Shown: positions 1 to 64,000 of the stretch, one piece after another
How the letters are laid out: the number at the start of each line of letters is the position of its first letter
Position numbering within the stretch: the stretch's first letter is position 1
Origin: Candidatus Falkowbacteria bacterium RIFOXYA2_FULL_47_19
GTDB taxonomy: Bacteria > Patescibacteriota > Patescibacteriia > Patescibacteriales > UBA12075
DNA: 64,000 nt
NCBI GenBank assembly: GCA_001780275.1
Contig: MFGB01000017.1
Span: forward strand, 59,841-123,840
Reading direction: 5' to 3'
The notes under the pieces: generated by a model
The model's database searches: none
The model's input: the letters and a program-made list of their open reading frames with translations, nothing else
What the model was told of the DNA's origin: nothing
Position numbers and translations under genes: made by a program

Positions 1-381
1 ATAGAATTTCGTTTTTATGCCGGTTTCCCTGATCGCGTCTAGTAGCCGGGTCGTACCCAGGCCGGTGACGTCTCCCGTATACTCCGGCAGATCAAAACTT
101 ACCCGGACATGGCTTTGGGCGCCGAGATGGTAAATTTCGTCCGGTTGAATCTTCTCCAATAAACGGTTTATGTTCGAGCTGTCGGATATGTCTCCGTAAT
201 GAAGAAATAGCTTGGCGCCTCGCCAATGAGCGTCCTCGTATATGTGCTCTATCCGGTGCGTATTAAAAGTACTGGCGCGCCGTATAATGCCGTGGACCTC
301 ATAGCCTTTTTCCAATAAAAATTCAGCCAGATACGATCCGTCCTGACCGGTAATGCCGGTAATAAGAGCTCTTTTTGTCAT
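1..381 (-). CDS. gmd: GDP-mannose 4,6-dehydratase, N-terminal part; the gene continues past the left edge
   Basis: Reverse translation from the ATG at 381 gives [41 protein letters not shown]...[12 protein letters not shown]. It has a GxxGxxG Rossmann motif and a typical Gmd N-terminus. It is absent from the ORF track because no stop lies inside the window. Confidence 0.9.
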
Positions 382-522
382 ATTTTGATAAAATTAAAAG
401 ATAAAAATTATGTTTATATTATAAATGATAATTTTAGATTATACAAATAATTATGCCATAATTTAATAAAAAAACGCAAGTCGAAAATTTTTTATACTTT
501 CTTTATAATTTTTTCCTGCCTG

Positions 523-542
523 CCTGCCTGCCGGCAGGCAGG
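523..542. repeat. Perfect 20-bp GC-rich palindrome
   Basis: CCTGCCTGCC|GGCAGGCAGG, preceded by extra CCTG units (515-522). It lies between divergent genes. Confidence 0.9.
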
Positions 543-664
543 TATCTTTTTATGAAAATTTTATATTTTTTTTATCTTTTCTTCATATCGTTTTTGTTAT
601 ACTTAAAAGTATAATTTTTAAAAACGGGTTTCTGTGCATAAACAAGGAAGCCTATAAAAAACCT

Positions 665-2020
665 ATGATTCAAAAAAGAAAATTTTTGACGCCTGTTCTG
701 GCGCCGATTTTTTTGTTTCTCGGACTGATTGTCACGAGTCTGCCGGCCGGAGCGGCCGTTTCGGATGACGGTTTAACCGCTTATTACCCGTTTAACGGCA
801 ACGCCGCGGACGAAAGCGGGAACGGGTACGACGGCGTCGTTTATGGCGCGGAACTCGCGCCGGACAGATTCGGCGATCCGGACAGCGCTTATCACTTTGA
901 CGGACAGGATTATATTTGGGTTGATCTGAATACGGAAGTTTTTTATGGCGATTTTACGGTTAGTGTTTGGGTAAATTTTGATAACTTTAATAACGATTAT
1001 CCCCACATCATAGGATCAGAAAGCCATGATTTTGTATTACATGGCATGGGCCCTATCTACGGTATTGAAAAATTAAGAGAAATCGGTTTTTATCAATTTG
1101 ATGAAAATATTAATGATTTTGTGGGCTTGCTTGATTCTTTGTATAAGCTTAATACGGGCGAATGGTACATGATTACTGTAGTAAAAAATAGTTTGAATTT
1201 TTCCATGTACGTAAATGACATTTTGAGAAATCAAACGACCGCTGACAATGACCTGGCTACAAACGGTTCATACATAACCATCGGCTCCAGGAGGGATTAT
1301 AACGGAGGAATCCCCTGGAAAGGATACGAAAACAGCACCTTAAACGGCTATATCGACGACATCAGGATATATGACCGGGCGCTTTCGGAGATCGAGATAA
1401 AACAGCTTTACGGAGCGCCGGTTTGCGGCGATGGCGTAAAGAACGGCGATGAGACCTGCGATTTCGAAGACGCTATGGGCGAGGGGATTCCGGAGCATTA
1501 TACCTGCAGCCAAACCTGTGACTTAGTTTACGTGCCGTATTGCGGCGACGGTATAAAAGATGAAAATGAACAATGCGACGACGGCAATACCGAGAACGGC
1601 GACGGGTGCGATGAAAATTGCCAAAGCGAACCCGTAACCGAAGACGCGCCGTTCGCTAAGCTCATACAAGACACTATTAACCTGCATGCCTCCGGCGAGA
1701 TCGCCAAGGACAGTATCAAAAAAGAGTTCCTGGCGAAATTCACGCATCTTGAAAAAAAATATGAGCAGGCGGAAGCCGGAGACCGATGTCTGCGCGACAA
1801 GATCATGGCGGCCTATACTGGACTCACCTTAAAGCATGTACAGACAAAGATCAGCCAGTATGTCAAAAAAGGCTGGATAACGCCGGACGCGGCCGGGCTC
1901 TTAAACGCCGATATCGAAGATATTTTAAGTTTTATGAAAGAAAAATATAGTGATCAGTTTTGCGCTAAGCTCTGGAGATGCTGTAATAATAAGCCAAAAC
2001 CAGAGGACTGCCGGAAATAA
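665..2020 (+). CDS. Secreted LamG/concanavalin-A-like lectin-domain protein with cysteine-rich CGDG...C repeats
   Basis: Signal peptide ...LIVTSLPAGAAV. LamG-type motif YIDDIRIYDRALSEIEIKQLY. Repeats CGDGVKNGDETCD and CGDGIKDENEQCDDGNTENGDGCDENC resemble the Myxococcus-type cysteine-rich repeat. Confidence 0.75.
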   Translation: MIQKRKFLTPVLAPIFLFLGLIVTSLPAGAAVSDDGLTAYYPFNGNAADESGNGYDGVVYGAELAPDRFGDPDSAYHFDGQDYIWVDLNTEVFYGDFTVSVWVNFDNFNNDYPHIIGSESHDFVLHGMGPIYGIEKLREIGFYQFDENINDFVGLLDSLYKLNTGEWYMITVVKNSLNFSMYVNDILRNQTTADNDLATNGSYITIGSRRDYNGGIPWKGYENSTLNGYIDDIRIYDRALSEIEIKQLYGAPVCGDGVKNGDETCDFEDAMGEGIPEHYTCSQTCDLVYVPYCGDGIKDENEQCDDGNTENGDGCDENCQSEPVTEDAPFAKLIQDTINLHASGEIAKDSIKKEFLAKFTHLEKKYEQAEAGDRCLRDKIMAAYTGLTLKHVQTKISQYVKKGWITPDAAGLLNADIEDILSFMKEKYSDQFCAKLWRCCNNKPKPEDCRK

Positions 2021-2042
2021 ATAGCTTAATAAATTATATAAC

Positions 2043-2069
2043 AAAAGAGACGGGCATCCGTCTCTTTTT
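2043..2069. terminator. Bidirectional intrinsic terminator between convergent genes
   Basis: A-run, GAGACGG-GCAT-CCGTCTC, T-run. Confidence 0.75.
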
Positions 2070-2088
2070 GTTTTTGATAATGCCGATT

Positions 2089-2310
2089 CTAATCATCGCT
2101 CCTCTTCATTTTTTTCATGCCGATCGCCGTGGCTATGAGGGCCGAGCCGCCGATCACGCCGGCGATTATTTTCTTCCTGGTGGCCGGTGAGGTTTTTTTA
2201 TATTTTTCCTTGAGATTTATGGCCAGCCGGAAAAGCTCTTCTCCGGCCGCTTTAAATTTTTCGTTGTTTCCGTTTTCGACGGATTTGGGTTTTTTCATGA
2301 TTTTTGCCAT
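2089..2310 (-). CDS. Small membrane-anchored protein, function unknown
   Basis: C-terminal TM helix IIAGVIGGSALIATAIGM. The track start at 2328 is GTG. The ATG at 2310 lies 4 nt after the stop of the upstream small ORF. Confidence 0.5.
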   Translation of the reverse strand: MAKIMKKPKSVENGNNEKFKAAGEELFRLAINLKEKYKKTSPATRKKIIAGVIGGSALIATAIGMKKMKRSDD

Positions 2311-2314
2311 ATTA

Positions 2315-2494
2315 TTATAATTTTTCACCGAGCAACTTTTTCGAGTTTTCCTTGGAACTCTTTTCGTCCATATCGAAAGCCTTGCCGGCGGCCTCGAAGG
2401 TTTTGTCTGTTATAGCCTTGCCGTCAGGATCGACACCGGCGTGACCCCGGCTATGATCCTCCTTGGGTAAGCCGCAACCGCAATTGTAGCACAT
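2315..2494 (-). CDS. Small Cys/His-containing protein (59 aa), function unknown; below the track cutoff
   Basis: Reverse translation gives MCYNCGCGLPKEDHSRGHAGVDPDGKAITDKTFEAAGKAFDMDEKSSKENSKKLLGEKL. It is an uninterrupted ATG-to-TAA frame directly abutting the next gene. No clear SD. Confidence 0.4.
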   Translation of the reverse strand: MCYNCGCGLPKEDHSRGHAGVDPDGKAITDKTFEAAGKAFDMDEKSSKENSKKLLGEKL

Positions 2495-2587
2495 ATTTTT
2501 TAGTATTTAGTATTAAAAGGGGATCATTATTATAATTAATTTTAAATCGGTTAAATTAAATTATTATTAATATTTTTAAAAATTGAT

Positions 2588-2616
2588 TTGACAAAAATAA
2601 AAAAACATGCTATCAT
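2588..2616 (+). promoter_or_regulatory. Sigma70-type promoter of the DUF192 gene
   Basis: TTGACA, 17 nt, (TGc)TATCAT. Confidence 0.7.
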
Positions 2617-2635
2617 TTTAATGATAAATACGCGT

Positions 2636-3100
2636 ATGAAAAAAATAATATACACCACTATAATATTGATCATCGGCCTGTTTCTCTTCGTGGAATTCAA
2701 AGATAGTATCTATCCGGGCCGGACCATGACCGGGACTTACGTAAAGATCGGCGATACCGTTATTGACGTGGAGATCGCGGACGAAATGGAAGAGCGTTGG
2801 CAAGGACTTTCCAACCGCGAGTCGTTGGGCGAAGAGAGTGGAATGCTCTTTATTTTTCCGAAGAAGCAGGTGCAGAATTTTTGGATGAAAGACATGAATT
2901 TTCCTCTGGATATGATCTGGATCGCCGACGACACGATCATGAAGATGGACGAGAATCTGCCGCCGGCCGGAGAGCATCCCGACGCTACCTATAGTTCGGT
3001 ACATCCGGTCAACTATGTCCTCGAGGTAAATGCCGGCTTCGCGGCCGGGCACGGGATAAAAGCGGGGGATCGGATCGAATATCACCTGAAAGACAATTAA
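2636..3100 (+). CDS. DUF192 domain-containing protein
   Basis: The MLFIFPKKQVQNFWMKDMNFPLDMIWI motif is typical of DUF192, with an N-terminal TM/signal anchor. The track start at 2588 is the TTG of the -35 box, so the ATG at 2636 is preferred. Confidence 0.8.
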   Translation: MKKIIYTTIILIIGLFLFVEFKDSIYPGRTMTGTYVKIGDTVIDVEIADEMEERWQGLSNRESLGEESGMLFIFPKKQVQNFWMKDMNFPLDMIWIADDTIMKMDENLPPAGEHPDATYSSVHPVNYVLEVNAGFAAGHGIKAGDRIEYHLKDN

Positions 3101-3380
3101 GTTTATCGAAATTCAATATATTAAAGAAGACGACGATTAGCCGCCTTCTTTTTTATTCCCTTCATAGAAATTTTATAATTTTTTTATGATAATTTTAGAT
3201 TTTTTTTATATTTTCTTCATGGCCTTTGTGGTAAAATTATATAGGAGGTTGTTTTTGCGCCTGCCGGGTTGGGGATAAGTTTTATTTGCCCTTACCCGCC
3301 CTACTTCTTGCGGGCGCATGCCCTCACCCCCGGCCCCTCTCCCACTTGACGGTGCGCGGGAGGAGGGTCTAAGTCGTACT

Positions 3381-3563
3381 GACGCCTTTGTCATCCTGGG
3401 TGCCCGCAGGGCAACCCGGGATCCAGGAGGGGGTCGCAATATGTTTGTGTTTAATAAAAACGAGACAAGAGCATTTGGTAAGTCTTTTTAATAATTCGAA
3501 TGAACGCCGTCTAACCCTGGATCCCGGGTTCCGCTTCGCGGCCCCAGGATGACAAGGGGCGTC
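3381..3563. repeat. Inverted pair of a 47-nt GC-rich REP-like unit around an 88-bp AT-rich spacer
   Basis: The left unit is 3381-3427 GACGCCTTTGTCATCCTGGGTGCCCGCAGGGCAACCCGGGATCCAGG. The right unit is the reverse complement of 3516-3563, GACGCCCCTTGTCATCCTGGGGCCGCGAAGCGGAACCCGGGATCCAGG. Each unit is itself a hairpin. Confidence 0.85.
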
Positions 3564-3589
3564 GGCGATTTAAGTACAAAATTAACATT

Positions 3590-4072
3590 ATGAAAAAACC
3601 GATCAAAGTATTATTAATCATCCTGGCGGCTGTTTTTTTCGGAGGCGCCGGTTACCTGTTTTATATCCAGTACAAGATCAACCGCGGCGACCTTTTTGAA
3701 TACGAAGGCGTCTGGTATACAAAAGAACAGGCCCGGGAACTCTTTGGACCGCAATACTACGAGGTTGAGTCCAAAAACACACCCGAGGAAGTGTATGTTG
3801 CTTTTCGCGAGGCGTTGTTGCGTAACGATAAAGAGGGTGCGCTTTTATTGATGCGAGAAGATAAAAGAGAGGAGTACAGAAATGCATTTGAAAATAAGGA
3901 AAAGTTTGATAATTGGGTTAAAAGATTTCCGGAAAGTATTATAAAAGACCATGTTTACAGTAATAACGCCTCATATCATTACTTAAACGATGCTGATGCT
4001 AACGATAGAGAGGCACACCCAACTTTGTTTGAAAAAAATAAAATGGGGTATTGGGAGATATACGGGATATAA
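3590..4072 (+). CDS. Hypothetical membrane-anchored protein
   Basis: N-terminal TM KVLLIILAAVFFGGAGYLFYI. No family recognised. Confidence 0.6.
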   Translation: MKKPIKVLLIILAAVFFGGAGYLFYIQYKINRGDLFEYEGVWYTKEQARELFGPQYYEVESKNTPEEVYVAFREALLRNDKEGALLLMREDKREEYRNAFENKEKFDNWVKRFPESIIKDHVYSNNASYHYLNDADANDREAHPTLFEKNKMGYWEIYGI

Positions 4073-4156
4073 AATTTAGATTCAAATAACTCCATCAAAA
4101 ATTGAATATTAAGATTGGAAAATTTTTCCAGGTTTTTTATTTACTTAAAAAATATT

Positions 4157-7100
4157 ATGAAAAAAAGAATTGTTATTTTAATACTGGCGATTTTTTTATT
4201 TCGCGGATTGGCCTTCGGGTATGATAATATGGTGATCCACCCGAAACTGTCCCAGGCGGCTGTCGAAATTTATAACCGGGAAGCCGGGAGAAAGGTAAGC
4301 GCGGAAGAACGGGGATGGATCATCGCGGGCGCGATCGCCGAAGATACTGATCCGCGCTACCTTAACCATTTTTATGACCCGTCGACCGATTCAGGGCTAA
4401 AATATTTAGGCGTCGAGTGGGACTCGGCCCGGGAATGGATCGGGCGGCAAAACAGCGCCACCGGCGATTACAGCGTTAATGCCATTCTGGAAAATTATCG
4501 CCAGGACAACGCCAAGCGCGCCTGGCAGGGGATCGGGCACATTCTTCATCTGTTCCAGGATATGGCCGTGCCGGCGCATACGCGCCTTGATCCGCATCCG
4601 GAGGGCGATCCCTATGAAGGCTGGGCCTGGGGGAATGGTAGTATTAATGCCAATGAAACCAGTAAGATCAATGTAGGCGATTTGTCCGTGGCTATGAAAG
4701 AATTAGCTGCCTACACGAAAGGTAATTTTTTTAGTAAAGAAACTATTAAATTAGAAGACTATACTGTATATCCAATAGAATCGTTAAGCGTTAATGATGT
4801 TGAAAATAAATTTTTAGTGAATGACTTGAATGGTAGTAAATATTATTTAGCAAAAATTGATAATTCTGGTATTTTGCCCGTATATAGTATTGATGATTAT
4901 TATGTCCACCAAGACTACTGGCGTTTATTGGCGCCGAAAGCGGCAGGATATAGCGCCGGGGTGATCGAATGGTTTATTCGCGAGTTTAATAAGATCGACC
5001 AGGAAAAAGCAAAGGAAGAAAAAAGCCTTCTCGGGGCGGTAAAAAAATCTTTCGCCTGGATCGGCGATATTTTTCGGGCGCCGGCGAGCCTGGCCTACGT
5101 TTGGGGCGACGTTTATCGGCCGGCGCGGGAAGAAGTTTTCGAAAAAAGCAAAGAGGCGGTCGAGACGGGAAAAACGGCCGTAGAGGCGGTTAAAAGTTCG
5201 ATCGAGTCGGGGAAAGAAAACGCCCTGGCCGCCATTGACGCCGGATTGGACGCGGCCGAAGACATAAGCGAAGGCATGGCCGAGGGCGTACGGGTGCTCG
5301 GGGAAGCCTTCGAGCCGCCTTCGGCCGCCGCCGGAAACTCGCACAATAAAGAAGGGGGGGGAGACGGACGCGTTTCCGCGGCTTTCGAGGCGAATGATAA
5401 TAAGGTCTTCGGGGATATTACGGAAAATGATGCCGGAGAAATAAGGCTCGCCCGCGTGATCGACGGCGATACGATCGAACTTGAGAACGGGGAAAAGGTG
5501 CGTTATATAGGCGTAGATGCCCCGGAGTTAGGCGCGCCGGGACCCGCAGACGACGAATGTCTGGCTTGGGTTGCGAAAGTTAGGAACGAGCAATTGCTCA
5601 AAGCCGGAAAAATCGAACTTATGGCCGATCCGGGCGGGGAGCGCGATAAGTACGGGAGACTGCTTCGATACGTTTACGCCGGCGATATGTTCATAAACGA
5701 ACGGCTGGCCAAGGAGGGTCTGGCGGAAGCTTATTTCTGCCTGCCCGGCTGGAAAAACTGCCCGTTAGCCGCGGACGAGGCCCGCCGGAAAACGATAGAG
5801 GCAGCGGCGTCCGAAGCGCAATCTAAAAAGCGCGGTATTTTTTCCGGGGTTTGCGATACCGCGCCGGAAAAGATCGAATCGGATAAAGCGCCGGGAGAAG
5901 AAGAAACAGAGGGGGAAATTCCGTTGCCGGGCAAAAAACCGGTAATTCTTTTCGGTTCCGGACCGGCCGCCCCGGTAAATAGCGGCGAAAGCGAAGCAGA
6001 TGATGCGGCCGGGGACGATAGCGGCGACACCGCCGGCGGCGCGGCGGCGCCATCCCCGGACGCGGAAATTTCCGGATCGATCGCGGAGTTTTATCTGTTC
6101 GACCTTCTGACGCACAGCCGGTCTTATACCGCCTCGACCGCGGTCGGCGTTTACGCGGACACGAGCCCGGGATCAATCCCCGGGGAATACCTGCTTGCCG
6201 GCTACGGCGAAACGCCCGATATCTACGGCGAAGGCTGGGTAAGCGCGGTTCCGTTCGTTTACGGGCTCGAGTCGGAAGAAGGCTTTAGGGAGGTGTGTTT
6301 ATGGCTAAAAAACGGGGAGAACCTGGTTTCTTCTTCGACGGCCGCGATCATTCTCGATACTGTCCCGGCCACGCTCGAACTCCTGGCCGCGCCGCCGGTT
6401 TTTTCGAGTTCGACCGAAGCTCTTTTTTTCGCGAGCTCCCCGGAACCGCTCCTGGATCTTTCCTGCCGCCTGGACCCGGGGGCTTCGGCCGCGGCGGATA
6501 TTTCCCTGGATATCGTTTATGACGGCTTGACCGAAGGATGGCATGAGTTTATCTGTGAAGCGGTCGATCTCGCCGGCAACGTATCCGCCTTATCTTACGG
6601 CTGGACGGTCGATCTGACCGCGCCGATAGCCACGATTACGAGCCTGACTATAGACGGCGCGGCAATTATGGCGGCTTGGTCCGGTAGCGACGATCCCTCC
6701 GTTGCCACTAGCGGCATCGCCGCATTTGACCTGGAATTTCGAATCGACGGCGGAGCGTGGCGAGAGTGGCTTACCGGCACGAGCGCCGTTTCGGCCGCTT
6801 TTAGCGCCGCGGAGAGCGGCGAATACGAGGTCCGCGTCCGGGCGCGCGATTCATCCGGCAATACGAGCAAATGGAGCGAGCCGGCGCTAACGACGAAAAC
6901 AGGAGAAATTAAAGCGGACCATATCGTGATAAGCGAAGTCGCCGTAAACGGATATAACAGCCCTGTGCATGAATTCGTGCAGTTATATAATCCGACCGCG
7001 AGCGCCATTGATCTCTCCGGCTGGAAAATACAGTATAAGCCGGCCATTGGCGGCGTTTGGAAGAATAAAACCGGCCCGGACGGACTACCCGCCGCGAATA

Positions 7101-8116
7101 TTCTTCCCGGAGCTTATTTTCTGATCGCGGGAAATAAATCTTATTTTTACGATTATGCCGATTATAATCACGCGGCTATCTGGGAATTCGCCGACGGCGG
7201 CGGCCACGTCAGATTGCTCGACAAGAACGGAGCGGAAGCGGACCGCTTGGGCTACGGTAACGCGGATGAGCCGGAAGGAGAGGCGCAGGATGACCCGCGC
7301 GGTAACAACCAGACTTATAAACGTAAGGCGAAGGCCGATTCTGCCGCCGCCGACATGGCGGAAGGCGGCTATGATTACGCCCTGGGCAACGGCTATGATT
7401 CGAATAACAACCGGTTTGATTTTGTTTTAAGCGATATGTCGCTCCCCCGGGGTTATTTTGAACCTCTGCATCTTTGGTTTTTCAATAAAGATAAAGATTG
7501 CCTCTTAAGCGATACTGTCGTTTATGACTCTATCGGCGGCGATGATTTTATCTCATCGGAACTCGTTTGGCCGGACGGTCAGGGCGATAAGGGCCTGATC
7601 ATGGGGGAGGGTATTAAGATCGGTGCGGAATTAAGCGAACCAGTCGATGCCGGAAGCTTGACAGTAAGTTTTTGGTATAACGATAAAGGCAACGAAGGCG
7701 AAGGTTCGGGCTCGGTTCAGCTGGCCGGCGAAGACGGCGGCATCCTGAAAATCGAATTCGATCCCGATCGGTTTAATATCGCGGTCAACGGAAACAGCAT
7801 GATCCTGGATAAAACCGATATTTATGGAATGTTGCCGGAAGAAGAGAGGGCGGCGGACTGGATTTTCGCGGTCTTGTCACTGGACTCTTTTACCGGCCAA
7901 GGCCATTTCCATGTTAACGGCCGATCCGGGCGCGAATTCGCTTACGGCCGCGGCGATGACCCGGATTATGTCTCGGTAGGCGCGGACGAAGGCTACGAAT
8001 ATCTTATTTATAAATTAAAGATCAGCCGAGGCGTATTGCCGGAGGAGAGAATAAGGCGCGAATACGAGGAGGATGCTTGCGTCCTTAACGATTTATACTG
8101 CCCGGTTTTTTACTGA
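4157..8116 (+). CDS. Large secreted multidomain nuclease-like protein (PLC/P1-nuclease-like Zn domain, SNase thermonuclease, Ig-like region, lamin-tail domain, LamG-like C-terminus)
   Basis: Signal peptide MKKRIVILILAIFLFRGLAFG. The N-terminal domain has His/Asp metal-ligand motifs (HPKL, AEDTDPRYLNHFYDP, HLFQDMAVPAHTR). The SNase core is ARVIDGDTIELENGEKVRYIGVDAPE...RDKYGRLLRYVY...NERLAKEGLAEAY (about 5440-5745). The LTD is HIVISEVAVNG...EFVQLYNPTASAIDLSGWKIQYK...HVRLLDKNGAEADRLGYG (about 6915-7270). The track TTG start at 4115 is replaced by the ATG at 4157. Confidence 0.85.
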   Translation: MKKRIVILILAIFLFRGLAFGYDNMVIHPKLSQAAVEIYNREAGRKVSAEERGWIIAGAIAEDTDPRYLNHFYDPSTDSGLKYLGVEWDSAREWIGRQNSATGDYSVNAILENYRQDNAKRAWQGIGHILHLFQDMAVPAHTRLDPHPEGDPYEGWAWGNGSINANETSKINVGDLSVAMKELAAYTKGNFFSKETIKLEDYTVYPIESLSVNDVENKFLVNDLNGSKYYLAKIDNSGILPVYSIDDYYVHQDYWRLLAPKAAGYSAGVIEWFIREFNKIDQEKAKEEKSLLGAVKKSFAWIGDIFRAPASLAYVWGDVYRPAREEVFEKSKEAVETGKTAVEAVKSSIESGKENALAAIDAGLDAAEDISEGMAEGVRVLGEAFEPPSAAAGNSHNKEGGGDGRVSAAFEANDNKVFGDITENDAGEIRLARVIDGDTIELENGEKVRYIGVDAPELGAPGPADDECLAWVAKVRNEQLLKAGKIELMADPGGERDKYGRLLRYVYAGDMFINERLAKEGLAEAYFCLPGWKNCPLAADEARRKTIEAAASEAQSKKRGIFSGVCDTAPEKIESDKAPGEEETEGEIPLPGKKPVILFGSGPAAPVNSGESEADDAAGDDSGDTAGGAAAPSPDAEISGSIAEFYLFDLLTHSRSYTASTAVGVYADTSPGSIPGEYLLAGYGETPDIYGEGWVSAVPFVYGLESEEGFREVCLWLKNGENLVSSSTAAIILDTVPATLELLAAPPVFSSSTEALFFASSPEPLLDLSCRLDPGASAAADISLDIVYDGLTEGWHEFICEAVDLAGNVSALSYGWTVDLTAPIATITSLTIDGAAIMAAWSGSDDPSVATSGIAAFDLEFRIDGGAWREWLTGTSAVSAAFSAAESGEYEVRVRARDSSGNTSKWSEPALTTKTGEIKADHIVISEVAVNGYNSPVHEFVQLYNPTASAIDLSGWKIQYKPAIGGVWKNKTGPDGLPAANILPGAYFLIAGNKSYFYDYADYNHAAIWEFADGGGHVRLLDKNGAEADRLGYGNADEPEGEAQDDPRGNNQTYKRKAKADSAAADMAEGGYDYALGNGYDSNNNRFDFVLSDMSLPRGYFEPLHLWFFNKDKDCLLSDTVVYDSIGGDDFISSELVWPDGQGDKGLIMGEGIKIGAELSEPVDAGSLTVSFWYNDKGNEGEGSGSVQLAGEDGGILKIEFDPDRFNIAVNGNSMILDKTDIYGMLPEEERAADWIFAVLSLDSFTGQGHFHVNGRSGREFAYGRGDDPDYVSVGADEGYEYLIYKLKISRGVLPEERIRREYEEDACVLNDLYCPVFY

Positions 8117-8152
8117 CGGAAAAAAACCGGATGGTAATCCCTGATGCAAACG

Positions 8153-8179
8153 AAAAAACTCCGCGAGGCGGAGTTTTTC
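8153..8179. terminator. Bidirectional intrinsic terminator
   Basis: A-run, ACTCCGC-GAG-GCGGAGT, T-run. Confidence 0.75.
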
Positions 8180-8203
8180 TTATACTAAAGATTTAAGTGG
8201 ATA

Positions 8204-8506
8204 TTATTTCTCGACTTCTTCCTGCAGCCGCTCCAGGTTTTTTTGCTCGGCCTCGTTGTGTTCGGACCAGCGGCCGTAAATATCGGAAGAGTAGACTATG
8301 TAAGCGAGAATGAAAACGAGGATCAGGCCGAAGAAGGCCCCGGAGCCCAGTTTGCGGTAAACCATAAGCAGGACCAGTGCCGCCGTTATGAGTATAATGA
8401 TCCAGATCTGTTTTGAATCAAGATCATAGAGATATGACGCGCAAGGATAGTCGAGGATCTTTATGGTCCAGGGGTGGGATAATAGTTGATTTATAATTTG
8501 GTTCAT
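8204..8506 (-). CDS. Small integral membrane protein, function unknown
   Basis: Two predicted TM helices (IWIIILITAALVLLMVY, FFGLILVFILAYIVY). A bidirectional terminator lies downstream. Confidence 0.6.
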   Translation of the reverse strand: MNQIINQLLSHPWTIKILDYPCASYLYDLDSKQIWIIILITAALVLLMVYRKLGSGAFFGLILVFILAYIVYSSDIYGRWSEHNEAEQKNLERLQEEVEK

Positions 8507-8511
8507 ATTTT

Positions 8512-8636
8512 AAGATACAAGGATACAAGATACAATAACCAAATAAATTTCAAATTCCAATAATCAATAATCAAGCAGTTTGATGTTTTTGATTTGGCGC
8601 TTGTGGTTTGTTTGTGTCCTTGTATCTTGTGTCCTT
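8512..8636. repeat. Long word-repeat hairpin with a conserved core (family A)
   Basis: Arms are AAGATACAAGGATACAAGATACAA and TTGTGTCCTTGTATCTTGTGTCCTT. Core is AAATAAATTTCAAATTCCAATAATCAATAATCAAGCAGTTTGAT. Confidence 0.85.
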
Positions 8637-8647
8637 GGGAGTTGTTT

Positions 8648-10009
8648 TTATAATCCTTTCCTGCTCAATACGGTCGCGACGGTCTTCAAAATTATCGAGA
8701 GATCGAGGTAGGCCGAGCGGTTCTTTACGTAAAAGAGATCGTATTGCAGCTTTTTAAGGGAATCTTCGGGGGTGGGCGAATGATATTCGCCGGAGATCTG
8801 GTCCCAACCCGTGGCGCCCGGCTTGACCAGCATGCGTTCGCGGTAAAAAGGGATCTGTTTTTCCAGGTCGCGGATAAATTCCGGCCTTTCCGGACGCGGC
8901 CCGACGAAGCTCATCTGTCCCATGATTATGTTTAAAACCTGGGGGATCTCGTCGAGGCGCGTCTTGCGCAAAAAGGAGCCGAAACGCGTGATGCGGGGAT
9001 CGTTCTTGATCGTGAGGCTGCGGTCATTTCCCTCTTCCCGCATGGTCCGGAACTTATACATTTTAAATTCCTTCCCGTTCTGGCCGGAACGCGGCATGGT
9101 TATGAATACCGGCCCCCGGCTCTCTAACTTGACCGCAAGGCCGATCAAGAGCCAGAGAGGGAGAGTTATAAGCATTATGGCGAGGGCCAGGATAAAGTCA
9201 TAAAGCCGTTTGAACAGATCGAAAAAATATTTATTTCCCAGATTCAGGTTTTCCAGGAACCACATCTTATCGATGGCTTCGATCGGCACCTTGCCGGTTA
9301 TGATCTCGTAAAAATTGGGCAGACTAACGAAATTTATCTTTAAAGGGAGGCAGTTAAACAGGAAAGTGCGCAGTTCCGGAGAGGAATGCGGGTCGGTCGC
9401 CAAGACTATCATGGAGATCCTGTTCTCGATCAGGAATTGGTTGAGCTTAAGTATCTTGTCGAATACCACCTTCTTGTCCGCTCCCTTTTCGCCGCCGTTG
9501 GGATTTACGATCAGGGCGATCTTATATCCCAGGTGAGGTTTGTTTTTAAGGACCGCGGCCAATTCATCCACCTGTCCGTTGCGGCCGATGACCACTACCT
9601 TGTTCTTCGGCAAATAAGCGGAGAGGAGCCAGTTGAAGGTCCGGCGCCAAAGCAGAAAAAGCGCGACAAAAACCACCAGGTATATTACCAGGTTGGTTTT
9701 AGGGGCGATCGATATATTGGGATTTACGTAAAAAAAGGCGGCCGAGAGAAGGCTCGAGATGGCCACCGAACGTATGGTTACGTTAAAGAATTTCCCATCA
9801 TTAACGGCGATGTGCAGGCTATAGAGGTTGGAAATGTAGAATATGAGGATCCAGGCGATAAAAACGACCGAGAAAGGCCCGAAATGGTTTTGCCAGGTTG
9901 CTCCCGACGGCTGTTCCCAGTAACGGACGGCCAGGGTCAGATAAAGCGAAAAATACAGCACGAAAATATCACCGGCGAGTAAAATGAATTTTTTTAAGTT
10001 ATCGTACAT
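8648..10009 (-). CDS. Polyprenyl-phosphate glycosyl-1-phosphate transferase (bacterial sugar transferase, WbaP-like)
   Basis: The C-terminal catalytic domain carries RLDEIPQVLNIIMGQMSFVGPRPERPEF and KPGATGWDQISG. Multiple N-terminal TM helices. Confidence 0.85.
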   Translation of the reverse strand: MYDNLKKFILLAGDIFVLYFSLYLTLAVRYWEQPSGATWQNHFGPFSVVFIAWILIFYISNLYSLHIAVNDGKFFNVTIRSVAISSLLSAAFFYVNPNISIAPKTNLVIYLVVFVALFLLWRRTFNWLLSAYLPKNKVVVIGRNGQVDELAAVLKNKPHLGYKIALIVNPNGGEKGADKKVVFDKILKLNQFLIENRISMIVLATDPHSSPELRTFLFNCLPLKINFVSLPNFYEIITGKVPIEAIDKMWFLENLNLGNKYFFDLFKRLYDFILALAIMLITLPLWLLIGLAVKLESRGPVFITMPRSGQNGKEFKMYKFRTMREEGNDRSLTIKNDPRITRFGSFLRKTRLDEIPQVLNIIMGQMSFVGPRPERPEFIRDLEKQIPFYRERMLVKPGATGWDQISGEYHSPTPEDSLKKLQYDLFYVKNRSAYLDLSIILKTVATVLSRKGL

Positions 10010-10085
10010 ATCGTTTTTAATATACCAGAATTTATCATATTTTTCAAGGTTTCCGGAATATTTGGAATATTTACGGTTGTGGATA

Positions 10086-10220
10086 TGAATTGTTGATATT
10101 GGATATTAGATATCAGATATTATGATACAGGTTTAATATGTTTTGTGAATTTAGAATGTGCGGATGCGATGAAAATACTTCGTAGATGGACAGAAAAATC
10201 AATATCCAATATCCGAATTC
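10086..10220. repeat. Word-repeat hairpin (GGATATT words, family B)
   Basis: TTGATATTGGATATTAGATATCAGATATTATGATACAG … AATCAATATCCAATATCCGAATTC. Confidence 0.8.
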
Positions 10221-10221
10221 T

Positions 10222-10250
10222 TTGCATAAAAAATTGGTTAATGTTATAAT
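10222..10250 (+). promoter_or_regulatory. Promoter of holB; predicts a leaderless mRNA
   Basis: TTGCAT, 17 nt, (TGt)TATAAT. Only 6 nt separate the -10 box from the ATG at 10257. Confidence 0.6.
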
Positions 10251-10256
10251 TTAACC

Positions 10257-11318
10257 ATGAAAATGGAAGGTAAAAAATTAAAATGGCCCTTGGTGGGCAA
10301 TGAGCATATTACGGAATATTTGGAACAATGCATCGCTCATAATAACATCGGGGGCTCTTATATTTTTTACGGTCCGCCCGATCTCGGAAAGTCTACGGCC
10401 GCGGTTTATTTCGCCCAGACCCTGCTTTGCCAGAACTATGATAAGGAGGGAACGGAATTGCCTTGCCGGACCTGCCCGTCCTGCCGGTATTTCTCAGGCA
10501 AAAAAAACGCTGAAGAAAACGCCGTTTCAACGGGTGAAACGCACGGCGATTGCCACATAATCAGGAAAGAGGACGATAAAAAAAACATATCAGTAGAACT
10601 TGTCCGGGAGTTTATCAGGATATTGGGCTTGAGTTCTTTTTTAGGGGAGCATAAAGTCGGCATTATCCGTGACGCCGAATGCCTGAGCCTGGAAGCGTCC
10701 AACGCGCTTTTAAAAACCCTTGAGGAGCCCAAACGGAAAGTGGTGATAATCCTTGTAACCTCTTATCTTGACGCGTTGCCGCAGACGATCGTCTCCCGCA
10801 GCCAGATATTGCGGTTCCATCCAGTAAAGACCGATATTATCTACGATTATCTGATCAGCGCGCATAAGGCTTCCCGCGGCGAAGCGAAGAAATTTTCCCG
10901 TTTAAGCTTGGGGCGCCCCGCTTTGGCCGTAAAATTCCTTGAGGACGAGGAATGGCGCGAACGATACCGGAAGAGGGTGGAGGTTTTTTTAAAGTTTTTC
11001 CGGCAGGATATAAACGAGAGATTCGCCGCCGTCGAAGATCTTATCGGCAAGAAAGCCGCCGGGATGGAAGCGGCGGGTACGGTCGCGTCCATACTTTCGG
11101 CCTGGCAGGGGGTAATCCGGGATTTTATGCTTATCCAGCTGGGATTTAACAACCTTACCCGCAATGAGGACAGGAGCGGAGAATATATCGCTTTAAGGAG
11201 TATCGTTACCCGGGATAAGATAATAAACCTGAACCGGGTGATCGGCCGGGGGGAAGAGTATCTGCGGGCGAACGTCAATCCGAAATTAGTATTAGAGGAT
11301 ATCGCTGTCAGTATCTAG
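10257..11318 (+). CDS. holB: DNA polymerase III subunit delta-prime
   Basis: Walker A-like YIFYGPPDLGKST, zinc module CRTCPSC, and the SNALLKTLEEP motif. Confidence 0.85.
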   Translation: MKMEGKKLKWPLVGNEHITEYLEQCIAHNNIGGSYIFYGPPDLGKSTAAVYFAQTLLCQNYDKEGTELPCRTCPSCRYFSGKKNAEENAVSTGETHGDCHIIRKEDDKKNISVELVREFIRILGLSSFLGEHKVGIIRDAECLSLEASNALLKTLEEPKRKVVIILVTSYLDALPQTIVSRSQILRFHPVKTDIIYDYLISAHKASRGEAKKFSRLSLGRPALAVKFLEDEEWRERYRKRVEVFLKFFRQDINERFAAVEDLIGKKAAGMEAAGTVASILSAWQGVIRDFMLIQLGFNNLTRNEDRSGEYIALRSIVTRDKIINLNRVIGRGEEYLRANVNPKLVLEDIAVSI

Positions 11319-11406
11319 CATTTCGCATCAAGCCAGAGTCGATCGTCGTATGCTCGATACTTTCCGTTTAATGCTCATTTAACCTCTTTCAAATATAATC
11401 AATAAT

Positions 11407-12486
11407 ATGTTCAAAAAATTATCAGTGCTTTTCGCCCTGTTGGCGTTGCCCGTCTTAATTTCCGGCTGTCTATTGCAGGTCGGGCCGAAAAAGAACGCGC
11501 AGAGCGGGACGGACGGCGGAGTTTTTAAATCGATCAACAAGGGCGCGGGCTGGCAGCAGAAAGCGCTTATCCCGACGGTTTCCGGCAAGCCCCGCAGTTT
11601 CGCCGGCGTAAACGCGGCTTCCATGGCCATGGATCCGAGCGACCGGTTGGCCGTGTATTTCGGCTCGGAGGCGAACGGATTGGTCTATACTTATGACGGC
11701 GGAGCGAACTGGCAGACGGCGGACACCCTAGTCAAGGGCACCGTTGCCGACGTGACCGTCGATCCGAAAAATAAATGCATTATCTATGCCGCGGTCGGGA
11801 ATCGTCTCTATAAGTCGACGGATTGCAACCGGACCTGGAACCAGGCTTATTACGACAACGACCTCATGGCCGTGGTGGATGCCGTAGCGATCGATCATTT
11901 CGACAGTAATAATATCTATATCGGCGTGAGCCGGGGCGATATCGTAAAAAGCTCCAACGGCGGCGCGGATTGGCAGACGATCTACCGCGCCGGCAACCGT
12001 ATCCGGAAGATCTTGGTCGATCCCAATGACAGCCGCAACATCTACGTGGCGACCAACGTCAAAGGCGTGTTCCGCTCGCAGGACGCGGGCGCGAACTGGG
12101 CGGAGATGAAAAGCCTTATGGACACGGTCAAGGAGCATAAACTAGGCACCGATGTCAAGGATATGATCGTTGCCCGGGATGAATCCAGGACCATATTCCT
12201 GGCCACTTTCTACGGCCTCCTTAGATCCAAAGACGGAGGCGAGACCTGGGAAAAGATCGAACTTATTCCTACGCAGAACAAGGCCGCTATTAACGCCTTA
12301 GCGGTCAATTCCGTGAATACCCAGGAAATATATTACGTCACCAACACCACTTTTTACCGTTCGACCGACGGCGGAGCGAACTGGGCGACGGTGAAGCTGC
12401 CGACTTCCCGCGCCGGATGGAAGCTTCTCCTGGACCCGGAAGATCCGAATATAATTTATATGGGGGTAAAGGGGCTGGCGAAGTGA
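11407..12486 (+). CDS. Lipoprotein with BNR/Asp-box beta-propeller repeats (Ycf48/sortilin-like)
   Basis: Lipobox LISGC. Six S/T-x-D-G-G-x-x-W repeats (YDGGANWQT, SSNGGADWQT, SKDGGETWEK, STDGGANWAT and others). Confidence 0.75.
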   Translation: MFKKLSVLFALLALPVLISGCLLQVGPKKNAQSGTDGGVFKSINKGAGWQQKALIPTVSGKPRSFAGVNAASMAMDPSDRLAVYFGSEANGLVYTYDGGANWQTADTLVKGTVADVTVDPKNKCIIYAAVGNRLYKSTDCNRTWNQAYYDNDLMAVVDAVAIDHFDSNNIYIGVSRGDIVKSSNGGADWQTIYRAGNRIRKILVDPNDSRNIYVATNVKGVFRSQDAGANWAEMKSLMDTVKEHKLGTDVKDMIVARDESRTIFLATFYGLLRSKDGGETWEKIELIPTQNKAAINALAVNSVNTQEIYYVTNTTFYRSTDGGANWATVKLPTSRAGWKLLLDPEDPNIIYMGVKGLAK

Positions 12487-12497
12487 TTTAATAAGTT

Positions 12498-12595
12498 ACC
12501 CGCAAATTTACAAATCTGTTACAAATCTACAAATTACAAATAATCTTGTTCTGTCGCTATTTGTAAATTTGTAAAGGATTTGTAAATTCGTGGGT
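12498..12595. repeat. Word-repeat hairpin (TTTACAAAT words)
   Basis: ACCCGCAAATTTACAAATC… pairs with …GATTTGTAAATTCGTGGGT. Confidence 0.85.
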
Positions 12596-12622
12596 TTTTA
12601 AAGCGTATAAGCAACAAAAATT

Positions 12623-13177
12623 ATGAACCAATTCATAGAATCCAAAAAGGAGGAATTCAATAAAGCCGTCGATTTTTTTAAAAAGGAAATTTCCAGCCTG
12701 CGGACGGGACGGGCGAATCCGAATATGCTGGAAGGCGTGACGGTGGACGCTTATGGGGCGAAAACGCCGTTAAACGGCGTGGCGTCGATAAGCGTTCCGG
12801 ACGGACAGAGCATAATTATCGCCCCCTGGGACAAGGGCATACTTAAAGAGATCGAAAAGGCAATGGTTGAGGCCGATCTGGGAGTAGGGGTCGTGAACGA
12901 GGGCGATAAGATCAGGCTGACCATTCCGATGATGACCGAGGAGAACCGGCGGGATCTCGTAAAAAAACTTAACGAAAAACAGGAAGCCGCCCGGGTCGCC
13001 TTAAGGAAGATCAGAGAGGAAGTAAAGGAAAGCATCGAACGGGCCGAAAAGAACAAGGAGATACCGGAAGACGATAAATTCCGCTACATGAAAGAATTGG
13101 ACGAGCTCATGGCGGGCAAGAACGACGAGATAAAAAGCGTCCGCGACAAGAAAGAAAAAGACATTATGACGATCTGA
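12623..13177 (+). CDS. frr: Ribosome recycling factor
   Basis: Full-length match to the RRF pattern (FKKEISSLRTGRANPNMLEGVTVDAYG...LNEKQEAARVALRKIREE). Confidence 0.95.
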   Translation: MNQFIESKKEEFNKAVDFFKKEISSLRTGRANPNMLEGVTVDAYGAKTPLNGVASISVPDGQSIIIAPWDKGILKEIEKAMVEADLGVGVVNEGDKIRLTIPMMTEENRRDLVKKLNEKQEAARVALRKIREEVKESIERAEKNKEIPEDDKFRYMKELDELMAGKNDEIKSVRDKKEKDIMTI

Positions 13178-13272
13178 GGATTGCCGATTGACGATTTTCG
13201 ATTGTCGATTAAGTTTACTATAAGTTTCTTATGTTGATTTCGATAGATTCGAACATCGACATTCGAAATTTT
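13178..13272. repeat. Word-repeat hairpin (CGATTGCCGATT words, family C)
   Basis: GGATTGCCGATTGACGATTTTCGATTGTCGATT … ATTTCGATAGATTCGAACATCGACATTCGAAATT. Confidence 0.8.
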
Positions 13273-13283
13273 AAAATTATTCT

Positions 13284-14420
13284 ATGTTGTTGACTATCAT
13301 TACGTTTTTAGTGGTTCTGTCTTTGTTGGTTTTTGTGCACGAGATGGGGCATTTCTGGGTGGCGAGAAAGCTGGGCGTCAAAGCCGAGGAATTCGGTTTC
13401 GGTTTTCCGCCGCGCGCCTGGGGGATCTATAAAAACAAGAGCGGCCGCTGGGCGACGGTAAGGGGCAATAAAGAGGTGGAAGATGCCGCCGATACGGTTT
13501 ATTCCATAAATGCCATCCCGATGGGCGGATTCGTGAAGATCAAGGGCGAAGACGGGGAAAATAAGGAAGAGCGCGACAGCTTCGCCGGCCGGAGCGCCCT
13601 CGAACGGGCGGCGATACTTCTGGCCGGAGTATCCATGAATATCGTTTTGGCCGCGGTATTGATCTCTTTAGGCTTTATGATCGGCCTGCCGCAGGCGCTC
13701 GACGGGGTCGGCCCGAAGGCGGCGATAAGCGCCCGGAAGATACAGATAATAGAGGTTGCACCGGATTCGCCGGCCGCGGCGGCCCTGGTCGAGGCGGGCG
13801 ACGTCATTGCCGGCATCAACGGCCTTTCTTTCGCCGCTAGCGATAATCTGCAGCAGTACATAAATGAACGCGCCGGAGATAAGCTGCGGTTCTCTTTCGA
13901 GCGGGGGAGTAGCCGGTTCGACAAGGAGATCGTTCCGGTGGTAAGGGAAGAGACCGGCAAAGGGGGGATCGGCATAGTCATAGGAGACACGGGCATCGTC
14001 CGTTATCCTTTTTTCACGGCCATATGGGAGGGGATAAAAACGACCGTACTCTTGACCTGGGCCATTATCGTGGCTTTTTACAATTTATTGGCCGGACTTA
14101 TCATGGGGCGCGGATTGGGCGGAGAGTTAGGCGGACCGGTCCGGATCGCGCAGATCACGGGCGACGCCGCCCGCATGGGACTGGCCTATCTCATAAATTT
14201 TACGGCTCTGCTTTCGATCAATCTGGCCATAATAAACGCTTTTCCGTTTCCGGCCTTAGACGGCGGACGCCTGCTCTTCCTGGCTATTGAAAAGATCAAA
14301 GGCAGTCCGGTCAAAAAAGAAGTCGAAGGCACTATCCACTATATCGGATTCGCCCTGCTCATGCTTTTGGTGCTTTTGGTAACCTACAAAGACATCGCCC
14401 GGATCTGGCAGGGAGGGTAG
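13284..14420 (+). CDS. rseP: RIP (site-2) zinc metalloprotease RseP
   Basis: HEMGHF zinc motif in TM1, a central PDZ domain, and a C-terminal NAFPFPALDGG motif. Confidence 0.9.
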   Translation: MLLTIITFLVVLSLLVFVHEMGHFWVARKLGVKAEEFGFGFPPRAWGIYKNKSGRWATVRGNKEVEDAADTVYSINAIPMGGFVKIKGEDGENKEERDSFAGRSALERAAILLAGVSMNIVLAAVLISLGFMIGLPQALDGVGPKAAISARKIQIIEVAPDSPAAAALVEAGDVIAGINGLSFAASDNLQQYINERAGDKLRFSFERGSSRFDKEIVPVVREETGKGGIGIVIGDTGIVRYPFFTAIWEGIKTTVLLTWAIIVAFYNLLAGLIMGRGLGGELGGPVRIAQITGDAARMGLAYLINFTALLSINLAIINAFPFPALDGGRLLFLAIEKIKGSPVKKEVEGTIHYIGFALLMLLVLLVTYKDIARIWQGG

Positions 14421-14465
14421 GAATTGGAGGTTTTCTCGGCCCAAGGCCGATCCGCCTCGGGCGGA

Positions 14466-14592
14466 GATTGACGATTGCCGATTACGGCGAAATATTGGAT
14501 ATTGAATATTAGATATTATGCTACAGTTATAAATTATTTTTCTAGCTGAATTGGCCGTAAGAAAATAATATCCAATGTCTAATATCCAATAT
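14466..14592. repeat. Composite: a family C word block followed by a family B hairpin
   Basis: GATTGACGATTGCCGATTACGGC, then AATATTGGATATTGAATATTAGATATTATGCTACAG … AATAATATCCAATGTCTAATATCCAATATT. Confidence 0.85.
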
Positions 14593-14669
14593 TAAAACAT
14601 GACGAGCGAGTAAGACAACAACAAGACGGTAAACGTGAATAAATAGTATAAAACATTAAGAATAATAGT

Positions 14670-15029
14670 ATGCAAATCAATATCAAAGCCACCAAGATGC
14701 AGTTGACCCCCAAGATAAAAGATTATGTTCAGGAAAAAATGGACATGCTGGAAAGATATTTGGGGAATATACCGGTGCACAATTGCGACGTGGAGATCGG
14801 AAAATCCGTGGGCGGTCAGCATTGCGGCGAGATCTATCGCGCGGAAGTGAACCTCAAGGTTCCGGGAGAGCTTTTGCGGGTGGAAAAAACCGAAAAAGAC
14901 CTGGTAAAGGCGATCGATAAGGTCAAGGACCATTTGCGGATGTCCATAAAAAAATATAAAGAAAAAAAGATCACCAAGAAAAGAAAAGGGAATATCGCCC
15001 GTTCCGAGCCGGACCAGGGGGAAAATTAG
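14670..15029 (+). CDS. hpf: Ribosome hibernation-promoting factor (HPF/RaiA family)
   Basis: MQINIKATKMQLTPKIKDYVQEKMDMLERY is the typical HPF N-terminus. About 119 aa. Confidence 0.85.
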   Translation: MQINIKATKMQLTPKIKDYVQEKMDMLERYLGNIPVHNCDVEIGKSVGGQHCGEIYRAEVNLKVPGELLRVEKTEKDLVKAIDKVKDHLRMSIKKYKEKKITKKRKGNIARSEPDQGEN

Positions 15030-15141
15030 AAATTGATATTGTCGGATTTTAGGAATATACGCAGTAGGACGTTCCCACTCGGGAGCGTCTTTTGTTTAAA
15101 ATTAGATAATATTATTAATCAGAATTTAAATTAAAATTTGA

Positions 15142-15170
15142 TTGACAACTGTAAGAAAACGTGCTATATT
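15142..15170 (+). promoter_or_regulatory. Promoter of the cysteine-rich two-gene module
   Basis: TTGACA, 17 nt, (TGc)TATATT. Confidence 0.7.
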
Positions 15171-15212
15171 GAAATATCACGAGAACTTTAAAAAACAATC
15201 AGGGGGTGACAC

Positions 15213-15462
15213 ATGTTTAAAAAATATTTGGTTTTCTTTGACCTTGGGGATTTTGCGGGAAAACAGCCGCGAAATTTACGCGCTGTCAGCCGCGGAAGCG
15301 ACAGACGAATTCTTCATAGAGAGCGGACTCTGCGAAGAGTACTACCCGCACGTCAAGGCCATTCTTTTGCCGCAGGGGACGATGAGCTGGGGAGCCGGCA
15401 CTGTTCGTTATTTTTTTACGAAACATCCGTGGCTGAATATTCATTACGCCACGATCCAGTAA
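15213..15462 (+). CDS. Small protein of unknown function; the ATG+SD and the plausible coding frame differ by 1 nt at an A6 run
   Basis: SD AGGGGG lies 6 nt before the ATG at 15213. The frame ending at TAA 15462 (…ENSREIYALSAAEATDEFFIESGLCEEYYPHVKAILLPQGTMSWGAGTVRYFFTKHPWLNIHYATIQ) has ordinary composition but is offset +1 from that ATG. The ATG frame itself is Arg-rich, looks non-coding, and overruns the next gene. Confidence 0.35.
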
Positions 15463-15474
15463 AAGGAGGAAATC

Positions 15475-15789
15475 ATGAAATGCGAAACTATTCGCAAAGG
15501 CTCCGAATGCGCGTTTATGACGCAAAAGGGCTGCGCTTATTCCGGCGGCGCCTGCCGGGAGATCGTCCCGGCCTGCCAGGGTTGCAATAAAATAGTGGCC
15601 ATTGGATCCGGCCAATATTGTTCCGCCTGTCCCGACCCGGCCAAGAAGTGGAAGAACGGCCTTTGCAACCTGGCCTCTAACGCCGCCCGCGTGATCGATC
15701 GGGACGGCAAGGGGACCGGCGGAGCGGTCAACACCATGAAAAAAACCAACCCCCAGAAAGCCGCCAAGCGGGCGGCCAGGGGTAAGTAA
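15475..15789 (+). CDS. Cysteine-rich protein with a P-x-x-K-W motif and a basic C-terminal tail
   Basis: SD AAGGAGG lies 5 nt upstream. Nine Cys fall in the first 64 aa (…CAYSGGACREIVPACQGCNK…CSACPDPAKKWKNGLCN). From memory it resembles the family named 'PxxKW family cysteine-rich protein'. A strong terminator follows. Confidence 0.7.
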   Translation: MKCETIRKGSECAFMTQKGCAYSGGACREIVPACQGCNKIVAIGSGQYCSACPDPAKKWKNGLCNLASNAARVIDRDGKGTGGAVNTMKKTNPQKAAKRAARGK

Positions 15790-15813
15790 ATTACCCACGT
15801 TTTAAAATTTTGA

Positions 15814-15845
15814 ACGGGCATCGTTTGCTGATGCCCGTTTTTTTG
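15814..15845 (+). terminator. Intrinsic terminator of the cysteine-rich module
   Basis: ACGGGCATC-loop-GATGCCCGT followed by T8. Confidence 0.85.
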
Positions 15846-15865
15846 TTGTGCGGGCCGATTATCGC

Positions 15866-15893
15866 GTAGAGACGCGATTAATCGCGTCTCTAC
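15866..15893. repeat. GTAGAGACG-type palindromic hairpin
   Basis: GTAGAGACGCGATTAATCGCGTCTCTAC, with a partial third half-site (GGCGTCTCTGC) downstream. Confidence 0.85.
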
Positions 15894-15924
15894 ATCGGGG
15901 CGTCTCTGCGGACGTGGCGGGTAT

Positions 15925-15953
15925 TTGCCTTTTTATATTTAACCTTGTATAAT
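15925..15953 (+). promoter_or_regulatory. Promoter of secA
   Basis: TTGCCT, 17 nt, TATAAT. Confidence 0.55.
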
Positions 15954-16023
15954 AAACGTGTTTTACTAACTTTAATGAAATTATAAGGATTAAGTTATAG
16001 ATTGATTAATAAAATTTAAAAAT

Positions 16024-18834
16024 ATGGGAATTCTGGATAAAATTTTCGGCGATGCCAACGCCAAGATCGTTAAGGACATGCAGCCGATCATCGATAAAAT
16101 CAACGCCCTGGAGCCTCAGTATAAGAAGATGAGCGCCGAGGAACTAAGGGGGGTAACGGGCGTTTTCAGACAAAAGCTCGGGGCCGGATCGGCGCGCGAT
16201 CTTGACGCTTTTCTGCCGGAAGCGTTCGCGGCCGTGCGTGAAGCGAGCCGGCGGACGCTCGGCCAGAGGCATTACGACGTTCAGCTCATAGGCGGGATCG
16301 TGCTCCATCGCGGGCAGATCGCCGAGATGAAGACCGGAGAAGGAAAAACCCTGGTCGCGACCCTGCCGCTATATTTAAACGCCCTTCCCGGCCGCGGCGC
16401 CCAGCTTATTACCGTAAACGATTATCTGTCGCGGGTCGGCGCCGGCTGGATGGCGCCGGTCTACCATGCCCTCGGCATGACTACCGGCGTGATCATCCAT
16501 GACGCGGCTTTCAGCTATGATCCCGGATATTCGGACGATTCCCAGTATGACGATAGGTTAAAGCATTTCCGGCCGGTCAAGCGGCGGGAGGCGTATGCGT
16601 GCGATATCGTTTACGGCACCAATAACGAGTTCGGCTTCGATTATTTGCGCGACAATATGGTCGCTAATCCCGGCCAGATGGTCCAGCGGGATCTTTATTA
16701 TGCGATCGTGGACGAGGTCGATTCGATATTGATCGATGAAGCCCGGACCCCGTTGATCATAAGCGCTCCGGCCGAAGAATCGACCGATAAATATTATAAG
16801 TTCTCCCAGCTGGTCGGCCGGCTAAAGGAAAACGAGGATTATAACGTGGACGAGAAAATGCGGGCCGCGACGCTTACCGAAGGCGGGATAGGAAGGATGG
16901 AAAAATGGCTAGGCGTGGACAATATTTATACCGCCGGAGGGATCCGCGAAGTGCACCACATCGAACAGGCCCTGAAGGCGCACACCCTTTTCAAGCGCGA
17001 CCGCGATTATGTGGTGAAGGATGGCGAGGTCATTATCGTGGACGAGTTTACCGGCCGCCTGATGCACGGACGGCGTTATTCCGAGGGATTGCATCAGGCG
17101 ATCGAAGCCAAAGAGGGCGCGAAGATCCAGCGTGAATCACAGACCCTGGCAACGATTACCTTTCAGAATTACTTCCGCATGTACAAGAAACTCTCCGGCA
17201 TGACCGGAACCGCCTCGACCGAAGCGGAGGAATTCTCCAAGATATACGAACTCGATACGGTTATCATACCTACGAACAAACCGAACGTGAGACTGGATCT
17301 AAACGACCTTATTTACCGCACCGGGGAGGGTAAGTTCAAAGCGGTCGTCGCGGAGATCAAGCGCCGGCACGAGACCGGGCAGCCGATATTAGTGGGCACC
17401 ATTTCCATAGAAAAGAACGAGATCCTGGCCGGTATGATGGAGCGGGAAGGGCTCCATCCGCAGGTTTTAAACGCTAAAAACCATGAACAGGAGGCGAAAT
17501 ATATCGCCCAGGCGGGCGCGTTTGGCGCGATCACGATCGCGACCAATATGGCCGGCCGCGGAGTCGATATAATCCTGGGCGGCGCCCAGGGGGACAAAGC
17601 GGCGCAGGAAAAGGTTAAAAGCCTGGGCGGGCTCCACGTCATCGGCACCGAACGGCACGAATCCCGGCGGATAGATAACCAGCTTCGGGGCCGGGCGGGG
17701 CGCCAGGGCGATCCGGGTTCGTCCCAGTTTTTCGTGTCGATGGAAGACGATCTTATGCGCATTTTCGGCGGCGACCGGATGAAGAGCATAATGACCACCC
17801 TGCGCGTGCCGGACGATATGCCGATCGAGAACCGTCTGATCTCGCGGTCGATAGAATCGGCGCAGCGCAAGGTCGAAGGTAACAACTTCGATATCCGTAA
17901 GCATCTGGTCGAATACGATGACGTGATAAACAAGCATCGGGAATCGATCTATCGCCGTCGCCGGGAAATATTGGGAATAGTCGATAAGAAAGCGGATGGT
18001 TCTCTTCCGCCGCCTGAATCCAAGGCCGACGACAAGCCAGCCGCGAATTTATCGGAGATAATCCTCGAAATGGTGGAAAACGAGATCGAACAGGTAGTAA
18101 GCTTCCATACGTCTGCCGAGCGCATTACGGATTGGAATCTTTCCGAAATAAACCAGGTGATTTCCACCATTTTTTCGGCCGGGGAGGTAGTCGGCGCTTT
18201 GGACGGATTTACAAAAGAAAATAACCATAAGCTGGACAAAGCCCAGGCGCGGACGGCTATCATCGAACGTTTGTCCGTTCTGGCGCGCCATTCATACGGA
18301 AAGATCGAAGCTAAGGCCCGGGAAAAAGGGATCGACTGGGCTGAGATCGAAAAAGCGGTCCTTATCCGTTCGATCGATACGCTTTGGATCGAGCATCTGG
18401 AGGCCATGGCGAGCATGCGGCAGGGGATAGGCTTAAGGGGTTATGGCCAGCGCGATCCTCTTATCGAATACAAGCGGGAGGCTTACGGCCTGTATAACGA
18501 ACTCAATAACCTTATCGCCAAGGAAGTGGTCTATTCGATTTTTAAGATAGGAGCGCTGCAGATCGAAGAGCGCGAATTCACGGCTCCGAGCCTTTTGGAG
18601 CGGGCGCGGCGGTTTACCGCTCCGGCTAAAACCATGGATGCCGGTACGGCTTCTTTCGCCGGTTATAAAACCGCCGGCAGCGCCTCCTCCTCCGGCGCTC
18701 CGGCCGCGCCCCAGGCCGGTTCCGGCGATCTTATCAAACAGAAGACCAAGGACGCGGAAGGCAACAAGGTCGGCCGCAACGATCCCTGTCCCTGCGGGAG
18801 CGGGAAAAAATACAAAAAGTGCCATGGAGTATGA
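16024..18834 (+). CDS. secA: Preprotein translocase ATPase SecA
   Basis: Full-length SecA ([57 protein letters not shown]) with a C-terminal zinc motif [14 protein letters not shown]. Confidence 0.97.
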
Positions 18835-19475
18835 CACTCCATGTCATGGGGAGTAGCGATATGGCCATAGCCGGAGAGGAACAATTATTGGAAATTTTGG
18901 ATAGCAATAAAAGCGTGAGAACTATCCTGGAGAAAGCGCGGGAAATGGACATGCCGAATTGGTATCTCGGCGCCGGCGGTATCGTGCAGACCGTCTGGAA
19001 CCTAAAGCACGGCTTCGATCCGGAAAACGGCATTAAGGATTACGATCTGGTCTACTATGACGCGGGCGATATTTCCTATGAGGCGGAGGATAGGTTCATA
19101 CTAAGAGGCGAAAAATTTTTTAAAGACATACCCGTGCCCGTGGAAATCAGAAACCAGGCCCGCGTGCATCTGTGGTACGAAAAACATTTCGGGAAAAAGA
19201 TCGGCCAATATGGATCCGCGGAAGAGGCTATGGGTACATGGCCGACAACGGCGACGGCGGTCGGGGTCAGAAGAGAGAACGGACGATTCCGGGTATGCGC
19301 GCCGCTTGGCTTAGATGATCTCCTCGGCATGATCGTAAGGGCGAACAAAGCGCTGATCACCGAAAAGATCTATCGGGATAAGGCCGACAGGTGGATAAAA
19401 ATCTGGCCGAATCTGAAAATAATCCCGTGGAGCCAAGAACAAGATCGGAAAATGCCGGGGATTGATCCAATATAA
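18831..19475 (+). CDS. Nucleotidyltransferase family protein (PF06042-like)
   Basis: [15 protein letters not shown] motif. The ATG at 18831 overlaps the secA stop (ATGA). Alternative starts are 18846 and 18861. Confidence 0.7.
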
Positions 19476-19477
19476 AT

Positions 19478-19939
19478 ATGGCCATTGAATATTATAATAA
19501 TTTACCGAAAAAGCGGATTGGAGCGGGGGTTATAATCTTAAACGGAAAAGAGGAGGTTCTTATCGTAAAACCTGGTTACAAAGACCATTGGTCGATAGTG
19601 GGCGGAGTGGTTGATGAAAATGAATCTCCGTTGAAAGCAGCCAGGAGGGAGACGAAGGAAGAAATAGGGATCGAGCTTAAAGACGCGAGATTTTTATGCG
19701 TCGATCACGTTTTGGATAACGGAAAAGGGGAGAGTTTGCAATTTATATTCTACGGCGGGAAACTGGACGAAGAAGAAATAAAGAAAATAAAGATCGACGG
19801 GAAAGAGATCGTCGAATATAAGTTCGTGAAAACAGACGATGCTTTGCGCCTGTTAAGCGAAAATTCAAGGATCAGGCTGTCGAAATGTTTTAAAGCTTTA
19901 AAGAATGATACGGCAATTTATTCAGAGGGGGATAAATGA
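19478..19939 (+). CDS. NUDIX hydrolase
   Basis: Nudix box GGVVDENESPLKAARRETKEEIGIE. Confidence 0.85.
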   Translation: MAIEYYNNLPKKRIGAGVIILNGKEEVLIVKPGYKDHWSIVGGVVDENESPLKAARRETKEEIGIELKDARFLCVDHVLDNGKGESLQFIFYGGKLDEEEIKKIKIDGKEIVEYKFVKTDDALRLLSENSRIRLSKCFKALKNDTAIYSEGDK

Positions 19940-19963
19940 TTTTGCTATCAAATAATATATTAT

Positions 19964-20000
19964 AAAACCCGGACTCGTAAGAGCCGGGTGTTTTGTTTTT
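19964..20000. terminator. Bidirectional terminator between convergent genes
   Basis: ACCCGGACTC-GTAA-GAGCCGGGT flanked by A and T runs. Confidence 0.65.
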
Positions 20001-20012
20001 TAAGCGGCTTGG

Positions 20013-20435
20013 TCAGTAAGGAACGATTTGACCGTTGGCGCGGATACGCGACCGGGTTTCTTCGACCGTCAAAACCAGCGGCTGCATGGATGAAAGGTCC
20101 GTCGGCTTGACGATAAGGCCGATATCGATCCGCCAGATAGGATATCCTTTCAGGGCGATATATCGAGCTTCCCCGAAAACGCCGGCGCCCCATTTGCCGT
20201 CGCGGAAAGGCAGGAAAACGCCGCCCTCGCATCCGGAAAGGACTTCCTGGAAAAAATAATCCATGCCGTTGCCGCGTGTTTTTTTCCAGTACTCGTATCC
20301 CTCCTGGTGATTTTTCTGGTTGGGATTTTCGATATTCCAATCGGGAAAATCAGCGGCGATCTTTTCAAGCAGTATTTTTTCCAGATCCGTACCGTAAACG
20401 TTGACCGGATGGCCGAAATACAATTTTTTTGGCAT
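20013..20435 (-). CDS. Hypothetical protein (possibly a nucleoside 2-deoxyribosyltransferase-like fold)
   Basis: It has its own promoter and an SD (GGGAGGAAG). KLYFGHPVNVYGT…GGVFLPFRDGKWGAGVFGEARYIALKGYPIW is loosely reminiscent of that fold. No firm family call. Confidence 0.6.
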   Translation of the reverse strand: MPKKLYFGHPVNVYGTDLEKILLEKIAADFPDWNIENPNQKNHQEGYEYWKKTRGNGMDYFFQEVLSGCEGGVFLPFRDGKWGAGVFGEARYIALKGYPIWRIDIGLIVKPTDLSSMQPLVLTVEETRSRIRANGQIVPY

Positions 20436-20483
20436 TACTTCCTCCCATTGGTTTAAGTTTATCAGCTTTAAGCCGATTATTTC

Positions 20484-20511
20484 ATGTTACTCCGGTATAA
20501 AATATTGTCAA
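20484..20511 (-). promoter_or_regulatory. Promoter of the 20013-20435 gene
   Basis: Reverse strand: TTGACA, 16 nt, TAACAT. Confidence 0.55.
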
Positions 20512-20531
20512 CCTCCGTTTGCGTATTTTAA

Positions 20532-20560
20532 TTGACGCTTGCGGGCGATAATAGTATAAT
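20532..20560 (+). promoter_or_regulatory. Promoter of the lipoprotein gene at 20642
   Basis: TTGACG, 17 nt, TATAAT. Confidence 0.65.
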
Positions 20561-20641
20561 AGTATAAGCATATAACAATAACGTTCAAGTTCATTAAAAT
20601 TTTTTAAATTCAAGCGCGCATTTTCGTTCGGGGGGTTAATC

Positions 20642-21253
20642 ATGAAGAGCAACAGAATAGCGACGGTATTATTTCTTATGGGCCTGATTATTGCGATCGG
20701 CTTAGGCTGTGCCGGTCCGGGCGGCCATAACAAATGGCTTCATAATTCCGACTTTAACAGCCTTCGGGACGCCGCGGATCTGGGACTCAAGTCTTTGGAC
20801 GACATTAAGGCCAGGGTCAATACCGTCATTAAGGAAAAAGCTTCACCGGTGCGGTTAAAAGAACTGTTCGGCGTCAATAATCTTGAACGCTGGAGCGAAA
20901 CCGATACCCAAAAGTATTTTTTCCACAACGACAGCATAACCATCGGCCAGGTGCCAAAAGGCATTCAGGATTGTATCCGCGACAATAAAAGCTATTATGC
21001 TTACGTTTTGCCCGTAACGGCTTATACCGAGAAAGAGATTGGGAATTTTTTAAAGAACAAACTGAACTTCGAAGTAATTAAGATCAAGGACGGTTATACC
21101 TACTGGGCGATATTCGTTTACGACGAAAATGACCGTTTTGCCTATCACGAATGGAAAGAAGTGCCTATTTACAGCAAGAAAACCGATCGCGACCGCCTGG
21201 GTCCGCTCGGCAACATGAATAGCTTGATTGAAAAGCCGAAAATAGGTTTTTAA
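20642..21253 (+). CDS. Hypothetical lipoprotein
   Basis: Lipobox IAIGLGCAG. Promoter at 20532-20560 and terminator at 21265-21297. Confidence 0.65.
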   Translation: MKSNRIATVLFLMGLIIAIGLGCAGPGGHNKWLHNSDFNSLRDAADLGLKSLDDIKARVNTVIKEKASPVRLKELFGVNNLERWSETDTQKYFFHNDSITIGQVPKGIQDCIRDNKSYYAYVLPVTAYTEKEIGNFLKNKLNFEVIKIKDGYTYWAIFVYDENDRFAYHEWKEVPIYSKKTDRDRLGPLGNMNSLIEKPKIGF

Positions 21254-21264
21254 AAACAAAAAAT

Positions 21265-21297
21265 ACCCGCCTTTTCGCCTACAGGGGCGGGTTTATT
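21265..21297 (+). terminator. Intrinsic terminator of the lipoprotein gene
   Basis: ACCCGCC…GGCGGGT followed by T-rich sequence. Confidence 0.6.
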
Positions 21298-21312
21298 TTA
21301 ATTTAAAAATAG

Positions 21313-21340
21313 AAAAAAGCACCGGTTTTTACGGTGCTTT
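21313..21340 (-). terminator. Intrinsic terminator of the small D/G/P-rich ORF
   Basis: Reverse strand: GCACCG-loop-CGGTGC followed by T6. Confidence 0.65.
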
Positions 21341-21344
21341 AAGT

Positions 21345-21518
21345 TCAAATGCCGTCGTAATCGCGTCCGTCGGGACCGTCATCGGGAGACGGGTCACTTG
21401 GGCCGTCAGGTCCCGTATATCCGCCGCCATCCGGACCGTCGTCATAATGTCCGCGTCGGCCTCCTCCGGGGCAAACGTCGTCAAAACTGGAGTGTTGATC
21501 GGGCATTTTCCTGGGCAT
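21345..21518 (-). CDS. Small Asp/Gly/Pro-rich protein (57 aa); below the track cutoff
   Basis: Reverse translation gives MPRKMPDQHSSFDDVCPGGGRRGHYDDGPDGGGYTGPDGPSDPSPDDGPDGRDYDGI. It has an SD (AAGGAGGG), a consensus promoter at 21568-21596 and its own terminator at 21313-21340. Confidence 0.5.
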   Translation of the reverse strand: MPRKMPDQHSSFDDVCPGGGRRGHYDDGPDGGGYTGPDGPSDPSPDDGPDGRDYDGI

Positions 21519-21567
21519 TTTTTATTTCCCTCCTTGTGAAAGATCAGAATGTAAGTAATTTAGCGTT

Positions 21568-21596
21568 ATAATATCATTTATTATTATTTTTGTCAA
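21568..21596 (-). promoter_or_regulatory. Promoter of the small D/G/P-rich ORF
   Basis: Reverse strand: TTGACA, 17 nt, TATTAT. Confidence 0.6.
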
Positions 21597-21677
21597 GATT
21601 GCATTTTATTTTGTTTTGTTTTAAAATAAAATAACGATTATATTTTTGGCTGTACGTTCGGTGTATTCGTGGTAAAA

Positions 21678-21708
21678 TGTAGGAACGGAACAATGTTCCG
21701 TTCCTACA
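21678..21708. repeat. Perfect palindromic hairpin in the secD leader region
   Basis: TGTAGGAACGGAACA|ATGTTCCGTTCCTACA. Confidence 0.85.
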
Positions 21709-21733
21709 TTTTATTATTTTAATTTCCATCAAT

Positions 21734-23812
21734 ATGGCAGACAATATCCTTAAAAAAATCGCTTATCCGAGCGCCCGCGGCCGGATTTGGCGTAATTTTT
21801 TCCTGATCATTATTTTGATCGCGGCTGGCGGACTTATTGACGGCGGCCGTTACTATAACCGGGGAGCGGACTGGCTATCGGATAAAACCGGAGAAACGAT
21901 CAATCTGCCCCGGACCAAGGACGTTCCTTTCCGTCTGGGACTCGATCTTTTGGGTGGAACGCAGCTCGTTTATGAGGCCAATATGTCGGATGTGCCCGAA
22001 GCCGATCGGACGAGCGCCCTGGACGGAGTCCGGGACGTGATCGAGCGCCGGGTAAATGTTTTCGGGGTAAGCGAGCCGTTAGTGCAGACCAGCGTATCGG
22101 GGGATAAGTACCGGATCATCGTGGAATTAGCCGGCATTAAAGATATCGCCGAAGCTATCGATATGATCGGCGAGACGCCGCTTCTGGAATTCAAGGAAGA
22201 GGCCGGCGGCGAGCGGCAATTGACCGCGGAGGAGGAGTCCGCCTTGAATGATTTCAACCGCCAGGCCGAAGAAAAAGCGGAAGAAGTATTGGGGAAATTG
22301 ACCGCTGGCGGAGATTTTGAAGCCTTGGCGAAAGAATACAGCCAGGACGAAGCCACCAAGGACGGCGGCGGAGACCTAGGCTGGATAACGGCGGGGGGAA
22401 ACCCGGCCATAGTGGAAGCGGTCAAGGATTATAAGGCCGGAGAGGTGAGCCCGGAGTTAGTGAAAACCGGAACCGGTTATGCTATTTATAAACTTGAAGA
22501 AAAGCGGAACAAGACCAATCCCTTCAATGAAGATGAAACAGAGAAAGAAATAAAAGCGTCCCACATTTTGATCTGCCATAAAGAGGTCGAATCCTGCGCG
22601 AGCGGTTTAAGCAAAGAAGAGGCTTACGCGCGCATCAAGGATATCGAAAATGATCTTACTCCCAAGAATTTCGCGAGTGTGGCCAAAGAATATTCGGACG
22701 ACTCCGGTACTAAGGACCGGGGCGGTGATCTTGGCTGGTTCAGCCGGGGGGATATGGTCAAGCCTTTCGAGGATACCGTCCTGGAGCAGAAAACCGGGAC
22801 CATATCCTGGATCGTGGAAACCGAATTCGGTTATCACCTGATATACAAAGAAGCGGAAAGGACGGTCGAGGAATATCATGTTCGGCGCATAACGATAAAT
22901 ACCATGACCGCGGCCGATGTCGCCGGCGGCGAACCGGAATGGAAGAATACGGAATTGACCGGCAAGCATCTCGAGCGTTCACGGGTGCAATTCAATCCTA
23001 ACGATAATACGCCGGAAGTGGGGCTTGAGTTCGACGGCGAGGGAGCCGAGCTGTTCGCGGAGATCACGGGACGGAACATCGGAAAACCGGTGGCTATTTA
23101 CCTGGACGGTTATCCGATAAGCATACCGACCGTTAACGATAAAATTACGGGGGGCCAGGCGGTAATAAGCGGCCGTTTCAGTATCAAAGAGGCGAAGCTT
23201 CTGGCCGAGCGCCTGAACGCCGGCGCGCTGCCGGTACCGATCGATCTAATAAACCAGCAAACCGTCGGCGCCAGCCTGGGCCAGGCGTCACTCGCGGCCA
23301 GCCTTAAAGCGGGAATGATCGGCCTGGGTTTAGTCGCCCTGTTCATGATCATTTTTTACCGTTTGCCCGGATTATTATCGGTCTTTGCGCTTATTTTTTA
23401 CGGTGTTTTGATTTTGGCGGTTTTCAAGATCTGGCCGGTTACCCTGTCCTTGGCCGGTTTAGCCGGTTTTATCCTGTCCATCGGCATGGCGGTAGACGCC
23501 AACGTATTGATATTTTCGCGTTTAAAAGAAGAATTACGGGCGGGTAAACCGCTTTCCCTGGCTATCGGAGACGCTTTTAACCGCGCCTGGCCGTCTATTC
23601 GCGACGGAAACGTTTCCACTATCCTGACCTGCCTTATCCTGGTGTGGTTTTCCACAAGCATCATAAAAGGTTTCGCCATCACTCTTCTTATCGGTGTTTC
23701 AGTGTCCATGTTCTCGGCGATCATAGTCACGAAGAACTTGCTGCAGCTGGTAGCGGGAGCTTGGCTTGAAAAAAGGCCGGGTTTGATCACCGCGGGACTA
23801 AAAACAAGATAA
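21734..23812 (+). CDS. secD: Protein translocase subunit SecD with two parvulin (PpiC-type) PPIase modules embedded in the periplasmic domain
   Basis: SecD N-terminus (LGLDLLGGTQLVYEA, RIIVELAGIKD, GETPLLEFKEE). P1 head (GLEFDGEGAELFAEITGRNIGKPVAIYLDG). C-terminal 6-TM core (ILSIGMAVDANVLIFSRLKEE). In between are FEALAKEYSQDEATKDGGGDLGWI…GYAIYKL and ASHILICH…FASVAKEYSDDSGTKDRGGDLGWFSRGDMVKPFEDTV…FGYHLIYK. Confidence 0.9.
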   Translation: MADNILKKIAYPSARGRIWRNFFLIIILIAAGGLIDGGRYYNRGADWLSDKTGETINLPRTKDVPFRLGLDLLGGTQLVYEANMSDVPEADRTSALDGVRDVIERRVNVFGVSEPLVQTSVSGDKYRIIVELAGIKDIAEAIDMIGETPLLEFKEEAGGERQLTAEEESALNDFNRQAEEKAEEVLGKLTAGGDFEALAKEYSQDEATKDGGGDLGWITAGGNPAIVEAVKDYKAGEVSPELVKTGTGYAIYKLEEKRNKTNPFNEDETEKEIKASHILICHKEVESCASGLSKEEAYARIKDIENDLTPKNFASVAKEYSDDSGTKDRGGDLGWFSRGDMVKPFEDTVLEQKTGTISWIVETEFGYHLIYKEAERTVEEYHVRRITINTMTAADVAGGEPEWKNTELTGKHLERSRVQFNPNDNTPEVGLEFDGEGAELFAEITGRNIGKPVAIYLDGYPISIPTVNDKITGGQAVISGRFSIKEAKLLAERLNAGALPVPIDLINQQTVGASLGQASLAASLKAGMIGLGLVALFMIIFYRLPGLLSVFALIFYGVLILAVFKIWPVTLSLAGLAGFILSIGMAVDANVLIFSRLKEELRAGKPLSLAIGDAFNRAWPSIRDGNVSTILTCLILVWFSTSIIKGFAITLLIGVSVSMFSAIIVTKNLLQLVAGAWLEKRPGLITAGLKTR

Positions 23813-23823
23813 TTTAGAAAAAA

Positions 23824-24609
23824 ATGTTCACGACCAAAGAGCAGAAGATCATTGCCGCGGTCAGAAGCGGAGGTGAAACTCTCAAAATAAATTTCGGGAA
23901 AAATTTACGAACTTACCGCAAGACGATCGCTTCGGATTTTTTTACCGAGGCGGACATAAAGACGGAAACCAGGATAATCAGCCTCATAAAAAAAGTTTAT
24001 CCGGGAATAAACATATTGGCCGAAGAATCAGGGGTGGAAAATAACGGCTCTGACTACACACTCGTCATCGACCCCCTTGACGGGACCAATAATTTCGCTT
24101 TGAATATTCCTTATTTTTCGGTCGCGGTCGCCCTGATGGAAGGAGAAAAAACCGTTTTCGCGTGCGTTTATAATCCGATTTTGAACGATCTTTATTGCGC
24201 TAAACTGGGCAAGGGGGCCTATAAGAACGGCCGTCGGATGAAAGTAAGCCGTAAAACCAGCTTAAGCCAGGCTACGATCGCTTATGTGACCGGCTACAGC
24301 AATATCAAGGATCTAAGATTATCCATGACAAAAAAGCTTTACCATAAATTCGCCGAAAGGATACTTGATAATTGGTGCCCGACCCTCGACTATTGCTTAT
24401 TAGCTGAAGGCAAGATCGAATGCGTGATCACGGATGACGACGACCTGCATGAATCGATCATCGGTAAGCTCTTTATTACCGAAAGCGGCGGAATCGTTAC
24501 GGATTACCGGGGGGAGAAAAGCCGCGGCTATAAAGAATATAGATTTATTTCCGCTAACGGCAAAAAAATATTAAACGAAGTTTTGCGCATCGTTAATCAT
24601 AAAAAGTAG
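23824..24609 (+). CDS. Inositol monophosphatase family protein (SuhB/IMPase-like)
   Basis: LVIDPLDGTNNF metal-binding motif and a WxxDxxD-like region (CVITDDDDLHE). Confidence 0.8.
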   Translation: MFTTKEQKIIAAVRSGGETLKINFGKNLRTYRKTIASDFFTEADIKTETRIISLIKKVYPGINILAEESGVENNGSDYTLVIDPLDGTNNFALNIPYFSVAVALMEGEKTVFACVYNPILNDLYCAKLGKGAYKNGRRMKVSRKTSLSQATIAYVTGYSNIKDLRLSMTKKLYHKFAERILDNWCPTLDYCLLAEGKIECVITDDDDLHESIIGKLFITESGGIVTDYRGEKSRGYKEYRFISANGKKILNEVLRIVNHKK

Positions 24610-24635
24610 AGGCGGCGCCTCTGCTGATAAAAAAT

Positions 24636-25634
24636 ATGTATCAAATAATCCAAAAAAGGAATATTTACCTTTTCTTATCGGGAGCGCTGGTGGCCGCGTC
24701 CATGATCGCTCTGCTTCTCTGGGGATTCAATTACGGGATCGATTTTACCGGCGGCACCCTTCTTGAGGTTCGGTTTAAGGACGGCCGGCCGGCGGTAAAC
24801 GACGTCCGACAGGCGATCGAAGGCCTGGAGCCGGGCAATCTTATACTCCAGCCCATCGGAGAATCGAGTCTGATCCTAAGATTCCAGGACACCAGTGAAG
24901 ACAAACACCAGGCGGTTTTGGAAAAATTGCGGGAATTAACCGGCAGCGGGAAAGAGGAAGGTACGGAAAAAGCCGGTGAAGAGGGCGTGGACGTGTCCGT
25001 CGGTGAAGACGGGACCGTCTTAACAACTCCGGCAGAATCCGCTCCGGAAGCATTCGAAGAATTGCGTTATGACGCGATTGGGCCGGCCATCGGACGGGAA
25101 CTTAAAAATAAATCCATTACAGCCATAATAATTGTTCTGATCATGATAGTTCTCTATATCGCCTGGGCTTTTCGCAAGGTTTCCAGGCCGGTCGCTTCCT
25201 GGAAATACGGTTTAGCCGCCACTTTCGCTTTGTTCCATGATGTTATCATTACCATGGGCGTATTCGCGGTTTTAGGCAGATTTTACGGGGTGGAAATAAA
25301 CACCCCATTCGTAGCCGCGATCCTGACCGTACTTGGGTATTCGATCAACGACACGATCGTGGTTTTTGACCGCATTCGGGAGAATTTACCGAAAAGCGAA
25401 GAAGATTTCGAGAACACGGTTAACGTCAGCGTCAATCAGACGATTACGCGTTCCATCAGCACGTCTTTAACCACCCTTCTGGCTTTGTCGTCTATTTTAA
25501 TATTCGGCGGAGCTTCTATCAGGGATTTCGTTCTGGCTCTGTGTATCGGTATATTTATCGGCACTTACAGTTCTATTTTCGTAGCCAGCCCGATCCTCGT
25601 AATCTGGGAGAAGATGACGGCTCGTAACGCGTGA
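24636..25634 (+). CDS. secF: Protein translocase subunit SecF
   Basis: GIDFTGGTLLEVRF motif and a C-terminal 6-TM core (GYSINDTIVVFDRIREN). Confidence 0.92.
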   Translation: MYQIIQKRNIYLFLSGALVAASMIALLLWGFNYGIDFTGGTLLEVRFKDGRPAVNDVRQAIEGLEPGNLILQPIGESSLILRFQDTSEDKHQAVLEKLRELTGSGKEEGTEKAGEEGVDVSVGEDGTVLTTPAESAPEAFEELRYDAIGPAIGRELKNKSITAIIIVLIMIVLYIAWAFRKVSRPVASWKYGLAATFALFHDVIITMGVFAVLGRFYGVEINTPFVAAILTVLGYSINDTIVVFDRIRENLPKSEEDFENTVNVSVNQTITRSISTSLTTLLALSSILIFGGASIRDFVLALCIGIFIGTYSSIFVASPILVIWEKMTARNA

Positions 25635-25664
25635 TGGGCGGCGGATTATCAGTACGAATTTACA

Positions 25665-25700
25665 TAAAAAATCGGGATGACGTTCTTTCCCGATTTTTTT
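25665..25700 (+). terminator. Intrinsic terminator of secF
   Basis: ATCGGGA-loop-TCCCGAT followed by T7. Confidence 0.75.
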
Positions 25701-25718
25701 ATGCGTTTGACAAATCTC

Positions 25719-25746
25719 TTGACAGAAAAACAGGAAATGATAGAAT
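25719..25746 (+). promoter_or_regulatory. Promoter of the candidate sRNA
   Basis: TTGACA, 16 nt, TAGAAT. A second TTGACA sits 12 nt upstream at 25707. Confidence 0.6.
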
Positions 25747-25752
25747 ATTGAT

Positions 25753-25851
25753 AACGGATCAGGGGAATAACGCGAGGCGCAAAAATTCTGACAGTTTAGC
25801 TAATGCTACTGCCACAAGCGAACCCGGAGTTCACCCCCTGATCCGTTTTTT
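25753..25851 (+). ncRNA. Candidate stand-alone small RNA (about 99 nt), class unknown
   Basis: Promoter TTGACA(25719)-16 nt-TAGAAT(25741). The 5' ACGGATCAGGGG (25754-65) pairs perfectly over 12 bp with CCCCTGATCCGT (25835-46), followed by a T6 run. Internal hairpins are TAGC-TAAT-GCTA and GAAC-CCGGA-GTTC. A second promoter for proS follows. Confidence 0.45.
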
Positions 25852-25868
25852 CTTTGGGAAAAATTATT

Positions 25869-25898
25869 TTGACAAACCCATGTCGTATGGGGTATTAT
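25869..25898 (+). promoter_or_regulatory. Promoter of proS
   Basis: TTGACA, 18 nt, TATTAT (overlapping TATAAT). Confidence 0.55.
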
Positions 25899-25962
25899 AT
25901 AATGGTAAAATGTGAATAATATACCTGGAACTGTACAAATTTTTTATACATATATTACGAAT

Positions 25963-27384
25963 ATGAAAAATAATAAGATTACCCCGCAAAAAGAAGATTT
26001 TCCCCGATGGTACCAGGATGTGGTCAAGGAGGCGGAATTGGCGGAAAATTCCGAAGTCAGGGGTTGCGGCATAGTGCGTCCGTACGGATATAAGATCTGG
26101 GAGCTTATAAAGGAAGAGCTTAACAGGATGATAACGTCTACCGGGGTGGAAAACGTTTATTTTCCTATTTTCGTGCCCATGGAGAACCTGGAAGCGGAGA
26201 AAGACCATATCGAGGGATTCGCGCCGGAATTGGCGGTCGTTACGCATGGCGGAGGCCAGGAATTGGTCAATAAACTGGTCGTGCGCCCGACCTCGGAAAC
26301 CGCCATGTACAAGACCTATGCCCGCTGGATCCAAAGCTATAAAGATCTGCCCCTGAGGCTGAACCAATGGAATAATGTCGTTCGCTGGGAAAAACGGCCG
26401 CGGGCTTTTTTGCGCTGGAGCGAATTTCTGTGGCAGGAGGGACATACGGTTTTTGCCGACCGCGAGGGAGCGATCGCCGAGATGTGGCAGATGCTGGATA
26501 TTTACGAGAAGATGTATGAATATATGGCTCTGCCGGTTTTTAAGGGTCGGAAATCGGAAGTGGAAAAATTCGCCGGCGCCGAGATCACTTCGACCGTCGA
26601 AGTTATGGTAAGGGACGGAAAGGCGATACAAGGCGGTACCAGCCATTATCTGGGAACAAATTTTTCCGAAGTATTCGACGTTAAGTATCTAGGCGAAGAC
26701 GGAGAGAAGCATTTCGGCCATCAAAACAGCTGGGGTTTTTCCTGGCGATCGATCGGCGCCGTTATCATGGGGCACGGTGACGATAACGGCTTGAGATTGC
26801 CGCCCAATATCGCCCCTATCCAGGTAGTGACCGTGCCTATTTATAAGGATGAAAACAAGGCGGAGGTAATAACATATGCCGAAAAGATATTTTCCGATAT
26901 TAAGGGCTGGCGCAAGAAGATCGATCTAAGGAATAACCTGACCCCTGGATTCAAATATAATCACTGGGAAGCGCGCGGCGTACCGGTCAGGCTGGAGATC
27001 GGGCCTAAAGAAGCGGCTGACGGAACAGTAACCGTCTTCAGGCGGGATATTAATACCAAGGAGACGGTCGGAGAAAAGGATCTATCGGCCCGTTTGGAAA
27101 AATTAATGGCGGAAATCCACGATAATCTTTATAAACAGGCCAAAGAGTTCGCCCTGGCGCACATTCACCGGATAGAAAGCGTTGATGAGATAAAGGATCA
27201 GGTGGGATTTTTTGAGGCCAGTTGGTCGGAAGATCCCGCTTCGGAAAGATCGCTGAAAGAAAGATTTTCCATGGTTTCACGCGTTTTGCCGGCGGATAAT
27301 CAGGATAAAGAGCCGAAAAACAAGAAGTGTTTCATTACCGGCAAAGAAGCTAAACATGATTGGCTTTTCGCCAAAAGTTATTAA
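25963..27384 (+). CDS. proS: Proline--tRNA ligase (archaeal/Thermus-type, no insertion domain)
   Basis: MKNNKITPQKEDFPRWYQDVVKEAELAE…VRGCGIVRPYGYKIWE matches the N-terminus of compact ProRS enzymes. The track GTG start at 25912 lies at or near the predicted transcription start, at the promoter's edge. Confidence 0.92.
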   Translation: MKNNKITPQKEDFPRWYQDVVKEAELAENSEVRGCGIVRPYGYKIWELIKEELNRMITSTGVENVYFPIFVPMENLEAEKDHIEGFAPELAVVTHGGGQELVNKLVVRPTSETAMYKTYARWIQSYKDLPLRLNQWNNVVRWEKRPRAFLRWSEFLWQEGHTVFADREGAIAEMWQMLDIYEKMYEYMALPVFKGRKSEVEKFAGAEITSTVEVMVRDGKAIQGGTSHYLGTNFSEVFDVKYLGEDGEKHFGHQNSWGFSWRSIGAVIMGHGDDNGLRLPPNIAPIQVVTVPIYKDENKAEVITYAEKIFSDIKGWRKKIDLRNNLTPGFKYNHWEARGVPVRLEIGPKEAADGTVTVFRRDINTKETVGEKDLSARLEKLMAEIHDNLYKQAKEFALAHIHRIESVDEIKDQVGFFEASWSEDPASERSLKERFSMVSRVLPADNQDKEPKNKKCFITGKEAKHDWLFAKSY

Positions 27385-27387
27385 AGC

Positions 27388-28431
<1,044 letters not shown>

Positions 28432-28505
28432 CAAGGGAGCGGACCGCGGCCGCGGTTTGGATTTTTTGTTTTTTGTTTAGTTTTTATCATTGTTTTTATC
28501 AGATT

Positions 28506-29315
28506 ATGTTGCGTATAGATAAAAAAAGAATCATTAAATACGGGGCAGTGATCGGACTGCTTGTTTTTTTGTACACCATCGGTCTTTTCGGGCCAATTGA
28601 GGGATTCGTTGCCGGAAGCCTTGATCCCTTAACGGAAAAACTCTATTCATTGAGCCATGGTTTGCGTACGGCTTACAATAAACAGGCCAATAAGCAGAAT
28701 CTGGCGGCTGAGATCGTCCTTTTGCGCGAGCGGATGAACGAATTAACGGTAGAGAATACCCGTATTAAGATCATCGAAGAAGAGAATAAGAGTCTGCGGG
28801 AACATCTGGGTTTTCTGACCCAGAATGAATATAAATACGTCATGGCGAATGTTATATCCCGCGGCGATATTGCCGACATGAGCGGCCGGACGGAAACGAT
28901 AATTATCGACAAGGGCCTCAAAGACGGTATCTATTCCGGCCTGGGAGTAGTATCCAGCGAAGGCATAATAGTGGGGCGCATAGTTGACGCCAAGGATAAT
29001 ATTTCCCAGGTCTATCTGACCAATAACGGCAAATGCAAATTGGCCGCTGCCGTGCTTTCTTCCGGCAAGACCAGTGGAGTGGTCGAGGGTAAATTAGGCC
29101 TGACCATTAAAATGAATTTTATACCCCAAAACGAAGAAATAAAAATGGAAGATATTGTCATTACTTCCGGGCTGGAGGAAATGATCCCTCGCGGCCTGGT
29201 TATCGGCCGGGTACTGGAAGTCATCAAGGAAAGCAACGAGGTTTGGCAAACCGCGGTCATCGAGCCCATGGCCGACCCGGAGGATCTGATCATCGTATCG
29301 GTGCTTTTGCCGTAA
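28506..29315 (+). CDS. mreC: Rod shape-determining protein MreC
   Basis: N-terminal TM, a coiled coil (LRERMNELTVENTRIKIIEEENKSLRE) and beta-barrel domains. It sits directly after mreB. Confidence 0.85.
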   Translation: MLRIDKKRIIKYGAVIGLLVFLYTIGLFGPIEGFVAGSLDPLTEKLYSLSHGLRTAYNKQANKQNLAAEIVLLRERMNELTVENTRIKIIEEENKSLREHLGFLTQNEYKYVMANVISRGDIADMSGRTETIIIDKGLKDGIYSGLGVVSSEGIIVGRIVDAKDNISQVYLTNNGKCKLAAAVLSSGKTSGVVEGKLGLTIKMNFIPQNEEIKMEDIVITSGLEEMIPRGLVIGRVLEVIKESNEVWQTAVIEPMADPEDLIIVSVLLP

Positions 29316-29370
29316 ATCAGGCTTTAGATTTTTTAATTTTTAAGCGTTTAACCGCTTAACACGTTAATAT

Positions 29371-29901
29371 ATGTACGGCAAAATAACATTAAACGCCATT
29401 TTGATAATCCTGTTGTCCGTTTCACAGATATCGTTCGTGAGCGGATTGCCGGGATGGTTCGCCGATATCAACCTACCTATCATGGTTCTCGTTTTTATGT
29501 TAGCGCTTTCCGGTTTTCGTCTGGCACTTTTCTGGTCATTCGGAATGGGTCTTCTTTTGGATATATATTCTTTCCTCCCTTTCGGGATTTACATGGCCGT
29601 TTTTCCTTCCATAGCGATACTCATTAATTTCTTTTTGATCCATTTTTTTACCAATCGTTCTTTGTATTCTTTTCTGGCGTTGGCGGCTCTGGCGCTTTTA
29701 CTTCACGAAATTCTCGTTTACTCTTTAAGTTACGCCGTTTATTTCGTTAATCGACAGGATTTGAACGTATATTTTGACGGAAAGTTCTGGTCGGATCAGG
29801 CGGGGGTATTTATAATGAATTTAGGCGCCGTTTTCATACTTTTTTATCTTTTTACTTTAGCCGGAAAAAATCTGAAGCCCGTATTTTTAATCAGACGGTA
29901 G
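29371..29901 (+). CDS. mreD: Rod shape-determining protein MreD (by position and topology)
   Basis: A polytopic membrane protein of about 176 aa between mreC and the PBP2 gene. Confidence 0.6.
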   Translation: MYGKITLNAILIILLSVSQISFVSGLPGWFADINLPIMVLVFMLALSGFRLALFWSFGMGLLLDIYSFLPFGIYMAVFPSIAILINFFLIHFFTNRSLYSFLALAALALLLHEILVYSLSYAVYFVNRQDLNVYFDGKFWSDQAGVFIMNLGAVFILFYLFTLAGKNLKPVFLIRR

Positions 29902-29939
29902 CCGGGTTTCAGGTTTAAAGACAACGCTTTAAAAAAAAC

Positions 29940-31937
29940 ATGCTAAAGAATTTTTTTATCAGACAATTAAAAACGGACAGGCGAAAAAAAGATCCGTTCC
30001 TTCTGCAAACCGGCCGGTTGAAAGACGGAATACTGGCCACCGTTTACCGCCCCGGTTGGGCCGAAGACGTGCACATAAGCGATGACCGCGAGAAAGAAAC
30101 CGTCGGGCGAAGTTTTAATTTTTCAAAAATAACTTTTTTGAGCCTGGTTCTGACCTTGTTCCTGTCGGTTATTTTGGCTAAATCCGCCTGGCTCCAGGTC
30201 GTTAAAGGCGAATATTATTATTGGCTTTCGGAGGGCAACCGGATCCGCATCGAAAGAATAGAACCGAGAAGGGGGGTTATTTACGATCGCGATAAAATCC
30301 CGCTGGTCAGGAATAAAGCCAATTTCCTGCTTTATTTCGTCCCCGCCGATATGCCGGAAGACGAAGAACTGGCCGGCATCCTAAGGAGGATCGGTGCGAT
30401 TCTGGGTAATATCTCAGAGCGGGATTTAGCCGAACGATTAGCCGAAGTGGACTCCGGATCCCTCGCGGCCTACCAGCCGCTTTTCGTGGCGGACAACATC
30501 GAATACGAGAAAGCCATGATACTTTATCTGGAATCCGCCAATTGGCCCGGGGTAATATTATCGAATCGGACCAGTCGGAATTACCTCACTTACGCTCCGG
30601 ACAATGGCCAAAGCGGATTTTCCTTATCGCATATCATCGGTTACACGGGGAAAATAAACGAGCGCGAACTGGAACAATTCGGCGAAGAATACCTGCCCAT
30701 CGATTATATCGGCAAGATGGGCATAGAATATTTTTGGGAAAACGAGCTTAAGGGGGTAAGCGGCAAGAAGCAGATAGAGGTTGACGCTTTAGGCAAGGAA
30801 AAAAAGGTTATCGGCCAGGAGCCGCCCGAAAACGGCCATAACCTGGTTTTATCGCTTGATACCGAGGCTCAGATAAAACTCGAAAATATCATGGTTGAAC
30901 ATTTATCGAAGCGGAAGTTAAGCCGCGCGTCGGCCATAGTGATGGATCCGGAAAACGGCGAGGTTCTGGCGATGGTAAGCCTGCCGGCCTTTGACAATAA
31001 CGTCTTCGCCCGGGGCATATCCCAGGACGAGTATAACGCGATCATCGGCCATCCGGACCATCCGCTTTTTAATCGCGCGGTTTCCGGCGAATATCCCTCC
31101 GGCTCCACGATCAAGCCGATTATGGCGGCGGCGGCCCTGGAGGAAGGGATCATCACTGATCACACCACCTTTTTAAGCACTGGCGGCATCCGAATCGGAG
31201 AATGGTTTTTCCCGGATTGGCTCGCCGGCGGCCATGGGCGCGTCAACGTCAAGCTGGCGATCGCCAACTCTGTCAATACTTTTTTCTATTATATCGGCGG
31301 CGGCCACGAAGATTTCAAGGGATTGGGACTTGACCGCATTATCCAATACGATAAAGCTTTCGGTTTAGGCGCCCAGACCGGTATCGATTTGGCGGGCGAA
31401 GCGGACGGCTTCCTGCCGACCCAGGAGTGGAAAAAAGAGGTTAAAAACGAACCCTGGTATATCGGTGATACTTATCATATATCCATCGGCCAGGGGGATC
31501 TCCTGGTTACGCCCCTGCAGGTCGCCGCTTACACGGCCGTATTCGCCAACGGAGGAAAATTATACCGGCCGCATTTCGTTACGCATATATTAACGGCCGA
31601 TGACGGCCTGATCGCCCCCATTCCCGTCGAACCGGTCAGGGAGAATTTTATCTCAGGGGACAATATCGATATCGTGAGAGAGGGTATGCGGCAGACGGTA
31701 ACTACGGGCAGCGCCCGCCGGCTTTTTTCTTTGCCCGTGCCGGCCGCCGGCAAGACCGGCACGGCGCAGTGGTCGTCTAAGAACGATCCGCACGCCTGGT
31801 TTACCGGCTTCGCTCCTTTTGACGAACCGAAAGTGGTCATAACCGTTTTGATGGAGGAGGGAAAAGAGGGAAGTGAAACCGCCGTACCGATAGCGGAGGA
31901 ATTTTTGCGATGGTACTTTGGGGAACGCAAAAAATGA
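29940..31937 (+). CDS. mrdA: Penicillin-binding protein 2 (elongasome transpeptidase)
   Basis: SxxK (SGSTIKP), SxN (NSVN) and KTGT (GKTGTAQ) motifs. N-terminal TM anchor. Confidence 0.9.
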   Translation: MLKNFFIRQLKTDRRKKDPFLLQTGRLKDGILATVYRPGWAEDVHISDDREKETVGRSFNFSKITFLSLVLTLFLSVILAKSAWLQVVKGEYYYWLSEGNRIRIERIEPRRGVIYDRDKIPLVRNKANFLLYFVPADMPEDEELAGILRRIGAILGNISERDLAERLAEVDSGSLAAYQPLFVADNIEYEKAMILYLESANWPGVILSNRTSRNYLTYAPDNGQSGFSLSHIIGYTGKINERELEQFGEEYLPIDYIGKMGIEYFWENELKGVSGKKQIEVDALGKEKKVIGQEPPENGHNLVLSLDTEAQIKLENIMVEHLSKRKLSRASAIVMDPENGEVLAMVSLPAFDNNVFARGISQDEYNAIIGHPDHPLFNRAVSGEYPSGSTIKPIMAAAALEEGIITDHTTFLSTGGIRIGEWFFPDWLAGGHGRVNVKLAIANSVNTFFYYIGGGHEDFKGLGLDRIIQYDKAFGLGAQTGIDLAGEADGFLPTQEWKKEVKNEPWYIGDTYHISIGQGDLLVTPLQVAAYTAVFANGGKLYRPHFVTHILTADDGLIAPIPVEPVRENFISGDNIDIVREGMRQTVTTGSARRLFSLPVPAAGKTGTAQWSSKNDPHAWFTGFAPFDEPKVVITVLMEEGKEGSETAVPIAEEFLRWYFGERKK

Positions 31938-31976
31938 CGGTTTTTGCCTCCGTCAGGAACACGCGGAAAATTAGGC

Positions 31977-32005
31977 TTGACATCCGAGCGAAGAGATGAT
32001 ATTAT
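31977..32005 (+). promoter_or_regulatory. Promoter of the four-Cys hypothetical gene
   Basis: TTGACA, 17 nt, TATTAT. It predicts a 5' UTR of about 85 nt containing the hairpin CCCTA-ATTT-TAGGG. Confidence 0.65.
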
Positions 32006-32097
32006 ATACAAAATATCGGGACCCTAATTTTAGGGCTGTTACGTTAACCGATAAAAATCGCACTTTTTTAACCATCAAAATAATAAGGGGAGGATCG

Positions 32098-32469
32098 ATG
32101 TTGCCAACTGTCTTCAATTTTGACCATGCCGCGTTGTCCCGGATAGCCAGGGGAGGGGAGCCGAAATGCATCATTATTGACTGCCACAAACCCGGACAGC
32201 TTGTTTGCGGTGAACATCTTTGCGAATACGGACTTGCGTCGCTGCATCGCGCCCGATTATGGATTTTAGCCTATCAGTACTACGAAAAGGGGGTCAGATT
32301 CAGAGTGTTTCGGGATGTGGTGGATTTGATCAAGTATTACATGCCGGGAGCTTTGTCCGATATCGCGAATTTGGTCAAAACTATACGGGAACATCAGCCC
32401 AACGTGGACGAAAACCTCATAAGGGATATAGCCCGCTGCTTCGCGGGCGAAACAGACGCACAAAATTAA
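32098..32469 (+). CDS. Hypothetical protein with an N-terminal four-Cys cluster
   Basis: SD GGGGAGG lies before the ATG at 32098. Motif KCIIIDCHKPGQLVCGEHLC. The track start at 31996 lies inside the promoter -10 region. Confidence 0.6.
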   Translation: MLPTVFNFDHAALSRIARGGEPKCIIIDCHKPGQLVCGEHLCEYGLASLHRARLWILAYQYYEKGVRFRVFRDVVDLIKYYMPGALSDIANLVKTIREHQPNVDENLIRDIARCFAGETDAQN

Positions 32470-32531
32470 GATCAATGATTTTTTTAAAAACAAAGACGAC
32501 CCGTGTCGTCTTTTTTATTGTCCTGATTGAT

Positions 32532-34370
32532 TTAATATTCTTTAAAGATGTCGCTTAACTTCTGTTTGCCGAGAATGTGCAGTTCGAAGATAGCGCGGGT
32601 CATGGCCACATATAAGAGATCCCTCTTTACCCGTTTTTTTTCCGCGATAAAATCAGCCGGCATATTGGCGTAGGCCGGCAGCGACAGCCAGCCGTCGTTT
32701 GCCCCGACCAGGCAGACAATATCGAATTCCACGCCCTGGGCCTCGTTCATGGTCAGAATGTGCACGTTGGCGTTATTATGGAAAGATTTTTTAAATTTTT
32801 CCAGATAGTCTTTTTCGGCGGCTATAATACCGATGATATTTTTTTCCTTGGATTTTTCCAGGAGTTTTTTGATATATTCTATCTCTTCCGCCGGTCCGGG
32901 AAAAACGGCTTCTTTGACATCGGCGCCGCTCTTGGCCGAGTCGGGAATATTTATATCGTAACCGAGGTCTTTAATGTATTTAAGTATGCTCCCGGTATTG
33001 CGATAGACTTTATCCAGCCGGATATGCCGGTCGGGTTTTATTTCTTCCCCGATCTCTTCCCAGGTTTTTACGGTAAAAAGATTGATCTGCTGGCCCAGGT
33101 CGCCGATGTACAATAACGAACGAAGTTTATCGATGCAGCCGCGGATGATGGCTAATTGGGAAGGCAGATAGTTTTGGAATTCATCGATGATGATCAAAGA
33201 GTATTCGATCGGTTTTTTTCTGGTTTTCCTGGTTAAAAGATAATTTTTGTCAGTTACGTAATATTCTTCTTCCATGGTAAGCCCGCCGTACGCTCTTAGG
33301 CGCGATTTAAGGAGCAGGGTAAGGTCGAAACGATCCAGCAATTTCCGGTTTTTTTGTTTTTTGAATAAATTATACATGGCCGGAGACAGGCCGGTCCGAT
33401 AGATCTTTTCCAGCCAGGCCAGGGAGAAGCGGGCAGGGGGAGGGATATCCTCTTGCGCGAGCAGGCGGTTTTTTTCGTATTCGTACGCGTCTTTCTCCGC
33501 TTCCGTGCCACCGAATCGGTTCGTATAAGCGAGTTCGTCATTTAGCCCTAAAATTTTCGCTGCCCACTCGAAGATGGTGGTTATGCTGACGTCTTCTATG
33601 CCCAGTTCCGGAAGAAGGTGGGAGAAATAGTCTTTCGTCCCCGCGTCCTGAACGAAAACGATCGCCCGGCGGCCGCTGTAACGCTCGGCGGTTTCCGGAG
33701 ACTGCGCCAGGTAAGCCGCCCGATGAAGAGCGAGCGTGGTCTTGCCGGACCCGGCCGGGCCGGAAATGACGAAGGATCCGGCGCAGTCGGCGCGGATAAC
33801 TTCGTCCTGCGCCCTTTCCATGCGTTCGATTATTTCCGGCAGGGCAAAGCCGGTTTTGCGCGTCGAAAAGTATTCCTGATAAACCAGGGTTCGCGGCCGG
33901 CCGGTCTCTTCGGATGTCAGATAAACGATCTTGCCGTCGATGATCATGAATTGGTCTTTACGAAGCATGAGCCCATGTTTGATTTCCCCGTCCCGCCGCA
34001 CATAAGAAAACCGGCCGCAGTCCTCGAAGCGGATGGACGCTATGGGCGCTACCCAGGAATAGACGGACTCTTCGGTATAGGGAAACTTGGCAAAATAGAG
34101 CGTCTTCTCTTCGGGTTCGCCATCGAAGCGTACGTCGCATCTGACGAAATACGGCGAAGGATATAATTTTTTGAGCTCATCCAGCCTTTTGGCGTTGTAA
34201 TACATAAGCTCAACATGGACCATCCGGTCGGTGCCCCGGAGGCGTTTAAGCTCCGCGAGGTTTCTTTTGTCTTTATTCTCAAGTTCGGCCGATAAGATAC
34301 CGATCTTATTCCTGATCACGGATAAACGCTCTTTGGCGCGGCTATGGATTTTGCTTTTTTCTTCAGTCAT
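32532..34370 (-). CDS. helD: HelD-like UvrD/Rep superfamily-1 helicase (RNA polymerase recycling ATPase-like)
   Basis: Walker A ISGPAGSGKTTLALHRAAYL, motif II IIIDEFQNY, and C-terminal LYVAMTRAIFELHILG. The N-terminal coiled coil plus PYFVRCDVRF…YSWVAPIASIRFED is typical of HelD. Confidence 0.8.
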   Translation of the reverse strand: MTEEKSKIHSRAKERLSVIRNKIGILSAELENKDKRNLAELKRLRGTDRMVHVELMYYNAKRLDELKKLYPSPYFVRCDVRFDGEPEEKTLYFAKFPYTEESVYSWVAPIASIRFEDCGRFSYVRRDGEIKHGLMLRKDQFMIIDGKIVYLTSEETGRPRTLVYQEYFSTRKTGFALPEIIERMERAQDEVIRADCAGSFVISGPAGSGKTTLALHRAAYLAQSPETAERYSGRRAIVFVQDAGTKDYFSHLLPELGIEDVSITTIFEWAAKILGLNDELAYTNRFGGTEAEKDAYEYEKNRLLAQEDIPPPARFSLAWLEKIYRTGLSPAMYNLFKKQKNRKLLDRFDLTLLLKSRLRAYGGLTMEEEYYVTDKNYLLTRKTRKKPIEYSLIIIDEFQNYLPSQLAIIRGCIDKLRSLLYIGDLGQQINLFTVKTWEEIGEEIKPDRHIRLDKVYRNTGSILKYIKDLGYDINIPDSAKSGADVKEAVFPGPAEEIEYIKKLLEKSKEKNIIGIIAAEKDYLEKFKKSFHNNANVHILTMNEAQGVEFDIVCLVGANDGWLSLPAYANMPADFIAEKKRVKRDLLYVAMTRAIFELHILGKQKLSDIFKEY

Positions 34371-34378
34371 ATTTTTTC

Positions 34379-34387
34379 ATTATACCA
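34379..34387 (-). promoter_or_regulatory. Extended -10 promoter immediately upstream of helD (near-leaderless)
   Basis: Reverse strand: TGgTATAAT, with 8 nt to the ATG at 34370. Confidence 0.45.
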
Positions 34388-34389
34388 CA

Positions 34390-34467
34390 AAAAAACTGCC
34401 CGGAGCGGGCAGTTTTTGGGCGATTATAAGAATTTAATATATATAGCAGATAATACTTATTTTTCAT
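34390..34467 (-). ncRNA. Possible short transcript or leader upstream of helD, ending at an intrinsic terminator
   Basis: Minus-strand promoter TTGACA (34502-34497), 17 nt, TAAATT (34479-34474). About 50 nt later comes the hairpin ACTGCCCG-CTC-CGGGCAGT plus a T7 run (34417-34389). Confidence 0.3.
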
Positions 34468-34554
34468 AATTATAATTTACAGGAATTATTTCTATTTGTC
34501 AAATTAAATAATTTAAAGTAAATTTATTTAATTTTAGTAAAAAAAATAATATAT

Positions 34555-34581
34555 TTAGCACTCTCTTGACATGAGTGCTAA
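34555..34581 (+). promoter_or_regulatory. CIRCE operator (HrcA binding site) overlapping the hrcA promoter
   Basis: TTAGCACTC-N9-GAGTGCTAA is a perfect match to the CIRCE consensus. The N9 contains the -35 TTGACA. Confidence 0.95.
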
Positions 34582-34593
34582 GTATTGTATAAT
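34566..34593 (+). promoter_or_regulatory. Promoter of the hrcA-grpE operon
   Basis: TTGACA, 16 nt, TATAAT, embedded in CIRCE. Confidence 0.8.
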
Positions 34594-34620
34594 ATTGATA
34601 TATCCTAGGTGGATAAAAAT

Positions 34621-35304
34621 ATGGATAAAAGAAAGGAACTAATATTAAACACCATTATCCAGGAACATATAAAGACCGGCACGCCGGTTGGTTCAGGCAT
34701 TATCGCGGAAAAATATAAACTGGGAATTTCCCCGGCTACGATCAGGAATGAAATGGCCTCCCTGGAAGAAGACGGCTTTATAACGCAGCCGCACACTTCC
34801 GCCGGCCGGATTCCCACGGAAAAAGCTTATCGTTTATTTTTGGATAGCTTGCGGCCGGATAACGCGGAATTTAAAAACGACTTCCTGAATTTGAAGAATA
34901 TTTTAAAGGCGAAAGACGAGGTAAGCTTCAAGGAGGCCGCCAAGGTCATGGCTTTGGTTTCCGGCAATGCGGTTTTTTGGGCTTTTCACCGGCATAATTT
35001 ATATTATACGGGCATTTCCAACCTGTTCCAGCAGCCGGAGTTCAGGGAATTGGACGTAATTTATGATATTTCCGCGGTCATTGACCGGATAGATGAGATC
35101 GTTGACGAGATGTATGAGGGCACAAAGCCGGGCTTAAGCACGCTTATAGGCACCAAAAACCCCTTTGGAGATCTGTGCAGTACGGTACTGGCGAAATATA
35201 AATGGGGCGAACGGACCGGCCTGTTCGGTGTTATCGGACCGATGCGGATGGATTACAAGAAGAATATCGCTTTAGTTAAATATGTGTTTGATGAGATCGG
35301 ATAA
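34621..35304 (+). CDS. hrcA: Heat-inducible transcription repressor HrcA (short form, about 227 aa)
   Basis: wHTH N-terminus LNTIIQEHIKTGTPVGSGIIAEKYKLGISPATIRNEMASLEEDGFITQPHTSAGRIPTEKAY. A perfect CIRCE lies upstream. SD AGGTGG precedes the ATG at 34621. Confidence 0.88.
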   Translation: MDKRKELILNTIIQEHIKTGTPVGSGIIAEKYKLGISPATIRNEMASLEEDGFITQPHTSAGRIPTEKAYRLFLDSLRPDNAEFKNDFLNLKNILKAKDEVSFKEAAKVMALVSGNAVFWAFHRHNLYYTGISNLFQQPEFRELDVIYDISAVIDRIDEIVDEMYEGTKPGLSTLIGTKNPFGDLCSTVLAKYKWGERTGLFGVIGPMRMDYKKNIALVKYVFDEIG

Positions 35305-35358
35305 TAGCATTTTAAATGAACGGCCCTTGGCCGATAATTAACGAATTTCAATTTTTCT

Positions 35359-36234
35359 ATGGATAATGCGCAAAATGAAATTAAAAAATATCCCAAAGCC
35401 ATTACCGGCGCGTTCATATTCAATGACAAAGGCGAGTTATTTTTGATGAAATCGCCCAAGTGGCAGGATAAATATGTCTGCCCCGGCGGTACGGTCGAGT
35501 ATAATGAAAAAATAGAAGATAATCTGAGGCGCGAAGTAAGGGAAGAAACCAACATGGAGATCGCGGATATCGGATTTTTAGGAATTTCCGAGGGCGTCAA
35601 TTTAGGCGATAAATATTCCAAGGCCGCCAAACATCTGATATTTTTTAATTATCAGGCGGTCGTCAGCGGACGCCCGGATATTAAACTGAACGACGAAGCG
35701 GTCAAATACCGGTGGTTGAAACCGGCCGAGTGGCTGAAGAAAGATCTGGGCGAATTTACCAAAGAGGTAATAGAAAAATATTTATCAGAAGACCGTGATT
35801 ACGAAGGCAGGTATAAGCGAGCCCTGGCTGATTACCAGAATCTTCTCAAACAGACGGCCAAAGAGCGGGAAGAATTCATCAAATACGCGAACGAACAGGT
35901 CATTTATGATATTATCCCGGTTTACGATAATCTGCGGACATCAATGGAGCATGTCGACGAGGCTACGGCCAAGAACGGCTGGGTCGAAGGCATAAAATAC
36001 GTGATCAGGCAATTCAAGGATATTTTAGGGAAGATGGGCGTGGAGGAAATAGAAGCCACCGGTAAAAAATTCGATTATCATACCATGGAGGCGCTGGAGG
36101 GCAAGGGAGAGAAGGTCGTAAAAACGGTCAAGCCGGGGTATAAGCTGCACGGGAAGGTGATCATACCGGCTAAGGTCGTTTTGGAAAAAGGCGGGGATAG
36201 TGCTACTGGTGACGTAGCGGATAAAAAACAATAA
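35359..36234 (+). CDS. grpE: Fusion protein: N-terminal NUDIX hydrolase domain plus C-terminal GrpE nucleotide exchange factor
   Basis: Nudix box GGTVEYNEKIEDNLRREVREETNMEI (aa about 40-70). GrpE region YKRALADYQNLLKQTAKEREEFIKYANEQVIYDIIPVYDNLRTS…KFDYHTMEALE…GYKLHGKVIIPAKV. It is a single uninterrupted 291-aa frame. Confidence 0.85.
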   Translation: MDNAQNEIKKYPKAITGAFIFNDKGELFLMKSPKWQDKYVCPGGTVEYNEKIEDNLRREVREETNMEIADIGFLGISEGVNLGDKYSKAAKHLIFFNYQAVVSGRPDIKLNDEAVKYRWLKPAEWLKKDLGEFTKEVIEKYLSEDRDYEGRYKRALADYQNLLKQTAKEREEFIKYANEQVIYDIIPVYDNLRTSMEHVDEATAKNGWVEGIKYVIRQFKDILGKMGVEEIEATGKKFDYHTMEALEGKGEKVVKTVKPGYKLHGKVIIPAKVVLEKGGDSATGDVADKKQ

Positions 36235-36341
36235 GATACAAGAAACAAGACACAAGGATACAAACAAATTTCAAATTCCAAAATACCAAACAGTTTGATT
36301 ATCGAATATTGGAAATTGTTTCTTGTATTCTTGTGTCTTGG
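36233..36341. repeat. Family A word-repeat hairpin with the conserved core
   Basis: Arm AAGATACAAGAAACAAGACACAAGGATACAAAC. Core AAATTTCAAATTCCAAAATACCAAACAGTTTGAT. Arm GTTTCTTGTATTCTTGTGTCTTGG. Confidence 0.85.
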
Positions 36342-36414
36342 TAAAATATAATTAACGATCCATTGGTCGGTCTATGGCGCGTAAGATGCCATTTCCGGCT
36401 AAGGGGGAAAAAAT

Positions 36415-36849
36415 ATGGCTTTGATCAAATGGAGCCCATTCCTCGATGTCGAACCTTTCGAGGAGATGGAAAAAATGTTTTCCGACTGGCCAGGCATGCG
36501 CGGCAATAAATCCGGTTTTGTGCCGGCCGTCGATATGTACGAAGACAAGGACAATGTCGTCGTCGAAACCCAGCTCGCGGGCATTGATCCGGAAAAAGTC
36601 GATATTTCTATCGAGAACGACGTGCTTTCGATCAAGGGCGAATCGGAAAAGAAAAGCGAGGTGGAAGACAAGAATTATTACCGCAAGGAGATCCGGCGCG
36701 GCAGTTTTTATCGGAGCGTTCCGCTTCCGACCCATGTTTTGGGAGACAGGGCCGAAGCGACGACCAATGACGGCGTTCTGAAGATCACTATTCCGAAGGC
36801 GCCCGAAGCGAAGCCGCGGACGATTAAGATAAAAACCACAAAGAAATAA
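36415..36849 (+). CDS. Hsp20/alpha-crystallin family small heat-shock protein
   Basis: PAVDMYEDKDNVVVETQLAGIDPEKVDISIENDVLSIKGE…RSVPLP…GVLKITIPK is the alpha-crystallin domain. Confidence 0.92.
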   Translation: MALIKWSPFLDVEPFEEMEKMFSDWPGMRGNKSGFVPAVDMYEDKDNVVVETQLAGIDPEKVDISIENDVLSIKGESEKKSEVEDKNYYRKEIRRGSFYRSVPLPTHVLGDRAEATTNDGVLKITIPKAPEAKPRTIKIKTTKK

Positions 36850-36907
36850 ATATCAATAGGGGGACTTTCCGCCCGAGGCGGATAAGTTATCCCCGGCTTA
36901 GCACATG

Positions 36908-37121
36908 TTTAGGCGTTAGGCCGTTAGGCGGTAGGCTTTAGGAAGTTTTAATAAGCGTGTGGTGGGGCGGGGATGTTCAAATTACGAATTACGAATGTCG
37001 AATTACGAATTAAACCGTAAAATAATTTTTTATAACAAACAATTATCAAACCAAAAATATCGCATCACGTCGTTACTAATTGCCGGGCAGGCGTTATGGG
37101 TTACGCGTTATGCGTTATGCG
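36908..37121. repeat. Three unpaired tandem-word blocks upstream of dnaK
   Basis: TTAGGCGTTAGGCCGTTAGGCGGTAGGCTTTAGG (36908-42). AATTACGAATTACGAATGTCGAATTACGAATT (36980-37011). GCGTTATGGGTTACGCGTTATGCGTTATGCG (37091-37121). Confidence 0.8.
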
Positions 37122-37129
37122 ACAAAGAT

Positions 37130-39046
37130 ATGGGAAAAATATTAGGTATCGATCTGGGTACGACCAATAGCGCCATGGCGATCATGGAAGGCGGCCAGCC
37201 CAAGATCCTGGAGAATGCCGAAGGCAACCGGACCACGCCTTCGATCGTGGCGATCTCTAAAAGCGGCGAGCGCTTAGTCGGCCAGACCGCCAAGCGCCAG
37301 GCCGTGACCAATCCGGAAAATACCGTTTACGCGGTCAAGCGCCTGATCGGCCGCCGGTTTACCGACGACGAAGTGCAACGGGACATAAAGATCTCGCCTT
37401 ATAAGATCGTCCAGGCCGGAGAAGGCGTTAAGGTCAAGATGAACGGTCAGGATTATACTCCGCAGGAGATATCGGCCATGATCCTCTCGAAGCTCAAAGC
37501 GGACGCCGAAGCCAAACTCGGGGAAAAGATCACTGAAGCGATCATTACCGTGCCGGCTTATTTCGACGATTCGCAGCGGCAGGCCACCAAAGACGCCGGC
37601 AAGATCGCCGGACTCGAGGTCAAGCGCATAATCAACGAGCCGACGGCAGCGGCCCTGGCTTACGGTTTTGAAAAGAAAAAGGGCCAGCAGATCGCGGTTT
37701 ACGACTTAGGCGGCGGCACCTTCGATATTTCGATCCTGGACGTTTCCAAGGATACGGTCGAGGTAAAATCGACCAACGGCGACACGCATTTGGGCGGCGA
37801 GGATTTCGATCAAGTGCTCATAAACTGGATCATCGATGAATTCAAAAAAGACCAGGGTATAGACCTGTCTAAAGATACTTTGGCGCTCCAGCGCATCAAG
37901 GAGGCGGCGGAAAAGGCGAAGATCGAATTATCCACCACGAACGAAAGCGAAATCAACCAGCCTTTCATAACGACCGACGCGAACGGACCGAAGCATCTGG
38001 TCATGAAGCTGACCCGGGCCAAGCTCGAAGAGCTGGTGGGCGATCTTGTGGAAAAGACCCTGAAACCCTGCGAGGACGCGCTTCGGGACGCCAAACTCGA
38101 AAAGAAGGATATTGAAGAGGTGATCATGGTCGGCGGGATGACCCGCATGCCCCTGGTCCAGAAAAGAGTCAGGGAGTTTTTCGGCAAAGAACCGAATTTA
38201 AGCGTCAATCCGGACGAAGTCGTAGCCGTCGGCGCGGCCGTCCAGGCCGGCGTTCTCCAGGGCGACGTCAAGGATGTCCTCCTATTAGACGTTACTCCCT
38301 TGACCCTCGGCATAGAAACCTTGGGCGGAGTGGCGACGCCTTTGATCGAACGCAATACCACCATCCCGACCTCGAAATCGCAGATATTTTCGACCGCGGC
38401 CGACAGCCAACCGTCGGTCGAGATCCACGTGCTCCAGGGCGAGCGGCCGATGGCGGCGGACAACAAGACCTTAGGACGCTTTATATTGGATGGGCTTCCG
38501 CCCGCGCCGCGGGGAATACCGCAGATCGAGGTTACTTTCGATATCGACGCTAACGGCATTTTAAACGTCAAGGCTCAGGACAAGGCCTCAGGGAAAGAGC
38601 AGAAGATCACTATCACTTCTTCGTCGGGACTCTCGAAAGAAGAGGTCGAGAAAATGAAGAAAGAGGCCGAAGCGCACGCCGAAGATGATAAAAAGAAAAA
38701 GGAAAAGGTGGAAATAAAGAATCAAGCCGAAACGATCGTTTTCACTACCGAAAAATTGATCAAAGAATCCGGCGAGAAGATGAAGCCGGAAGACAAGAAA
38801 GAATTAGAAACGAAAATTGAAGAGCTTAAAAAAGTTAAAGACACGGATAATACCGATGAGATCAAGAAAAAAATGGAAGAAATGAACCAGGTAGCCCAGA
38901 GGATCGGCACGGCCATGTACCAGGCGGCTCAGGCGGCCGGCGCGCAGGCCGGAGCGGACGGCGCCAAGGCCGGAGAACAGAAAACTGACGATAAAAACGG
39001 CAAGAAAGACGAGCCGATCGAAGGGGAATTCGAGGAAAAGAAATAA
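37130..39046 (+). CDS. dnaK: Molecular chaperone DnaK (Hsp70)
   Basis: [17 protein letters not shown] start, [12 protein letters not shown] and other motifs. The track start at 36959 extends through upstream word-repeats. Confidence 0.98.
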
Positions 39047-39058
39047 ATTTTTACGCGC

Positions 39059-39170
39059 GTAGAGACGCCCCGGCGGGGCGTCTCTACCTTTGGCGTTTTC
39101 CCATAAAATATTCTTACGGATTACAAGCGGCAAGGCGGCAAATTAGAGACGAGGCAATGCCTCGTCTCTA
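39059..39170. repeat. Two GTAGAGACG-type hairpins downstream of dnaK
   Basis: GTAGAGACGCCCCGGCGGGGCGTCTCTAC (39059-87) and TAGAGACGAGGCAATGCCTCGTCTCTA (39144-70). Confidence 0.85.
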
Positions 39171-39332
39171 CCGCACCTCGCTTTCGCCCCCCCACCCAAG
39201 GCAGGCAGACTGGGATGACAAAAAAGAAAAAGAGCGGTAAAATTAAATTTTAGAAGAACCATAAAACATTAAACGCTTGAATCCGGTTCCTCTATCGCGC
39301 GAGAGCGGGTGAAGAGGGTCAGGGTGAGGGCA

Positions 39333-39635
39333 ATGTCGAATATGTCACAAGTAAACCAACCCAAGAAAACCGAAATCAAAATCGCGGATAATATCCCGGG
39401 AGCGGAATACGCGAACGCGATGCAGGTCAACCATAACCGGGACGAGTTCCAGCTGATGTTTTTAAATATCCTCGGCCCCTCCGGCCGCGTTACCGGCAAA
39501 ATCATCACCGGACCAGGCCATCTCAAGCGCATTGTGGCGGCTCTCCAGGATAATTTAAAGAAATACGAAGAGCGCTTCGGCGTGATCAAGGAAGCTGAAG
39601 GTCCGGAGGAGAAGGAGATCGGGTTTAAGGGCTAA
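39333..39635 (+). CDS. DUF3467 domain-containing protein
   Basis: GAEYANAMQVNHNRDEFQLMFLNI…ITGPGHLKRIVAALQDNLKKYEERFG matches the DUF3467 pattern. An alternative ATG is at 39342. The track GTG at 39309 lies in GC-rich repeat DNA. Confidence 0.8.
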   Translation: MSNMSQVNQPKKTEIKIADNIPGAEYANAMQVNHNRDEFQLMFLNILGPSGRVTGKIITGPGHLKRIVAALQDNLKKYEERFGVIKEAEGPEEKEIGFKG

Positions 39636-39669
39636 GGATTTTCGATTGCCGATTTTCGATTGCCGATTT
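39636..39669. repeat. Left inverted arm flanking the four-helix-bundle gene (family C words)
   Basis: GGATTTTCGATTGCCGATTTTCGATTGCCGATTT. Confidence 0.85.
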
Positions 39670-39676
39670 AAATAAG

Positions 39677-40030
39677 ATGAATAAGGAGGATTTAAAAAAT
39701 AGATTTAAAAAGTTTGCCTTGCGCGTAATTAAATTAACGCGTGCTTTGCCAAGTACTTATGAGTCAAAGGTAATGGGCGGGCAATTATTAAGATGCGGAA
39801 CTTCTTCAGCGGCTAATTATAGAGCGGCCTGCAGGGGTAAATCAAGACCTGATTTTATCTCTAAGTTAGGGATTGTTGAAGAAGAATTGGATGAAAGCAT
39901 GTTTTGGATGGAAATAATTATCGAGTCGGAATTAATAGCCAGACATTTAATCAAAGATTTATATCAAGAAACCGATGAATTATTATCAATAATCATCAAG
40001 TCCAAAATTACTGCCAGAAATAATAAATAA
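39677..40030 (+). CDS. Four-helix-bundle protein (23S rRNA intervening-sequence protein family, PF05635/TIGR02436-like)
   Basis: FALRVIKLTRALP…GGQLLRCGTSSAANYRAACRGKSRPDFISKLGIVEEELDESMFWMEII is the family signature. It is flanked by inverted arms. Confidence 0.88.
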   Translation: MNKEDLKNRFKKFALRVIKLTRALPSTYESKVMGGQLLRCGTSSAANYRAACRGKSRPDFISKLGIVEEELDESMFWMEIIIESELIARHLIKDLYQETDELLSIIIKSKITARNNK

Positions 40031-40062
40031 TTCGACATTCGAAAATCGTAAATCGAAAATCA
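40031..40062. repeat. Right inverted arm flanking the four-helix-bundle gene
   Basis: TTCGACATTCGAAAATCGTAAATCGAAAATC. Its reverse complement GATTTTCGATTTACGATTTTCGAATGTCGAA matches the left arm at roughly 80% by eye. Confidence 0.85.
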
Positions 40063-40066
40063 GAGT

Positions 40067-41134
40067 ATGGGTAAAGATTACTATAAAATTTTAGGCGTAG
40101 ACAAGAGCGCCGGCGCGGACGATATAAAGAAGGCATTCCGCAAAAAAGCGCACGAGTTCCATCCGGATAAAGCCGGCGGGGACGAGGCTAAATTCAAGGA
40201 GGCTAACGAGGCTTATCAGGTGCTTTCCGATCCTAAAAAACGGGCCCAGTACGATCAGTACGGTTCGACGTTCGAGCACGCCCAAAGTCGGGGCGGTTTT
40301 TCCGGTTTCGGCGATTTTAGCAACGGATTCAACGTAGACGCGGAAGATCTGGGCGATATTTTCGGGGGCATCGGCGACATCTTCGGTTTCGGAGGCGGCC
40401 GGCAAGGCCGGCAGAGGGGCGGAAACGATATCCAGACGGTTTTAACGATCGATTTTGCCGAAGCCGTAACCGGGGCGGACAAAGAAATAAGTTTGCGTAA
40501 AAAGGTCAAATGCTCCCATTGCCACGGCAACGCGGCCGAACCCGGCACCAAGATCGAAACCTGCAAGGTCTGCAGCGGTTCGGGCCGGGTAACAAGGGTC
40601 CAGCGGACAATTTTGGGCAATATGCAGGTACAGACGGCCTGTACGGCCTGCGGCGGCGAGGGTAAAACCTACGCGCAGAAATGCCGGCGGTGTTCCGGCA
40701 CCGGTGTTGTTTTCGAAACGGTGAATTTAAGGGTCAGGATTCCGGCCGGGATCGATGATGGCGAGAGCATCCGCCTGTCCGGCGAGGGCGAAGCCGGAGA
40801 AAAAGGGGCCGGGGCCGGCGACTTGTATTTGCGCATCAGAGTGCGTCCGGATAAGCGTTTCGAGCGCGCGGACAGCGATATAAGATCGGGTGCGACCGTA
40901 AGCTTCACGCAGGCGGCTTTAGGGGATAAGATCGACGTGGAAACGGTCGAGGGACCGGTCGAACTTAAAATTCCGGCCGGCACCCAATCCGGTACGGTTT
41001 TTAAATTGCGCGGCAAAGGCATGACCCGTTTGCGCGGCTCCGGCAAGGGCGACCATTACGTGGAAGTGACAGTGGATATTCCGAAGAGCCTTACGAAAAA
41101 GCAGAAAGAGCTGTTAAAAGAGATGGGATTGTAA
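40067..41134 (+). CDS. dnaJ: Molecular chaperone DnaJ (type I)
   Basis: J domain with HPD ([12 protein letters not shown]), a G/F region, and four CxxCxGxG zinc motifs. Confidence 0.96.
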
Positions 41135-41185
41135 TATTTAAAGCTGTCAGCGACAGGATCGGTCGCTAACGACAGAAGATAAATT

Positions 41186-41548
41186 ATGAGTTTAGAACAA
41201 ATCAAACCGCAAAATAATATTTTATTAAACCTTTTCGGCCATGACCATGACGCCCTGGCCAAAAAAATAAGATCCGCCCTGGATGAGGAGGCGCGGGGCG
41301 GTTACGAGCGGGGCACGAACGGTTTTATCAAATCAATAATCGGATCAGTAAAGCTGTCCGGCGACGAATATGCCCGGTGCAAGAAGGAAATAAACATTGA
41401 AATCAGCCGTCTGAAAAAAATCGCGGCCGAAAAATTAGCCGGAAGAGACGATGCGTACCGTCGGGACATGAAAGACCGGGAAGAGGCGGAATGGCGCCGA
41501 TCGTCGGGAATATATGACCCGAGCCTGGAAGAATTAAAGCAGGATTGA
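41186..41548 (+). CDS. Hypothetical helical protein (120 aa)
   Basis: Clean ORF between dnaJ and htrA. No family recognised. Confidence 0.55.
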   Translation: MSLEQIKPQNNILLNLFGHDHDALAKKIRSALDEEARGGYERGTNGFIKSIIGSVKLSGDEYARCKKEINIEISRLKKIAAEKLAGRDDAYRRDMKDREEAEWRRSSGIYDPSLEELKQD

Positions 41549-41597
41549 TAAAAACGCCGGAATCATCTATTATATAGATATATAAATAATAGCCAAT

Positions 41598-41960
41598 ATG
41601 ATACCAGAATTACAACCAAGCGATGATTATACCAATAATTATAGACTGGAACTTCTTAAAGCCATCAAAAGCTTATTGAGCAACGAACGGGAATTAAAAA
41701 GGCTTTTGGCGAGCGCGCGGGATAATCTTAAAGGTATTTACGGCTGGGAAGTGATGAGCAACCAGTCAGGCGATAAGCTTGAGCTGGAAATATTGCGCCT
41801 GTCCACCAATAAGAAATATACCAAGGATATGCTCGATAACACCGACGCTCTTCTGGGGCACAAATTCCGCAATACGGTGCATAAATTCGAGGATGAATAT
41901 ATCCGCAAAATAAAGTCCATTGAAGCCTGCAAGAAGATGGCGGAAGAGATCAAGTCTTAA
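41598..41960 (+). CDS. Hypothetical helical protein (120 aa)
   Basis: Clean ORF. No family recognised and no obvious similarity to the preceding 120-aa ORF. Confidence 0.55.
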   Translation: MIPELQPSDDYTNNYRLELLKAIKSLLSNERELKRLLASARDNLKGIYGWEVMSNQSGDKLELEILRLSTNKKYTKDMLDNTDALLGHKFRNTVHKFEDEYIRKIKSIEACKKMAEEIKS

Positions 41961-41992
41961 CTCTATATAATCAGCCGCATAATATCTTATCT

Positions 41993-43114
41993 ATGAAGTT
42001 AAAAAATGAATTATTTTTTTTATTATTGGCATTATGTTTCGGCGCCGGTATTTTCGGGGCTTATTTGTTTTATACCCAGGGTCATCCGGCGACCGCGCGC
42101 GAATATGTTTTGGACGAAGAGGCCGCGAGCATAATGGCCATAAAGAAGGTCATTCCGGCAGTCGTCTCGATCATAGTTTACGATTGGGATGATTTTGTCA
42201 CCTTGGATTCACCGACCGGAAAACCGGAAGTCAGGAAACAGCGCCAGGCGAAACTTAAAGGCACCGGTTTTCTTATTTCTTCCGACGGTTTCATCGTTAC
42301 CAACAAGCACGTAGTGGACGCGGCCGACAGGAAGACCGGCGAGTACCGCGTAATCCTTAATTCCGGCAAAGAATATTACGCCCAGTATATCGATAAAGAC
42401 CCCATGAACGATCTGGCGGTTTTAAAGATATTCGACAAGGATCTGCCGGTCGCGGAGATGGGGAATAGCGATAACCTAGAGTTAGGATCAAGCGTTATCG
42501 CGATCGGAAACGCCCTCGGACGGTACGAGAATAGCGCCACTAAGGGAATAGTGAGCGGATTGGGACGGAGCCTCTTCGCGAGCGACATTAACGGCAATAC
42601 GGAAGCCCTGGATAATGTCATCCAGACGGACGCTAAGATAAACATAGGTAATTCCGGCGGACCGCTGATCGACCTAGCCGGACGGGTGGTCGGCATTAAC
42701 GTGGCGATAGACCAGGCCGGTTCGGCCATCGGTTTCGCGATTCCGATAAACGACGCCCGGCCGGTAGTGACCAGTATCCGCGAACGGGGCCGGATCGTGC
42801 GCCCGGCGCTCGGCGTGCGTTATATCATGCTCACTCCGGAAATGGCCCTGGACAACGAATTGACGCGCTCGACCGGCGCCTGGATAAAATCGGGCGATTC
42901 CGAGGTACCGGCGATCCTGCCCGATTCGGCGGCGGCTAAAGGCGGCCTTAAGGCCGGAGATATTATTTTTGAAATTAACGCGATCAAGCTGGAGGGCAAA
43001 AACACCCTGTTGTCGGTCGTGCAGAAATACAAACCGGGCGACAAGATCGGACTCAAGATCCAAAGAGGGGATAAAATTTTGATTTTGACGGTGGTATTGG
43101 GGGAATTCAAATAG
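41993..43114 (+). CDS. htrA: HtrA/DegP-family serine protease with a PDZ domain
   Basis: N-terminal TM anchor. Catalytic His/Asp/Ser context (TNKHVV, NDLAVLK, GNSGGPL). C-terminal PDZ (GLKAGDIIFEINAIKLEG). Confidence 0.9.
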   Translation: MKLKNELFFLLLALCFGAGIFGAYLFYTQGHPATAREYVLDEEAASIMAIKKVIPAVVSIIVYDWDDFVTLDSPTGKPEVRKQRQAKLKGTGFLISSDGFIVTNKHVVDAADRKTGEYRVILNSGKEYYAQYIDKDPMNDLAVLKIFDKDLPVAEMGNSDNLELGSSVIAIGNALGRYENSATKGIVSGLGRSLFASDINGNTEALDNVIQTDAKINIGNSGGPLIDLAGRVVGINVAIDQAGSAIGFAIPINDARPVVTSIRERGRIVRPALGVRYIMLTPEMALDNELTRSTGAWIKSGDSEVPAILPDSAAAKGGLKAGDIIFEINAIKLEGKNTLLSVVQKYKPGDKIGLKIQRGDKILILTVVLGEFK

Positions 43115-43194
43115 AGCCCTCACCCGCCTCTCCGCCACTCGGCGAATCTGGCAGGTACCCCCTCTCCAGACTTGGAGAGGGGTTGGGGGAGAGG

Positions 43195-43227
43195 GAAAAA
43201 AAGACCACTCTGTTTAGAGTGGTTTTT
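43195..43227. terminator. Bidirectional terminator between htrA and the minus-strand operon
   Basis: A7, ACCACTC-loop-GAGTGGT, T5. Confidence 0.75.
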
Positions 43228-43229
43228 GG

Positions 43230-43445
43230 TTATTGATTGTAGATCCCTTCGTAATAGTGCGTCCTCATTATCTCCATGAATACGTCCGGATATTCACGGA
43301 AATATCTTTGTAGGGCTCTGACCTTGCCCTCGTCGTAATAATCCTGGTATCCTTCGTGTTTGTCCATAACATACAGCCCCGGCTCTTCTTCGGATGCCGT
43401 AAGCTGTACCCATGGGAAGGGGATGATTAATGACGGGAAAACCAT
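43230..43445 (-). CDS. Hypothetical small protein (71 aa)
   Basis: SD AAGGAG lies 6 nt before the ATG at 43445. Sequence MVFPSLIIPFPWVQ…YFREYPDVFMEIMRTHYYEGIYNQ. It is the last gene of the minus-strand operon and a terminator follows. Confidence 0.5.
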   Translation of the reverse strand: MVFPSLIIPFPWVQLTASEEEPGLYVMDKHEGYQDYYDEGKVRALQRYFREYPDVFMEIMRTHYYEGIYNQ

Positions 43446-43455
43446 TATTTTCTCC

Positions 43456-43722
43456 TTAGTCATCTTCCTCGCTAATGCCCGAGACGGAGTAAGGGTAAGA
43501 GGCGTTTTCATTGTCGCAGTCGTCGCCATCGTCGATTTTTTTGACGGCGATATTGTATTTTTTCATGATGCGCGTTTTGAATTCAGCGTATGTTTCGTTG
43601 GCGAATTTTCCGCCCTGGTCCTGCTTGACGCGGCGGTATTTTTCAAAAAACGTTTTAAGTTTTTCGTCATCGCCGGCCCTTAAGGCCTCGCGCGCTTCCG
43701 CGAAATCGGTGGCCAGTCCCAT
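43456..43722 (-). CDS. Hypothetical small acidic protein (88 aa)
   Basis: SD AAGGAGG lies before the ATG at 43722. Sequence MGLATDFAEAREALRAGDDEKLKTFFEKYRRVKQ…SGISEEDD. The longer track ORF (start 43884) overlaps the upstream gene out of frame. Confidence 0.55.
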   Translation of the reverse strand: MGLATDFAEAREALRAGDDEKLKTFFEKYRRVKQDQGGKFANETYAEFKTRIMKKYNIAVKKIDDGDDCDNENASYPYSVSGISEEDD

Positions 43723-43748
43723 AGTTTTACCTCCTTTATTTTTATGGT

Positions 43749-44792
43749 TTACGGCAGATAACTTACGAGACAGCCCCAGTTTTTTTCCGCCAAGAGATTT
43801 TCGGCGTCTTTGATCATGGCCGCGGCGGTCGGTTCGGGGCCGGCGCCGGGTCCACCCGCGGGGCAAGGGAAGATTTCCCGGCATTCTTCATGGGGCGAAT
43901 CCATGGCAAAGGCGTTGTTGGCGCCGGGAATAACGAGTTTTTGCAGGAATTCATTTTTGCCAGGCTGAAAAAATCCGCCGATGATACTGCCCCTGCCGAT
44001 GGTTTTATGGAAACAGATATAGTTATTCCAGCCCTCGATTATTTTTGGCAGGCGCTCGGACGAAAATATCACGTAATACCGGAAACCGCCCGTGGTCAGC
44101 CGGTAATAAGCGGGCGGCGTAACCGGCGTGATACTTATGTCTTTGGCGTCGATGGCCTGCCTGGCATTAAGAATGGTGTTGTGGATAATAATCGCTTTGC
44201 GGGCAGTATCCTTGATTTCAGCATTGACGACCGCGATCGGATCATTTGCCCCGGGCTCGGTAAGACCGAGCTTAAGCGCCTCGGCTATTGTGCCGCCGCC
44301 AAAAAGAAAATTCAGCGTGCCGTTCAAAACGGCGTAGATGGCGGGAGGGGAGGAGTGCAGGTTCAGTCTTTTTTGTATTTCGGAGAGCATCATCGTGCCG
44401 CCGCCGACGGTGGCGCTGTAGCCGATCCTGCCCAGATCGAACCAGAGTTTTATATTCGTAAAATAATCGGACAAGAATGCTTTTTCGCACGTAACGACCA
44501 GAACCCCTTTTTTTAGGGCATGATAAGCGTAATAAAGGGAGATCTGGCCCAAATTCGACGGTGTAGCCATGAACAATATGTCGATTTTCGATCTCTCGAT
44601 CATATCCGGATAATCGCCGCAAGAAAGCGGGGCCGCGACTTGCTTTACCAGTTCGTCATCAGTGAATCTTTCGCGGATTCGGTAAATATTTTTGCTGTCC
44701 GCCGCAAAGATAACGTCCCAGTGCCGGGCCGTGATCTGCCGGGCGAGCTCTTTTCCGACGCGGCCGAGGCCGATTACGCCAGTTTTGACCAT
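43749..44792 (-). CDS. Homoserine dehydrogenase family protein
   Basis: N-terminal Rossmann VIGLGRVGKELA. Catalytic-domain motifs SATVGGGTMM, LNGTLNFLF, IKDTARKAIIIHN and C-terminal GGPGAGPEPTAAAMIKD. Confidence 0.75.
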   Translation of the reverse strand: MVKTGVIGLGRVGKELARQITARHWDVIFAADSKNIYRIRERFTDDELVKQVAAPLSCGDYPDMIERSKIDILFMATPSNLGQISLYYAYHALKKGVLVVTCEKAFLSDYFTNIKLWFDLGRIGYSATVGGGTMMLSEIQKRLNLHSSPPAIYAVLNGTLNFLFGGGTIAEALKLGLTEPGANDPIAVVNAEIKDTARKAIIIHNTILNARQAIDAKDISITPVTPPAYYRLTTGGFRYYVIFSSERLPKIIEGWNNYICFHKTIGRGSIIGGFFQPGKNEFLQKLVIPGANNAFAMDSPHEECREIFPCPAGGPGAGPEPTAAAMIKDAENLLAEKNWGCLVSYLP

Positions 44793-44807
44793 AGATATTC
44801 CTCCCCC

Positions 44808-45203
44808 CTATTTTAAAAGCTGCAGTCTTTTGACGAACGGTTCTGCCTCCTGCCGGGTTATAATACCGAGGCCTACGCAGGTCAACGACCCGGCCGGGAC
44901 CTCGGTATAACCTTTATCTCTGATATGGAAAAATCCCAGAGCAACTAATCTTATGAGATACGATTGTCTGGCCTTAAGCGCGATCTTTTTTTGTTCATTG
45001 CCGTTATGATGGAGCCATTTTTCGTATCTTTTGTATTTTTCGGAACTGAAATGCGAACCGATGCCGGCCCACATCATGTGGTTGGAAATATTGGTGGCTA
45101 CATGGGCCATCTGAATACCGATTTTGGGCGGTGACATATTTAATTCTTGATTAACGATCAGGTACATAATCAGCTCATTCGGGTCTTTTTCCTGTTTCAT
45201 CAT
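44808..45203 (-). CDS. pth2: Peptidyl-tRNA hydrolase, archaeal/eukaryotic PTH2 type
   Basis: It aligns along its length with Pth2 (IGIQMAHVATN; YEKWLHHNGNEQKKIALKA; IRDKGYTEVPAGSLTCVGLGI…KRLQLL). Confidence 0.8.
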   Translation of the reverse strand: MMKQEKDPNELIMYLIVNQELNMSPPKIGIQMAHVATNISNHMMWAGIGSHFSSEKYKRYEKWLHHNGNEQKKIALKARQSYLIRLVALGFFHIRDKGYTEVPAGSLTCVGLGIITRQEAEPFVKRLQLLK

Positions 45204-45264
45204 TCCCTCCGGTTTTTCGGTTTAATTTTAAAGGACGTTAAAATATATTTTTAATTATTTAGTA

Positions 45265-45293
45265 AAATTAGCACATAAATTAAATTTTGTCAA
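45265..45293 (-). promoter_or_regulatory. Promoter of the pth2/HSD-like operon
   Basis: Reverse strand: TTGACA, 17 nt, (TGc)TAATTT. Confidence 0.6.
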
Positions 45294-45389
45294 ACGGCTT
45301 TAAAAAACGTGAAATAAAAAAAACACGATTATACGCACGCAATAAAATTCGATTTTTTACGTAATAATAAAAAGAAGGTCCTCACTTAA

Positions 45390-45398
45390 TTATCCACA
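45390..45398 (+). promoter_or_regulatory. Isolated perfect DnaA-box 9-mer
   Basis: TTATCCACA. Confidence 0.4.
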
Positions 45399-45409
45399 GG
45401 AAAAAATAC

Positions 45410-45437
45410 TTGCAAAAAAATTCTGAGACATTATAAT
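45410..45437 (+). promoter_or_regulatory. Promoter of the ABC transporter operon
   Basis: TTGCAA, 16 nt, TATAAT. A perfect DnaA-box 9-mer lies 12 nt upstream. Confidence 0.6.
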
Positions 45438-45496
45438 ATATAATAACACTATCGGCTGATTAATACTTAAGCCGTTATTTCTTTAATTTTAAAACC

Positions 45497-46426
45497 ATGA
45501 TAGAAATAAAAAATTTAACCAAAAGATTCGGAAATACTGTTATTTTGGATAATATTAACCTTGAAGTAAAAAAAGGGGAAATTCTGGGTTTCCTGGGGCC
45601 GAACGGAGCCGGCAAAAGTACGACCATGAAAATCATCACTAGCTTCTGGTCTCCCACCAGCGGCAGCATTAAGATCGATGGCCTTGACGTAACTACCGAC
45701 TCGCTTAAAACCAGGACAAAGATCGGCTATTTGCCGGAAACCGTACCGCTTTATGACGATATGCGGGTCTATGAGTATCTTAAGTTCATTGCCGAAGTCA
45801 GGGGGATCGCCAAGGAAGATATGAAAAAAAGGCTTAAAGAGGTGGTGGAGGCCTGCGGCCTCAAGAAAGTGCTTCTTAAGCCTATCGAAGAATTATCCAA
45901 AGGCTACCGCCAGCGCGTCGGTCTGGCCCAGGCGATCATGCACGAGCCTGATATTCTTATTTTAGACGAACCCACTACCGGCCTTGACCCGAACCAGATC
46001 GTCGAGATCAGGGATTTGATCAAAAAGATCGGGAAAGAAAAGACGGTAATTTTTTCAACCCATATATTAAGCGAGGTTAGCGCTACCTGCGACCGGGTCT
46101 TGATAATTAACAACGGAAAAATAGTCGGCGAGGGTTCGCCCGCCGATCTTATGGCCAAAGCCGGCGGCCGGGAAATAATTTACGTTAAGATCAAGGGGCC
46201 CAAAGACGCGGTTTTAAGTAAGCTTAAAGAAATGGATAACGTGGAAAAAGCGGAGATGAAAGACCGGGAGTCGGACGACGTTTACGGTTATGAGATCACC
46301 CCCAAGGAAGGCGTAGACCTGCGCGAATATCTTTCCATGACGGTCATGAACAATAACTGGAGCATCCTGGAATTCAATAAGAAGAGCGCGAGCCTGGAGG
46401 ATGTATTTAGAGAATTAACAAAATAG
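45497..46426 (+). CDS. ABC transporter ATP-binding protein (GldA/ABC-2 type)
   Basis: Walker A GPNGAGKST, signature LSKGYRQRV, Walker B ILILDEPTTGLD. Confidence 0.92.
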   Translation: MIEIKNLTKRFGNTVILDNINLEVKKGEILGFLGPNGAGKSTTMKIITSFWSPTSGSIKIDGLDVTTDSLKTRTKIGYLPETVPLYDDMRVYEYLKFIAEVRGIAKEDMKKRLKEVVEACGLKKVLLKPIEELSKGYRQRVGLAQAIMHEPDILILDEPTTGLDPNQIVEIRDLIKKIGKEKTVIFSTHILSEVSATCDRVLIINNGKIVGEGSPADLMAKAGGREIIYVKIKGPKDAVLSKLKEMDNVEKAEMKDRESDDVYGYEITPKEGVDLREYLSMTVMNNNWSILEFNKKSASLEDVFRELTK

Positions 46427-46446
46427 CATTATTTAGCCATAACAAT

Positions 46447-46572
46447 AAATTCGAAATTCTAAACTCTAAATTCTAAATAAATTTGAAATTCAAATGACCA
46501 AATCAGAAACAATTATTTAGAACATTTGAATTTTGAGCTTCGAATTTGTTTAGGATTTAGGATTTAGTGATT
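46447..46572. repeat. Family A-like word-repeat hairpin
   Basis: AAATTCGAAATTCTAAACTCTAAATTCTAAATAAATTTGAAATTCAAATGACCAAATCAG … GAGCTTCGAATTTGTTTAGGATTTAGGATTTAG. Confidence 0.8.
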
Positions 46573-46580
46573 AGTATTTT

Positions 46581-47315
46581 ATGAATAAAACTATATACTG
46601 GAAAACGATATATACGCTTTTTAAAAAAGAGCTCATGTCCTACTTTAACTCTCCGATCGCCTATATTTTTATCGGCGTATTTTTAGTGGTGGGCAATTGG
46701 CTGTTTTTCAAAAATTTCTTTTTGATCGGCCAGGCGAGCCTGCGCGGCTATTTCGATCTTCTGCCCTGGATATTCCTGTTCTTATCGCCGGCTATCACCA
46801 TGCGCTTATGGGCCGAAGAAAAGAAGAGCGGAACGATCGAATTCCTACTGACCTTGCCGGTTACCGACTGGCAGGTGGTGCTGGCGAAGTTTTTCGGAGC
46901 TTTGGCCTTCATGAAGATCGCTCTGTTATTGACAATTACCTTGCCGATCACCGTGGCTTCGCTCGGAAATGTTGACCTGGGACCGGTGATCGGAGGTTAT
47001 CTGGGGGCAATTTTGCTCGGCGGCGCTTATTTGGCGCTTGGCCTCTTTATTTCCTCGTTAACCAAGAATCAGATTATCGCTTTTATTCTCGGATTGGTCG
47101 CTTCTTTCGCCGCTTTCATTATCGGAGCCGATTTTGTCTTAACCGGCGCGCCGAAATTTTTAGTTCCGGTCATGTCATTTCTGGGTTTAGGCAGCCATTT
47201 TTATAATATCGCTAAAGGCGTGATCGATTCGAGGGATATAATATTTTACGGTTCTTTCATTTTTATTTTCCTGTGGCTGAACGCGCGCATGATCGAAGCG
47301 AGAGGATGGAAGTAG
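46581..47315 (+). CDS. ABC-2 family transporter permease (GldF-like)
   Basis: A six-TM protein directly after the ATPase. EEKKSGTIEFLLTLPV motif. Confidence 0.8.
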   Translation: MNKTIYWKTIYTLFKKELMSYFNSPIAYIFIGVFLVVGNWLFFKNFFLIGQASLRGYFDLLPWIFLFLSPAITMRLWAEEKKSGTIEFLLTLPVTDWQVVLAKFFGALAFMKIALLLTITLPITVASLGNVDLGPVIGGYLGAILLGGAYLALGLFISSLTKNQIIAFILGLVASFAAFIIGADFVLTGAPKFLVPVMSFLGLGSHFYNIAKGVIDSRDIIFYGSFIFIFLWLNARMIEARGWK

Positions 47316-47362
47316 GGAAAGAAAAATATCCGATATCAAATATTCAATCATTTTTATAAAAT

Positions 47363-48907
47363 ATGCCAAATAAAAAAATAAAGAAAACCGACCTGTCAAT
47401 CACAATAATTCTTATTATCGGAATTATTGCGGTGGTTAATTTTTTTTCATATCAGGTTTTTCACCGCTTCGATCTGACCCAGAATAAAGTCTACTCCATA
47501 TCAAAGGTCAGTAAAAAAGCGGTCGAGGAGCTTGATGATACAGTTAATATTAAAGCCTATTTCAGCGATAATCTTCCGAGCCAGGTACTGGCCTTAAAGC
47601 AGGAGGTGGCCGACATCCTTGATGAATACGCGGCTTTTTCCAAGGGCAGGATCAGGGTGGAATTCATTTCGCCCGGCACCGACGAGGATACACAGAGGGA
47701 ATTATATATGGCCGGCATACCGCAGTTGACCTTCCAGGTCTATGAAAAAGACCAGATGCAGCTTGTTAACGGTTATATGGGAATATTAGTTGGCCATGGC
47801 GACAAGACCGAGGTTATACCGGCCGTAAAAAGCGATACGAGCGATCTCGAGTATCAGCTGACAACGGCGATCAAGAAGGTAACCGTGGATGAGATCGCCA
47901 CAATAGGCATTTTAAGCGGCAACGAAACCTTGAGCCTTGAACGCGGGGGGATGAGCACCGCTTACCAGGAGCTGCAGAGCCTTTATACCGTTTTACCGGT
48001 TGAATTGGACGAAGATGGGGCGCTGATACCGGAGAGCATTGACACCCTGATCATTGCCGGTCCGAAGAAAGAATTCAGCGAAAACCAGTTAAAAGCGATC
48101 AATTCGTTTTTGGCCAGAGGCGGATCGGTTTTGCTTTTGATCGACGGGGTAACGATCGGGCAGGGATTAGTAGCGTCGAAAAACGCCTCAAATATCGATA
48201 CCTTGTTCGCTAAGTACGGGATCAAGCTCAATAAAGACCTGGTCGCCGACCAGAGAAGCGGTGTCGCTTCGTTCACGCAGGGTTTCATGACCTTTTCCAG
48301 TAACTATCCTTTTTGGCCCAAGGTGGTCAGCGAAGGATTCAATAAGGACAACAGCGCGGTCGCTAATCTGGAAAGCGTTCTTTTGCCCTGGGCATCGAGC
48401 ATCGAAACCGAATCGGGCAAGATCGATCCGGAACAGGTAACCCAGCTGATCTTTTCTTCCGGTAAGAGCTGGCGGGTACAGGATAATTTCAACGTTACCC
48501 CGAATATCGGCCTGAAGCCGGCCGGAGAACCGAGAAGTTATGATCTTGCCGTCTCTATTACCGGAACGATCCCTAACGCGTATCCGGAGGGATCGGACAA
48601 TGAAAATATCAGGGCCCGCCTGATCGTAGTGGGGGATAGCGATTTTATAACCGATAATTTCCTGCAGCAATCACCGGATAATCTGACGTTGTTTCAGAAT
48701 CTCGTTGATAGCTTAAGCCTTGACGAAGACTTGATCAATATCCGCTCAAAAAGCGTTTCGAGCCGCCCCATCAAGGAAGATCTGTCAGACGGGACGCGGG
48801 CCACTCTAAGGTATTTAAACGTATTCGGACTGACGCTGATCGTAATTCTTTTCGGGTTGCTCAGATACTACATGAGAAAAAGATCAAGATTTATTGACGA
48901 ATTATAA
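47363..48907 (+). CDS. GldG-family ABC-transport auxiliary protein
   Basis: N- and C-terminal TM anchors with a large extracytoplasmic domain. Position and pattern (RFDLTQNKVYSIS…VVGDSDFITDNF) are typical of GldG. Confidence 0.8.
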   Translation: MPNKKIKKTDLSITIILIIGIIAVVNFFSYQVFHRFDLTQNKVYSISKVSKKAVEELDDTVNIKAYFSDNLPSQVLALKQEVADILDEYAAFSKGRIRVEFISPGTDEDTQRELYMAGIPQLTFQVYEKDQMQLVNGYMGILVGHGDKTEVIPAVKSDTSDLEYQLTTAIKKVTVDEIATIGILSGNETLSLERGGMSTAYQELQSLYTVLPVELDEDGALIPESIDTLIIAGPKKEFSENQLKAINSFLARGGSVLLLIDGVTIGQGLVASKNASNIDTLFAKYGIKLNKDLVADQRSGVASFTQGFMTFSSNYPFWPKVVSEGFNKDNSAVANLESVLLPWASSIETESGKIDPEQVTQLIFSSGKSWRVQDNFNVTPNIGLKPAGEPRSYDLAVSITGTIPNAYPEGSDNENIRARLIVVGDSDFITDNFLQQSPDNLTLFQNLVDSLSLDEDLINIRSKSVSSRPIKEDLSDGTRATLRYLNVFGLTLIVILFGLLRYYMRKRSRFIDEL

Positions 48908-48911
48908 ACTT

Positions 48912-49178
48912 ATGAAAGTATTAAAATTTGGCGCCGTGTGGTGCACGGAATGCCTGGTAATGAAGCCGATGTGGGGCGAAATTGAAAAGCTTATTCCGGA
49001 ATTGCAGACCGAATTTTTTGACGCTGACGAAAAGCCGGAGAAGCTTAAAGAGTACGGCATAACCGATATCCCGGTTTTTATTTTCTTGGACAAAGAGGGC
49101 AAAGAATTCCTGCGCCTCAAGGGCGTGCAGAACAAAGAAGATCTGATAAAAATAGTCAAGGAAAATATTGATAAATAA
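48912..49178 (+). CDS. Thioredoxin-family protein
   Basis: Active-site WCTEC and a cis-Pro context (DIPVFIF). The ATG at 48912 is preferred over the track start at 48894, which overlaps gldG. Confidence 0.8.
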   Translation: MKVLKFGAVWCTECLVMKPMWGEIEKLIPELQTEFFDADEKPEKLKEYGITDIPVFIFLDKEGKEFLRLKGVQNKEDLIKIVKENIDK

Positions 49179-49188
49179 TATTTTGATT

Positions 49189-50127
49189 ATGAATAAAAAG
49201 AATTTAATTTTAGGGGGGATTTTAATAATTCTGATCGCCGCGGCTTATCTCTGGCAGGGACCGGTTAAAAATTGGCAGGAAAGCCGGAAAAAACCGAAGA
49301 ATTTTTTGGCCGGCCTGAACGCGGAGCAGATAAACATCATGGAAATATCCGGTGCCGACAACTCGGTTGTCCTTGAAAAAACCGGAGATAAATGGAAAAT
49401 AGCCGGCACTAAAGATTTTTATTTAAGCTCAAATATCGCGACTGAACTTTTTTCTGAATTAAATAAAGCTATAAAATCAGACATTGAGATTGTTGGAGAA
49501 AATAAAGAAAACAAGAGCAAATTCGAAACCGGGGATAACGGCGTAAAAGTCGTTTTAAAGCAGGGGGAAACGGTCACATTTGAATTTATAGTCGGCAAGC
49601 AGGCCAGCGATTTTATAAGTTCATACGTGTCTCTTCCGAACTCAGATAAAACATACATGGTCAAAGCCGATTTAAACAGCGTCTTCGCGCGCGATGATTG
49701 GTATGATAAAACTATTTTTGCCGCCGACAAGGACGCGATAAACAAGATCAGGTTCCAGTATCCGGGCCGCGAATTTACCATAGAGAAAGCTTCTTCAACT
49801 AACGCGGCCGTGCACGGGCAATGGAGCGGAAGTTCGCCCAATCGGTTCAGCGTTAATCAGGAAAAGGCGGGAAAGATCGTAGATATTATGTCGAAACTTT
49901 CGGCCGCGAAGATTCCGGCGCAAACCTTCGATAATACCGGTTTGGAAAAAAACAGTATCATCGTGGAGGCCACCGGAGACGGGGTAAAAAATACGATCAT
50001 GATCGGCGACGCCTCAACGGATGATAAAAATCTATATTATGCCAAACGCGGGGATAGCGATAATATTTATCTGATCACAAAAGAACAGCGGGACGAGTTA
50101 GAGAAGCAGATCTGGCAATTGCGGTAA
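49189..50127 (+). CDS. DUF4340-like protein (usual partner of GldG systems)
   Basis: N-terminal TM, about 310 aa, directly downstream of the GldG-type gene. The family call rests on context and general pattern. Confidence 0.6.
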   Translation: MNKKNLILGGILIILIAAAYLWQGPVKNWQESRKKPKNFLAGLNAEQINIMEISGADNSVVLEKTGDKWKIAGTKDFYLSSNIATELFSELNKAIKSDIEIVGENKENKSKFETGDNGVKVVLKQGETVTFEFIVGKQASDFISSYVSLPNSDKTYMVKADLNSVFARDDWYDKTIFAADKDAINKIRFQYPGREFTIEKASSTNAAVHGQWSGSSPNRFSVNQEKAGKIVDIMSKLSAAKIPAQTFDNTGLEKNSIIVEATGDGVKNTIMIGDASTDDKNLYYAKRGDSDNIYLITKEQRDELEKQIWQLR

Positions 50128-50197
50128 ATTTAAGTTTTTAGCTTATAGCTTTTAGATTTTACGATTCTAAACGTCGGTCCTTTATTAAGGGGGGTAG

Positions 50198-50446
50198 ATG
50201 AGACCAAGACAGCTTTTTTTCGACTTTGCCTGTACTTGCGCGGGCGAATGCGAAGGGTGTTGTTGCGACAGTTCATCGGAAGACTGGGGTGCCCACGGTT
50301 GGGAAGAATCCGTATGTACCTGCCTTAAAGAGGATGAATGTGATTGCGAAGATCCGGAAGGAGAGGGCGTTTGTCTTGTGAGCAACGAATGCCCGGTACA
50401 CAATCTGTATCCTGACCCAAATCCGGCTTGCCCGGTACATGGATAA
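50198..50446 (+). CDS. Cysteine-rich acidic small protein (82 aa, 13 Cys)
   Basis: SD AAGGGGGG lies before the ATG. Sequence ACTCAGECEGCCCD…CTCLKEDECDCEDPEGEGVCLVSNECPVHNLYPDPNPACPVHG. A terminator at 50455-50474 follows. Confidence 0.6.
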   Translation: MRPRQLFFDFACTCAGECEGCCCDSSSEDWGAHGWEESVCTCLKEDECDCEDPEGEGVCLVSNECPVHNLYPDPNPACPVHG

Positions 50447-50454
50447 AAACAAAG

Positions 50455-50474
50455 ACGCTTTATAAGCGTTTTTT
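50455..50474 (+). terminator. Intrinsic terminator after the Cys-rich small gene
   Basis: ACGCTT-TAT-AAGCGT followed by T6. Confidence 0.6.
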
Positions 50475-50595
50475 AATTTAATAAATAAATAACTTGTTTT
50501 CGCTCTTAAGAAATGATTTTTTGGTTTTTATGGGTTATTATAAGTATTCGGTATTGTATAGATAATTTGGCGAAATTACCCTGATTGTGATATAA

Positions 50596-50604
50596 TTATC
50601 CACA
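50596..50604 (+). promoter_or_regulatory. Isolated perfect DnaA-box 9-mer in a 360-bp AT-rich intergenic region
   Basis: TTATCCACA. Confidence 0.4.
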
Positions 50605-50807
50605 TAAACGTCAATAAAAGAAAAATAGAAAAAATTAAGATTTAGGCTTATTTTTTCTGTTTATCTTATTTTTTATTATCTAGTAATTTCTATTTTTCGT
50701 TAAATTTCGTGGACATTCGTTATTTTCGCGTTTTCGGTTTAAAGGCGCCAAACACGAAATAACGAAAAAATACGAAATAAACGAAAAAGCTGAAATTTTA
50801 AATTTAT

Positions 50808-51824
50808 ATGAAATACGATTTCGTGACAGTCGGCGGGGCGACCGAAGACATCACGTTTTATACCAAGGAAGGGGAGATAATCTATAACAAAGAGGACATT
50901 TTAAGACAAAAAATGATCGCTTTTGAATATGGCGCGAAATTGCGCATTGACCGGGCTTATTCTACTTTCGGCGGCGGCGCGGCCAACGCGGCCGTTTGCC
51001 TGGCGAAATTGGGCCTAAAAACCGCGGCTATGGTCGCGGTAGGGGGAGATATCAGGGGAGAGAGCATAAGCCGGAATTTTCAGGTCCATGGCGTCAGCGC
51101 CGGCCTGATCCAGAAAAAAAAGAATATAGAATCCGGTTTTTCCCTGCTTTTAGTCGGCCAATCCAATGAGCACGTGGTTTTTTCCAACCGGGCGGCCAAC
51201 AAACAGTTGTCGGTCGGAACGAGGGAGATAGGCCAGCTTAACGGCGTTAAGTGGGTTTATATGACCTCGCTTTCCGGAAAATGGCGCGATATTCTTAAGA
51301 ATGTTTTTAAAACCAAGGCGAAGATCGCCTGGAATCCGGGCCATATCCAATTGCACGCCGGTTTTAAGGCGATCGGCCCTTATTTAAAGAAAACCAGCAT
51401 GCTTTCCGTAAATAAAGACGAGGCCATAGAATTAGTGGTTACCAATCCCAAGTACCGCAATAAGGACAAAAACTTTTTGAATAACATTAAAAATCTGCTG
51501 GCCGTACTGCAAAGTTATGGAACTGGGATCGTGGTAATCACCAACGGCCGTTTCGGAGCAGACGCTTATGACGGTAAAAAATTCTACCACCAGGACATTA
51601 TTAAAGAGCGGAAGCGGGTGGATACGACCGGCGTCGGCGATGCTTTTGGTTCGACTTTTACGGCCGGCTTGGAAATGTTTTCCGGCGATATCTCCAAGGC
51701 CCTCCTGATCAGCGCGAAAAACACGGCTTCGGTTATCAGCATGCAAGGCGCCCAGAACGGACTTTTGACCAAACGGGGAGTGATGCAGGTATTCCACGCA
51801 ACACGTGGAACGCGTAACGCGTAA
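50808..51824 (+). CDS. PfkB-family carbohydrate kinase (ribokinase-like)
   Basis: GGGAANAAV and DTTGVGDAFGSTFTAG motifs. The last about 10 codons and the stop lie in a hairpin-repeat arm. Confidence 0.85.
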   Translation: MKYDFVTVGGATEDITFYTKEGEIIYNKEDILRQKMIAFEYGAKLRIDRAYSTFGGGAANAAVCLAKLGLKTAAMVAVGGDIRGESISRNFQVHGVSAGLIQKKKNIESGFSLLLVGQSNEHVVFSNRAANKQLSVGTREIGQLNGVKWVYMTSLSGKWRDILKNVFKTKAKIAWNPGHIQLHAGFKAIGPYLKKTSMLSVNKDEAIELVVTNPKYRNKDKNFLNNIKNLLAVLQSYGTGIVVITNGRFGADAYDGKKFYHQDIIKERKRVDTTGVGDAFGSTFTAGLEMFSGDISKALLISAKNTASVISMQGAQNGLLTKRGVMQVFHATRGTRNA

Positions 51825-51978
51825 CGTTTGTTTGGTTGATGGTCCAAGTAAAGTTACAAAAATGTTTGGTTAAAATTGTAAATTTTAATTTTATTAACGA
51901 ATAGAGAATTATAAAATTACGACAAATCGTTATGCGTTACGGGTTATGCGTTATGCGTTTCACGTTATGCGTTACGCG
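51795..51978. repeat. Word-repeat hairpin (CGTAACGCG / CGTTATGCG words) spanning the PfkB-acs gap
   Basis: The left arm CACGCAACACGTGGAACGCGTAACGCGTAACG contains the PfkB stop. The right arm is CGTTATGCGTTACGGGTTATGCGTTATGCGTTTCACGTTATGCGTTACGCG. Confidence 0.8.
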
Positions 51979-51987
51979 ATAAAATTT

Positions 51988-53898
51988 ATGCCAAAAAAAC
52001 AAACCCGCGAACTGACCGATGTTTTGACCACGTCAGCGCGAATTTATCAGCCGTCAAAAGAGGTCTTAGACCGAGCGACGGTTAAAGACGTTGAAAAGGT
52101 CCGCAAGGCCGCGGAAAAAGATCCGCTGAAATTCTGGGAGGAAGCGGCCAATGATCTAAGCTGGTTCACGAAATGGAAAAAAGTTTTCGGCGGCCGCAAG
52201 CCTTTTTACCAATGGTTTATCGGCGCGAAAACGAATTTGGCCTATAACGCCCTGGACCGCCACGCCGAAGGCGAAAATCGCGATAAAACGGCGATAATCT
52301 CTGAGGACGAGACCGGACGCACCAGGCGGTATACTTATTTTGAGCTTTATAAAGAAGTCAATAAATTAGTCAACGCTCTTAAGGCTGCTAAAGTAAAAAA
52401 AGGCGACCGGGTGGCTATCTACATGCCGAACATTCCGGAGATCGCTATGGCGATGCTGGCTTGCGCGAAGATCGGGGCGATGCACTCGGTGGTTTACGCC
52501 GGTTATTCCGCGGCCGCCTTGGCTGACCGCATCAATGACGCTAAAGCCAAAGTTCTTTTTACCGCCGACGGCAGCTGGCGCCGCGGAAAAGCGGTAGACC
52601 TTAAAACCATTGCGGACGAGGCGCTTAAACTTACGAAAACGGTAAAAAAAGTAATTGTTACCAAAAATAACAATCAAAACGTCAGCCTGACCGCCGGCCG
52701 CGACGTCTGGTTCCATGATTTTATCAAAGGTCAGAGCGAAAAAGCGAAATGCGCGCAGATGGACGCGGAAGATCCGGCCTTCGTGCTTTATACTTCCGGC
52801 ACTACCTCTAAACCGAAAGGCGTGATCCATGTCCACGGCGGCTATCAGGTCGGAGTCTTAAGAACTATTAAGTGGGTATTTGATCTTAAGGGCGATGAAA
52901 TTTTCTGGTGTACGGCCGATCCGGGCTGGATCACTGGCCACTCTTATATTATCTACGGCCCGCTTTTGGCCGGCATTACCACCCTGCAATATGAAGGCGT
53001 GCCGGATATGCCGGAACCGGACCGGATCTGGCAAATTGTCGAAAAATATAATGTTAACGTGCTTTATACCGCGCCGACCCTTATTCGCGCGATGGCCAAA
53101 TACGGCGACGAGTGGCCGGACAAGCACGCGATGCCGTCGCTCCGGCTTTTAGGTTCGGTCGGCGAACCGATCAATCCCGAGGCCTGGCTTTGGTACCACA
53201 AGCATATCGGCAAAGGACGCTTGCCGATCATGGATACCTGGTGGCAGACGGAAACCGGCATGCACATGATCACGCCCCTGCCCGCCACGCCGTTAAAACC
53301 GGGCAGCGCCACTAAGCCGTTCCCGGGGATTATCGCCGACGTGGTGGATAAGAACGGAAAAAGGGTTCCGACCGGCAAAGGCGGTTTTCTCGTGATCAGG
53401 AACCAGTGGCCGTCCATGATCCGGACGATCTTCAATAATCCCGACCGTTATGTCAAAACCTATTGGAAAGAGATCAAGGGCGTGTATTTTACCGGCGATG
53501 TCGCCTTTAAAGATAAGGACGGTTACTTCTGGATCCAGGGCCGGACCGACGACGTTTTAAAGATCGCCGGACACAGGATCGGCACCGCGGAAGTAGAATC
53601 CGGTTTTGTGGCGCACAAAGCCGTGGCGGAATGCGGCGTTATCGGCGTGCCGGACCCGGTCAAAGGCGAAGTGATAAAAGCTTTCGTGATATTGAAGCAG
53701 GGTTTTGAGGGAAGTGACGTTTTAAAGCAGGAGTTGGTGGCCTGCGTCCGGAAGAGCATCGGCCCGGTCGCGGTCATCAAGGACGTCGCTTTTACGGACA
53801 AGCTGCCGAAAACCAGGTCAGGTAAGATAATGCGGCGGGTATTAAAAGCGCAGGAATTGGGATTGGATGTTGGAGATACGAGCGCGTTGGTGAGTTAA
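51988..53898 (+). CDS. acs: Acetate--CoA ligase (AMP-forming acetyl-CoA synthetase)
   Basis: YTSGTTSKPKGV and WWQTETG motifs plus a C-terminal PKTRSGKIMRR. The track start at 51946 lies in repeat DNA. Confidence 0.93.
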   Translation: MPKKQTRELTDVLTTSARIYQPSKEVLDRATVKDVEKVRKAAEKDPLKFWEEAANDLSWFTKWKKVFGGRKPFYQWFIGAKTNLAYNALDRHAEGENRDKTAIISEDETGRTRRYTYFELYKEVNKLVNALKAAKVKKGDRVAIYMPNIPEIAMAMLACAKIGAMHSVVYAGYSAAALADRINDAKAKVLFTADGSWRRGKAVDLKTIADEALKLTKTVKKVIVTKNNNQNVSLTAGRDVWFHDFIKGQSEKAKCAQMDAEDPAFVLYTSGTTSKPKGVIHVHGGYQVGVLRTIKWVFDLKGDEIFWCTADPGWITGHSYIIYGPLLAGITTLQYEGVPDMPEPDRIWQIVEKYNVNVLYTAPTLIRAMAKYGDEWPDKHAMPSLRLLGSVGEPINPEAWLWYHKHIGKGRLPIMDTWWQTETGMHMITPLPATPLKPGSATKPFPGIIADVVDKNGKRVPTGKGGFLVIRNQWPSMIRTIFNNPDRYVKTYWKEIKGVYFTGDVAFKDKDGYFWIQGRTDDVLKIAGHRIGTAEVESGFVAHKAVAECGVIGVPDPVKGEVIKAFVILKQGFEGSDVLKQELVACVRKSIGPVAVIKDVAFTDKLPKTRSGKIMRRVLKAQELGLDVGDTSALVS

Positions 53899-53922
53899 AA
53901 TTTATCAGCAGTACGATTTTTC

Positions 53923-54000
53923 ATTACAAATGCACAAATAACGCACAAATTCACAAATAGCACACTTGTGAATTTGTGTTATAATTCGTGAATTCGTAAT
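53923..54000. repeat. Word-repeat hairpin (CACAAAT words)
   Basis: ATTACAAATGCACAAATAACGCACAAATTCACAAATAGCACAC | TTGTGAATTTGTGTTATAATTCGTGAATTCGTAAT. Confidence 0.85.
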
Positions 54001-54017
54001 ATGATTTTATTTTTACT

Positions 54018-55718
54018 ATGATAAAACGTTTGTTTAGCGGACAAATTAACAGCATAACCGGAGCGGCGCTACTTGTAGCGCTGTCTTCGCTTATAAGCCG
54101 TTTTTTGGGAGTATTCCGGGACAGGATCCTGGCCGGAGAATTCGGCGCGGGCGATACGCTCGATATTTATTACGCGGCCTTCCGCGTACCGGATCTTATT
54201 TTTAATTTACTGGTTTTAGGGGCGATATCGGCCGGGTTCATACCGATCATCACTTGTCTGATCAGGGACCCCTTGTGCAGGATCAGGACCATGTTCTCCG
54301 AGTCTCCCAACCGTGAAGCCTGGGAATTGGTCAGTAATATCTTAAACGTTCTTGGGTTGGTTTTGTTGGTTTTGTCGGGCCTTGGAATACTCTTCGCGCC
54401 CGGACTTACGAAATTGATCGCGCCGGGTTTTTCTCCGGAAAAACAGGCGCTGACGGTCGCGCTTACCCGCATTATGTTCCTGTCCCCCGTATTCCTGGGC
54501 ATATCGAGCGTTTTGGGCGGGGTTCTCCAGTCCTATAAGCGTTTTTTTGTTTATTCCCTGGCTCCCATCATGTATAACATCGGAATTATCGTCGGAGCGC
54601 TTTATTTTACCCCTAGGTGGGGGATTTACGGCTTGGCGTGGGGCGTCGTGTTCGGCGCGGCCCTCCACATGCTCATACAGTTACCGGCCGTAATTTCCCT
54701 TGGTTTTCGATACCAACCGATCATCGATCTAAAAAACAGCAACTTCCGGAGGATCGCCGTCATGATGCTGCCGCGAACCATGAGCCTCGGTATTTCCCAG
54801 ATTAATCTGGTGGTAATTACGATAATCGCTTCGACCCTGGCAAGCGGATCATTGACCGTTTTTAACTTTGCCAATAACCTGCAGTTTTTTCCGGTAAGTA
54901 TATTCGGCATCTCCTTCGCCGTGGCCGCCTTTCCGGCATTGGCCGCGTCCGCTTTCGATAAGAAAAAACTAATAAGCGATTTTTCCAATATTTTTCGGCA
55001 AATCCTCTTTTTTATAATGCCGGCAGCCGTTCTTTTATTGACCTTGCGCGCCCAGATAATCAGGGTGATCCTGGGCACAGGCCGGTTTAACTGGGAAGAC
55101 ACGATCAGAACGATAGATACGCTGGGATTTTTTATTATTTCCCTTTTCGCCCAGGCTGCCCTGCCTCTTTTAGTAAGAGTGTTTTACGCGCGCCATAATT
55201 CCAAGACACCTTTTTATGTCGGTTTGATCGCGGCCGGAGTCAACGTTATTTTAAGCCTTTGGCTGCCCAAACTGACATTTTGCCGGGAAATTTTAGGAAG
55301 CGGCGGAGAGGTCATAAACGAGTGTATGCCCTTGGGGGTAGCTGGTTTAGGGCTGGCTTTTTCGATAGCGAGTATCCTGAATTTCATAATGTTGTGGCTG
55401 GTTTTACGCTCCGAGATCGGCAATCTCGACGAAGCCAGGATACTCATTTCGACCGTTAAATTTTCCGCCGCCGCTATAGCCGCCGGACTGGCGGTGCAGG
55501 GCATGAAATTAGTGGTTTGGCCGTATATCGACATGACCAGGGTGTGGGGGGTATTCACTCAAGGTTTTATAGCCGGAATGTCAGGAATTCTCGTTTATCT
55601 CGCTTTTTGCTCGCTTCTTAAAAGCGAGGAACTGTTCGCTTTTTGGCAATCGTTCAGGAAGAGGATACCTTGGAAAAAAATCGATACCGGCGATCATACC
55701 GAGGCGAGAGGGGTGTAG
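54018..55718 (+). CDS. murJ: Lipid II flippase MurJ (MviN)
   Basis: N-terminal SRFLGVFRDRILAGEFGAGDTLDIYYAAFRVPD. About 14 TM helices. Confidence 0.9.
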   Translation: MIKRLFSGQINSITGAALLVALSSLISRFLGVFRDRILAGEFGAGDTLDIYYAAFRVPDLIFNLLVLGAISAGFIPIITCLIRDPLCRIRTMFSESPNREAWELVSNILNVLGLVLLVLSGLGILFAPGLTKLIAPGFSPEKQALTVALTRIMFLSPVFLGISSVLGGVLQSYKRFFVYSLAPIMYNIGIIVGALYFTPRWGIYGLAWGVVFGAALHMLIQLPAVISLGFRYQPIIDLKNSNFRRIAVMMLPRTMSLGISQINLVVITIIASTLASGSLTVFNFANNLQFFPVSIFGISFAVAAFPALAASAFDKKKLISDFSNIFRQILFFIMPAAVLLLTLRAQIIRVILGTGRFNWEDTIRTIDTLGFFIISLFAQAALPLLVRVFYARHNSKTPFYVGLIAAGVNVILSLWLPKLTFCREILGSGGEVINECMPLGVAGLGLAFSIASILNFIMLWLVLRSEIGNLDEARILISTVKFSAAAIAAGLAVQGMKLVVWPYIDMTRVWGVFTQGFIAGMSGILVYLAFCSLLKSEELFAFWQSFRKRIPWKKIDTGDHTEARGV

Positions 55719-55756
55719 GGATTTACGATTGCCGATTTACGATTTGCGAATTACGC
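55719..55756. repeat. Family C word block (no partner arm)
   Basis: GGATTTACGATTGCCGATTTACGATTTGCGAATTACGC. Confidence 0.75.
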
Positions 55757-55848
55757 TTTAGATTGGAGGCTTGACGGGTTATGGCGCGCGATCCATGATA
55801 AAGACAGGTTATTTTTTTTTATAGCAGGATTTTACCCAGGAGGAAGAA

Positions 55849-55989
55849 ATGGCCAATGATATGCTTAAGCCCAACCCGGGCAAAAGGGGATCTTATACGA
55901 TCATCGTCAAAAAGGGATACGCTATCCCGGACCGCTCTTTTCTGGAAATCATCAAGGATATCATAAAGACAAACGAAACAAAAAATTAA
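55849..55989 (+). CDS. Small protein (46 aa), function unknown; below the track cutoff
   Basis: SD AGGAGG lies 5 nt before the ATG. Sequence MANDMLKPNPGKRGSYTIIVKKGYAIPDRSFLEIIKDIIKTNETKN. An intrinsic terminator at 55993-56019 follows. Confidence 0.5.
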   Translation: MANDMLKPNPGKRGSYTIIVKKGYAIPDRSFLEIIKDIIKTNETKN

Positions 55990-55992
55990 CGC

Positions 55993-56019
55993 CCCCATTC
56001 ACCCTAGAATGGGCTTTTT
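55993..56019 (+). terminator. Intrinsic terminator after the 46-aa ORF
   Basis: CCCATTC-loop-GAATGGG, then C and T5. Confidence 0.65.
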
Positions 56020-56110
56020 ATTATTCATTTTTAGTTTACTTTGATACCCTAAATATGTTATAATTAATATAGTTTTTACTTGTGGATATCCCTCTTTGTT
56101 TTTGATTTTT

Positions 56111-57271
56111 ATGAAGATAAATTCTATCAGGAAAGTTAAGCGTTTAACCGGTAAAAAAGTGCTTTTGCGGGTTGATTTTAACGTACCGATCGAAAACGGA
56201 AAAATAAAAGACGAATATAAGATCGTGCAGACCCTGCCGACGATCAGGCTCCTTTTGAGGCACAGATGTAAAATAATTATAATTACCCATCTGGGGCAGC
56301 CGGGAGGCCAAAAAAACGATAAATTAACGGTTAAACCGATCGCCCGTCGTTTGGGCGTGATACTAAACATGAAAATCGAGTTTATCGACGGATGTATCGG
56401 TTTGAGCGCCGGGACCGCGATAGGAAAAATGAAAAAAGGGGAAATTATAATCCTGGAAAATTTGCGCTTTGAGCCTGGTGAAGAAAAAAATACCGGAAAA
56501 TTCGCCAAAGAATTGGCTAAATACGCGGATATTTACGTAAACGACGCTTTTGGCGTCTCCCATCGCGCCCAAGCCTCGCTCTCCGCGATTAAAAATTATC
56601 TGCCGGCATATGCCGGCTTACTCCTCGAAAAAGAAGTGACGCACCTGGAAAAAGCCAAGCGCTCCGCCGATCCGCTAATCTTGATCGTCGGAGGCGCGAA
56701 AATCAAAACCAAGATAAAGTTAATAGAAAAATTCAAGAATAAGGCCCACCGGATCTTATTGGGAGGGGCGCTTGCCAATAATTTTTTTAAAGCTCACGGA
56801 CTGGAAACGGGCAGGTCGCTCGTTGATGAAGAGAGTATTGCCTATGCCAGTAAGCGCGGATGCGAAAACCTGGTATTGCCGATAGACGTCATAACGGAGA
56901 ATGGACGCGCCGAAACGCGGGTCAAAAGCGTCAATAAAATAGAAAAAGACGAGGCTATTTTCGATATCGGTCCGGAAACGGTAAGGTTGTACGCGGGCTT
57001 CATAAAAAAAGCGGCTACCATCATATGGAACGGTCCGATGGGCAGATTCGAAGATTCACGATACAAGCACGGAACTTTGGCTATCGCCAGACTCGTCGCC
57101 GCCCGATCCACCGGCCGCGCTTTCGGTTTGGTCGGGGGAGGGGAAACGGTTGAAGCTTTAAAAATGACGAAGATGATCGACTACGTTGATTGGGTGTCTA
57201 CCGGCGGCGGCGCGACCTTAACCTATCTTGAGGGCGGAAAGATGCCGGGACTCGAGAAGATCCTGTACTAA
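56111..57271 (+). CDS. pgk: Phosphoglycerate kinase
   Basis: KKVLLRVDFNVP, NLRFEPGEE and STGGGATLTYLEG motifs. Confidence 0.96.
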   Translation: MKINSIRKVKRLTGKKVLLRVDFNVPIENGKIKDEYKIVQTLPTIRLLLRHRCKIIIITHLGQPGGQKNDKLTVKPIARRLGVILNMKIEFIDGCIGLSAGTAIGKMKKGEIIILENLRFEPGEEKNTGKFAKELAKYADIYVNDAFGVSHRAQASLSAIKNYLPAYAGLLLEKEVTHLEKAKRSADPLILIVGGAKIKTKIKLIEKFKNKAHRILLGGALANNFFKAHGLETGRSLVDEESIAYASKRGCENLVLPIDVITENGRAETRVKSVNKIEKDEAIFDIGPETVRLYAGFIKKAATIIWNGPMGRFEDSRYKHGTLAIARLVAARSTGRAFGLVGGGETVEALKMTKMIDYVDWVSTGGGATLTYLEGGKMPGLEKILY

Positions 57272-57296
57272 AGAGGTCATTAAACTTTAACCGAAA

Positions 57297-57839
57297 ATGG
57301 ATATAAAGTTAAAAAACAGGGGATTTACTTTGATCGAATTACTGACAGTGATCATGATCATCGGTATCCTATCCTCTTTGGCGATGTTCGCGTTTTCGAC
57401 CGCCAGGGAGAAGGCCAAGGAAGCGGCCGTCCTCCATGATCTGGACGTTATCGGAAGCGCCATGAGGACGTTGGTCCACGATACTGCGCTTTGGCCCGGA
57501 GGGCAGCCGGCCGAAACCGTTTGCACGCTGGCTTGCGGATTAAACGAGCTCTGTACCGGTGCGACTTGCGCCATGAGCCTGGCCTCATCCTCGGCGGGAA
57601 TTACGGGGACCGACGGCTCTTATCCGAATTGGGACGGTCCCTACATGAACAGGATTCCCCCGGACCCTTGGGGGCGCGAATATTTTTTCGATACCGATTA
57701 TTCCGTGAATGCCGGCGAAGAACCGTGCGATTGCGGCGGTCCCTGCCATAACGTGGCCGCGATCGGCTCTTTCGGCCCAGAGAGCGCGGGCAACGGCGAC
57801 TATAACTGCGAAGAGATCATACGAATTTTAGCCCGGTAA
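57297..57839 (+). CDS. Type IV pilin / type II secretion pseudopilin-like protein
   Basis: Prepilin N-terminal cleavage/methylation motif NRGFTLIELLTVIMIIGIL. Cys-rich C-terminal globular part. Confidence 0.85.
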   Translation: MDIKLKNRGFTLIELLTVIMIIGILSSLAMFAFSTAREKAKEAAVLHDLDVIGSAMRTLVHDTALWPGGQPAETVCTLACGLNELCTGATCAMSLASSSAGITGTDGSYPNWDGPYMNRIPPDPWGREYFFDTDYSVNAGEEPCDCGGPCHNVAAIGSFGPESAGNGDYNCEEIIRILAR

Positions 57840-57875
57840 CATTGTTTTTATACAAATAATTTTTAGACACGCAAT

Positions 57876-59132
57876 ATGTCAAAAATAAAATACATCGCGG
57901 CCAGGGAAATACTGGATTCGCGCGGCAATCCCACGATAGAGACAAAAATAACGTTAAATAGCGGCGTAACCGCCAAAGCGAGCGTGCCCTCCGGCGCTTC
58001 CACGGGGATCCACGAAGCCTGGGAGCTTCGGGACGGCGACAAGAAACGGTACGGCGGGTTAGGCGTGCTTCAGGCCGTAAAGAACGTCAACGATAAGATC
58101 TTTTCGGCCCTAAAGGGCGCGGAAGTATCGGATCAGCGGAAGATCGACGAGGCGATGATAAAGCTGGACGGCACGAAGAACAAGAAGAAACTGGGAGCGA
58201 ACGCTATTTTGTCCGTATCTTTGGCGGCGGCGCGAGCGGCGGCTTTCGACAGTAAGCGGGAATTATACGAATATATCGCTTCAGTCTTCGGATTTAGCGG
58301 CAAGTTCAGGCTGCCTGTTCCGGCTTTCAATATTTTTAACGGCGGCAAGCACGCCGACACCAATCTCGATTTTCAGGAATTCATGATCATCCCCATGAAA
58401 AAAACGAGTTTCGCCGAAAAGGTCAGGATGGGGGCGGAGATATTCCATGAACTGGGTCGGGTTTTAAAACAGGCGGGATTCGATACGGACGTAGGCAATG
58501 AGGGGGGGTACGCTCCCGATATCCGGTCGAGTATCCAGGCGGTCGAGCTTATCATGGCGGCGGCGGTCAATGCCGGCTATAAGCCGGGCGTCGATGTCGG
58601 TCTCGGTACGGACGTGGGTTCGTCGGAGCTTTATGATCTTGAGACGAAAAAATATATTTTTAAGCTTGACCAGGCAACTTTTTCCAAGAACACCCTGATC
58701 GGGCTTTATTACGAATGGTTCCGCAAATATCCGATTATATCCATCGAAGACGGCTTGTCGGAAGATGATTGGGAGGGATGGACAGAATTGACCCGCGAAT
58801 TGGGAAATGAAATACTGCTTATCGGCGACGATCTTTTTACTACCAACACCGATCGTCTGCGCCGGGGACTTAAGGAAAGGGCCGCTAACGCCATCCTGAT
58901 CAAGCCGAACCAGGTCGGCACCTTGACCGAAACGGTCGATTGCATCAAGCTTGCCCAGACGCATAATTATAAAACTATGGCCTCCCACCGGAGCGGGGAA
59001 ACGAACGATGATTTCATCGCCGATCTGGCCGTTGCCGCCGGCACGGATTATATTAAATCCGGATCGTTGGCGCGGAGCGAGCGGTTGGCGAAGTATAACC
59101 GGTTAATGGAGATCGAAGCGTTGATTAAATAA
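57876..59132 (+). CDS. eno: Enolase
   Basis: IAAREILDSRGNPTIE, SGASTGIHEA and SHRSGETNDDFIADLAV motifs. Confidence 0.97.
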   Translation: MSKIKYIAAREILDSRGNPTIETKITLNSGVTAKASVPSGASTGIHEAWELRDGDKKRYGGLGVLQAVKNVNDKIFSALKGAEVSDQRKIDEAMIKLDGTKNKKKLGANAILSVSLAAARAAAFDSKRELYEYIASVFGFSGKFRLPVPAFNIFNGGKHADTNLDFQEFMIIPMKKTSFAEKVRMGAEIFHELGRVLKQAGFDTDVGNEGGYAPDIRSSIQAVELIMAAAVNAGYKPGVDVGLGTDVGSSELYDLETKKYIFKLDQATFSKNTLIGLYYEWFRKYPIISIEDGLSEDDWEGWTELTRELGNEILLIGDDLFTTNTDRLRRGLKERAANAILIKPNQVGTLTETVDCIKLAQTHNYKTMASHRSGETNDDFIADLAVAAGTDYIKSGSLARSERLAKYNRLMEIEALIK

Positions 59133-59152
59133 TTTCGTTTATATTACCGAAA

Positions 59153-60742
59153 ATGAAAAATACAAATGCAAAAAGCCAAAGTTCGAATTTACCCCTAATA
59201 TTGATAATATTGGACGGTTGGGGCTTGGCTAAGCCTAATTTGGGCAATGCCATTACTTTAGCTAAAACCCCTACCATGTCAGGATTGGTCAAAAAATACG
59301 CCAATACGAAATTACATGCCCACGGGAAGTTCGTGGGCCTCCCCTTAAAACAGGTCGGCAACAGCGAAGCCGGCCACATGAATATCGGCGCGGGGCGCCT
59401 GGTTGAGCAGGATGCGGTCCTCATCAGCCGCAGCATCAGCGATGGAACGTTTTTCAAAAATTCGGCTTTTTTGGGGGCTGTGCGACACGTCCATAAAATG
59501 AATTCCAAATTTCATATTATCGGCATGTTGTCCAACGGACAGAGTCCGCATTCTGATCCGGGGCATTTAATAGCGCTTTTGCGCCTGCTTAAGGAAAGGG
59601 GGGTAAAGAATATTTATCTACACTTGATCACTGACGGCCGGGATTCACCTAAATATGTTTCTTTAAGCCTTGTGGATGAATTAGAAAAAAAGCTTGTCAA
59701 TAACGAACGGATAGCGACGATCATGGGCCGGTTTTACGCCATGGACAGGAAAAAGTCATGGGACCGAACCGAAAAGGCCTTCCGCGCGCTCGCGTATGGA
59801 CAGGGCCGCGAGGCCAATACCGCTCAGGAAGCCATTACAGAAGCTTATAACCGGGGCGAAAGCGACGAATACATAGAACCGTACATTGTCGGAAACTCGT
59901 ATGGCGGCAACACAAGAATAGAAGACGGCGACAGCGTGGCCTTTATCAATCTGCGATCCGACAGGAGCCGGCAGTTGACAAAAGCTTTCGTGCAGGACGA
60001 TTTCAATAAAATGAACCCCGGTTCTTTTAAGCGCGGTAAAAAACTTAAGCATTTGTATTTCGTGGCCATGACGGATTTCGGTCCGGACCTGAACGAGATC
60101 CTGACCGCCTACCCTTCGATCGATCTGCACAACACCATACCGATGCAGTTGGCCGACCTAAAACAGCTTTATATAGCCGAAACGGAAAAATACGCCCATA
60201 TCACTTATTTTTTTAACGGGGGTTATGCCGGAACGGTGGCGGGAGAGAAACACATAATGATCCCTTCGCCCGACGTCAGGTCATACGACGAAACTCCGGC
60301 CATGAGCTCGGCGTTGCTGGCCAAGGAGGTTATCAGGCATTTGAAACCGGGATCGGGCAAGAACTGGACGTATGATTTCTGCCTTTTGAATTTTGCCGCT
60401 CCCGACATGATCGGCCATACGGGCAACCTGAAGGCCGGTATCGATTGCTGCGGTGAGGTAGACCGTTTATTGGCCAAGATAGTTAAAGCTTATCTGTCGG
60501 TAAATGGAACGGTTATCATCACGGCCGATCACGGCAATATAGAAAATATGGTCAACCTGAAAACGGGCGAGATCCACACGGAACATACGACCAACCAGGT
60601 GCCTTTTGTTTTGGTCAATAAAAAAATCGGTAATAAAATAAAATTAAGGCAAAACGGCACATTGGGCGATATCGGACCGACCATATTGGAGTTGTTGGGC
60701 AGGAAGAAGCCGAGCGAGATGAGCGGCAAGAGTCTTATTTAG
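59153..60742 (+). CDS. gpmI: 2,3-bisphosphoglycerate-independent phosphoglycerate mutase, copy 1
   Basis: ILDGWG, GNSEAGHMNIGAGR (catalytic Ser), PDMIGHTG and ITADHGN motifs are all intact. Confidence 0.92.
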   Translation: MKNTNAKSQSSNLPLILIILDGWGLAKPNLGNAITLAKTPTMSGLVKKYANTKLHAHGKFVGLPLKQVGNSEAGHMNIGAGRLVEQDAVLISRSISDGTFFKNSAFLGAVRHVHKMNSKFHIIGMLSNGQSPHSDPGHLIALLRLLKERGVKNIYLHLITDGRDSPKYVSLSLVDELEKKLVNNERIATIMGRFYAMDRKKSWDRTEKAFRALAYGQGREANTAQEAITEAYNRGESDEYIEPYIVGNSYGGNTRIEDGDSVAFINLRSDRSRQLTKAFVQDDFNKMNPGSFKRGKKLKHLYFVAMTDFGPDLNEILTAYPSIDLHNTIPMQLADLKQLYIAETEKYAHITYFFNGGYAGTVAGEKHIMIPSPDVRSYDETPAMSSALLAKEVIRHLKPGSGKNWTYDFCLLNFAAPDMIGHTGNLKAGIDCCGEVDRLLAKIVKAYLSVNGTVIITADHGNIENMVNLKTGEIHTEHTTNQVPFVLVNKKIGNKIKLRQNGTLGDIGPTILELLGRKKPSEMSGKSLI

Positions 60743-60813
60743 GCATTAAGGTGTTGGGGCGTTAGGCGTTAGGCGGCCTAAAGCCTAAAACCCTAAAGCC
60801 TAAAACCCTAAAC
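60738..60813. repeat. Word-repeat hairpin (TTAGGCG / GCCTAAA words) between the two gpmI copies
   Basis: …GGGGCGTTAGGCGTTAGGC|GCCTAAAGCCTAAAACCCTAAAGCCTAAAACCCTAAAC. Confidence 0.85.
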
Positions 60814-60814
60814 T

Positions 60815-62410
60815 ATGGACACACAAGAAAACAATAAACGACCCAAACCGGTCGTTCTGGTGGTTCTGGACGGATGGGGGATAAATCAGCCCTATACCGG
60901 CAATGCTATTTCCCAGTCAAATACCCCCGTCATGAACAGCCTGATCGCGGAATATCCCTCAATGACCCTAAGAGCTTCCGGCGAAGCGGTCGGCCTGCCC
61001 TGGGGGGAAAGCGGCAACAGCGAGGTGGGGCATATCAGCCTGGGGCTCGGGAGAATTTTATACCAGGATCTGCCCCGCATAAATAAGGCGATAAGCGACA
61101 CCAGTTTTTATAAAAATCCGGCTCTGCTCAAAGCGATAGAACATGTCCGAAAGAATGGTTCCTGCCTGCACCTCTTAGGGCTCGTTTCTAACGGGTGTGT
61201 GCATTCATCGATAGACCATCTGCACGCCTTACTGGTTTTGGCGCGGGAAAATAACCTTGAACGGGTTTATATCCACGCTATTCTAGACGGCCGCGATACG
61301 CCTTTCAATAGCGGTGTAAACTTCATTAAAGGTATCGCCCGCAGCATCTCCGAATATAATATCGGTGAAATAGCCACTGTTTCCGGGCGTTTTTACACGA
61401 TGGACCGGAATAATAACTGGGATCGGACAGCTAGAGCCTATTTAAACCTGACGGCCGGGGGGGGCGATCAGGCCGAAGATCCGGTAGAGGCGGTGGAGGC
61501 GAGCTATAAGAATAAGGTTTATGACGAGGAATTCGCGCCAACGGTCATTATGCGAGACGGCAAACCCATAGCCACGGTTAAGGATAATGACGCGGTAATC
61601 TTCTATAATTTCCGCCCGGATCGAGCCAGACAGATCGCCCAAGCCTTCGTTCTGCCGGAATTCGACAAATTCGATCGGCCCAAATTCCTGAATAATTTAT
61701 TGTTTACCGGTTTTACCGAATATGAGAAAGGCCTGCCGATAGAAACGGCCTTTCCGGTCGAGAAAATCGATAATTCCCTGGGCGAGGTGCTAAGCAAAGC
61801 CGGTTTGAAGCAGCTTCGAATAGCTGAAACCGAGAAGTATGCCCATGTTACTTATTTCTTTAATGGCGGACGGGAGGAAAAATCACCGGGCGAAGACCAT
61901 ATCCTGGTGCCGTCACCACAGGTTTCCAATTATGACCTGAAACCGGAAATGTCAGCCCCCGAGGTCACAAAAAAAATACTGGAAATGGTCAATGATGATA
62001 TTTATGATTTTATATTAGTAAATTTCGCCAACGCGGACATGGTCGGGCATACCGGGAATATTCCTGCCGCCAAAAAAGCGATTGAAACGCTTGATGATTG
62101 CGTGGATAAGCTTGTAAAAAGCGTTTTAGCGAAAGGCGGGGCGATCCTCATTACCGCCGATCACGGCAATGCCGACGTCATGTTCAACATGCAAACCGGC
62201 CAGATAGACAAAGAACATACCGCCAACCCCGTTCCATTCATAATCGTCGGCCGCGAATTCGCCGGGCGCAATTTCGGCTGGCAGAACGTAGTGGGGAGCG
62301 ACCTTTCCCTGATTCAGCCCCAGGGCATATTATCCGACATAGCGCCCACGATCCTTAAGATCATGGGAATCGAAAAACCGCCGGAGATGACGGGGATGAG
62401 CCTTATTTAA
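60815..62410 (+). CDS. gpmI: 2,3-bisphosphoglycerate-independent phosphoglycerate mutase, copy 2 (divergent tandem paralog)
   Basis: VLDGWG, GNSEVGHISLGLGR, ADMVGHTG and ITADHGN motifs are intact. By eye it is well under 50% identical to copy 1. Confidence 0.92.
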   Translation: MDTQENNKRPKPVVLVVLDGWGINQPYTGNAISQSNTPVMNSLIAEYPSMTLRASGEAVGLPWGESGNSEVGHISLGLGRILYQDLPRINKAISDTSFYKNPALLKAIEHVRKNGSCLHLLGLVSNGCVHSSIDHLHALLVLARENNLERVYIHAILDGRDTPFNSGVNFIKGIARSISEYNIGEIATVSGRFYTMDRNNNWDRTARAYLNLTAGGGDQAEDPVEAVEASYKNKVYDEEFAPTVIMRDGKPIATVKDNDAVIFYNFRPDRARQIAQAFVLPEFDKFDRPKFLNNLLFTGFTEYEKGLPIETAFPVEKIDNSLGEVLSKAGLKQLRIAETEKYAHVTYFFNGGREEKSPGEDHILVPSPQVSNYDLKPEMSAPEVTKKILEMVNDDIYDFILVNFANADMVGHTGNIPAAKKAIETLDDCVDKLVKSVLAKGGAILITADHGNADVMFNMQTGQIDKEHTANPVPFIIVGREFAGRNFGWQNVVGSDLSLIQPQGILSDIAPTILKIMGIEKPPEMTGMSLI

Positions 62411-62433
62411 TTTTTTGGTTTTTGCATATAGCG

Positions 62434-62664
62434 GTTAATATTGGAATGAAAACAGAACACTTCGGCCAAAAAATTTCAAGCACCAAATAACAAATCCCAA
62501 ATAAATTCCAAATTCAAAATAACAAACCTTAAACTTAAATTTTAGTTAATGTTGGATAGTATGGAATATAATGTGTTTTGAATTTGTTATTTAGAATTTA
62601 TTTGTAATTAGGTGCTTGTTATTTGGAATTTTCCAATTTAACAGCTCTGCTTTCATTCCATTAA
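62434..62664. repeat. About 230-nt nested family A-like hairpin
   Basis: Outer arms are TTAATATTGGAATGAAAACAGAAC and ACAGCTCTGCTTTCATTCCATTAA. Inner arms are CAAGCACCAAATAACAAATCCCAAATAAATTCCAAATTCAAAATAACAAACC and GTTTTGAATTTGTTATTTAGAATTTATTTGTAATTAGGTGCTTG. Confidence 0.8.
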
Positions 62665-62751
62665 AAACCTATGGCTTATAGCTGGCAGCTCGCATGGGTT
62701 TTAAGGCCTTAGATAAGACCCTAAAAGCGATCAGCTAAAAGCTAAAATCCT

Positions 62752-64000
62752 ATGTTTATCTATAAAAAATATTTTATAGTTACTGCGGTTTTATTTCTGG
62801 CGGGCGCTTTAGGATACATTGCGTCCGCCCAGACCCCTTCACCGGATACGATCGCGATCAGGATAATCCCTAATCCGGAGCACTACAGCGCCCGCCGATG
62901 GTATAAAGTAAAGAAATTTACCGGTTCGCCCCAATCTCTGACGGTCGACGGCTACGAGGCCGTACGCGATGGCCGGACGGTCTACGTTAACGTGGCCAAT
63001 GTCGCTGGCGCGACGTTATATACTAATATTTATTTGATCTCCTATAATCAGGCGGCCGAGAACGCCACGGTCGATATTTTCGGGAACATGCTCTTAAACT
63101 GGAAATTCAATACGAACTATACGGTTGTGGGCGTTTGCCGGGGGCACACCGCGATCAACTGTTTTACGGACGGTGAATGTCCGGCAAACGACGTTTGCGA
63201 CAGCACTAAGGCGCGAGTTACTCGCGATACGATCCGCTTGTCCGATATCGTGGAGATAAAATTCATAGCTGCCGAAAGGAGAAAGAACGGGCACTACCCC
63301 GTTTTAGGAGCTGGTTCGTATCTGCCTCATCGGACGATTTCCGTCTGGCCCAGCTGGCAGGATACGCTCGGCGCGGAGCTTCAGACTAATCTGCCGGTCG
63401 ATCCGATCAATAGGCTAGGGGATTGCGGCGCGGCCAGATTCGATCCCGTAACCTGCTGGGACGAGGACAACAAGGAATTCGCCTCGAATCTCCCGGATCT
63501 GCCTAATAACAGCTTTTCTTACATATATTCGACCGATGCCGACGGCGTAAATATCGAAGTTTGCGCGGTTATGGAAGCCGGTTTGGCTATAGGCGGAGCC
63601 GGCGTTTGTGCTTTGGCTTCGGTATGCACCGATCTTGACGGTGACGGTTTTTGCCGGCCGGTTTGCGGAACTTGCTTAATGGATTGCGACGATAGCGATC
63701 CGAGCGTGCATGGTCCCAGTGGAGCCGAGATCTGCTCTGGGGGGTTGGACGAGGATTGCGACGGCCTGGCCGATTGCAACGATCCGAACTGTGCGGGTAA
63801 CCCGCTTTGCCTGACCGGCCCGATTTGCGGCGGCAACGGCTGCGAATCCGCCCTGGGCGAAACCTGCGCTACTTGTCCGGCTGACTGCGGCGCTTGTCCT
63901 CCGCCCACCTGCGGCAACAGCGTGTGCGATCCCAGCGAATGCCCCGGCGGAACGAATCCTTGTCCGGCTGATTGCCGCTGCGGCAACGGCAACACGGAAT
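62752..64000 (+). CDS. Secreted cysteine-rich protein, N-terminal part; the gene continues past the right edge
   Basis: The ATG at 62752 opens a frame that stays open to the window end. Signal peptide MFIYKKYFIVTAVLFLAGALGYIASAQ. The C-terminal part has DLDGDGF…DCDDSDPSVH…GGLDEDCDG…DCNDPNC, metal-binding-motif-like repeats. It is not in the track because there is no stop. Confidence 0.8.
   Translation, partial: MFIYKKYFIVTAVLFLAGALGYIASAQTPSPDTIAIRIIPNPEHYSARRWYKVKKFTGSPQSLTVDGYEAVRDGRTVYVNVANVAGATLYTNIYLISYNQAAENATVDIFGNMLLNWKFNTNYTVVGVCRGHTAINCFTDGECPANDVCDSTKARVTRDTIRLSDIVEIKFIAAERRKNGHYPVLGAGSYLPHRTISVWPSWQDTLGAELQTNLPVDPINRLGDCGAARFDPVTCWDEDNKEFASNLPDLPNNSFSYIYSTDADGVNIEVCAVMEAGLAIGGAGVCALASVCTDLDGDGFCRPVCGTCLMDCDDSDPSVHGPSGAEICSGGLDEDCDGLADCNDPNCAGNPLCLTGPICGGNGCESALGETCATCPADCGACPPPTCGNSVCDPSECPGGTNPCPADCRCGNGNTE

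Follow-up and report, generated by a model that had tools for sequence, protein, structure and literature searches.

A SecD protein with two parvulin modules in its P1 domain in Falkowbacteria and other CPR bacteria

Debate continues over how proteins emerging from the Sec channel into a compartment that lacks ATP are passed to extracytoplasmic folding factors, and recent proposals have SurA of E. coli and, in Mycoplasma, PrsA-like lipoproteins docking on the periplasmic domain of SecDF. A locus in a Candidatus Falkowbacteria genome bears on this question because two parvulin modules, of the kind found in prolyl isomerases (PPIases), lie inside the secD reading frame. Is this really a single SecD protein, is either module of a catalytic type, and what might such a protein do? 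The gene (21734..23812) lies on the plus strand, as do all the features discussed here, of a 64-kb stretch of DNA (the window).

The gene is an uninterrupted ORF of 692 codons plus a stop. All the motifs that an earlier note, made from the sequence alone, had quoted from this frame are present, and no stop or frameshift was found within 21734..23812. The protein scores 361.3 bits against TIGR01129, the NCBIfam secD equivalog-domain model (cutoff 244.4), over residues 68-670, and Pfam places Sec_GG (65-84), SecD_1st (98-156), Rotamase_2 (174-266), SecDF_P1_head (404-501) and SecD_SecF_C (504-672) in the one frame. Its best sequence and fold matches are the SecDF of T. thermophilus and canonical SecD (Foldseek comparison of the AF2 model with SecDF 5yhf, E 5e-25). 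Pfam, hydropathy and AF2 helices together give the SecD topology: TM1, a large P1 domain made up of base and head, then five more TM helices. Hydropathy detects TM-like segments at 17-40 and 518-670 only; as residues 41-517 have no hydrophobic segment and lie between TM1 and TM2, SecD topology makes them extracytoplasmic.

The basic cytoplasmic N-terminus and TM1 take up residues 1-40 (21734..21853; hydropathy 17-40, AF2 helix 14-36), and the N-terminus is kept among 72 homologues. The N-terminal P1 base (residues 60-156, 21911..22201), which has the GG motif LGLDLLGG and ends in the strand PLLEFKEE, aligns with T. thermophilus SecDF 31-121 and has a median identity of 64% across 80 species. 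The P1 head (residues 404-503, 22943..23242) aligns with the same protein from its residue 160 and is followed by the TM2-TM6 core (residues 504-692, 23243..23809). With T. thermophilus SecDF (3AQP, 5YHF) and canonical SecD the protein thus shares TM1, P1 base and head, the five-TM core and the TM4 Asp. It differs in the stretch that joins the last P1-base strand to the P1 head (which begins WKNTELTG): about 38 residues (122-159) fill it in T. thermophilus SecDF, whereas in this SecD it is occupied by an insert of about 245 residues made of two parvulin modules. The return connector (residues 379-403, 22868..22942; a long beta strand at 379-389 and a short helix at 393-397 in the AF2 model) leads from the insert into the head and ends in W403, a position that is W, F or Y in 80/80 orthologues.

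The motor itself is conserved. By alignment D588, the proton-path Asp of the SecD core, corresponds to D340 of T. thermophilus SecDF and is invariant in all 80 orthologues. SecD and SecF are separate genes here, with an unrelated gene between them; secF (332 aa, 24636..25634) scores 292 bits against TIGR00966 (cutoff 160). The partner's Asp and Arg are also kept, SecF D239 and R272 being equivalent to D637 and R671 of T. thermophilus SecDF in a numbering counted from the alignment. The proton-path residues are therefore intact in both SecD and SecF.

Is the insert truly parvulin? The Pfam models Rotamase and Rotamase_3 match two stretches of SecD, the best being 250-372 (E 7.5e-41 and 1.9e-43, respectively), and the insert exceeds the gathering scores of both PF00639 (139.5 bits, cutoff 21.7) and PF13616 (148.1 bits, cutoff 22.5). 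The HMM searches that the earlier note had recommended thus returned strong rotamase and SecD matches in one frame. The region that it had read as two parvulin modules (nt 22250-22860, residues 173-376) coincides with the rotamase matches, and the insert was found within P1, at the junction of base and head.

Module 1 (residues 157-262, 22202..22519) is degenerate and SurA-P1-like. It aligns with SurA 165-261, is modelled by AF2 with a pLDDT of about 85-93, and has a median identity of 37% across the 80 species and a dN/dS of 0.057. The conserved His pair, already noted as lacking, is indeed gone. Comparison with Pin1 across the 80 orthologues showed that the first-strand His is absent and that the equivalent of H157 is Ala here and N, E or V in other orthologues. 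The Met/Phe proline pocket is missing too, the M130 and F134 equivalents being unconserved, and the one residue of the catalytic set that is kept is the acidic D205 (59/80).

Module 2 (residues 271-378, 22544..22867; Rotamase 277-372) is of the catalytic type and SurA-P2/PrsA-like, with Foldseek TM-scores of 0.86 to SurA domain II (4g2p) and 0.84 to PrsA (2jzv); the parvulin folds are confident in AF2 (pLDDT about 90). It retains the His pair, as had been claimed, in H277 and H368, each present in 80/80 orthologues. The rest of the set is hardly less constant: D/E323 (79/80), L333 (80/80), M341 (78/80), F345 (79/80) and T/S363 (80/80). In sequence order the seven are the equivalents of Pin1 H59, C113, L122, M130, F134, S154 and H157 (the Pin1 numbering was verified). 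Against the catalytic reading, most orthologues have Glu at the C113 position, where Asp is usual in bacterial parvulins, and sequence is no proof of activity: SurA P1 is inactive though it retains a His, and activity can persist in Pin1 His mutants. Module 2 also has a pair of cysteines, Cys281 and Cys288, that are both present in 69/80 orthologues and both absent in 11/80, and a disulfide between them is predicted.

Could the parvulin pair nevertheless be a non-catalytic holdase or substrate-binding extension of the P1 head, which widens the area available for holding unfolded chains in the manner of SurA P1 and the PpiD parvulin, and for which prolyl isomerization is irrelevant? Module 1 is plainly degenerate and is matched by the inactive parvulin domain of PpiD (2kgj), the chaperone function of SurA is independent of its own PPIase activity, and the existence of stand-alone and three-module variants (see below) indicates that the modules are used as building blocks. 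However, module 2 keeps its full catalytic and pocket set in 78-80 of the 80 species at about 50% overall identity, which is hard to explain by selection for a generic binding surface alone, and we consider a purely non-catalytic role unlikely.

The position of the insert prompts another reading, in which it is a regulatory or docking module and, instead of acting on substrates, gates the P1 head in its F/I swing or tethers SecDF to another envelope component, for example the cell wall, S-layer or pilus machinery. The base-head connector is the hinge region of SecDF. Furthermore, SecD strand 150-160 runs directly into module 1 in the AF2 secondary structure and appears to be the first beta strand of that module, an arrangement by which module 1 and the hinge would be rigidly linked. 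Yet conservation falls on the residues of a prolyl-peptide binding site and not of a novel interface, and precedents in other bacteria favor substrate folding; we regard regulation or docking as very improbable.

The single-ORF layout with the insert is found in 80/80 species-level genomes (Falkowbacteria, Magasanikbacteria, Uhrbacteria, Buchananbacteria and others), the insert varying from 226 to 254 aa in length, and the insert architecture is shared by 120/120 of the best database homologues (protein clusters). The proposed survey of CPR SecD orthologues thus found the insert in these, and other SecDs, some of them labelled Patescibacteria, without it. A MAG that is 95% identical has the same secD ORF, and comparison with it gave dN/dS values of 0.11 for the insert, 0.054 for the rest of SecD and 0.009 for the P1 head; these values mean purifying selection on the insert. 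Could the fusion be a chimeric assembly, or could a frameshift between secD and a separate PPIase gene have been missed? The general possibility of such errors in MAGs and a slight dip in GC over the insert (0.46-0.51 vs 0.54-0.59 on either side) might be cited in favor, but this reading is rejected because the same continuous ORF occurs in 80 independent assemblies, in the best protein clusters and in the 95%-identical MAG, the dN/dS of the insert is that of a selected sequence, and SecD sequence is in frame again on both sides, so that the probability of an artefact is practically nil. The parvulin-bearing SecD is common to a large group of the ultra-small CPR/Patescibacteria. Databases hold this architecture, and the family is currently annotated simply as 'SecD'; the earlier note took the architecture to be apparently undescribed, and a full-text search of the literature likewise yielded no description of a SecD-PPIase fusion.

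HMMs built from both modules detected no other parvulin genes in a six-frame translation of the 64-kb window, nor in the roughly 12-kb flanks of the 80 loci, a sample too small to speak for the presence or absence of a free-standing PrsA or PpiD in the whole genome. The window also contains no tRNA or Rfam family anywhere along its length.

How does this protein relate to known extracytoplasmic foldases? E. coli SurA (1M5Y) has a degenerate P1 followed by a catalytic-type P2 and is colinear with the insert, residues 168-379 matching SurA 165-367 (P1+P2) in a single alignment (E 6e-19). The earlier note had described one degenerate plus one intact parvulin as the arrangement of SurA, PrsA and PpiD. 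This is right for SurA but not for the other two, as PrsA and PpiD have one parvulin each. The SurA chaperone core (N-terminal chaperone domain and C-terminal tail) is absent from this SecD, which has no SurA_N match and scores 86.6 bits against the NCBIfam SurA model NF008038 (cutoff 394). Moreover, SurA is a separate protein whereas the parvulin pair here is covalently part of a membrane protein. The host lineage is not known to have an outer membrane, so outer-membrane protein delivery is not a likely role. SurA reportedly binds the holo-translocon, with AlphaFold models placing both of its parvulins on the P1 head of SecDF (PMC9987972).

PrsA of Bacillus and Staphylococcus (4WO7, 2JZV), a membrane-tethered extracytoplasmic parvulin foldase for Sec exports in a single-membrane cell, is by analogy the closest functional counterpart. 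It is, however, a separate lipoprotein whose parvulin sits inside its own N/C chaperone domain, whereas the SecD insert is internal, has no lipobox and brings no PrsA chaperone core; SecD falls far below the cutoffs of the NCBIfam PrsA equivalogs (NF002846, 100.6 vs 361; NF002827, 94.7 vs 343). The same holds for the PpiD model NF008054 (68 bits vs 493). In E. coli PpiD-YfgM, a membrane-anchored parvulin-containing chaperone, is at the SecYEG exit (PMC9643414), but PpiD (8ZHT) is a protein of its own, in which large chaperone domains accompany one inactive parvulin.

A further precedent comes from Mycoplasma, in which PrsA-like PPIase lipoproteins sit on SecDF-SecYEG and an active PPIC domain touches the emerging substrate (10.1101/2025.04.25.650208; 10.1101/2024.09.05.611430). 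The M. pneumoniae 'dome' (Mdp444/436/489 on SecDF-SecYEG-SecA) resembles the present case in being an extracellular PPIase folding device joined physically to SecDF; of its PPIC domains, which face the chain as it emerges, one is active and several are degenerate. The dome differs in being non-covalent and in consisting of large PrsA-like lipoproteins that together make a chamber, whereas the present SecD has two bare parvulins spliced into it. By this comparison the fusion would be a covalent version of both the SurA-SecDF and the Mycoplasma PrsA-like-SecDF associations.

From the conserved residues and domain order, this SecD is likely to belong to a SecDF motor to which an extracytoplasmic prolyl isomerase and holdase is covalently joined, and the organism would probably thereby have a folding helper stationed at all times where proteins leave the secretion channel. 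We infer that the insert has PPIase activity, acts on Sec substrates and is coupled to the movement of the head. In such a scheme, SecA and SecYEG would drive the unfolded preprotein outward, and the P1 head would grip the chain and swing to pull it, powered by proton flow via SecD Asp588 and SecF Asp239/Arg272. At the neck of the head the same chain would meet the two parvulins, module 2 isomerizing Xaa-Pro bonds and module 1 offering a binding surface or acting as a spacer, like SurA P1 and the PpiD parvulin, before the chain is let go to fold outside the membrane. The P1 domain would take the part played by the chaperone core in SurA, PrsA and trigger factor, and a PrsA-like foldase would thus be fixed permanently to the translocon. 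How the parvulins are turned with respect to the head is not fixed by the AF2 models, whose pTM is 0.45 for full-length SecD and 0.51 for the P1 domain by itself.

If module 1 does borrow the SecD strand running into the hinge, the swing of the P1 head may reach the parvulin pair mechanically. This leads to a bolder proposal, which we put forward as speculative and rather doubtful: the protein could be an energy-coupled foldase outside the cell, powered by the PMF, in which the head swing is passed on to the parvulin pair and the P1 head serves as chaperone core. The head-plus-parvulin unit would have given rise to stand-alone versions, either membrane-anchored or lipoproteins, and the fusion would be a 'Rosetta stone' for a general and ancient docking of SurA, PrsA and PpiD parvulins on the SecDF head.

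That a major CPR clade conserves a covalent SecD-parvulin fusion adds independent evidence, from evolution, for a partnership between SecDF and foldases. As a compact single chain, the fusion also lends itself to cryo-EM, activity assays and grafting, and it illustrates how genome-reduced bacteria may consolidate envelope proteostasis.

SecDs without the insert, some of them with a Patescibacteria source label, show 52-57% identity over the non-insert part and carry a loop of just 0-20 aa in its place. In a neighbor-joining tree built from the non-insert columns, 87 of the 88 fusions form one group apart from 15 insert-less SecDs. The exceptions are an insert-less sequence (P0328) nested among the fusions and a divergent fusion (P0215) that groups with two insert-less SecDs, and the internal branches are very short. 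The tree is compatible with one gain of the insert and occasional loss. There are, besides, stand-alone proteins that join a P1-head domain to a module-2-like parvulin. A phage origin was considered for these and rejected, as a scan of IMG/VR returned generic parvulin genes and none with a head domain. Their existence suggests that head plus parvulin may be a functional unit, and parvulin variants with three modules exist too.

The 692-aa secD product (ORF 21734..23812, + strand) is read in one uninterrupted frame, as the earlier note claimed. In this frame Pfam recognizes Sec_GG (residues 65-84), SecD_1st (98-156), Rotamase_2 (174-266), Rotamase and Rotamase_3 (two stretches each, best at 250-372, E 7.5e-41 and 1.9e-43), SecDF_P1_head (404-501) and SecD_SecF_C (504-672), and the NCBIfam equivalog-domain SecD model TIGR01129 covers residues 68-670, its 361 bits clearing the cutoff of 244. 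This combination of SecD and parvulin domains is far beyond chance; the coordinates first given for the parvulins (nt 22250-22860, residues 173-376) also hold, as does every quoted motif. By hydropathy, residues 41-517 contain no hydrophobic stretch; under the accepted topology of SecD this puts the entire insert outside the cytoplasm.

What kind of parvulin protein does the insert resemble? Residues 168-379 align colinearly, in one stretch, with residues 165-367 of E. coli SurA (E 6e-19 against solved structures), which constitute the SurA P1+P2 parvulin pair. Pfam detected neither SurA_N nor any other chaperone-core family in the protein, which also falls far below the cutoffs of the NCBIfam SurA, PrsA and PpiD models; it therefore belongs, with its parvulin domains, to the SecD family and to none of the SurA, PrsA and PpiD families. 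The idea that a degenerate plus an intact parvulin is the layout common to all three holds for SurA, the sole colinear match, but not for PrsA and PpiD, which have a single parvulin each. AlphaFold2 models (mean pLDDT 80 for the full protein, or 84 when the P1 domain was modelled on its own) contain two canonical parvulin folds with pLDDT of about 90, and Foldseek matched SecDF (5yhf, E 5e-25), SurA (1m5y), SurA domain II (4g2p, TM-score 0.86, rmsd 2.1 Å) and Staphylococcus aureus PrsA (2jzv, TM-score 0.84).

The insertion site lies at the boundary of the Pfam P1-N-terminal and P1-head models, i.e. at the base-to-head connector, with strand PLLEFKEE before it and motif (W)KNTELTG after it. Residues 64-160 and 408-676 align with 31-126 and 160-428 of Thermus thermophilus SecDF, so that the cassette takes the place of a short segment (122-159) of the latter. 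The inter-domain arrangement in the models, and with it the way the parvulins face the head, is of low confidence (pTM 0.45 for the full protein, 0.51 for the P1 domain alone). In the predicted secondary structure SecD strand 150-160 leads without a break into the first helix of module 1 (residues 157-262), a module whose own sequence shows no first strand; we infer that the SecD strand provides its β1, and the junction would then be rigid. Shorter SecDs (424-469 aa) that lack a Rotamase domain were also found, some of them source-labelled Patescibacteria; they align with 52-57% identity outside the insert and have just a 0-20 residue loop in place of residues ~157-403. On sequence grounds the cassette is best described as a clean, lineage-specific insertion. 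A simple neighbour-joining tree built on the columns outside the insert is poorly resolved but fits a single gain with occasional loss. Within the fusion clade, P0130 (700 aa) has a divergent ~100-aa segment in place of module 1 with module 2 intact; an insert-less SecD that groups beside it in this crude tree, P0328 (445 aa), may have lost the cassette secondarily.

The 120 best protein clusters in a large database are 59-95% identical to the protein, mostly 658-740 aa long and all equipped with Rotamase and SecD domains; where named, they are simply 'SecD'. Scanning one genome for each GTDB species gave at least 590 relatives, and in every one of the best 80, which were inspected, base, module 1, module 2, head and core form one continuous ORF. 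The insert, which the earlier note proposed to look for in CPR orthologues, is therefore present in all 80, with a length of 226-254 aa. Record titles among the inspected carriers include Falkowbacteria, Magasanikbacteria, Uhrbacteria, Buchananbacteria and 'Parcubacteria/Patescibacteria group'. Comparison with a 95%-identical Falkowbacteria MAG orthologue (locus L083) gave dN/dS values of 0.11 for the insert and 0.054 for the rest of SecD (module 1, 0.057; module 2, 0.116); both modules are therefore under purifying selection. An assembly artefact was rejected as next to inconceivable, given these values and the recurrence of the single-ORF layout in the species-level genomes and the clusters. 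Many species-representative MAGs with this typical Patescibacteria SecD (L003, L005, L011, L016 and others; TPA_asm binchicken records) are titled 'uncultured Gammaproteobacteria bacterium' or 'Hyphomicrobiales', which look like taxonomic mislabels.

The motor itself is intact in its proton-path residues. Asp588 of SecD aligns with D340 of T. thermophilus SecDF and is invariant (80/80 species), and the secF product (24636-25634; TIGR00966 score 292 bits, cutoff 160) has Asp239 and Arg272 within the motifs holding T. thermophilus D637 and R671. The two form a bona fide SecD/SecF pair. Synteny with L083 places secA ~3 kb upstream. An inositol-monophosphatase-family gene (23824-24609, +; PF00459, E 4e-43) lies between secD and secF, as it does in L083. 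Among 66 other-species loci with enough downstream sequence, secF adjoins secD in 56, and none has an intervening phosphatase.

The modules were mapped onto human Pin1, whose residue indices were checked. In module 2 (residues 271-378) the counterparts of Pin1 H59, L122, S154 and H157 are H277, L333, T/S363 and H368 (each conserved in 80/80 species), and those of C113, M130 and F134 are D/E323 (79/80), M341 (78/80) and F345 (79/80). The His pair is thus retained as first noticed, and all these positions are kept in a module whose overall median identity to the query is just about 50%. Because a Pin1-type basic phosphate-binding cluster is absent, module 2 is predicted to be a non-phospho-specific parvulin like SurA P2, PrsA and Par10. 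Cys281 and Cys288 (window 22574-22597), the only extracytoplasmic cysteines, lie in its β1-α1 loop; both are present in 69 of the 80 species and both absent in 11, never one alone, an all-or-none pattern that suggests a disulfide staple. Module 1, as was also noticed, has neither histidine, and its Met/Phe proline pocket is missing too. No other part of the protein varies as much (median identity 37% vs 61-64% in the SecD parts), yet the module is kept in nearly all orthologues.

The orthologues show a conserved, selected pair of parvulins, one of catalytic type and one degenerate, at the neck of the substrate-binding head of a SecD/SecF pair. It is likely that this is a foldase working on the motor: the P1 head would grip the emerging chain and pull with proton-motive force, the neighbouring module 2 would isomerise prolyl bonds of the same chain, and module 1 would act as a binding surface or spacer, with the P1 domain standing in for the chaperone core that hosts PPIase domains in SurA, PrsA and trigger factor. 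The main rival, a purely non-catalytic holdase, seems rather improbable. A regulatory or docking role for the insert is a good deal less likely still.

The foldase reading has precedents in separate proteins. That a PPIase is stationed at the Sec exit is, as the earlier note held, established for PpiD (PMC9643414). SurA binds the holo-translocon, and all five AlphaFold models of Troman et al. 2023 dock its two parvulins on the SecDF P1 head (PMC9987972). Cross-links to SecD also exist for the PrsA-like PPIase lipoproteins of Mycoplasma pneumoniae, where in-cell cryo-ET shows a dome over SecDF-SecYEG-SecA with the active PPIC domain contacting the emerging substrate (bioRxiv 10.1101/2024.09.05.611430; 10.1101/2025.04.25.650208). 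By analogy, the window SecD would be a covalent version of this partnership, for which it offers natural fusion evidence and a compact test system. Searches of full-text literature turned up no account of any SecD-PPIase fusion, and databases hold hundreds of them annotated just as SecD. The original finding is real and its interpretation right in essentials.

The insert alone was also searched against 1.84 billion cluster representatives, giving 30 matches at E≤1e-30; the best 150 comprise 26 with SecD parts and 124 parvulin-only proteins of two to five modules. About ten clusters of ~280 aa (P0152, P0153, P0199, P0246, P0272-P0278, P0283; loci L081-L091, e.g. L090 10001-10846) have an N-terminal TM anchor, SecDF_P1_head and one module-2-like parvulin without the SecD membrane core. 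This parvulin has the Cys pair (ASHLLIC...C) and the motif ETEFGYHLIYK. At four of these loci (P0199, P0153 and P0273 among them) the gene belongs to a conserved cassette that also encodes zinc-ribbon membrane proteins and a trypsin-like protease, often one with TPRs, and is flanked in some by HTH regulators; in L090 a large serine recombinase adjoins it, so the cassette may be a mobile element. The locus of a fifth member (P0246, L088) differs in its neighbours, which are a HigB toxin, a Phage_P4_cII-like protein and an HTH/M78 protein. P0230, a predicted lipoprotein of 604 aa (lipobox LTGC), combines a P1-base-like region, three parvulin modules and SecDF_P1_head without the membrane core, and looks like a PrsA-like protein on a SecD P1 scaffold. 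Neither layout had a match in IMG/VR viral contigs. The anchored proteins and this lipoprotein suggest that P1 head plus parvulin works as a unit.

Elsewhere in the 64-kb window, ARAGORN found no tRNA genes and no Rfam family reached gathering score. A 291-aa protein (35359-36234, +) joins an N-terminal NUDIX domain (16-140) to a GrpE domain (134-275), its gene lying within an hrcA / NUDIX-grpE / hsp20 / dnaK / dnaJ / htrA-like (Trypsin_2+PDZ) cluster at about 34.6-43.1 kb. Downstream of pgk and eno come two neighbouring paralogues (59153-60742 and 60815-62410, +), each encoding a cofactor-independent phosphoglycerate mutase (iPGM_N + Metalloenzyme). A 1333-aa protein (4115-8116, +) with staphylococcal-nuclease, lamin-tail and Ig-like domains is probably a large nuclease, either secreted or at the cell surface.

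Follow-up and report, generated by a model that had tools for sequence, protein, structure and literature searches.

The locus analysed here raises the question of whether one gene in the grpE slot of a bacterial heat-shock operon can encode both the nucleotide-exchange factor of DnaK and a Nudix hydrolase, and what such a hydrolase might do in that position. The gene lies on the forward strand of the window, which is the whole 64,000-nucleotide stretch of DNA under study (Table 1). A first-pass annotation made from the sequence had described a single 291-residue frame, with a complete Nudix box in its N-terminal half and GrpE in its C-terminal half. Translation bears this out with zero internal stops across the 291 residues of frame 35359–36234 (+), the box is found at residues 44–66, and the proposed HMM calls place both families well above their Pfam cut-offs: NUDIX (PF00293) at residues 16–140 with E 2.1e-18 and 67 bits versus a cut-off of 21.1, and GrpE (PF01025) at residues 134–275 with E 8e-33 and 113.9 bits versus 25.8, covering model positions 16–163 of 165. 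The division into two domains placed earlier at about residue 150 stands as such, but the AlphaFold2 model shifts the boundary to residues 143–147. In-frame ATG, GTG and TTG codons are lacking between about residues 121 and 195 and the TTG codon at residue 120 (nt 35716) falls within the Nudix fold, so that a separate GrpE-only product is not expected. An origin by artefact or frameshift is ruled out by the unbroken reading frame together with 170 independent sequences of the single Nudix–GrpE architecture, and the fusion of GrpE and Nudix at this locus is confirmed as real. The identical protein from Ca. Falkowbacteria (OGF26128.1/UniRef100_A0A1F5SHC7) is already public, labelled only "GrpE".

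Table 1. Features of the fusion gene and its operon, in window coordinates
Feature	Position	Strand	Basis or remark
CIRCE operator, predicted HrcA binding site	34555..34581	.	perfect inverted repeat TTAGCACTC-N9-GAGTGCTAA, 0 mismatches
Sigma-70-type promoter, TTGACA-16-TATAAT	34566..34593	+	12/12 consensus; -35 hexamer and spacer within CIRCE
hrcA, short form	34609..35304	+	PF01628 E 2.8e-16, PF03444 E 8.5e-5
nudix-grpE fusion gene	35359..36234	+	291 aa plus stop; single ORF, Pfam domain calls
Nudix domain, residues 13-142, alpha/beta/alpha sandwich	35395..35784	+	AlphaFold2 model, Foldseek, Pfam
Nudix box, residues 44-66 (catalytic, metal-binding G44, E50, R58, E59, E62, E63)	35488..35556	+	115-member family alignment
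Inter-domain linker, residues 143-147 (SEDRD)	35785..35799	+	non-helical, pLDDT about 70 (AlphaFold2)
GrpE core, residues 148-275	35800..36183	+	Pfam, 1DKG alignment, PDB profile search, AlphaFold2
Stalk and first bundle helix 148-197; second bundle helix 207-225; beta domain 228-275	within 35800..36183	+	AlphaFold2, pLDDT 80-95
Disordered C-terminal tail, residues 276-291	36184..36231	+	pLDDT 43-53; unconserved, missing from most homologues
Imperfect hairpin, 95 nt, without U-tract, just past the fusion stop codon	36246..36340	+	inverted repeat I2 18 nt, 94% complementary; z = -4.9
hsp20 (alpha-crystallin family), between fusion gene and dnaK	36415..36849	+	PF00011 E 1e-20
dnaK (Hsp70), presumed partner of the fusion protein	37130..39046	+	PF00012 E 4e-264; ATG start
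DUF3467 gene, between dnaK and dnaJ	39309..39635	+	domain call; also in L001, L086
dnaJ	40067..41134	+	DnaJ, DnaJ_C, CXXCXGXG domains

The genes are arranged in the order hrcA, nudix-grpE, hsp20, dnaK, DUF3467, dnaJ under CIRCE/HrcA. The earlier placement in the grpE slot of a CIRCE-controlled cluster is therefore right with respect to hrcA, which lies directly upstream, but not in putting the gene immediately before dnaK, because hsp20 intervenes. The CIRCE element is the sole match in the window when up to 3 mismatches are allowed (0.02 expected by chance), and its location at the promoter together with the presence of hrcA identifies an HrcA/CIRCE regulon. Translation of hrcA starts at GTG 34609 (231 aa) or, more likely, at ATG 34621 behind AGGTGG (227 aa); its homologues measure 228–239 aa in the relatives L001, L082, and L084 and 288 aa in L086. 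The association of the fusion with dnaK, dnaJ, and hrcA is conserved in L001, L086, and L087, all of which have hsp20 in the same position, and the identical order hrcA-fusion-hsp20-dnaK-DUF3467-dnaJ is present on contigs of 0.9 and 1.27 Mb from relatives. No second GrpE is encoded within the 64-kb window, and Rfam and tRNA scans of this window gave no matches.

The C-terminal 130 residues of the fusion align with canonical GrpE—exemplified by the proteins of E. coli (1DKG), Geobacillus kaustophilus (GrpE–DnaK, 4ANI), and Thermus thermophilus (3A6M)—over stalk, four-helix bundle, and beta domain, and a PDB profile search with the family profile matches 4ANI at E 5e-29. In the 1DKG alignment, the equivalents of the DnaK-contact residues G122, F86, and R183 of E. 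coli GrpE are kept as G211, Y176, and K266; across the family alignment G211 is invariant and K266 is a lysine in at least 90% of members. The operon partners hrcA, dnaK, and dnaJ under CIRCE are likewise those of canonical GrpE. All NCBIfam GrpE equivalogs score under their full-length cut-offs (best 99 versus 194), which is not surprising in a divergent protein of the candidate phyla radiation (CPR) whose N-terminus is foreign to GrpE. Differences from canonical GrpE are concentrated at this N-terminus. Canonical GrpE has a disordered tail that contacts the substrate-binding domain of DnaK, whereas no such tail precedes the stalk of the fusion and a folded 130-residue enzyme domain is found in its place. 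The alignment to 1DKG begins at E. coli residue 56 (residue 145 of the fusion) and the modelled stalk helix, shorter than that of E. coli, begins at residue 148, the equivalent of E. coli residue 59; the tail and about 19 stalk residues are therefore without counterpart. Both starting points support the earlier proposal that the Nudix module replaces the regulatory N-terminus of GrpE. The disordered tail is variable among homologues (PMC12987570) and not strictly defining for GrpE. In the AlphaFold2 monomer model both domains are confidently folded (pLDDT 88.9), with a pTM of only 0.54. The length of the linker is constrained, the spacing between E139 and A155 amounting to 15–17 residues in 101 of 115 family members.

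The Nudix domain is modelled with a pLDDT of 94–98 across residues 13–142 and adopts the alpha/beta/alpha sandwich of its superfamily, with TM scores of 0.76–0.84 to Nudix target structures. Foldseek matches it to NudI/YfaO (3oga; TM(target) 0.81, E 3e-11), and the structural matches include NudI, MutT, and Ap4A/Ap6A hydrolases. The box reads G-x5-E-x7-R-E-V-R-E-E-T-N-M as compared with the consensus GX5EX7REUXEEXGU, so that every catalytic position matches. Its single deviation is the replacement of the penultimate glycine by asparagine, which is also the majority state of the family (91 N, 18 G, n=115). Conservation among 115 relatives reaches 98–100% (G44 in 113, E50 in 115, R58 in 115, E59 in 113, E62 in 114, and E63 in 115). 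The single-domain fold (TM 0.76–0.82) and the catalytic box residues are shared with the small MutT/NudI-type hydrolases, among them Salmonella YfaO/NudI (3OGA), a Rickettsia 'ADP-ribose pyrophosphatase MutT' (4KYX), an Ap4A hydrolase from Aquifex (3I7U), and the Ap6A hydrolase Ndx1 from Thermus (1VC8). In contrast to these enzymes, the Nudix domain of the fusion ends its box with asparagine where they have a glycine, is covalently joined to a co-chaperone that forms dimers, and falls short of the equivalog thresholds of NCBIfam, with 42.2 versus 95 bits for NudI (NF012016) and 25.3 versus 97.9 bits for MutT (TIGR00586); it is filed as neither. A search for a substrate-naming match in NCBIfam equivalogs, PDB profiles, and Foldseek returned generic MutT, NudI, and ApnA-hydrolase similarity only. 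The Nudix domain of the window's protein is apparently active. Its closest relatives outside GrpE occur as fusions, either with APRT and MTAP or with HAD phosphatases, and stand-alone relatives exist at 38–49% identity. The window itself encodes a second, stand-alone Nudix.

The fusion is widespread among Patescibacteria though deposited under the name GrpE alone, points that the first-pass annotation did not include. The survey of related genomes that it had suggested showed the single Nudix–GrpE architecture, again in this slot of the operon, in no fewer than 170 distinct sequences from Patescibacteria, and the best 150 cluster representatives at 50% identity include 54 single-Nudix and 3 double-Nudix fusions; the architecture is common in this bacterial group. 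Among the matches listed in a scan of genome contigs, most had a single domain. Each half shows a dN/dS of 0.046 against the closest relative, and the identity matrices of the Nudix and GrpE domains are correlated (Mantel r 0.60, 0/500 permutations). In a neighbor-joining tree of the 134-column GrpE domain, fused and unfused forms are interleaved, with a resolution too weak for gains and losses to be counted. Literature searches found no description of a Nudix–GrpE protein, and the terms 'Nudix' and 'fusion/fused' are absent from a review that appeared in 2025 on GrpE-like factors (PMC12987570). A GrpE with an extra folded domain has been described in Anabaena (All4144), an unrelated lineage in which this domain is a DNA-binding HTH and not an enzyme (bioRxiv 10.1101/2025.04.14.648684).

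Several natural variants occupy the same slot. Many relatives and sister lineages encode an unfused GrpE of 150–200 aa. About a quarter of the fusion lineages carry dead Nudix boxes and retain the domain: catalytic residues are lost and the Nudix is kept at full length in 13–15 of the 55 representatives of the fusion whose GrpE domain is nearly complete, a count that leaves out two truncated sequences. In the tandem forms (P0074 and L002) the Nudix copy next to GrpE is dead and the one farther away or upstream intact, the active Nudix of L002 being carried as a separate upstream ORF. In three clusters only (P0211, P0269, and P0270) a YpgQ/YedJ/Lin1889-type HD domain with an intact H..HD..D motif is fused N-terminally to GrpE. 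This module is unrelated to Nudix but is likewise a metal-dependent nucleotide phosphohydrolase fold, and HD–GrpE shares with the Nudix fusion both the slot hrcA-X-grpE-dnaK and a junction immediately ahead of the RALADYQNL motif. YpgQ is a (d)NTP pyrophosphohydrolase (PMC8177086). In DUF1653–GrpE, a domain that is not known as a hydrolase is fused at the same place as Nudix. Single-sequence hhalign comparison of five long, Pfam-negative N-termini with a Nudix profile was suggestive for P0255 (probability 50%, E 1.6e-4) and P0183 (E 7e-3), and uninformative for the other three. Two apparent variants were set aside. P0007, a "GrpE-only" sequence of 99% identity considered as a natural unfused allele, was rejected as a chimeric assembly, its contig having 1.37x coverage and a flagellar FlgE fragment joined to window position 35706; P0038, in which Nudix, GrpE, and Hsp20 form one product, is a probable artefact from a short-read source, its GrpE beta domain being incomplete at the end.

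Architecture, folds, operon, conservation, selection, and natural variants are observed; exchange activity, hydrolase activity, substrate class, and any influence that the hydrolase might have on the cycle of DnaK are inferred. The reading we prefer, with a probability of roughly 55%, is that of a working nucleotide-exchange factor whose N-terminal module serves both as a structural cap and as a stress-co-regulated nucleoside-polyphosphate hydrolase. The fusion protein would be the organism's working GrpE, produced from the HrcA/CIRCE heat-shock operon, in which a compact MutT/NudI-like Nudix domain takes the place of the disordered tail and the upper part of the dimeric stalk. Its C-terminal half (a stalk of ~30 residues, four-helix bundle, and beta domain) would bind the nucleotide-binding domain of DnaK and open it, leading to ADP release as with canonical GrpE. 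GrpE dimerises in parallel and the linker is short; the two Nudix domains would therefore be neighbours at the N-terminal tip of the stalk, the end that faces the linker and the substrate-binding domain of DnaK in known DnaK–GrpE complexes, and would cap the shortened stalk. In the window's lineage the Nudix is predicted to be an active Mg2+-dependent pyrophosphohydrolase that acts on a nucleoside polyphosphate; the likeliest substrate is an adenine nucleotide, for example damaged (d)ATP/ADP or ApnA. As part of an operon-encoded fusion, the hydrolase would be made and positioned together with the chaperone under stress. The structural role is supported by the full-length Nudix of dead-box lineages and by the dead GrpE-proximal copy of the tandem forms, and the role as nucleotide hydrolase by the unrelated YpgQ/YedJ-type HD domain at the same position and by the fusion of the nearest Nudix relatives to APRT/MTAP or HAD phosphatases. 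The N-terminus of GrpE may also simply tolerate fusions, since unfused GrpE is common in the slot and DUF1653 is fused there too.

In a stronger form of this explanation, the tethered hydrolase would act directly on the nucleotide expelled from DnaK, or on inhibitory Ap4A or oxidised ATP/ADP occupying DnaK, and would thereby make exchange directional or shield DnaK at a poor ATP/ADP ratio. Such direct coupling to the nucleotide cycle of DnaK is plausible, though of fairly low probability. The first-pass annotation had likewise suggested that exchange might be coupled to hydrolysis of a nucleotide or alarmone, an idea with circumstantial support from the conserved catalytic residues, the HD fusion, and the adenine-salvage fusions of the nearest Nudix relatives. 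In known GrpE–DnaK complexes (1DKG, 4ANI), the N-terminus of the stalk is tens of angstroms away from the nucleotide cleft, which counts against it. In favour of coupling, this operon gene carries either Nudix or YpgQ-like HD at one and the same position, although the two pyrophosphohydrolase folds are unrelated; but the HD fusions are rare, and DUF1653, not known as a hydrolase, can stand there as well. The strongly constrained catalytic residues of the window's clade and the short tether of constrained length point in its direction, whereas the dead boxes of about a quarter of the fusion lineages point away from it, and the separate ORF of the active copy in L002 indicates that covalent coupling of catalysis is dispensable. 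The adenine-salvage fusions of the closest Nudix relatives and the Ap4A and Ap6A hydrolases among the near structural matches also speak for coupling, as do the reported crosslinking of Ap4A to DnaK, GroEL, and ClpB and the heat sensitivity of apaH mutants (PMC10148737).

Alternatively, GrpE and a house-cleaning Nudix could have been joined only for co-expression and economy in a streamlined genome, without structural or functional cross-talk between them. Patescibacteria contain many fusions, for example the APRT–MTAP fusion and its variants, sister lineages manage with unfused GrpE, Nudix proteins also occur on their own (as relatives and in the window), and the linker is of lower model confidence, all of which would fit. 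Nevertheless, this explanation appears unlikely: a passenger devoid of catalysis should be deleted, yet dead or decayed Nudix domains persist at full length in many lineages, and in tandem forms the dead copy is specifically the one adjoining GrpE; moreover, the fusion was not a mere addition but cost GrpE its native tail and some of its stalk, the linker length is constrained, and the two domains co-evolve. That the Nudix fold acts purely as a sensor, binding a nucleotide or alarmone without hydrolysis and tuning GrpE allosterically in place of the thermosensor stalk, would agree with its retention in dead-box lineages and its position at the former regulatory N-terminus (for the role of the tail, see PMC12915176, PMC12987570), but is highly improbable given the 98–100% conservation of E50, R58, E59, E62, and E63 and the dN/dS of 0.046 in the window's clade, which would be unexpected if binding alone mattered.

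With the cap-and-hydrolase reading as the preferred one, the consequences for the family can be outlined. GrpE has so far been regarded as an exchange factor of purely structural function, the N-terminus of which tunes substrate release and the response to temperature; here, a large conserved clade exchanges this N-terminus for a domain predicted to act on nucleotides. Hundreds of database entries called only "GrpE" hide a second, probably catalytic, domain. The hypotheses are directly testable, since the proteins are of small size and look soluble, and the genes for the cognate DnaK and DnaJ lie close by. The dead-enzyme, duplicated, HD-substituted, and unfused versions constitute a natural comparative series on the function of the GrpE N-terminus, which also bears on the coupling of the Hsp70 nucleotide cycle to nucleotide quality control or alarmone turnover. 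A farther-reaching and rather unlikely proposition is that in some CPR bacteria the exchange factor of Hsp70 contains its own enzyme for clearing nucleotides, the fold of which doubles as the replacement of the regulatory N-terminus of GrpE. If true, ADP, Ap4A, or damaged adenine nucleotides would be broken down by Nudix—or by HD in a few lineages—right at the DnaK–GrpE complex. In cells that are poor in energy and depend on salvage, nucleotide exchange would then run in one direction or withstand poisoning.

The nudix-grpE gene is a single frame of 291 codons with zero internal stops, in which Pfam recognises NUDIX (PF00293, residues 16-140, E 2.1e-18) and GrpE (PF01025, residues 134-275, E 8e-33), each scoring several-fold over its curated cut-off. 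The one-frame fusion proposed in the first-pass annotation is borne out by this open frame, which has no stop between the domains, and by both domain matches. The Nudix box quoted there lies at residues 44-66 and matches every catalytic position of GX5EX7REUXEEXGU; its sole deviation from the consensus, N for the penultimate G, is the family's majority state. In-frame start codons are absent from residue ~121 to residue ~195, so no separate product consisting of GrpE alone is expected; a TTG codon at residue 120 (nt 35716) falls within the Nudix fold. An identical protein from Candidatus Falkowbacteria bacterium RIFOXYB2_FULL_47_14 is already public (OGF26128.1/UniRef100_A0A1F5SHC7) under the name "nucleotide exchange factor GrpE" and nothing else. 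Literature searches turned up no account of Nudix-GrpE, and neither "Nudix" nor "fusion/fused" came up when a 2025 review of GrpE-like factors (PMC12987570) was searched for these terms. The deposited sequences carry a plain GrpE label. Nudix-GrpE is real, widespread and conserved, and its function is putative.

The AlphaFold2 model, based on 115 homologues (mean pLDDT 88.9), predicts the architecture listed in the table; the monomer pTM of 0.54 leaves the relative domain orientation undefined. In Foldseek comparisons with the PDB, the N-terminal half resembles NudI/YfaO (3OGA, TM 0.81), as well as Rickettsia MutT (4KYX), Ap4A/Ap6A hydrolases (3I7U, 1VC8) and MutT1, and the C-terminal half resembles GrpEL1; the solved chains among the matches listed carry one domain each, never both. 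Alignment with E. coli GrpE (1DKG) begins only at E. coli residue 56, equivalent to residue 145 of the fusion protein, so the disordered tail and roughly 19 stalk residues of the E. coli protein lack a counterpart, which supports the earlier suggestion that the Nudix module replaces GrpE's N-terminus. The DnaK-contact residues G122, F86 and R183 of E. coli GrpE correspond to G211 (family-invariant), Y176 and K266. The C-terminal half has the sequence, architectural and genomic features of GrpE, with the exception of the N-terminal tail, a variable feature; the other half has the sequence and fold features of the Nudix superfamily and of no characterised subfamily, and reaches none of the NCBIfam equivalog thresholds (NudI 42 vs 95 bits; MutT 25 vs 98). 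The tether between the halves is short and length-constrained: from the final Nudix helix to the invariant RALADYQNL motif the spacing is 15-17 residues in 101 of 115 members.

Features of the window (nt) and of the predicted fusion protein (aa)
Feature	Position	Remarks
NTP_transf_6 nucleotidyltransferase gene	18819-19475 nt	adjoins stand-alone Nudix gene
Stand-alone Nudix gene	19478-19939 nt	153 aa; distant from fused Nudix (29% identity); box intact
UvrD-like superfamily-1 helicase gene	32532-34370 nt (-)	between mreBCD-PBP2 cluster and hrcA
CIRCE	34555-34581 nt	perfect; inverted-repeat match
Sigma-70 promoter	34566-34593 nt	12/12 consensus; overlaps CIRCE
hrcA	34609-35304 nt	
hrcA-fusion spacer	35305-35358 nt	54 nt
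Small GC hairpin	35321-35333 nt	within hrcA-fusion spacer
nudix-grpE	35359-36234 nt (+)	291 aa
First hairpin	36246-36340 nt	95 nt, right behind fusion stop; z = -4.9; U-tract absent
Second hairpin	36359-36406 nt	abuts hsp20 Shine-Dalgarno AAGGGGG (36401-36407)
hsp20	36415-36849 nt	
hsp20-dnaK spacer	36850-37129 nt	280 nt
TTAGGCGTTAGGC x2	36909-36936 nt	in hsp20-dnaK spacer
TCGAATTACGAATTA x2	36977-37012 nt	short tandem motif in hsp20-dnaK spacer
GCGTTATG-like x3	37091-37118 nt	tandem motif in hsp20-dnaK spacer
dnaK	37130-39046 nt	
DUF3467 gene	39309-39635 nt	between dnaK and dnaJ; kept in relatives' loci L001 and L086
23S-rRNA-intervening-sequence-protein-family gene	39677-40030 nt	low GC (0.34); before dnaJ; window only, vs L001/L086
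Nudix alpha/beta/alpha domain	13-142 aa	pLDDT 94-98 (AlphaFold2)
Five-residue non-helical linker	143-147 aa	pLDDT about 70 (AlphaFold2)
50-residue helix	148-197 aa	AlphaFold2
Second helix	207-225 aa	AlphaFold2
Beta domain	228-275 aa	AlphaFold2
Disordered tail	276-291 aa	non-conserved; AlphaFold2

The promoter is followed by hrcA, the fusion gene, hsp20, dnaK, DUF3467, the 23S-rRNA-IVP-family gene and dnaJ. CIRCE control and the position after hrcA, both claimed in the first-pass annotation, hold; "before dnaK" needs a small correction, since hsp20 lies in between. Two contigs of relatives, of 1.27 Mb and 0.9 Mb, show the same order of hrcA, Nudix-GrpE, hsp20, one unassigned gene, dnaK, DUF3467 and dnaJ, and the contig of the closest relative shows part of it. 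No second GrpE is encoded within the 64-kb window. HrcA is short (about 227-239 aa in the window, L001, L082 and L084; 288 aa in L086), the protein of model bacteria having about 340 aa, and its Pfam match spans just model positions 110-215. The fusion gene start (tttttctATG) has no recognisable Shine-Dalgarno in the upstream spacer; hsp20 and probably hrcA have one. The region of the two hairpins (36246-36340 and 36359-36406), whose sequence is unconserved in the closest relative (L087), could be a processing/stability element or an RNA thermometer. A second CIRCE is absent from the hsp20-dnaK spacer. The UvrD-like helicase gene reflects a local rearrangement, as relative L001 has IMPDH in its place.

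Among 5.8 billion proteins, 472 matched the fusion protein at E <= 1e-5. The survey of relatives proposed at first pass found both Pfam domains in 117 of the best 120 of these; where a source is named, it is Falkowbacteria, Parcubacteria or "Patescibacteria group". In a library of 1.84 billion representatives of 50%-identity clusters, the best 150 include 54 fusions with a single Nudix and 3 with a double Nudix. In 162 fusion sequences whose domains are both near-complete, the pairwise identities of one half correlate with those of the other (Mantel r = 0.60, reached by 0 of 500 permutations), so the halves have largely been inherited together. In comparison with the closest relative, at 80% nucleotide identity, the Nudix half and the GrpE half each have a dN/dS of 0.046, at a dS of 1.45, near saturation. 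G44, E50, R58, E59, E62 and E63 are each kept in 113-115 of 115 relatives (47-87% identity).

Loss of catalytic residues occurs as well. Among 55 fusion representatives (57 with a near-complete GrpE domain, less two truncated ones), 13-15 have lost at least one catalytic box residue (e.g., RILKAE, GHVKEQ, KKKAEKE) with the whole Nudix model still aligned, whereas 25 of 26 stand-alone Nudix relatives keep the box. Five more proteins with Pfam-negative N-termini of 115-140 aa are nested among the fusions in a tree based on the short GrpE domain; these N-termini may be decayed Nudix domains, with weak hhalign support in two of the five. In P0074, a single 451-aa protein, the GrpE-proximal box is decayed (RKMKDE) and the distal copy intact; the duplicated unit also takes in ~30 residues from the start of the GrpE helix. 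The same pattern is seen at locus L002, where a stand-alone Nudix ORF (1062-1505) with an intact box is followed, after 14 nt, by a Nudix-GrpE ORF (1520-2368) whose box is decayed. Three further double forms of ~450 aa were checked: P0154 and P0182 keep both boxes, and P0194 has a distal box with altered spacing. One "GrpE-only" cluster representative, P0007, is spurious and stems from a chimeric assembly: the 98.9%-identical strain contig behind it (L088 1-538; ERZ4902888 NODE_20625, coverage 1.37) has its break at window position 35706, within the Nudix domain, and carries a fragment of flagellar FlgE beyond it.

Other Patescibacteria, including Falkowbacteria, have genuine unfused GrpEs of 150-210 aa in the same hrcA-grpE-dnaK position, with no Nudix gene within 6 kb; their GrpE portion shows 50-66% identity, and their N-termini are Lys-rich and disordered in appearance. 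An HD domain takes the place of Nudix in three clusters, the only ones known and all from Patescibacteria (P0211, P0269, P0270; mutual identity 52-53%); all three retain the H..HD..D motif, and two contigs carry the gene in the same hrcA-X-grpE-dnaK slot (L082 6001-6918, L083 807-1724). Its nearest solved structures are Lin1889 (3B57, E 6e-10), B. subtilis YpgQ (5DQV, E 1.8e-9), a Mn-dependent (d)NTP pyrophosphohydrolase (PMC8177086), and E. coli YedJ. DUF1653 (PF07866) is found at the GrpE N-terminus in at least five clusters (P0330, P0333, P0351, P0370, P0140) and as DUF1653-Nudix-GrpE in one (P0117); the N-terminus is therefore a general fusion hot spot, not one for hydrolases only.

The best non-GrpE relatives of the fused Nudix domain include fusions with salvage enzymes and with phosphatases, which suggests, by association, a nucleoside polyphosphate substrate, possibly an adenine nucleotide. 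In Ca. Falkowbacteria bin.303 (L010 3-1853), a Nudix domain with 41% identity and an intact box is inserted, in one frame, between adenine phosphoribosyltransferase (APRT) and methylthioadenosine/purine nucleoside phosphorylase (MTAP); three such clusters exist (P0390-P0392). They are a rare elaboration of the APRT-MTAP fusion very common in Patescibacteria and DPANN, and some relatives carry an additional PfkB kinase. HAD-phosphatase-Nudix fusions of Verrucomicrobia are also among the best non-GrpE relatives. These salvage-enzyme fusions and the independent HD fusion argue for a true kinetic coupling, in which hydrolysis would feed back on the DnaK cycle through, e.g., ADP removal or clearance of Ap4A (reported to crosslink to DnaK; PMC10148737) or damaged nucleotides. 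However, the dead-box lineages, the split arrangement at L002 and the DUF1653-GrpE fusions argue that catalysis need not be covalently coupled. Such feedback is a plausible but less likely reading. A pure passenger fusion is less probable still, and a non-catalytic sensor in the window's protein is highly improbable.

A bifunctional protein whose N-terminal module is both structural and enzymatic is the favoured reading, with a probability of roughly 0.55. Nudix-GrpE would serve as the operon's functional GrpE, with the Nudix fold as a structural module where the native N-terminus would be, and two copies kept together at the tip of the stalk in a parallel GrpE dimer. Such a role would explain why the fold is kept despite lost catalysis and why it is the GrpE-proximal copy that may decay. 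Enzymatic function would in turn account for the near-invariant catalytic residues, the low dN/dS and the active copy kept in tandem forms: in most lineages, the window's included, the Nudix fold would also be a working pyrophosphohydrolase, induced together with DnaK and localised with it.

Follow-up and report, generated by a model that had tools for sequence, protein, structure and literature searches.

In the 64,000-nt stretch of DNA analysed here (the window), a gene for a 117-aa four-helix-bundle protein of the 23S rRNA intervening sequence (IVS) family is enclosed by two inverted tracts of tandem heptamers, in the spacer between a DUF3467 gene and dnaJ. We show that arms and open reading frame (ORF) form one unit, which turns up in many phyla and shifts from one genomic context to another. 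The element is probably an IVS-type cassette that was horizontally acquired and inserted in the DUF3467-dnaJ spacer of a heat-shock operon. Its anatomy is that of the Coxiella 23S IVS, with a stem, an S23p ORF in the loop and strain-variable heptamers, in line with the preliminary description, which had proposed an IVS-type stem-loop cassette residing in an mRNA operon.

The four-helix-bundle gene and its operon

Profile searches assigned the 117-aa protein to PF05635 (E 4.7e-15, 56.1 bits against a cut-off of 33.8), its sole domain, and to TIGR02436 (E 1.8e-22, 79.6 bits against a cut-off of 24), confirming the family that had been read from the letters. The nearest solved structure is 2rld, with a full-length sequence match (E 1e-17). 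The ORF shares its strand with the whole operon, whose order around the cassette is hrcA-grpE-hsp20-dnaK-DUF3467-dnaJ. Purifying selection on the protein is strong (pN 0.15 vs pS 0.75), and the protein is more conserved than DnaJ (pN 0.20). A phmmer search of the six-frame translation of the 64-kb window found no PF05635 paralogue besides this ORF. No rRNA or other Rfam family was detected in the whole window at gathering thresholds or in 39400-40300 at E<=1, and the locus matched neither the PADLOC models of anti-phage defence nor PHROGs.

PF05635 is homologous to Avd, the accessory protein of diversity-generating retroelements (DGRs), and the gene might be read as an Avd or the remnant of a DGR. 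This reading is ruled out at this locus by the neighbours (DUF3467 and dnaJ), by the lack of TR/VR-like direct repeats within +/-7 kb of the gene and by the lack of a reverse transcriptase among the called genes of six identical contigs.

Table 1. Features of the cassette and heptamer tracts of the window
Feature	Position	Strand	Evidence
DUF3467 gene, upstream neighbour	39342..39635	+	PF11950, E 3.8e-16; gene calls on identical contigs
5' arm, tandem heptamers GATTTTC GATTGCC GATTTTC GATTGCC GATTTA	39637..39670	+	inverted-repeat search
Four-helix-bundle gene, 117 aa, GC 0.34	39677..40030	+	PF05635 / TIGR02436
3' arm, 85% reverse complement of 5' arm	40028..40061	+	inverted-repeat search, fold
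dnaJ, downstream neighbour	40067..41134	+	gene calls
Nested cargo-less heptamer hairpin, GATACAA outer and AAATTTC inner words	8518..8637	.	inverted-repeat search
Cargo-less heptamer hairpin, ACAAATC / GATTTGT words	12498..12595	.	-36.8 kcal/mol, z -8.0
Cargo-less relative, GATT-type tract GGATTGCCGATTGACGATTTTCGATTGTCGATT, 1 nt past TGA stop	13175..13268	+	word search, fold
Unpaired GATT-type word block GATTGACGATTGCCGATT	14465..14488	+	word search
Nested cargo-less heptamer hairpin, grpE-hsp20 spacer	36246..36340	.	inverted-repeat search
Cargo-less heptamer hairpin, AAATTCT / AGGATTT words	46445..46579	.	lag-7 tract search
Cargo-less heptamer hairpin, GCGTAAC / GTTATGC words, loop ~95 nt	51802..51966	.	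lag-7 tract search
Unpaired GATT-type heptamer tract, begins 1 nt past TAG stop	55719..55760	+	word search
Cargo-less heptamer hairpin, GCGTTAG / CCTAAAG words	60738..60812	.	lag-7 tract search, fold
Long cargo-less heptamer-type hairpin, 58-nt arms, 71% complementary	62470..62632	.	inverted-repeat search

Inverted heptamer arms enclose the gene

The imperfect reverse complements of about 30 nt reported at first proved to be arms of 34 nt each, 85% complementary and 357 nt apart; of the inverted repeats in the window whose arms lie within 1.5 kb of each other, it ranks sixth in length. Each arm is built of about 4.5 tandem heptamers, a period-7 structure absent from the preliminary description. 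The arms fill the spacer exactly: one nucleotide separates the TAA stop codon of DUF3467 from the 5' arm, and the 3' arm overlaps the TAA stop codon of the 117-aa ORF and ends 5 nt before the ATG of dnaJ. When 39620-40080 was folded, the arms paired in both the MFE and the centroid structure. Joined by a GAAA linker, they gave -30.8 kcal/mol vs -14.1 +/- 2.6 for shuffled sequences (z -6.4), and 0/200 shuffles folded as well.

The strain contig L001 lacks one 14-nt unit of the 5' arm and is identical at the 541 other bases; heptamer tracts vary in length by slippage. A weak promoter-like match (TCGACA-17-GAAAAT) is located within the 3' arm, and no terminator-like site was found at the cassette arms.

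Heptamer tracts elsewhere in the window

With at most one mismatch, GATTTTCGATT occurs 12 times in the window vs 5.4 expected, a count that no shuffle reached. CGATTGCCGATT is not enriched overall (16 occurrences with at most two mismatches vs 13.2 expected), and its exact and one-mismatch matches cluster at 13178-13210, 14465-14483, 39643-39668 and 55726-55744. Lag-7 tracts number 16 and are all intergenic, vs 0-6 at other lags; a 50-kb E. coli control contains none. The GATT tracts of the window are all on the sense strand, each beginning 1 nt past a stop codon, and the sole strong AATC-type tract is positioned exactly downstream of the 117-aa ORF.

We confirmed the unpaired word blocks noticed at 14466-14488 and 55719-55756, neither of which has an inverted partner; directly 3' of the former lies a distinct heptamer hairpin of the GATATTG type (14491-14593). 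The cargo-less hairpin proposed at 13178-13272 holds only in part. Its left arm closely resembles that of the cassette, but the inverted core is just 14 nt (13196-13209 / 13255-13268, 93%), the partner of the tract being the weak ATCGACATTCGAAA at 13255-13268, and each arm folds back on itself in the predicted structure (z -2.1). The hairpins at 8518-8637 and 36246-36340 have words in common. The further proposal that the intergenic heptamer hairpins are empty relatives of the cassette is plausible, because orthologous sites hold empty heptamer hairpins; most of the empties nevertheless use other words, and the 13178 hairpin is weak.

The same architecture recurs across the family

Among 77 homologous GTDB loci from many phyla, the inverted-repeat score between the flanks exceeded that of all 100 shuffles in 69, with mostly GATTnnn-type arms; scores of at least 15 were reached at 61/77 loci vs 5 for the direct-orientation control. 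Lag-7 tracts adjoining the homologous genes numbered 98 (0-5 at other lags). Inverted flanks accompany related genes, as the preliminary description had anticipated, in the GTDB loci, in close CPR relatives and in cultured cyanobacteria, where inverted heptamer arms surround the gene in Gloeocapsa, Planktothrix and Nostoc plasmids. Whatever the phylum, arms of this subfamily are nearly always of the GATTnnn or GAATnnG type, with a conserved GATT core and variation at the other positions. Arms most often contain 4 full heptamers, not 5, and the idea of one heptamer per pentamer protomer is therefore speculation only.

On the related contig L167, a second, unrelated family member is likewise arm-flanked, which agrees with the expectation that other four-helix-bundle genes would be; the window itself holds just one such gene. 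The orthologous cassette L167a has kept heptamers in its arms, and their pairing is poor (z -0.5). In genomes carrying the gene, heptamer tracts occupy 18/55 other spacers, and exact 7-mers of the gene arms at the same locus recur in 10/31 cargo-less tracts vs 13% for arms of other loci. Of 88 GATTnnn x5 tracts in viral contigs (IMG/VR), none had a family member within 900 nt and just 6 had an inverted partner.

Orthologous sites and mobility

The GC content of the cassette is 0.339, vs 0.51-0.56 for the neighbours, and matches low-GC CPR hosts. In L087, L090, L092, L095, L097 and L098, whose DnaJ is 56-68% identical, DUF3467 is followed by dnaJ with an empty heptamer hairpin and no cassette. 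Such a hairpin is present at this spacer in most close relatives and ends a few nucleotides before the dnaJ ATG, and the empties are built from unrelated words (CTTAGGG, TTTAGGT, GCTTTTA, ATGTTTC). L091 has a family member 37% identical at the same site, and three unrelated family members were found at the DUF3467-dnaJ spacer. Conversely, the interval between rnc and a T2SSE ATPase gene in L170 and L171 holds a cassette whose arm words are similar and whose protein is 78-79% identical, and L172 encodes a 68% identical protein adjoining tRNA-Leu. CGACATTCGAAAATCG-type arms are common to the window, L170, L171 and L172, that is, to three genomic contexts. The rnc and T2SSE genes are not in the window, and hence it offers no reciprocal empty rnc-T2SSE site.

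The GC contrast, the empty sites in relatives and the similar cassettes in other contexts all favour the mobile or selfish element that had been suggested, and these comparisons support a mobile cassette that was apparently acquired horizontally. The cassette differs from MITEs and IS-type transposons: it has no transposase, inside it or among its neighbours, no target-site duplication at the window junctions (TAAG/GATT ... AATC/AGAG) and no other visible insertion machinery.

Comparison with known systems

The closest counterparts are the ORF-bearing 23S rRNA IVSs (Coxiella burnetii S23p, Leptospira), which carry the same PF05635 family in the loop, with the ORF in sense, and whose terminal inverted repeats likewise form a stem of about 28-34 bp. 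In the helix-45 IVS of C. burnetii this stem is 28 bp long, RNase III cuts have been mapped to its middle, and 2-3 tandem GACAGAT heptamers are present, their number varying between strains (PMC4990558); the 5' arm described here also has tandem heptamers that differ in number between strains. GC content below that of the host, with horizontal spread inferred, is a further likeness (PMC4990558; here GC 0.339). In contrast to the rRNA IVSs, the present cassette occupies a spacer in a protein-coding heat-shock operon instead of an rRNA helix. Moreover, the Coxiella ORF is decaying whereas strong purifying selection maintains its counterpart here, and RNase III cleavage, mapped there, is proposed here by analogy. 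In the literature searched, no earlier account of PF05635 genes flanked by heptamers outside rRNA came to light, the one related report being that on the Coxiella IVS.

In REP/RAYT systems (REPINs), too, a single gene lies between inverted copies of a short repeat, which is also dispersed without cargo in spacers. RAYT is an HUH-Y1 transposase, and there is one conserved REP sequence per genome. The protein encoded here is instead a non-catalytic four-helix bundle, and each hairpin tends to have words of its own. Avd is a homologous, basic four-helix-bundle pentamer; in its cryo-EM structure, all five protomers touch an RNA stem-loop (10.1101/2023.10.23.563531). The reverse transcriptase and the template and variable repeats of a DGR are absent at this locus.

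Intergenic tandem heptamers have been described as cyanobacterial STRRs and GGGGATT, Xanthomonas GGGAATC, Beggiatoaceae TAACTGA and Geobacter MTYCTGA (PMC4692102, PMC4679880, PMC2700814, 10.1101/309039, 10.1101/2022.06.06.494920). Like the tracts studied here, these are period-7 spacer tracts of 3-6 units that often abut start codons and vary in length by slippage, and the period-7 tracts of the window are STRR-like in being confined to spacers and exceeding other periods. In another register or strand, Nostoc GGGGATT is GATTGGG and Xanthomonas GGGAATC is GATTCCC, so that both share the GATTnnn pattern of the present arms. They were, however, reported as direct repeats, and inverted pairs around a PF05635 gene appear in none of the reports searched. 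Of the function of heptamer repeats there is "no clear clue" (10.1101/309039), and their interacting partner is "yet to be identified" (10.1101/2022.06.06.494920).

Proposed mechanism and alternative explanations

The cassette appears to lack the space for its own promoter and would be co-transcribed with the operon. Sense orientation as such was rejected as a sign of co-transcription: the gene is co-oriented with 89% of upstream and 81% of downstream neighbours, which is not above the 80% background of other adjacent gene pairs at the same loci. In the transcript the arms would pair as an A/U-rich duplex of about 30 bp, and RNase III may process this stem, by analogy with the rRNA-borne versions, for which cleavage was shown experimentally. 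Such a cut would free the RNA of the cassette and leave dnaK-DUF3467 and dnaJ on different messages; we propose that the host tolerates the insertion because the flanking messages are separated in this way. More speculatively, the basic, Avd-like and putatively pentameric protein might bind the heptamer arms and thereby regulate how it is processed, translated or spread. Spread might also prefer the loops of pre-existing heptamer hairpins, which could explain why three unrelated members occur at one spacer that bears an empty hairpin in most close relatives. The arm mismatches on the sense strand comprise 40 G.U vs 50 A.C-type pairs (p 0.34), with no G.U excess. Therefore, nothing marks the pairing as the outcome of RNA-level selection rather than of a DNA-level process.

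This lack of an RNA-specific signature would suit a non-autonomous, MITE-like transposon, in which the arms are DNA-level terminal inverted repeats (TIRs), the gene is a passenger and RNA pairing is incidental. Inverted termini, patchy distribution, changes of context and cargo-less copies with the same words also fit, but we consider this improbable: none of the cassettes contains or adjoins a transposase gene, the window junctions show no target-site duplication, the arms differ greatly between copies, unlike transposase-recognised TIRs, and the rRNA-borne relatives are processed as RNA. We rule out that the flanks are unrelated low-complexity heptamer microsatellites, complementary by chance. 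Heptamer tracts are indeed frequent in the spacers of this genome and the 12-mer word is not enriched at two mismatches, but the joined-arm fold, the placement of the sole strong AATC-type tract and the repetition of the arrangement in 69/77 independent loci speak against it. Another possibility, which we hold to be unlikely, is that the arms were a pre-existing host intergenic hairpin before dnaJ (for example mRNA-stabilising, processing or translational) and the ORF alone landed in its loop. The empty hairpins at exactly this spacer in most close relatives, the abundance of heptamer hairpins in the spacers of the window, the tracts in 18/55 other spacers and the three unrelated members in one spacer would all be expected. 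Yet the arm words travel with the ORF between three contexts, and the subfamily keeps GATTnnn/GAATnnG arms whereas the orthologous empties use unrelated words.

Compatible with the IVS-type cassette, although doubtful on present evidence, is a protein domesticated as a trans-acting factor that binds heptamer repeats, with the arms as its own operator and the tracts at 13175, 14465 and 55719 as targets, together making a small post-transcriptional regulon. Strong purifying selection, the same-locus 7-mers in cargo-less tracts, the sense-strand GATT tracts 1 nt past stop codons, the repeated protomer contacts of Avd with an RNA stem-loop and the missing partner of heptamer repeats in the literature (10.1101/2022.06.06.494920) point in this direction. 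The GATT core conserved across phyla amid variable arm positions does so as well but is equally explained by co-inheritance of arms and ORF. Against a binding factor stand the 0/88 viral tracts with the gene nearby, the many heptamer hairpins with unrelated words and arm unit counts that peak at 4, not 5.

Wider implications

At this locus and about 90 comparison loci, inverted heptamer tracts systematically surround members of the gene family, far outside rRNA and in hosts that range from CPR bacteria through Acidobacteriota and Planctomycetota to cultured Nostoc and Planktothrix. The rRNA IVS then becomes a special case of a broader type of cassette borne on hairpins, able to occupy operons (heat-shock, defence, CRISPR) without destroying them. 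The predominance of period-7 tandem repeats in the intergenic DNA of bacteria is a decades-old puzzle. We offer, as a long shot, that PF05635 pentamers are the missing partners of tandem heptamers, which outnumber all other periodic repeats between prokaryotic genes, with the arms as their own sites and the cargo-less tracts and hairpins as trans targets or landing pads. If so, IVS proteins, STRR-type repeats and heptamer hairpins would be one widespread system, partly selfish and partly regulatory. The cyanobacterial copies of the gene are located inside defence operons.

The cassette fills the DUF3467-dnaJ spacer

The 117-aa ORF lies in a heat-shock operon whose genes, all on the + strand, run hrcA, (Nudix-like)grpE, hsp20, dnaK, DUF3467, the ORF and dnaJ. 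Its product matches PF05635 (23S_rRNA_IVP, E 4.7e-15) and TIGR02436 (four helix bundle protein, E 1.8e-22), and its closest solved structure is 2rld (E 1e-17). The inverted flanks proposed in the preliminary description are real: the arms pair in the minimum-energy fold of 39620-40080 as well as in the centroid fold, and in isolation they reach -30.8 kcal/mol versus -14.1 +/- 2.6 in 200 shuffles (z -6.4). A single nucleotide separates the DUF3467 stop codon from the 5' arm, which reads GATTTTC GATTGCC GATTTTC GATTGCC GATTTA. The ORF stop codon is overlapped by the 3' arm, which ends 5 nt short of the dnaJ ATG. Arm, ORF and arm form one unit that exactly fills the spacer. No Rfam family, PADLOC model, PHROG, RT or TR/VR pair was found at the cassette, and neither was a transposase or a target-site duplication.

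The protein shows pN 0.15 versus pS 0.75 and is held more tightly than DnaJ (pN 0.20); the pN/pS values show that it is functional and maintained by selection. Six independent contigs share both protein sequence and context, and their 541 aligned bases are 100% identical apart from L001, whose 5' arm is shorter by exactly one GATTTTCGATTGCC unit. This one-unit gap among otherwise identical strains indicates that heptamer tract length changes by slippage.

Two side observations concern the operon. A promoter-like TCGACA-17-GAAAAT (9/12), a consensus match only, lies within the 3' arm, 7 nt 5' of the dnaJ start, and the grpE ORF appears by eye to join an N-terminal Nudix-like module (GGTVEYNEKIEDNLRREVREETN) to the GrpE part.

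Coordinates and words of the cassette, related loci and heptamer tracts (window positions unless a comparison locus, L-number, is named)
Feature	Position	Detail
PF05635 ORF	39677-40030	117 aa
Cassette arms	39637-39670 / 40028-40061	34 nt each, 85% complementary, 357 nt between
Promoter-like match	40032-40060	
grpE ORF	35359-36234	
Heptamer hairpins	8518-8637, 12498-12595, 14491-14593, 36246-36340, 46445-46579, 51802-51966, 60738-60812, 62470-62632	differing words
GATT-type heptamers	13175-13212, 14465-14488, 55719-55760	sense strand
hsp20-dnaK spacer	36850-37130	GCGTTAG type ~36907-36942; GAATTAC type 36975-37013; GCGTTAT type 37089-37125
Separate inverted repeat	3385-3558	43-nt arms, 84% complementary
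Related hairpin, DUF3467-dnaJ spacer	L088 2365-2500	
dnaJ between two cassettes	L167 4066-4428	
Cassette 3' of rnc	L171 1753-2445	
Cassette 5' of tRNA-Leu	L172 1-620	Logan SRR5198903 contig
Lengthened upstream arm	L170 1-100	
Empty-site words		L087/L130 ATGTTTC; L090 AATTATG; L092 CTTAGGG; L095/L099 TTTAGGT; L097 AAATTTT; L098 GCTTTTA
Cyanobacterial arm words		Gloeocapsa GATTTTA; Planktothrix AATCCCC/AATCGTA (polarity reversed); Nostoc flagelliforme GATTGGA; N. punctiforme AATTCGC and GGAGGTC
Defence contexts	L292, L293, L297	Gloeocapsa DUF1156-[gene]-Swt1 HEPN; Planktothrix drmD (DISARM)-[gene]-MmeI; Anabaena cylindrica between cas2 and cas1

The cassette changes context

With DnaJ as probe, 80 metagenomic loci were fetched. 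In the closest relatives, whose DnaJ is 56-68% identical, dnaJ follows DUF3467 directly without the four-helix-bundle gene, and in most of them the spacer, 82-137 nt long, is a cargo-less heptamer hairpin with words specific to each; in two relatives the gap is just 8 nt. Of 77 loci, 9 have a heptamer tract in the 150 nt 5' of dnaJ, and eight of these belong to the closest relatives. The same DUF3467-dnaJ site is occupied in L091 by a member just 37% identical, and in L167 by a 78.6% identical protein, in a host whose DnaJ is only 68% identical to that of the window. In L167, unrelated cassettes (35% mutual identity) stand on either side of dnaJ, each with its own heptamer arms.

Elsewhere, L170 and L171 carry proteins 78-79% identical in a cassette 5' of a T2SSE ATPase gene, and in L172 a 68% identical protein lies directly 5' of tRNA-Leu. 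pN from L167 to L170/L171 is 0.08-0.09 versus 0.15 to the window; L167 is therefore closer to L170/L171, and context does not follow phylogeny. Arms across these contexts have words such as CGACATTCGAAAATCG in common. GC is 0.339 in the ORF, 0.483 in the window and 0.51-0.56 in dnaK, DUF3467 and dnaJ; where homologues occur in low-GC CPR hosts, their GC matches the host's. Low GC, empty orthologous sites and changes of context bear out the mobile element suggested earlier, and these comparisons show, at the level of sequence, that the cassette is horizontally mobile, its arms and ORF moving together.

Where upstream sequence is present, the L171 cassette stands immediately 3' of the RNase III gene (rnc). 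RNase III is the enzyme that excises rRNA IVSs, and the adjacency is possibly coincidence. The L172 cassette has a truncated tRNA-like 3' end (GGGTTCAATTCCCGCCATCTCCAC) on one side and tRNA-Leu on the other, and is thus flanked by stable-RNA genes, like rRNA IVSs; this end resembles a tmRNA 3' end, smpB lies upstream on a longer JGI contig, and another GATTTACGATTTGA tract follows tRNA-Leu.

Inverted heptamer arms are a family-wide layout

We aligned 30 homologues. Among GTDB species representatives we collected 80 loci that share 47-60% identity with the query and come from phyla including Acidobacteriota, Planctomycetota, Verrucomicrobiota, Bacteroidota, Chloroflexota and Nitrospirota; 77 of them were usable. 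The inverted match between upstream and downstream flanks beat all 100 shuffles in 69/77 loci, and an inverted flank score of at least 15 was reached by 61 loci versus 5 in the direct-orientation control. Median arm length is 31 nt, with 90% Watson-Crick pairing. Gene-adjacent tracts numbered 98 at lag 7 and 0-5 at other lags. Words vary between loci and match between the two arms of one locus; the upstream arm is almost always of type GATTnnn, GAATnnG or AATTnnn. The layout also occurs on complete plasmids of cultured cyanobacteria, and two distant members (33-37% identity) on the CPR contigs L091 and L167 have it with AATTnnn arms. A stringent heptamer tract occupied 39/60 spacers beside the gene versus 18/55 spacers elsewhere in these loci (odds ratio 3.8, p 7e-4); the association is an enrichment above a high background and is not exclusive.

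Arm mismatches showed no enrichment of sense-strand G.U (40 vs 50 of A.C type, p 0.34), and the high complementarity could stem from a DNA-level process, template switching within quasi-palindromes, as readily as from selection for an RNA stem. In the orthologous L167 cassette the heptamers are retained and arm pairing is poor (z -0.5). Gene and upstream neighbour share orientation in 66/74 loci, gene and downstream neighbour in 52/64; among other adjacent gene pairs at the same loci the figure is 48/60, so the gene has no special bias. Paired arms held four full units in 30/61 cases and three in 16/61, five or six being rare; one unit per pentamer protomer is not specifically favoured.

Additionally, the upstream arm of L170 has grown to ~11 heptamers ((GAATTGC GAATGTC)x5...) beside ~5 downstream, an asymmetry consistent with slippage. 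On three cyanobacterial plasmids, family members lie inside defence gene clusters, oriented as their neighbours in Gloeocapsa and Planktothrix, with cas2/cas1 on the opposite strand in Anabaena cylindrica.

Relation to known elements and a possible mechanism

The 23S IVS of Coxiella burnetii carries an S23p (PF05635) ORF in its loop, has two or three tandem GACAGAT heptamers, by strain, in its 5' region and is lower in GC than its host (Warrier et al. 2016, PMC4990558). All its anatomical features are present in the window element except location; because the cassette lies outside an rRNA gene, we class it as IVS-type and not as an IVS. The earlier view of an IVS-type stem-loop cassette living in an mRNA operon is supported, with a heptamer-arm architecture that is family-wide. 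The protein family, its rRNA IVS occurrence, its kinship to Avd and the Coxiella heptamers are already published, as are 23S_rRNA_IVP ORFs in 16S and 23S insertions of CPR rRNA (10.1101/2024.02.27.582315). Also on record, without explanation, is the dominance of tandem heptamers among intergenic periodic repeats: GGGAATC in Xanthomonas and GGGGATT in Nostoc (PMC4692102), TAACTGA in Beggiatoaceae (PMC4679880) and five-fold MTYCTGA sites in Geobacter (PMC2700814). In literature of incomplete coverage, we found no paper linking PF05635 to intergenic heptamer repeats, or describing non-rRNA PF05635 genes systematically enclosed by inverted heptamer tracts.

The cassette has no room for its own promoter and would therefore be transcribed by read-through from the operon promoter. 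In the transcript, the arms may form an A/U-rich duplex of ~30 bp, which RNase III would cut by analogy with the IVSs of Coxiella, Leptospira and Salmonella, freeing the cassette RNA and splitting the dnaK-DUF3467 message from that of dnaJ. Since each host gene retains its own translation start, the insertion would be tolerated in mRNA as in rRNA.

The protein is a homologue of Avd, a DGR protein. All five protomers of the Avd pentamer grip an RNA stem-loop, with flipped-out bases in the inter-protomer crevices (10.1101/2023.10.23.563531). Given this homology, the protein might bind the periodic arms for self-regulation or for persistence or spread of the element; that the PF05635 family as such is a heptamer-repeat binding factor we consider unlikely. 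That three unrelated members occur at a single spacer, where an empty heptamer hairpin is the usual state, suggests that hairpin loops might be preferred landing sites. Cassettes of this class are very widespread, and the locus is an ordinary example. What makes it valuable is that the general rule becomes visible here, along with a connection, open to testing, between an orphan protein family and the problem of the heptamer repeats.

Heptamer tracts without the gene

In IMG/VR viral contigs, none of 88 (GATTNNN)x5 tracts had a family member within 900 nt, and only 6/88 had an inverted partner; GATT-type tracts can therefore occur with no copy of the gene in cis. Such tracts (L173-L252) often end right at Shine-Dalgarno-like sequences, e.g. 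GATTgaggaggt and GATTgagggaag, suggesting that in phages direct heptamer tracts play a part in the 5' UTR; one contig (L236) has four inside 8 kb.

Scanning the window at lags of 4 to 11 gave 16 tracts of period 7 and 0-6 at each of the other lags; shuffled sequence gave none, nor did 50 kb of E. coli K-12 contain any period-7 tract. All 16 are intergenic, two that seem to lie inside dnaK being 5' of the true DnaK start, and many form hairpins. Of the sites reported earlier to share the cassette's words, the blocks at 14466-14488 and 55719-55756 are indeed GATT-type heptamers with no inverted partner; at 13178-13272 the tract is real and the proposed hairpin is weak, with a 14-nt inverted core. 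The tracts at 13175 and 55719 begin 1 nt past a stop codon, like the cassette arm (TAAgGATT, TGAgGATT, TAGgGATT).

Two hairpins, 8518-8637 and 36246-36340, are nested, with concentric layers of different heptamer words; they have GATACAAG (outer) and CAAATTTCAAATTCC (inner) in common, pointing to a sub-family of cargo-less hairpins that is dispersed. The hsp20-dnaK spacer holds three different direct tracts without inverted partner; the dnaK ORF as called runs through them from a GTG at 36959, and the conserved DnaK N-terminus lies near 37130. A separate inverted-repeat family (TTTGTCATCCTGGGTGCCCGC...GGATGACAAGG) has a related hairpin, TTTTGTCATTCTGAGGAGC...CAGAATGACA, that fills the spacer between DUF3467 and dnaJ in L088, a position taken by a heptamer hairpin in other relatives.
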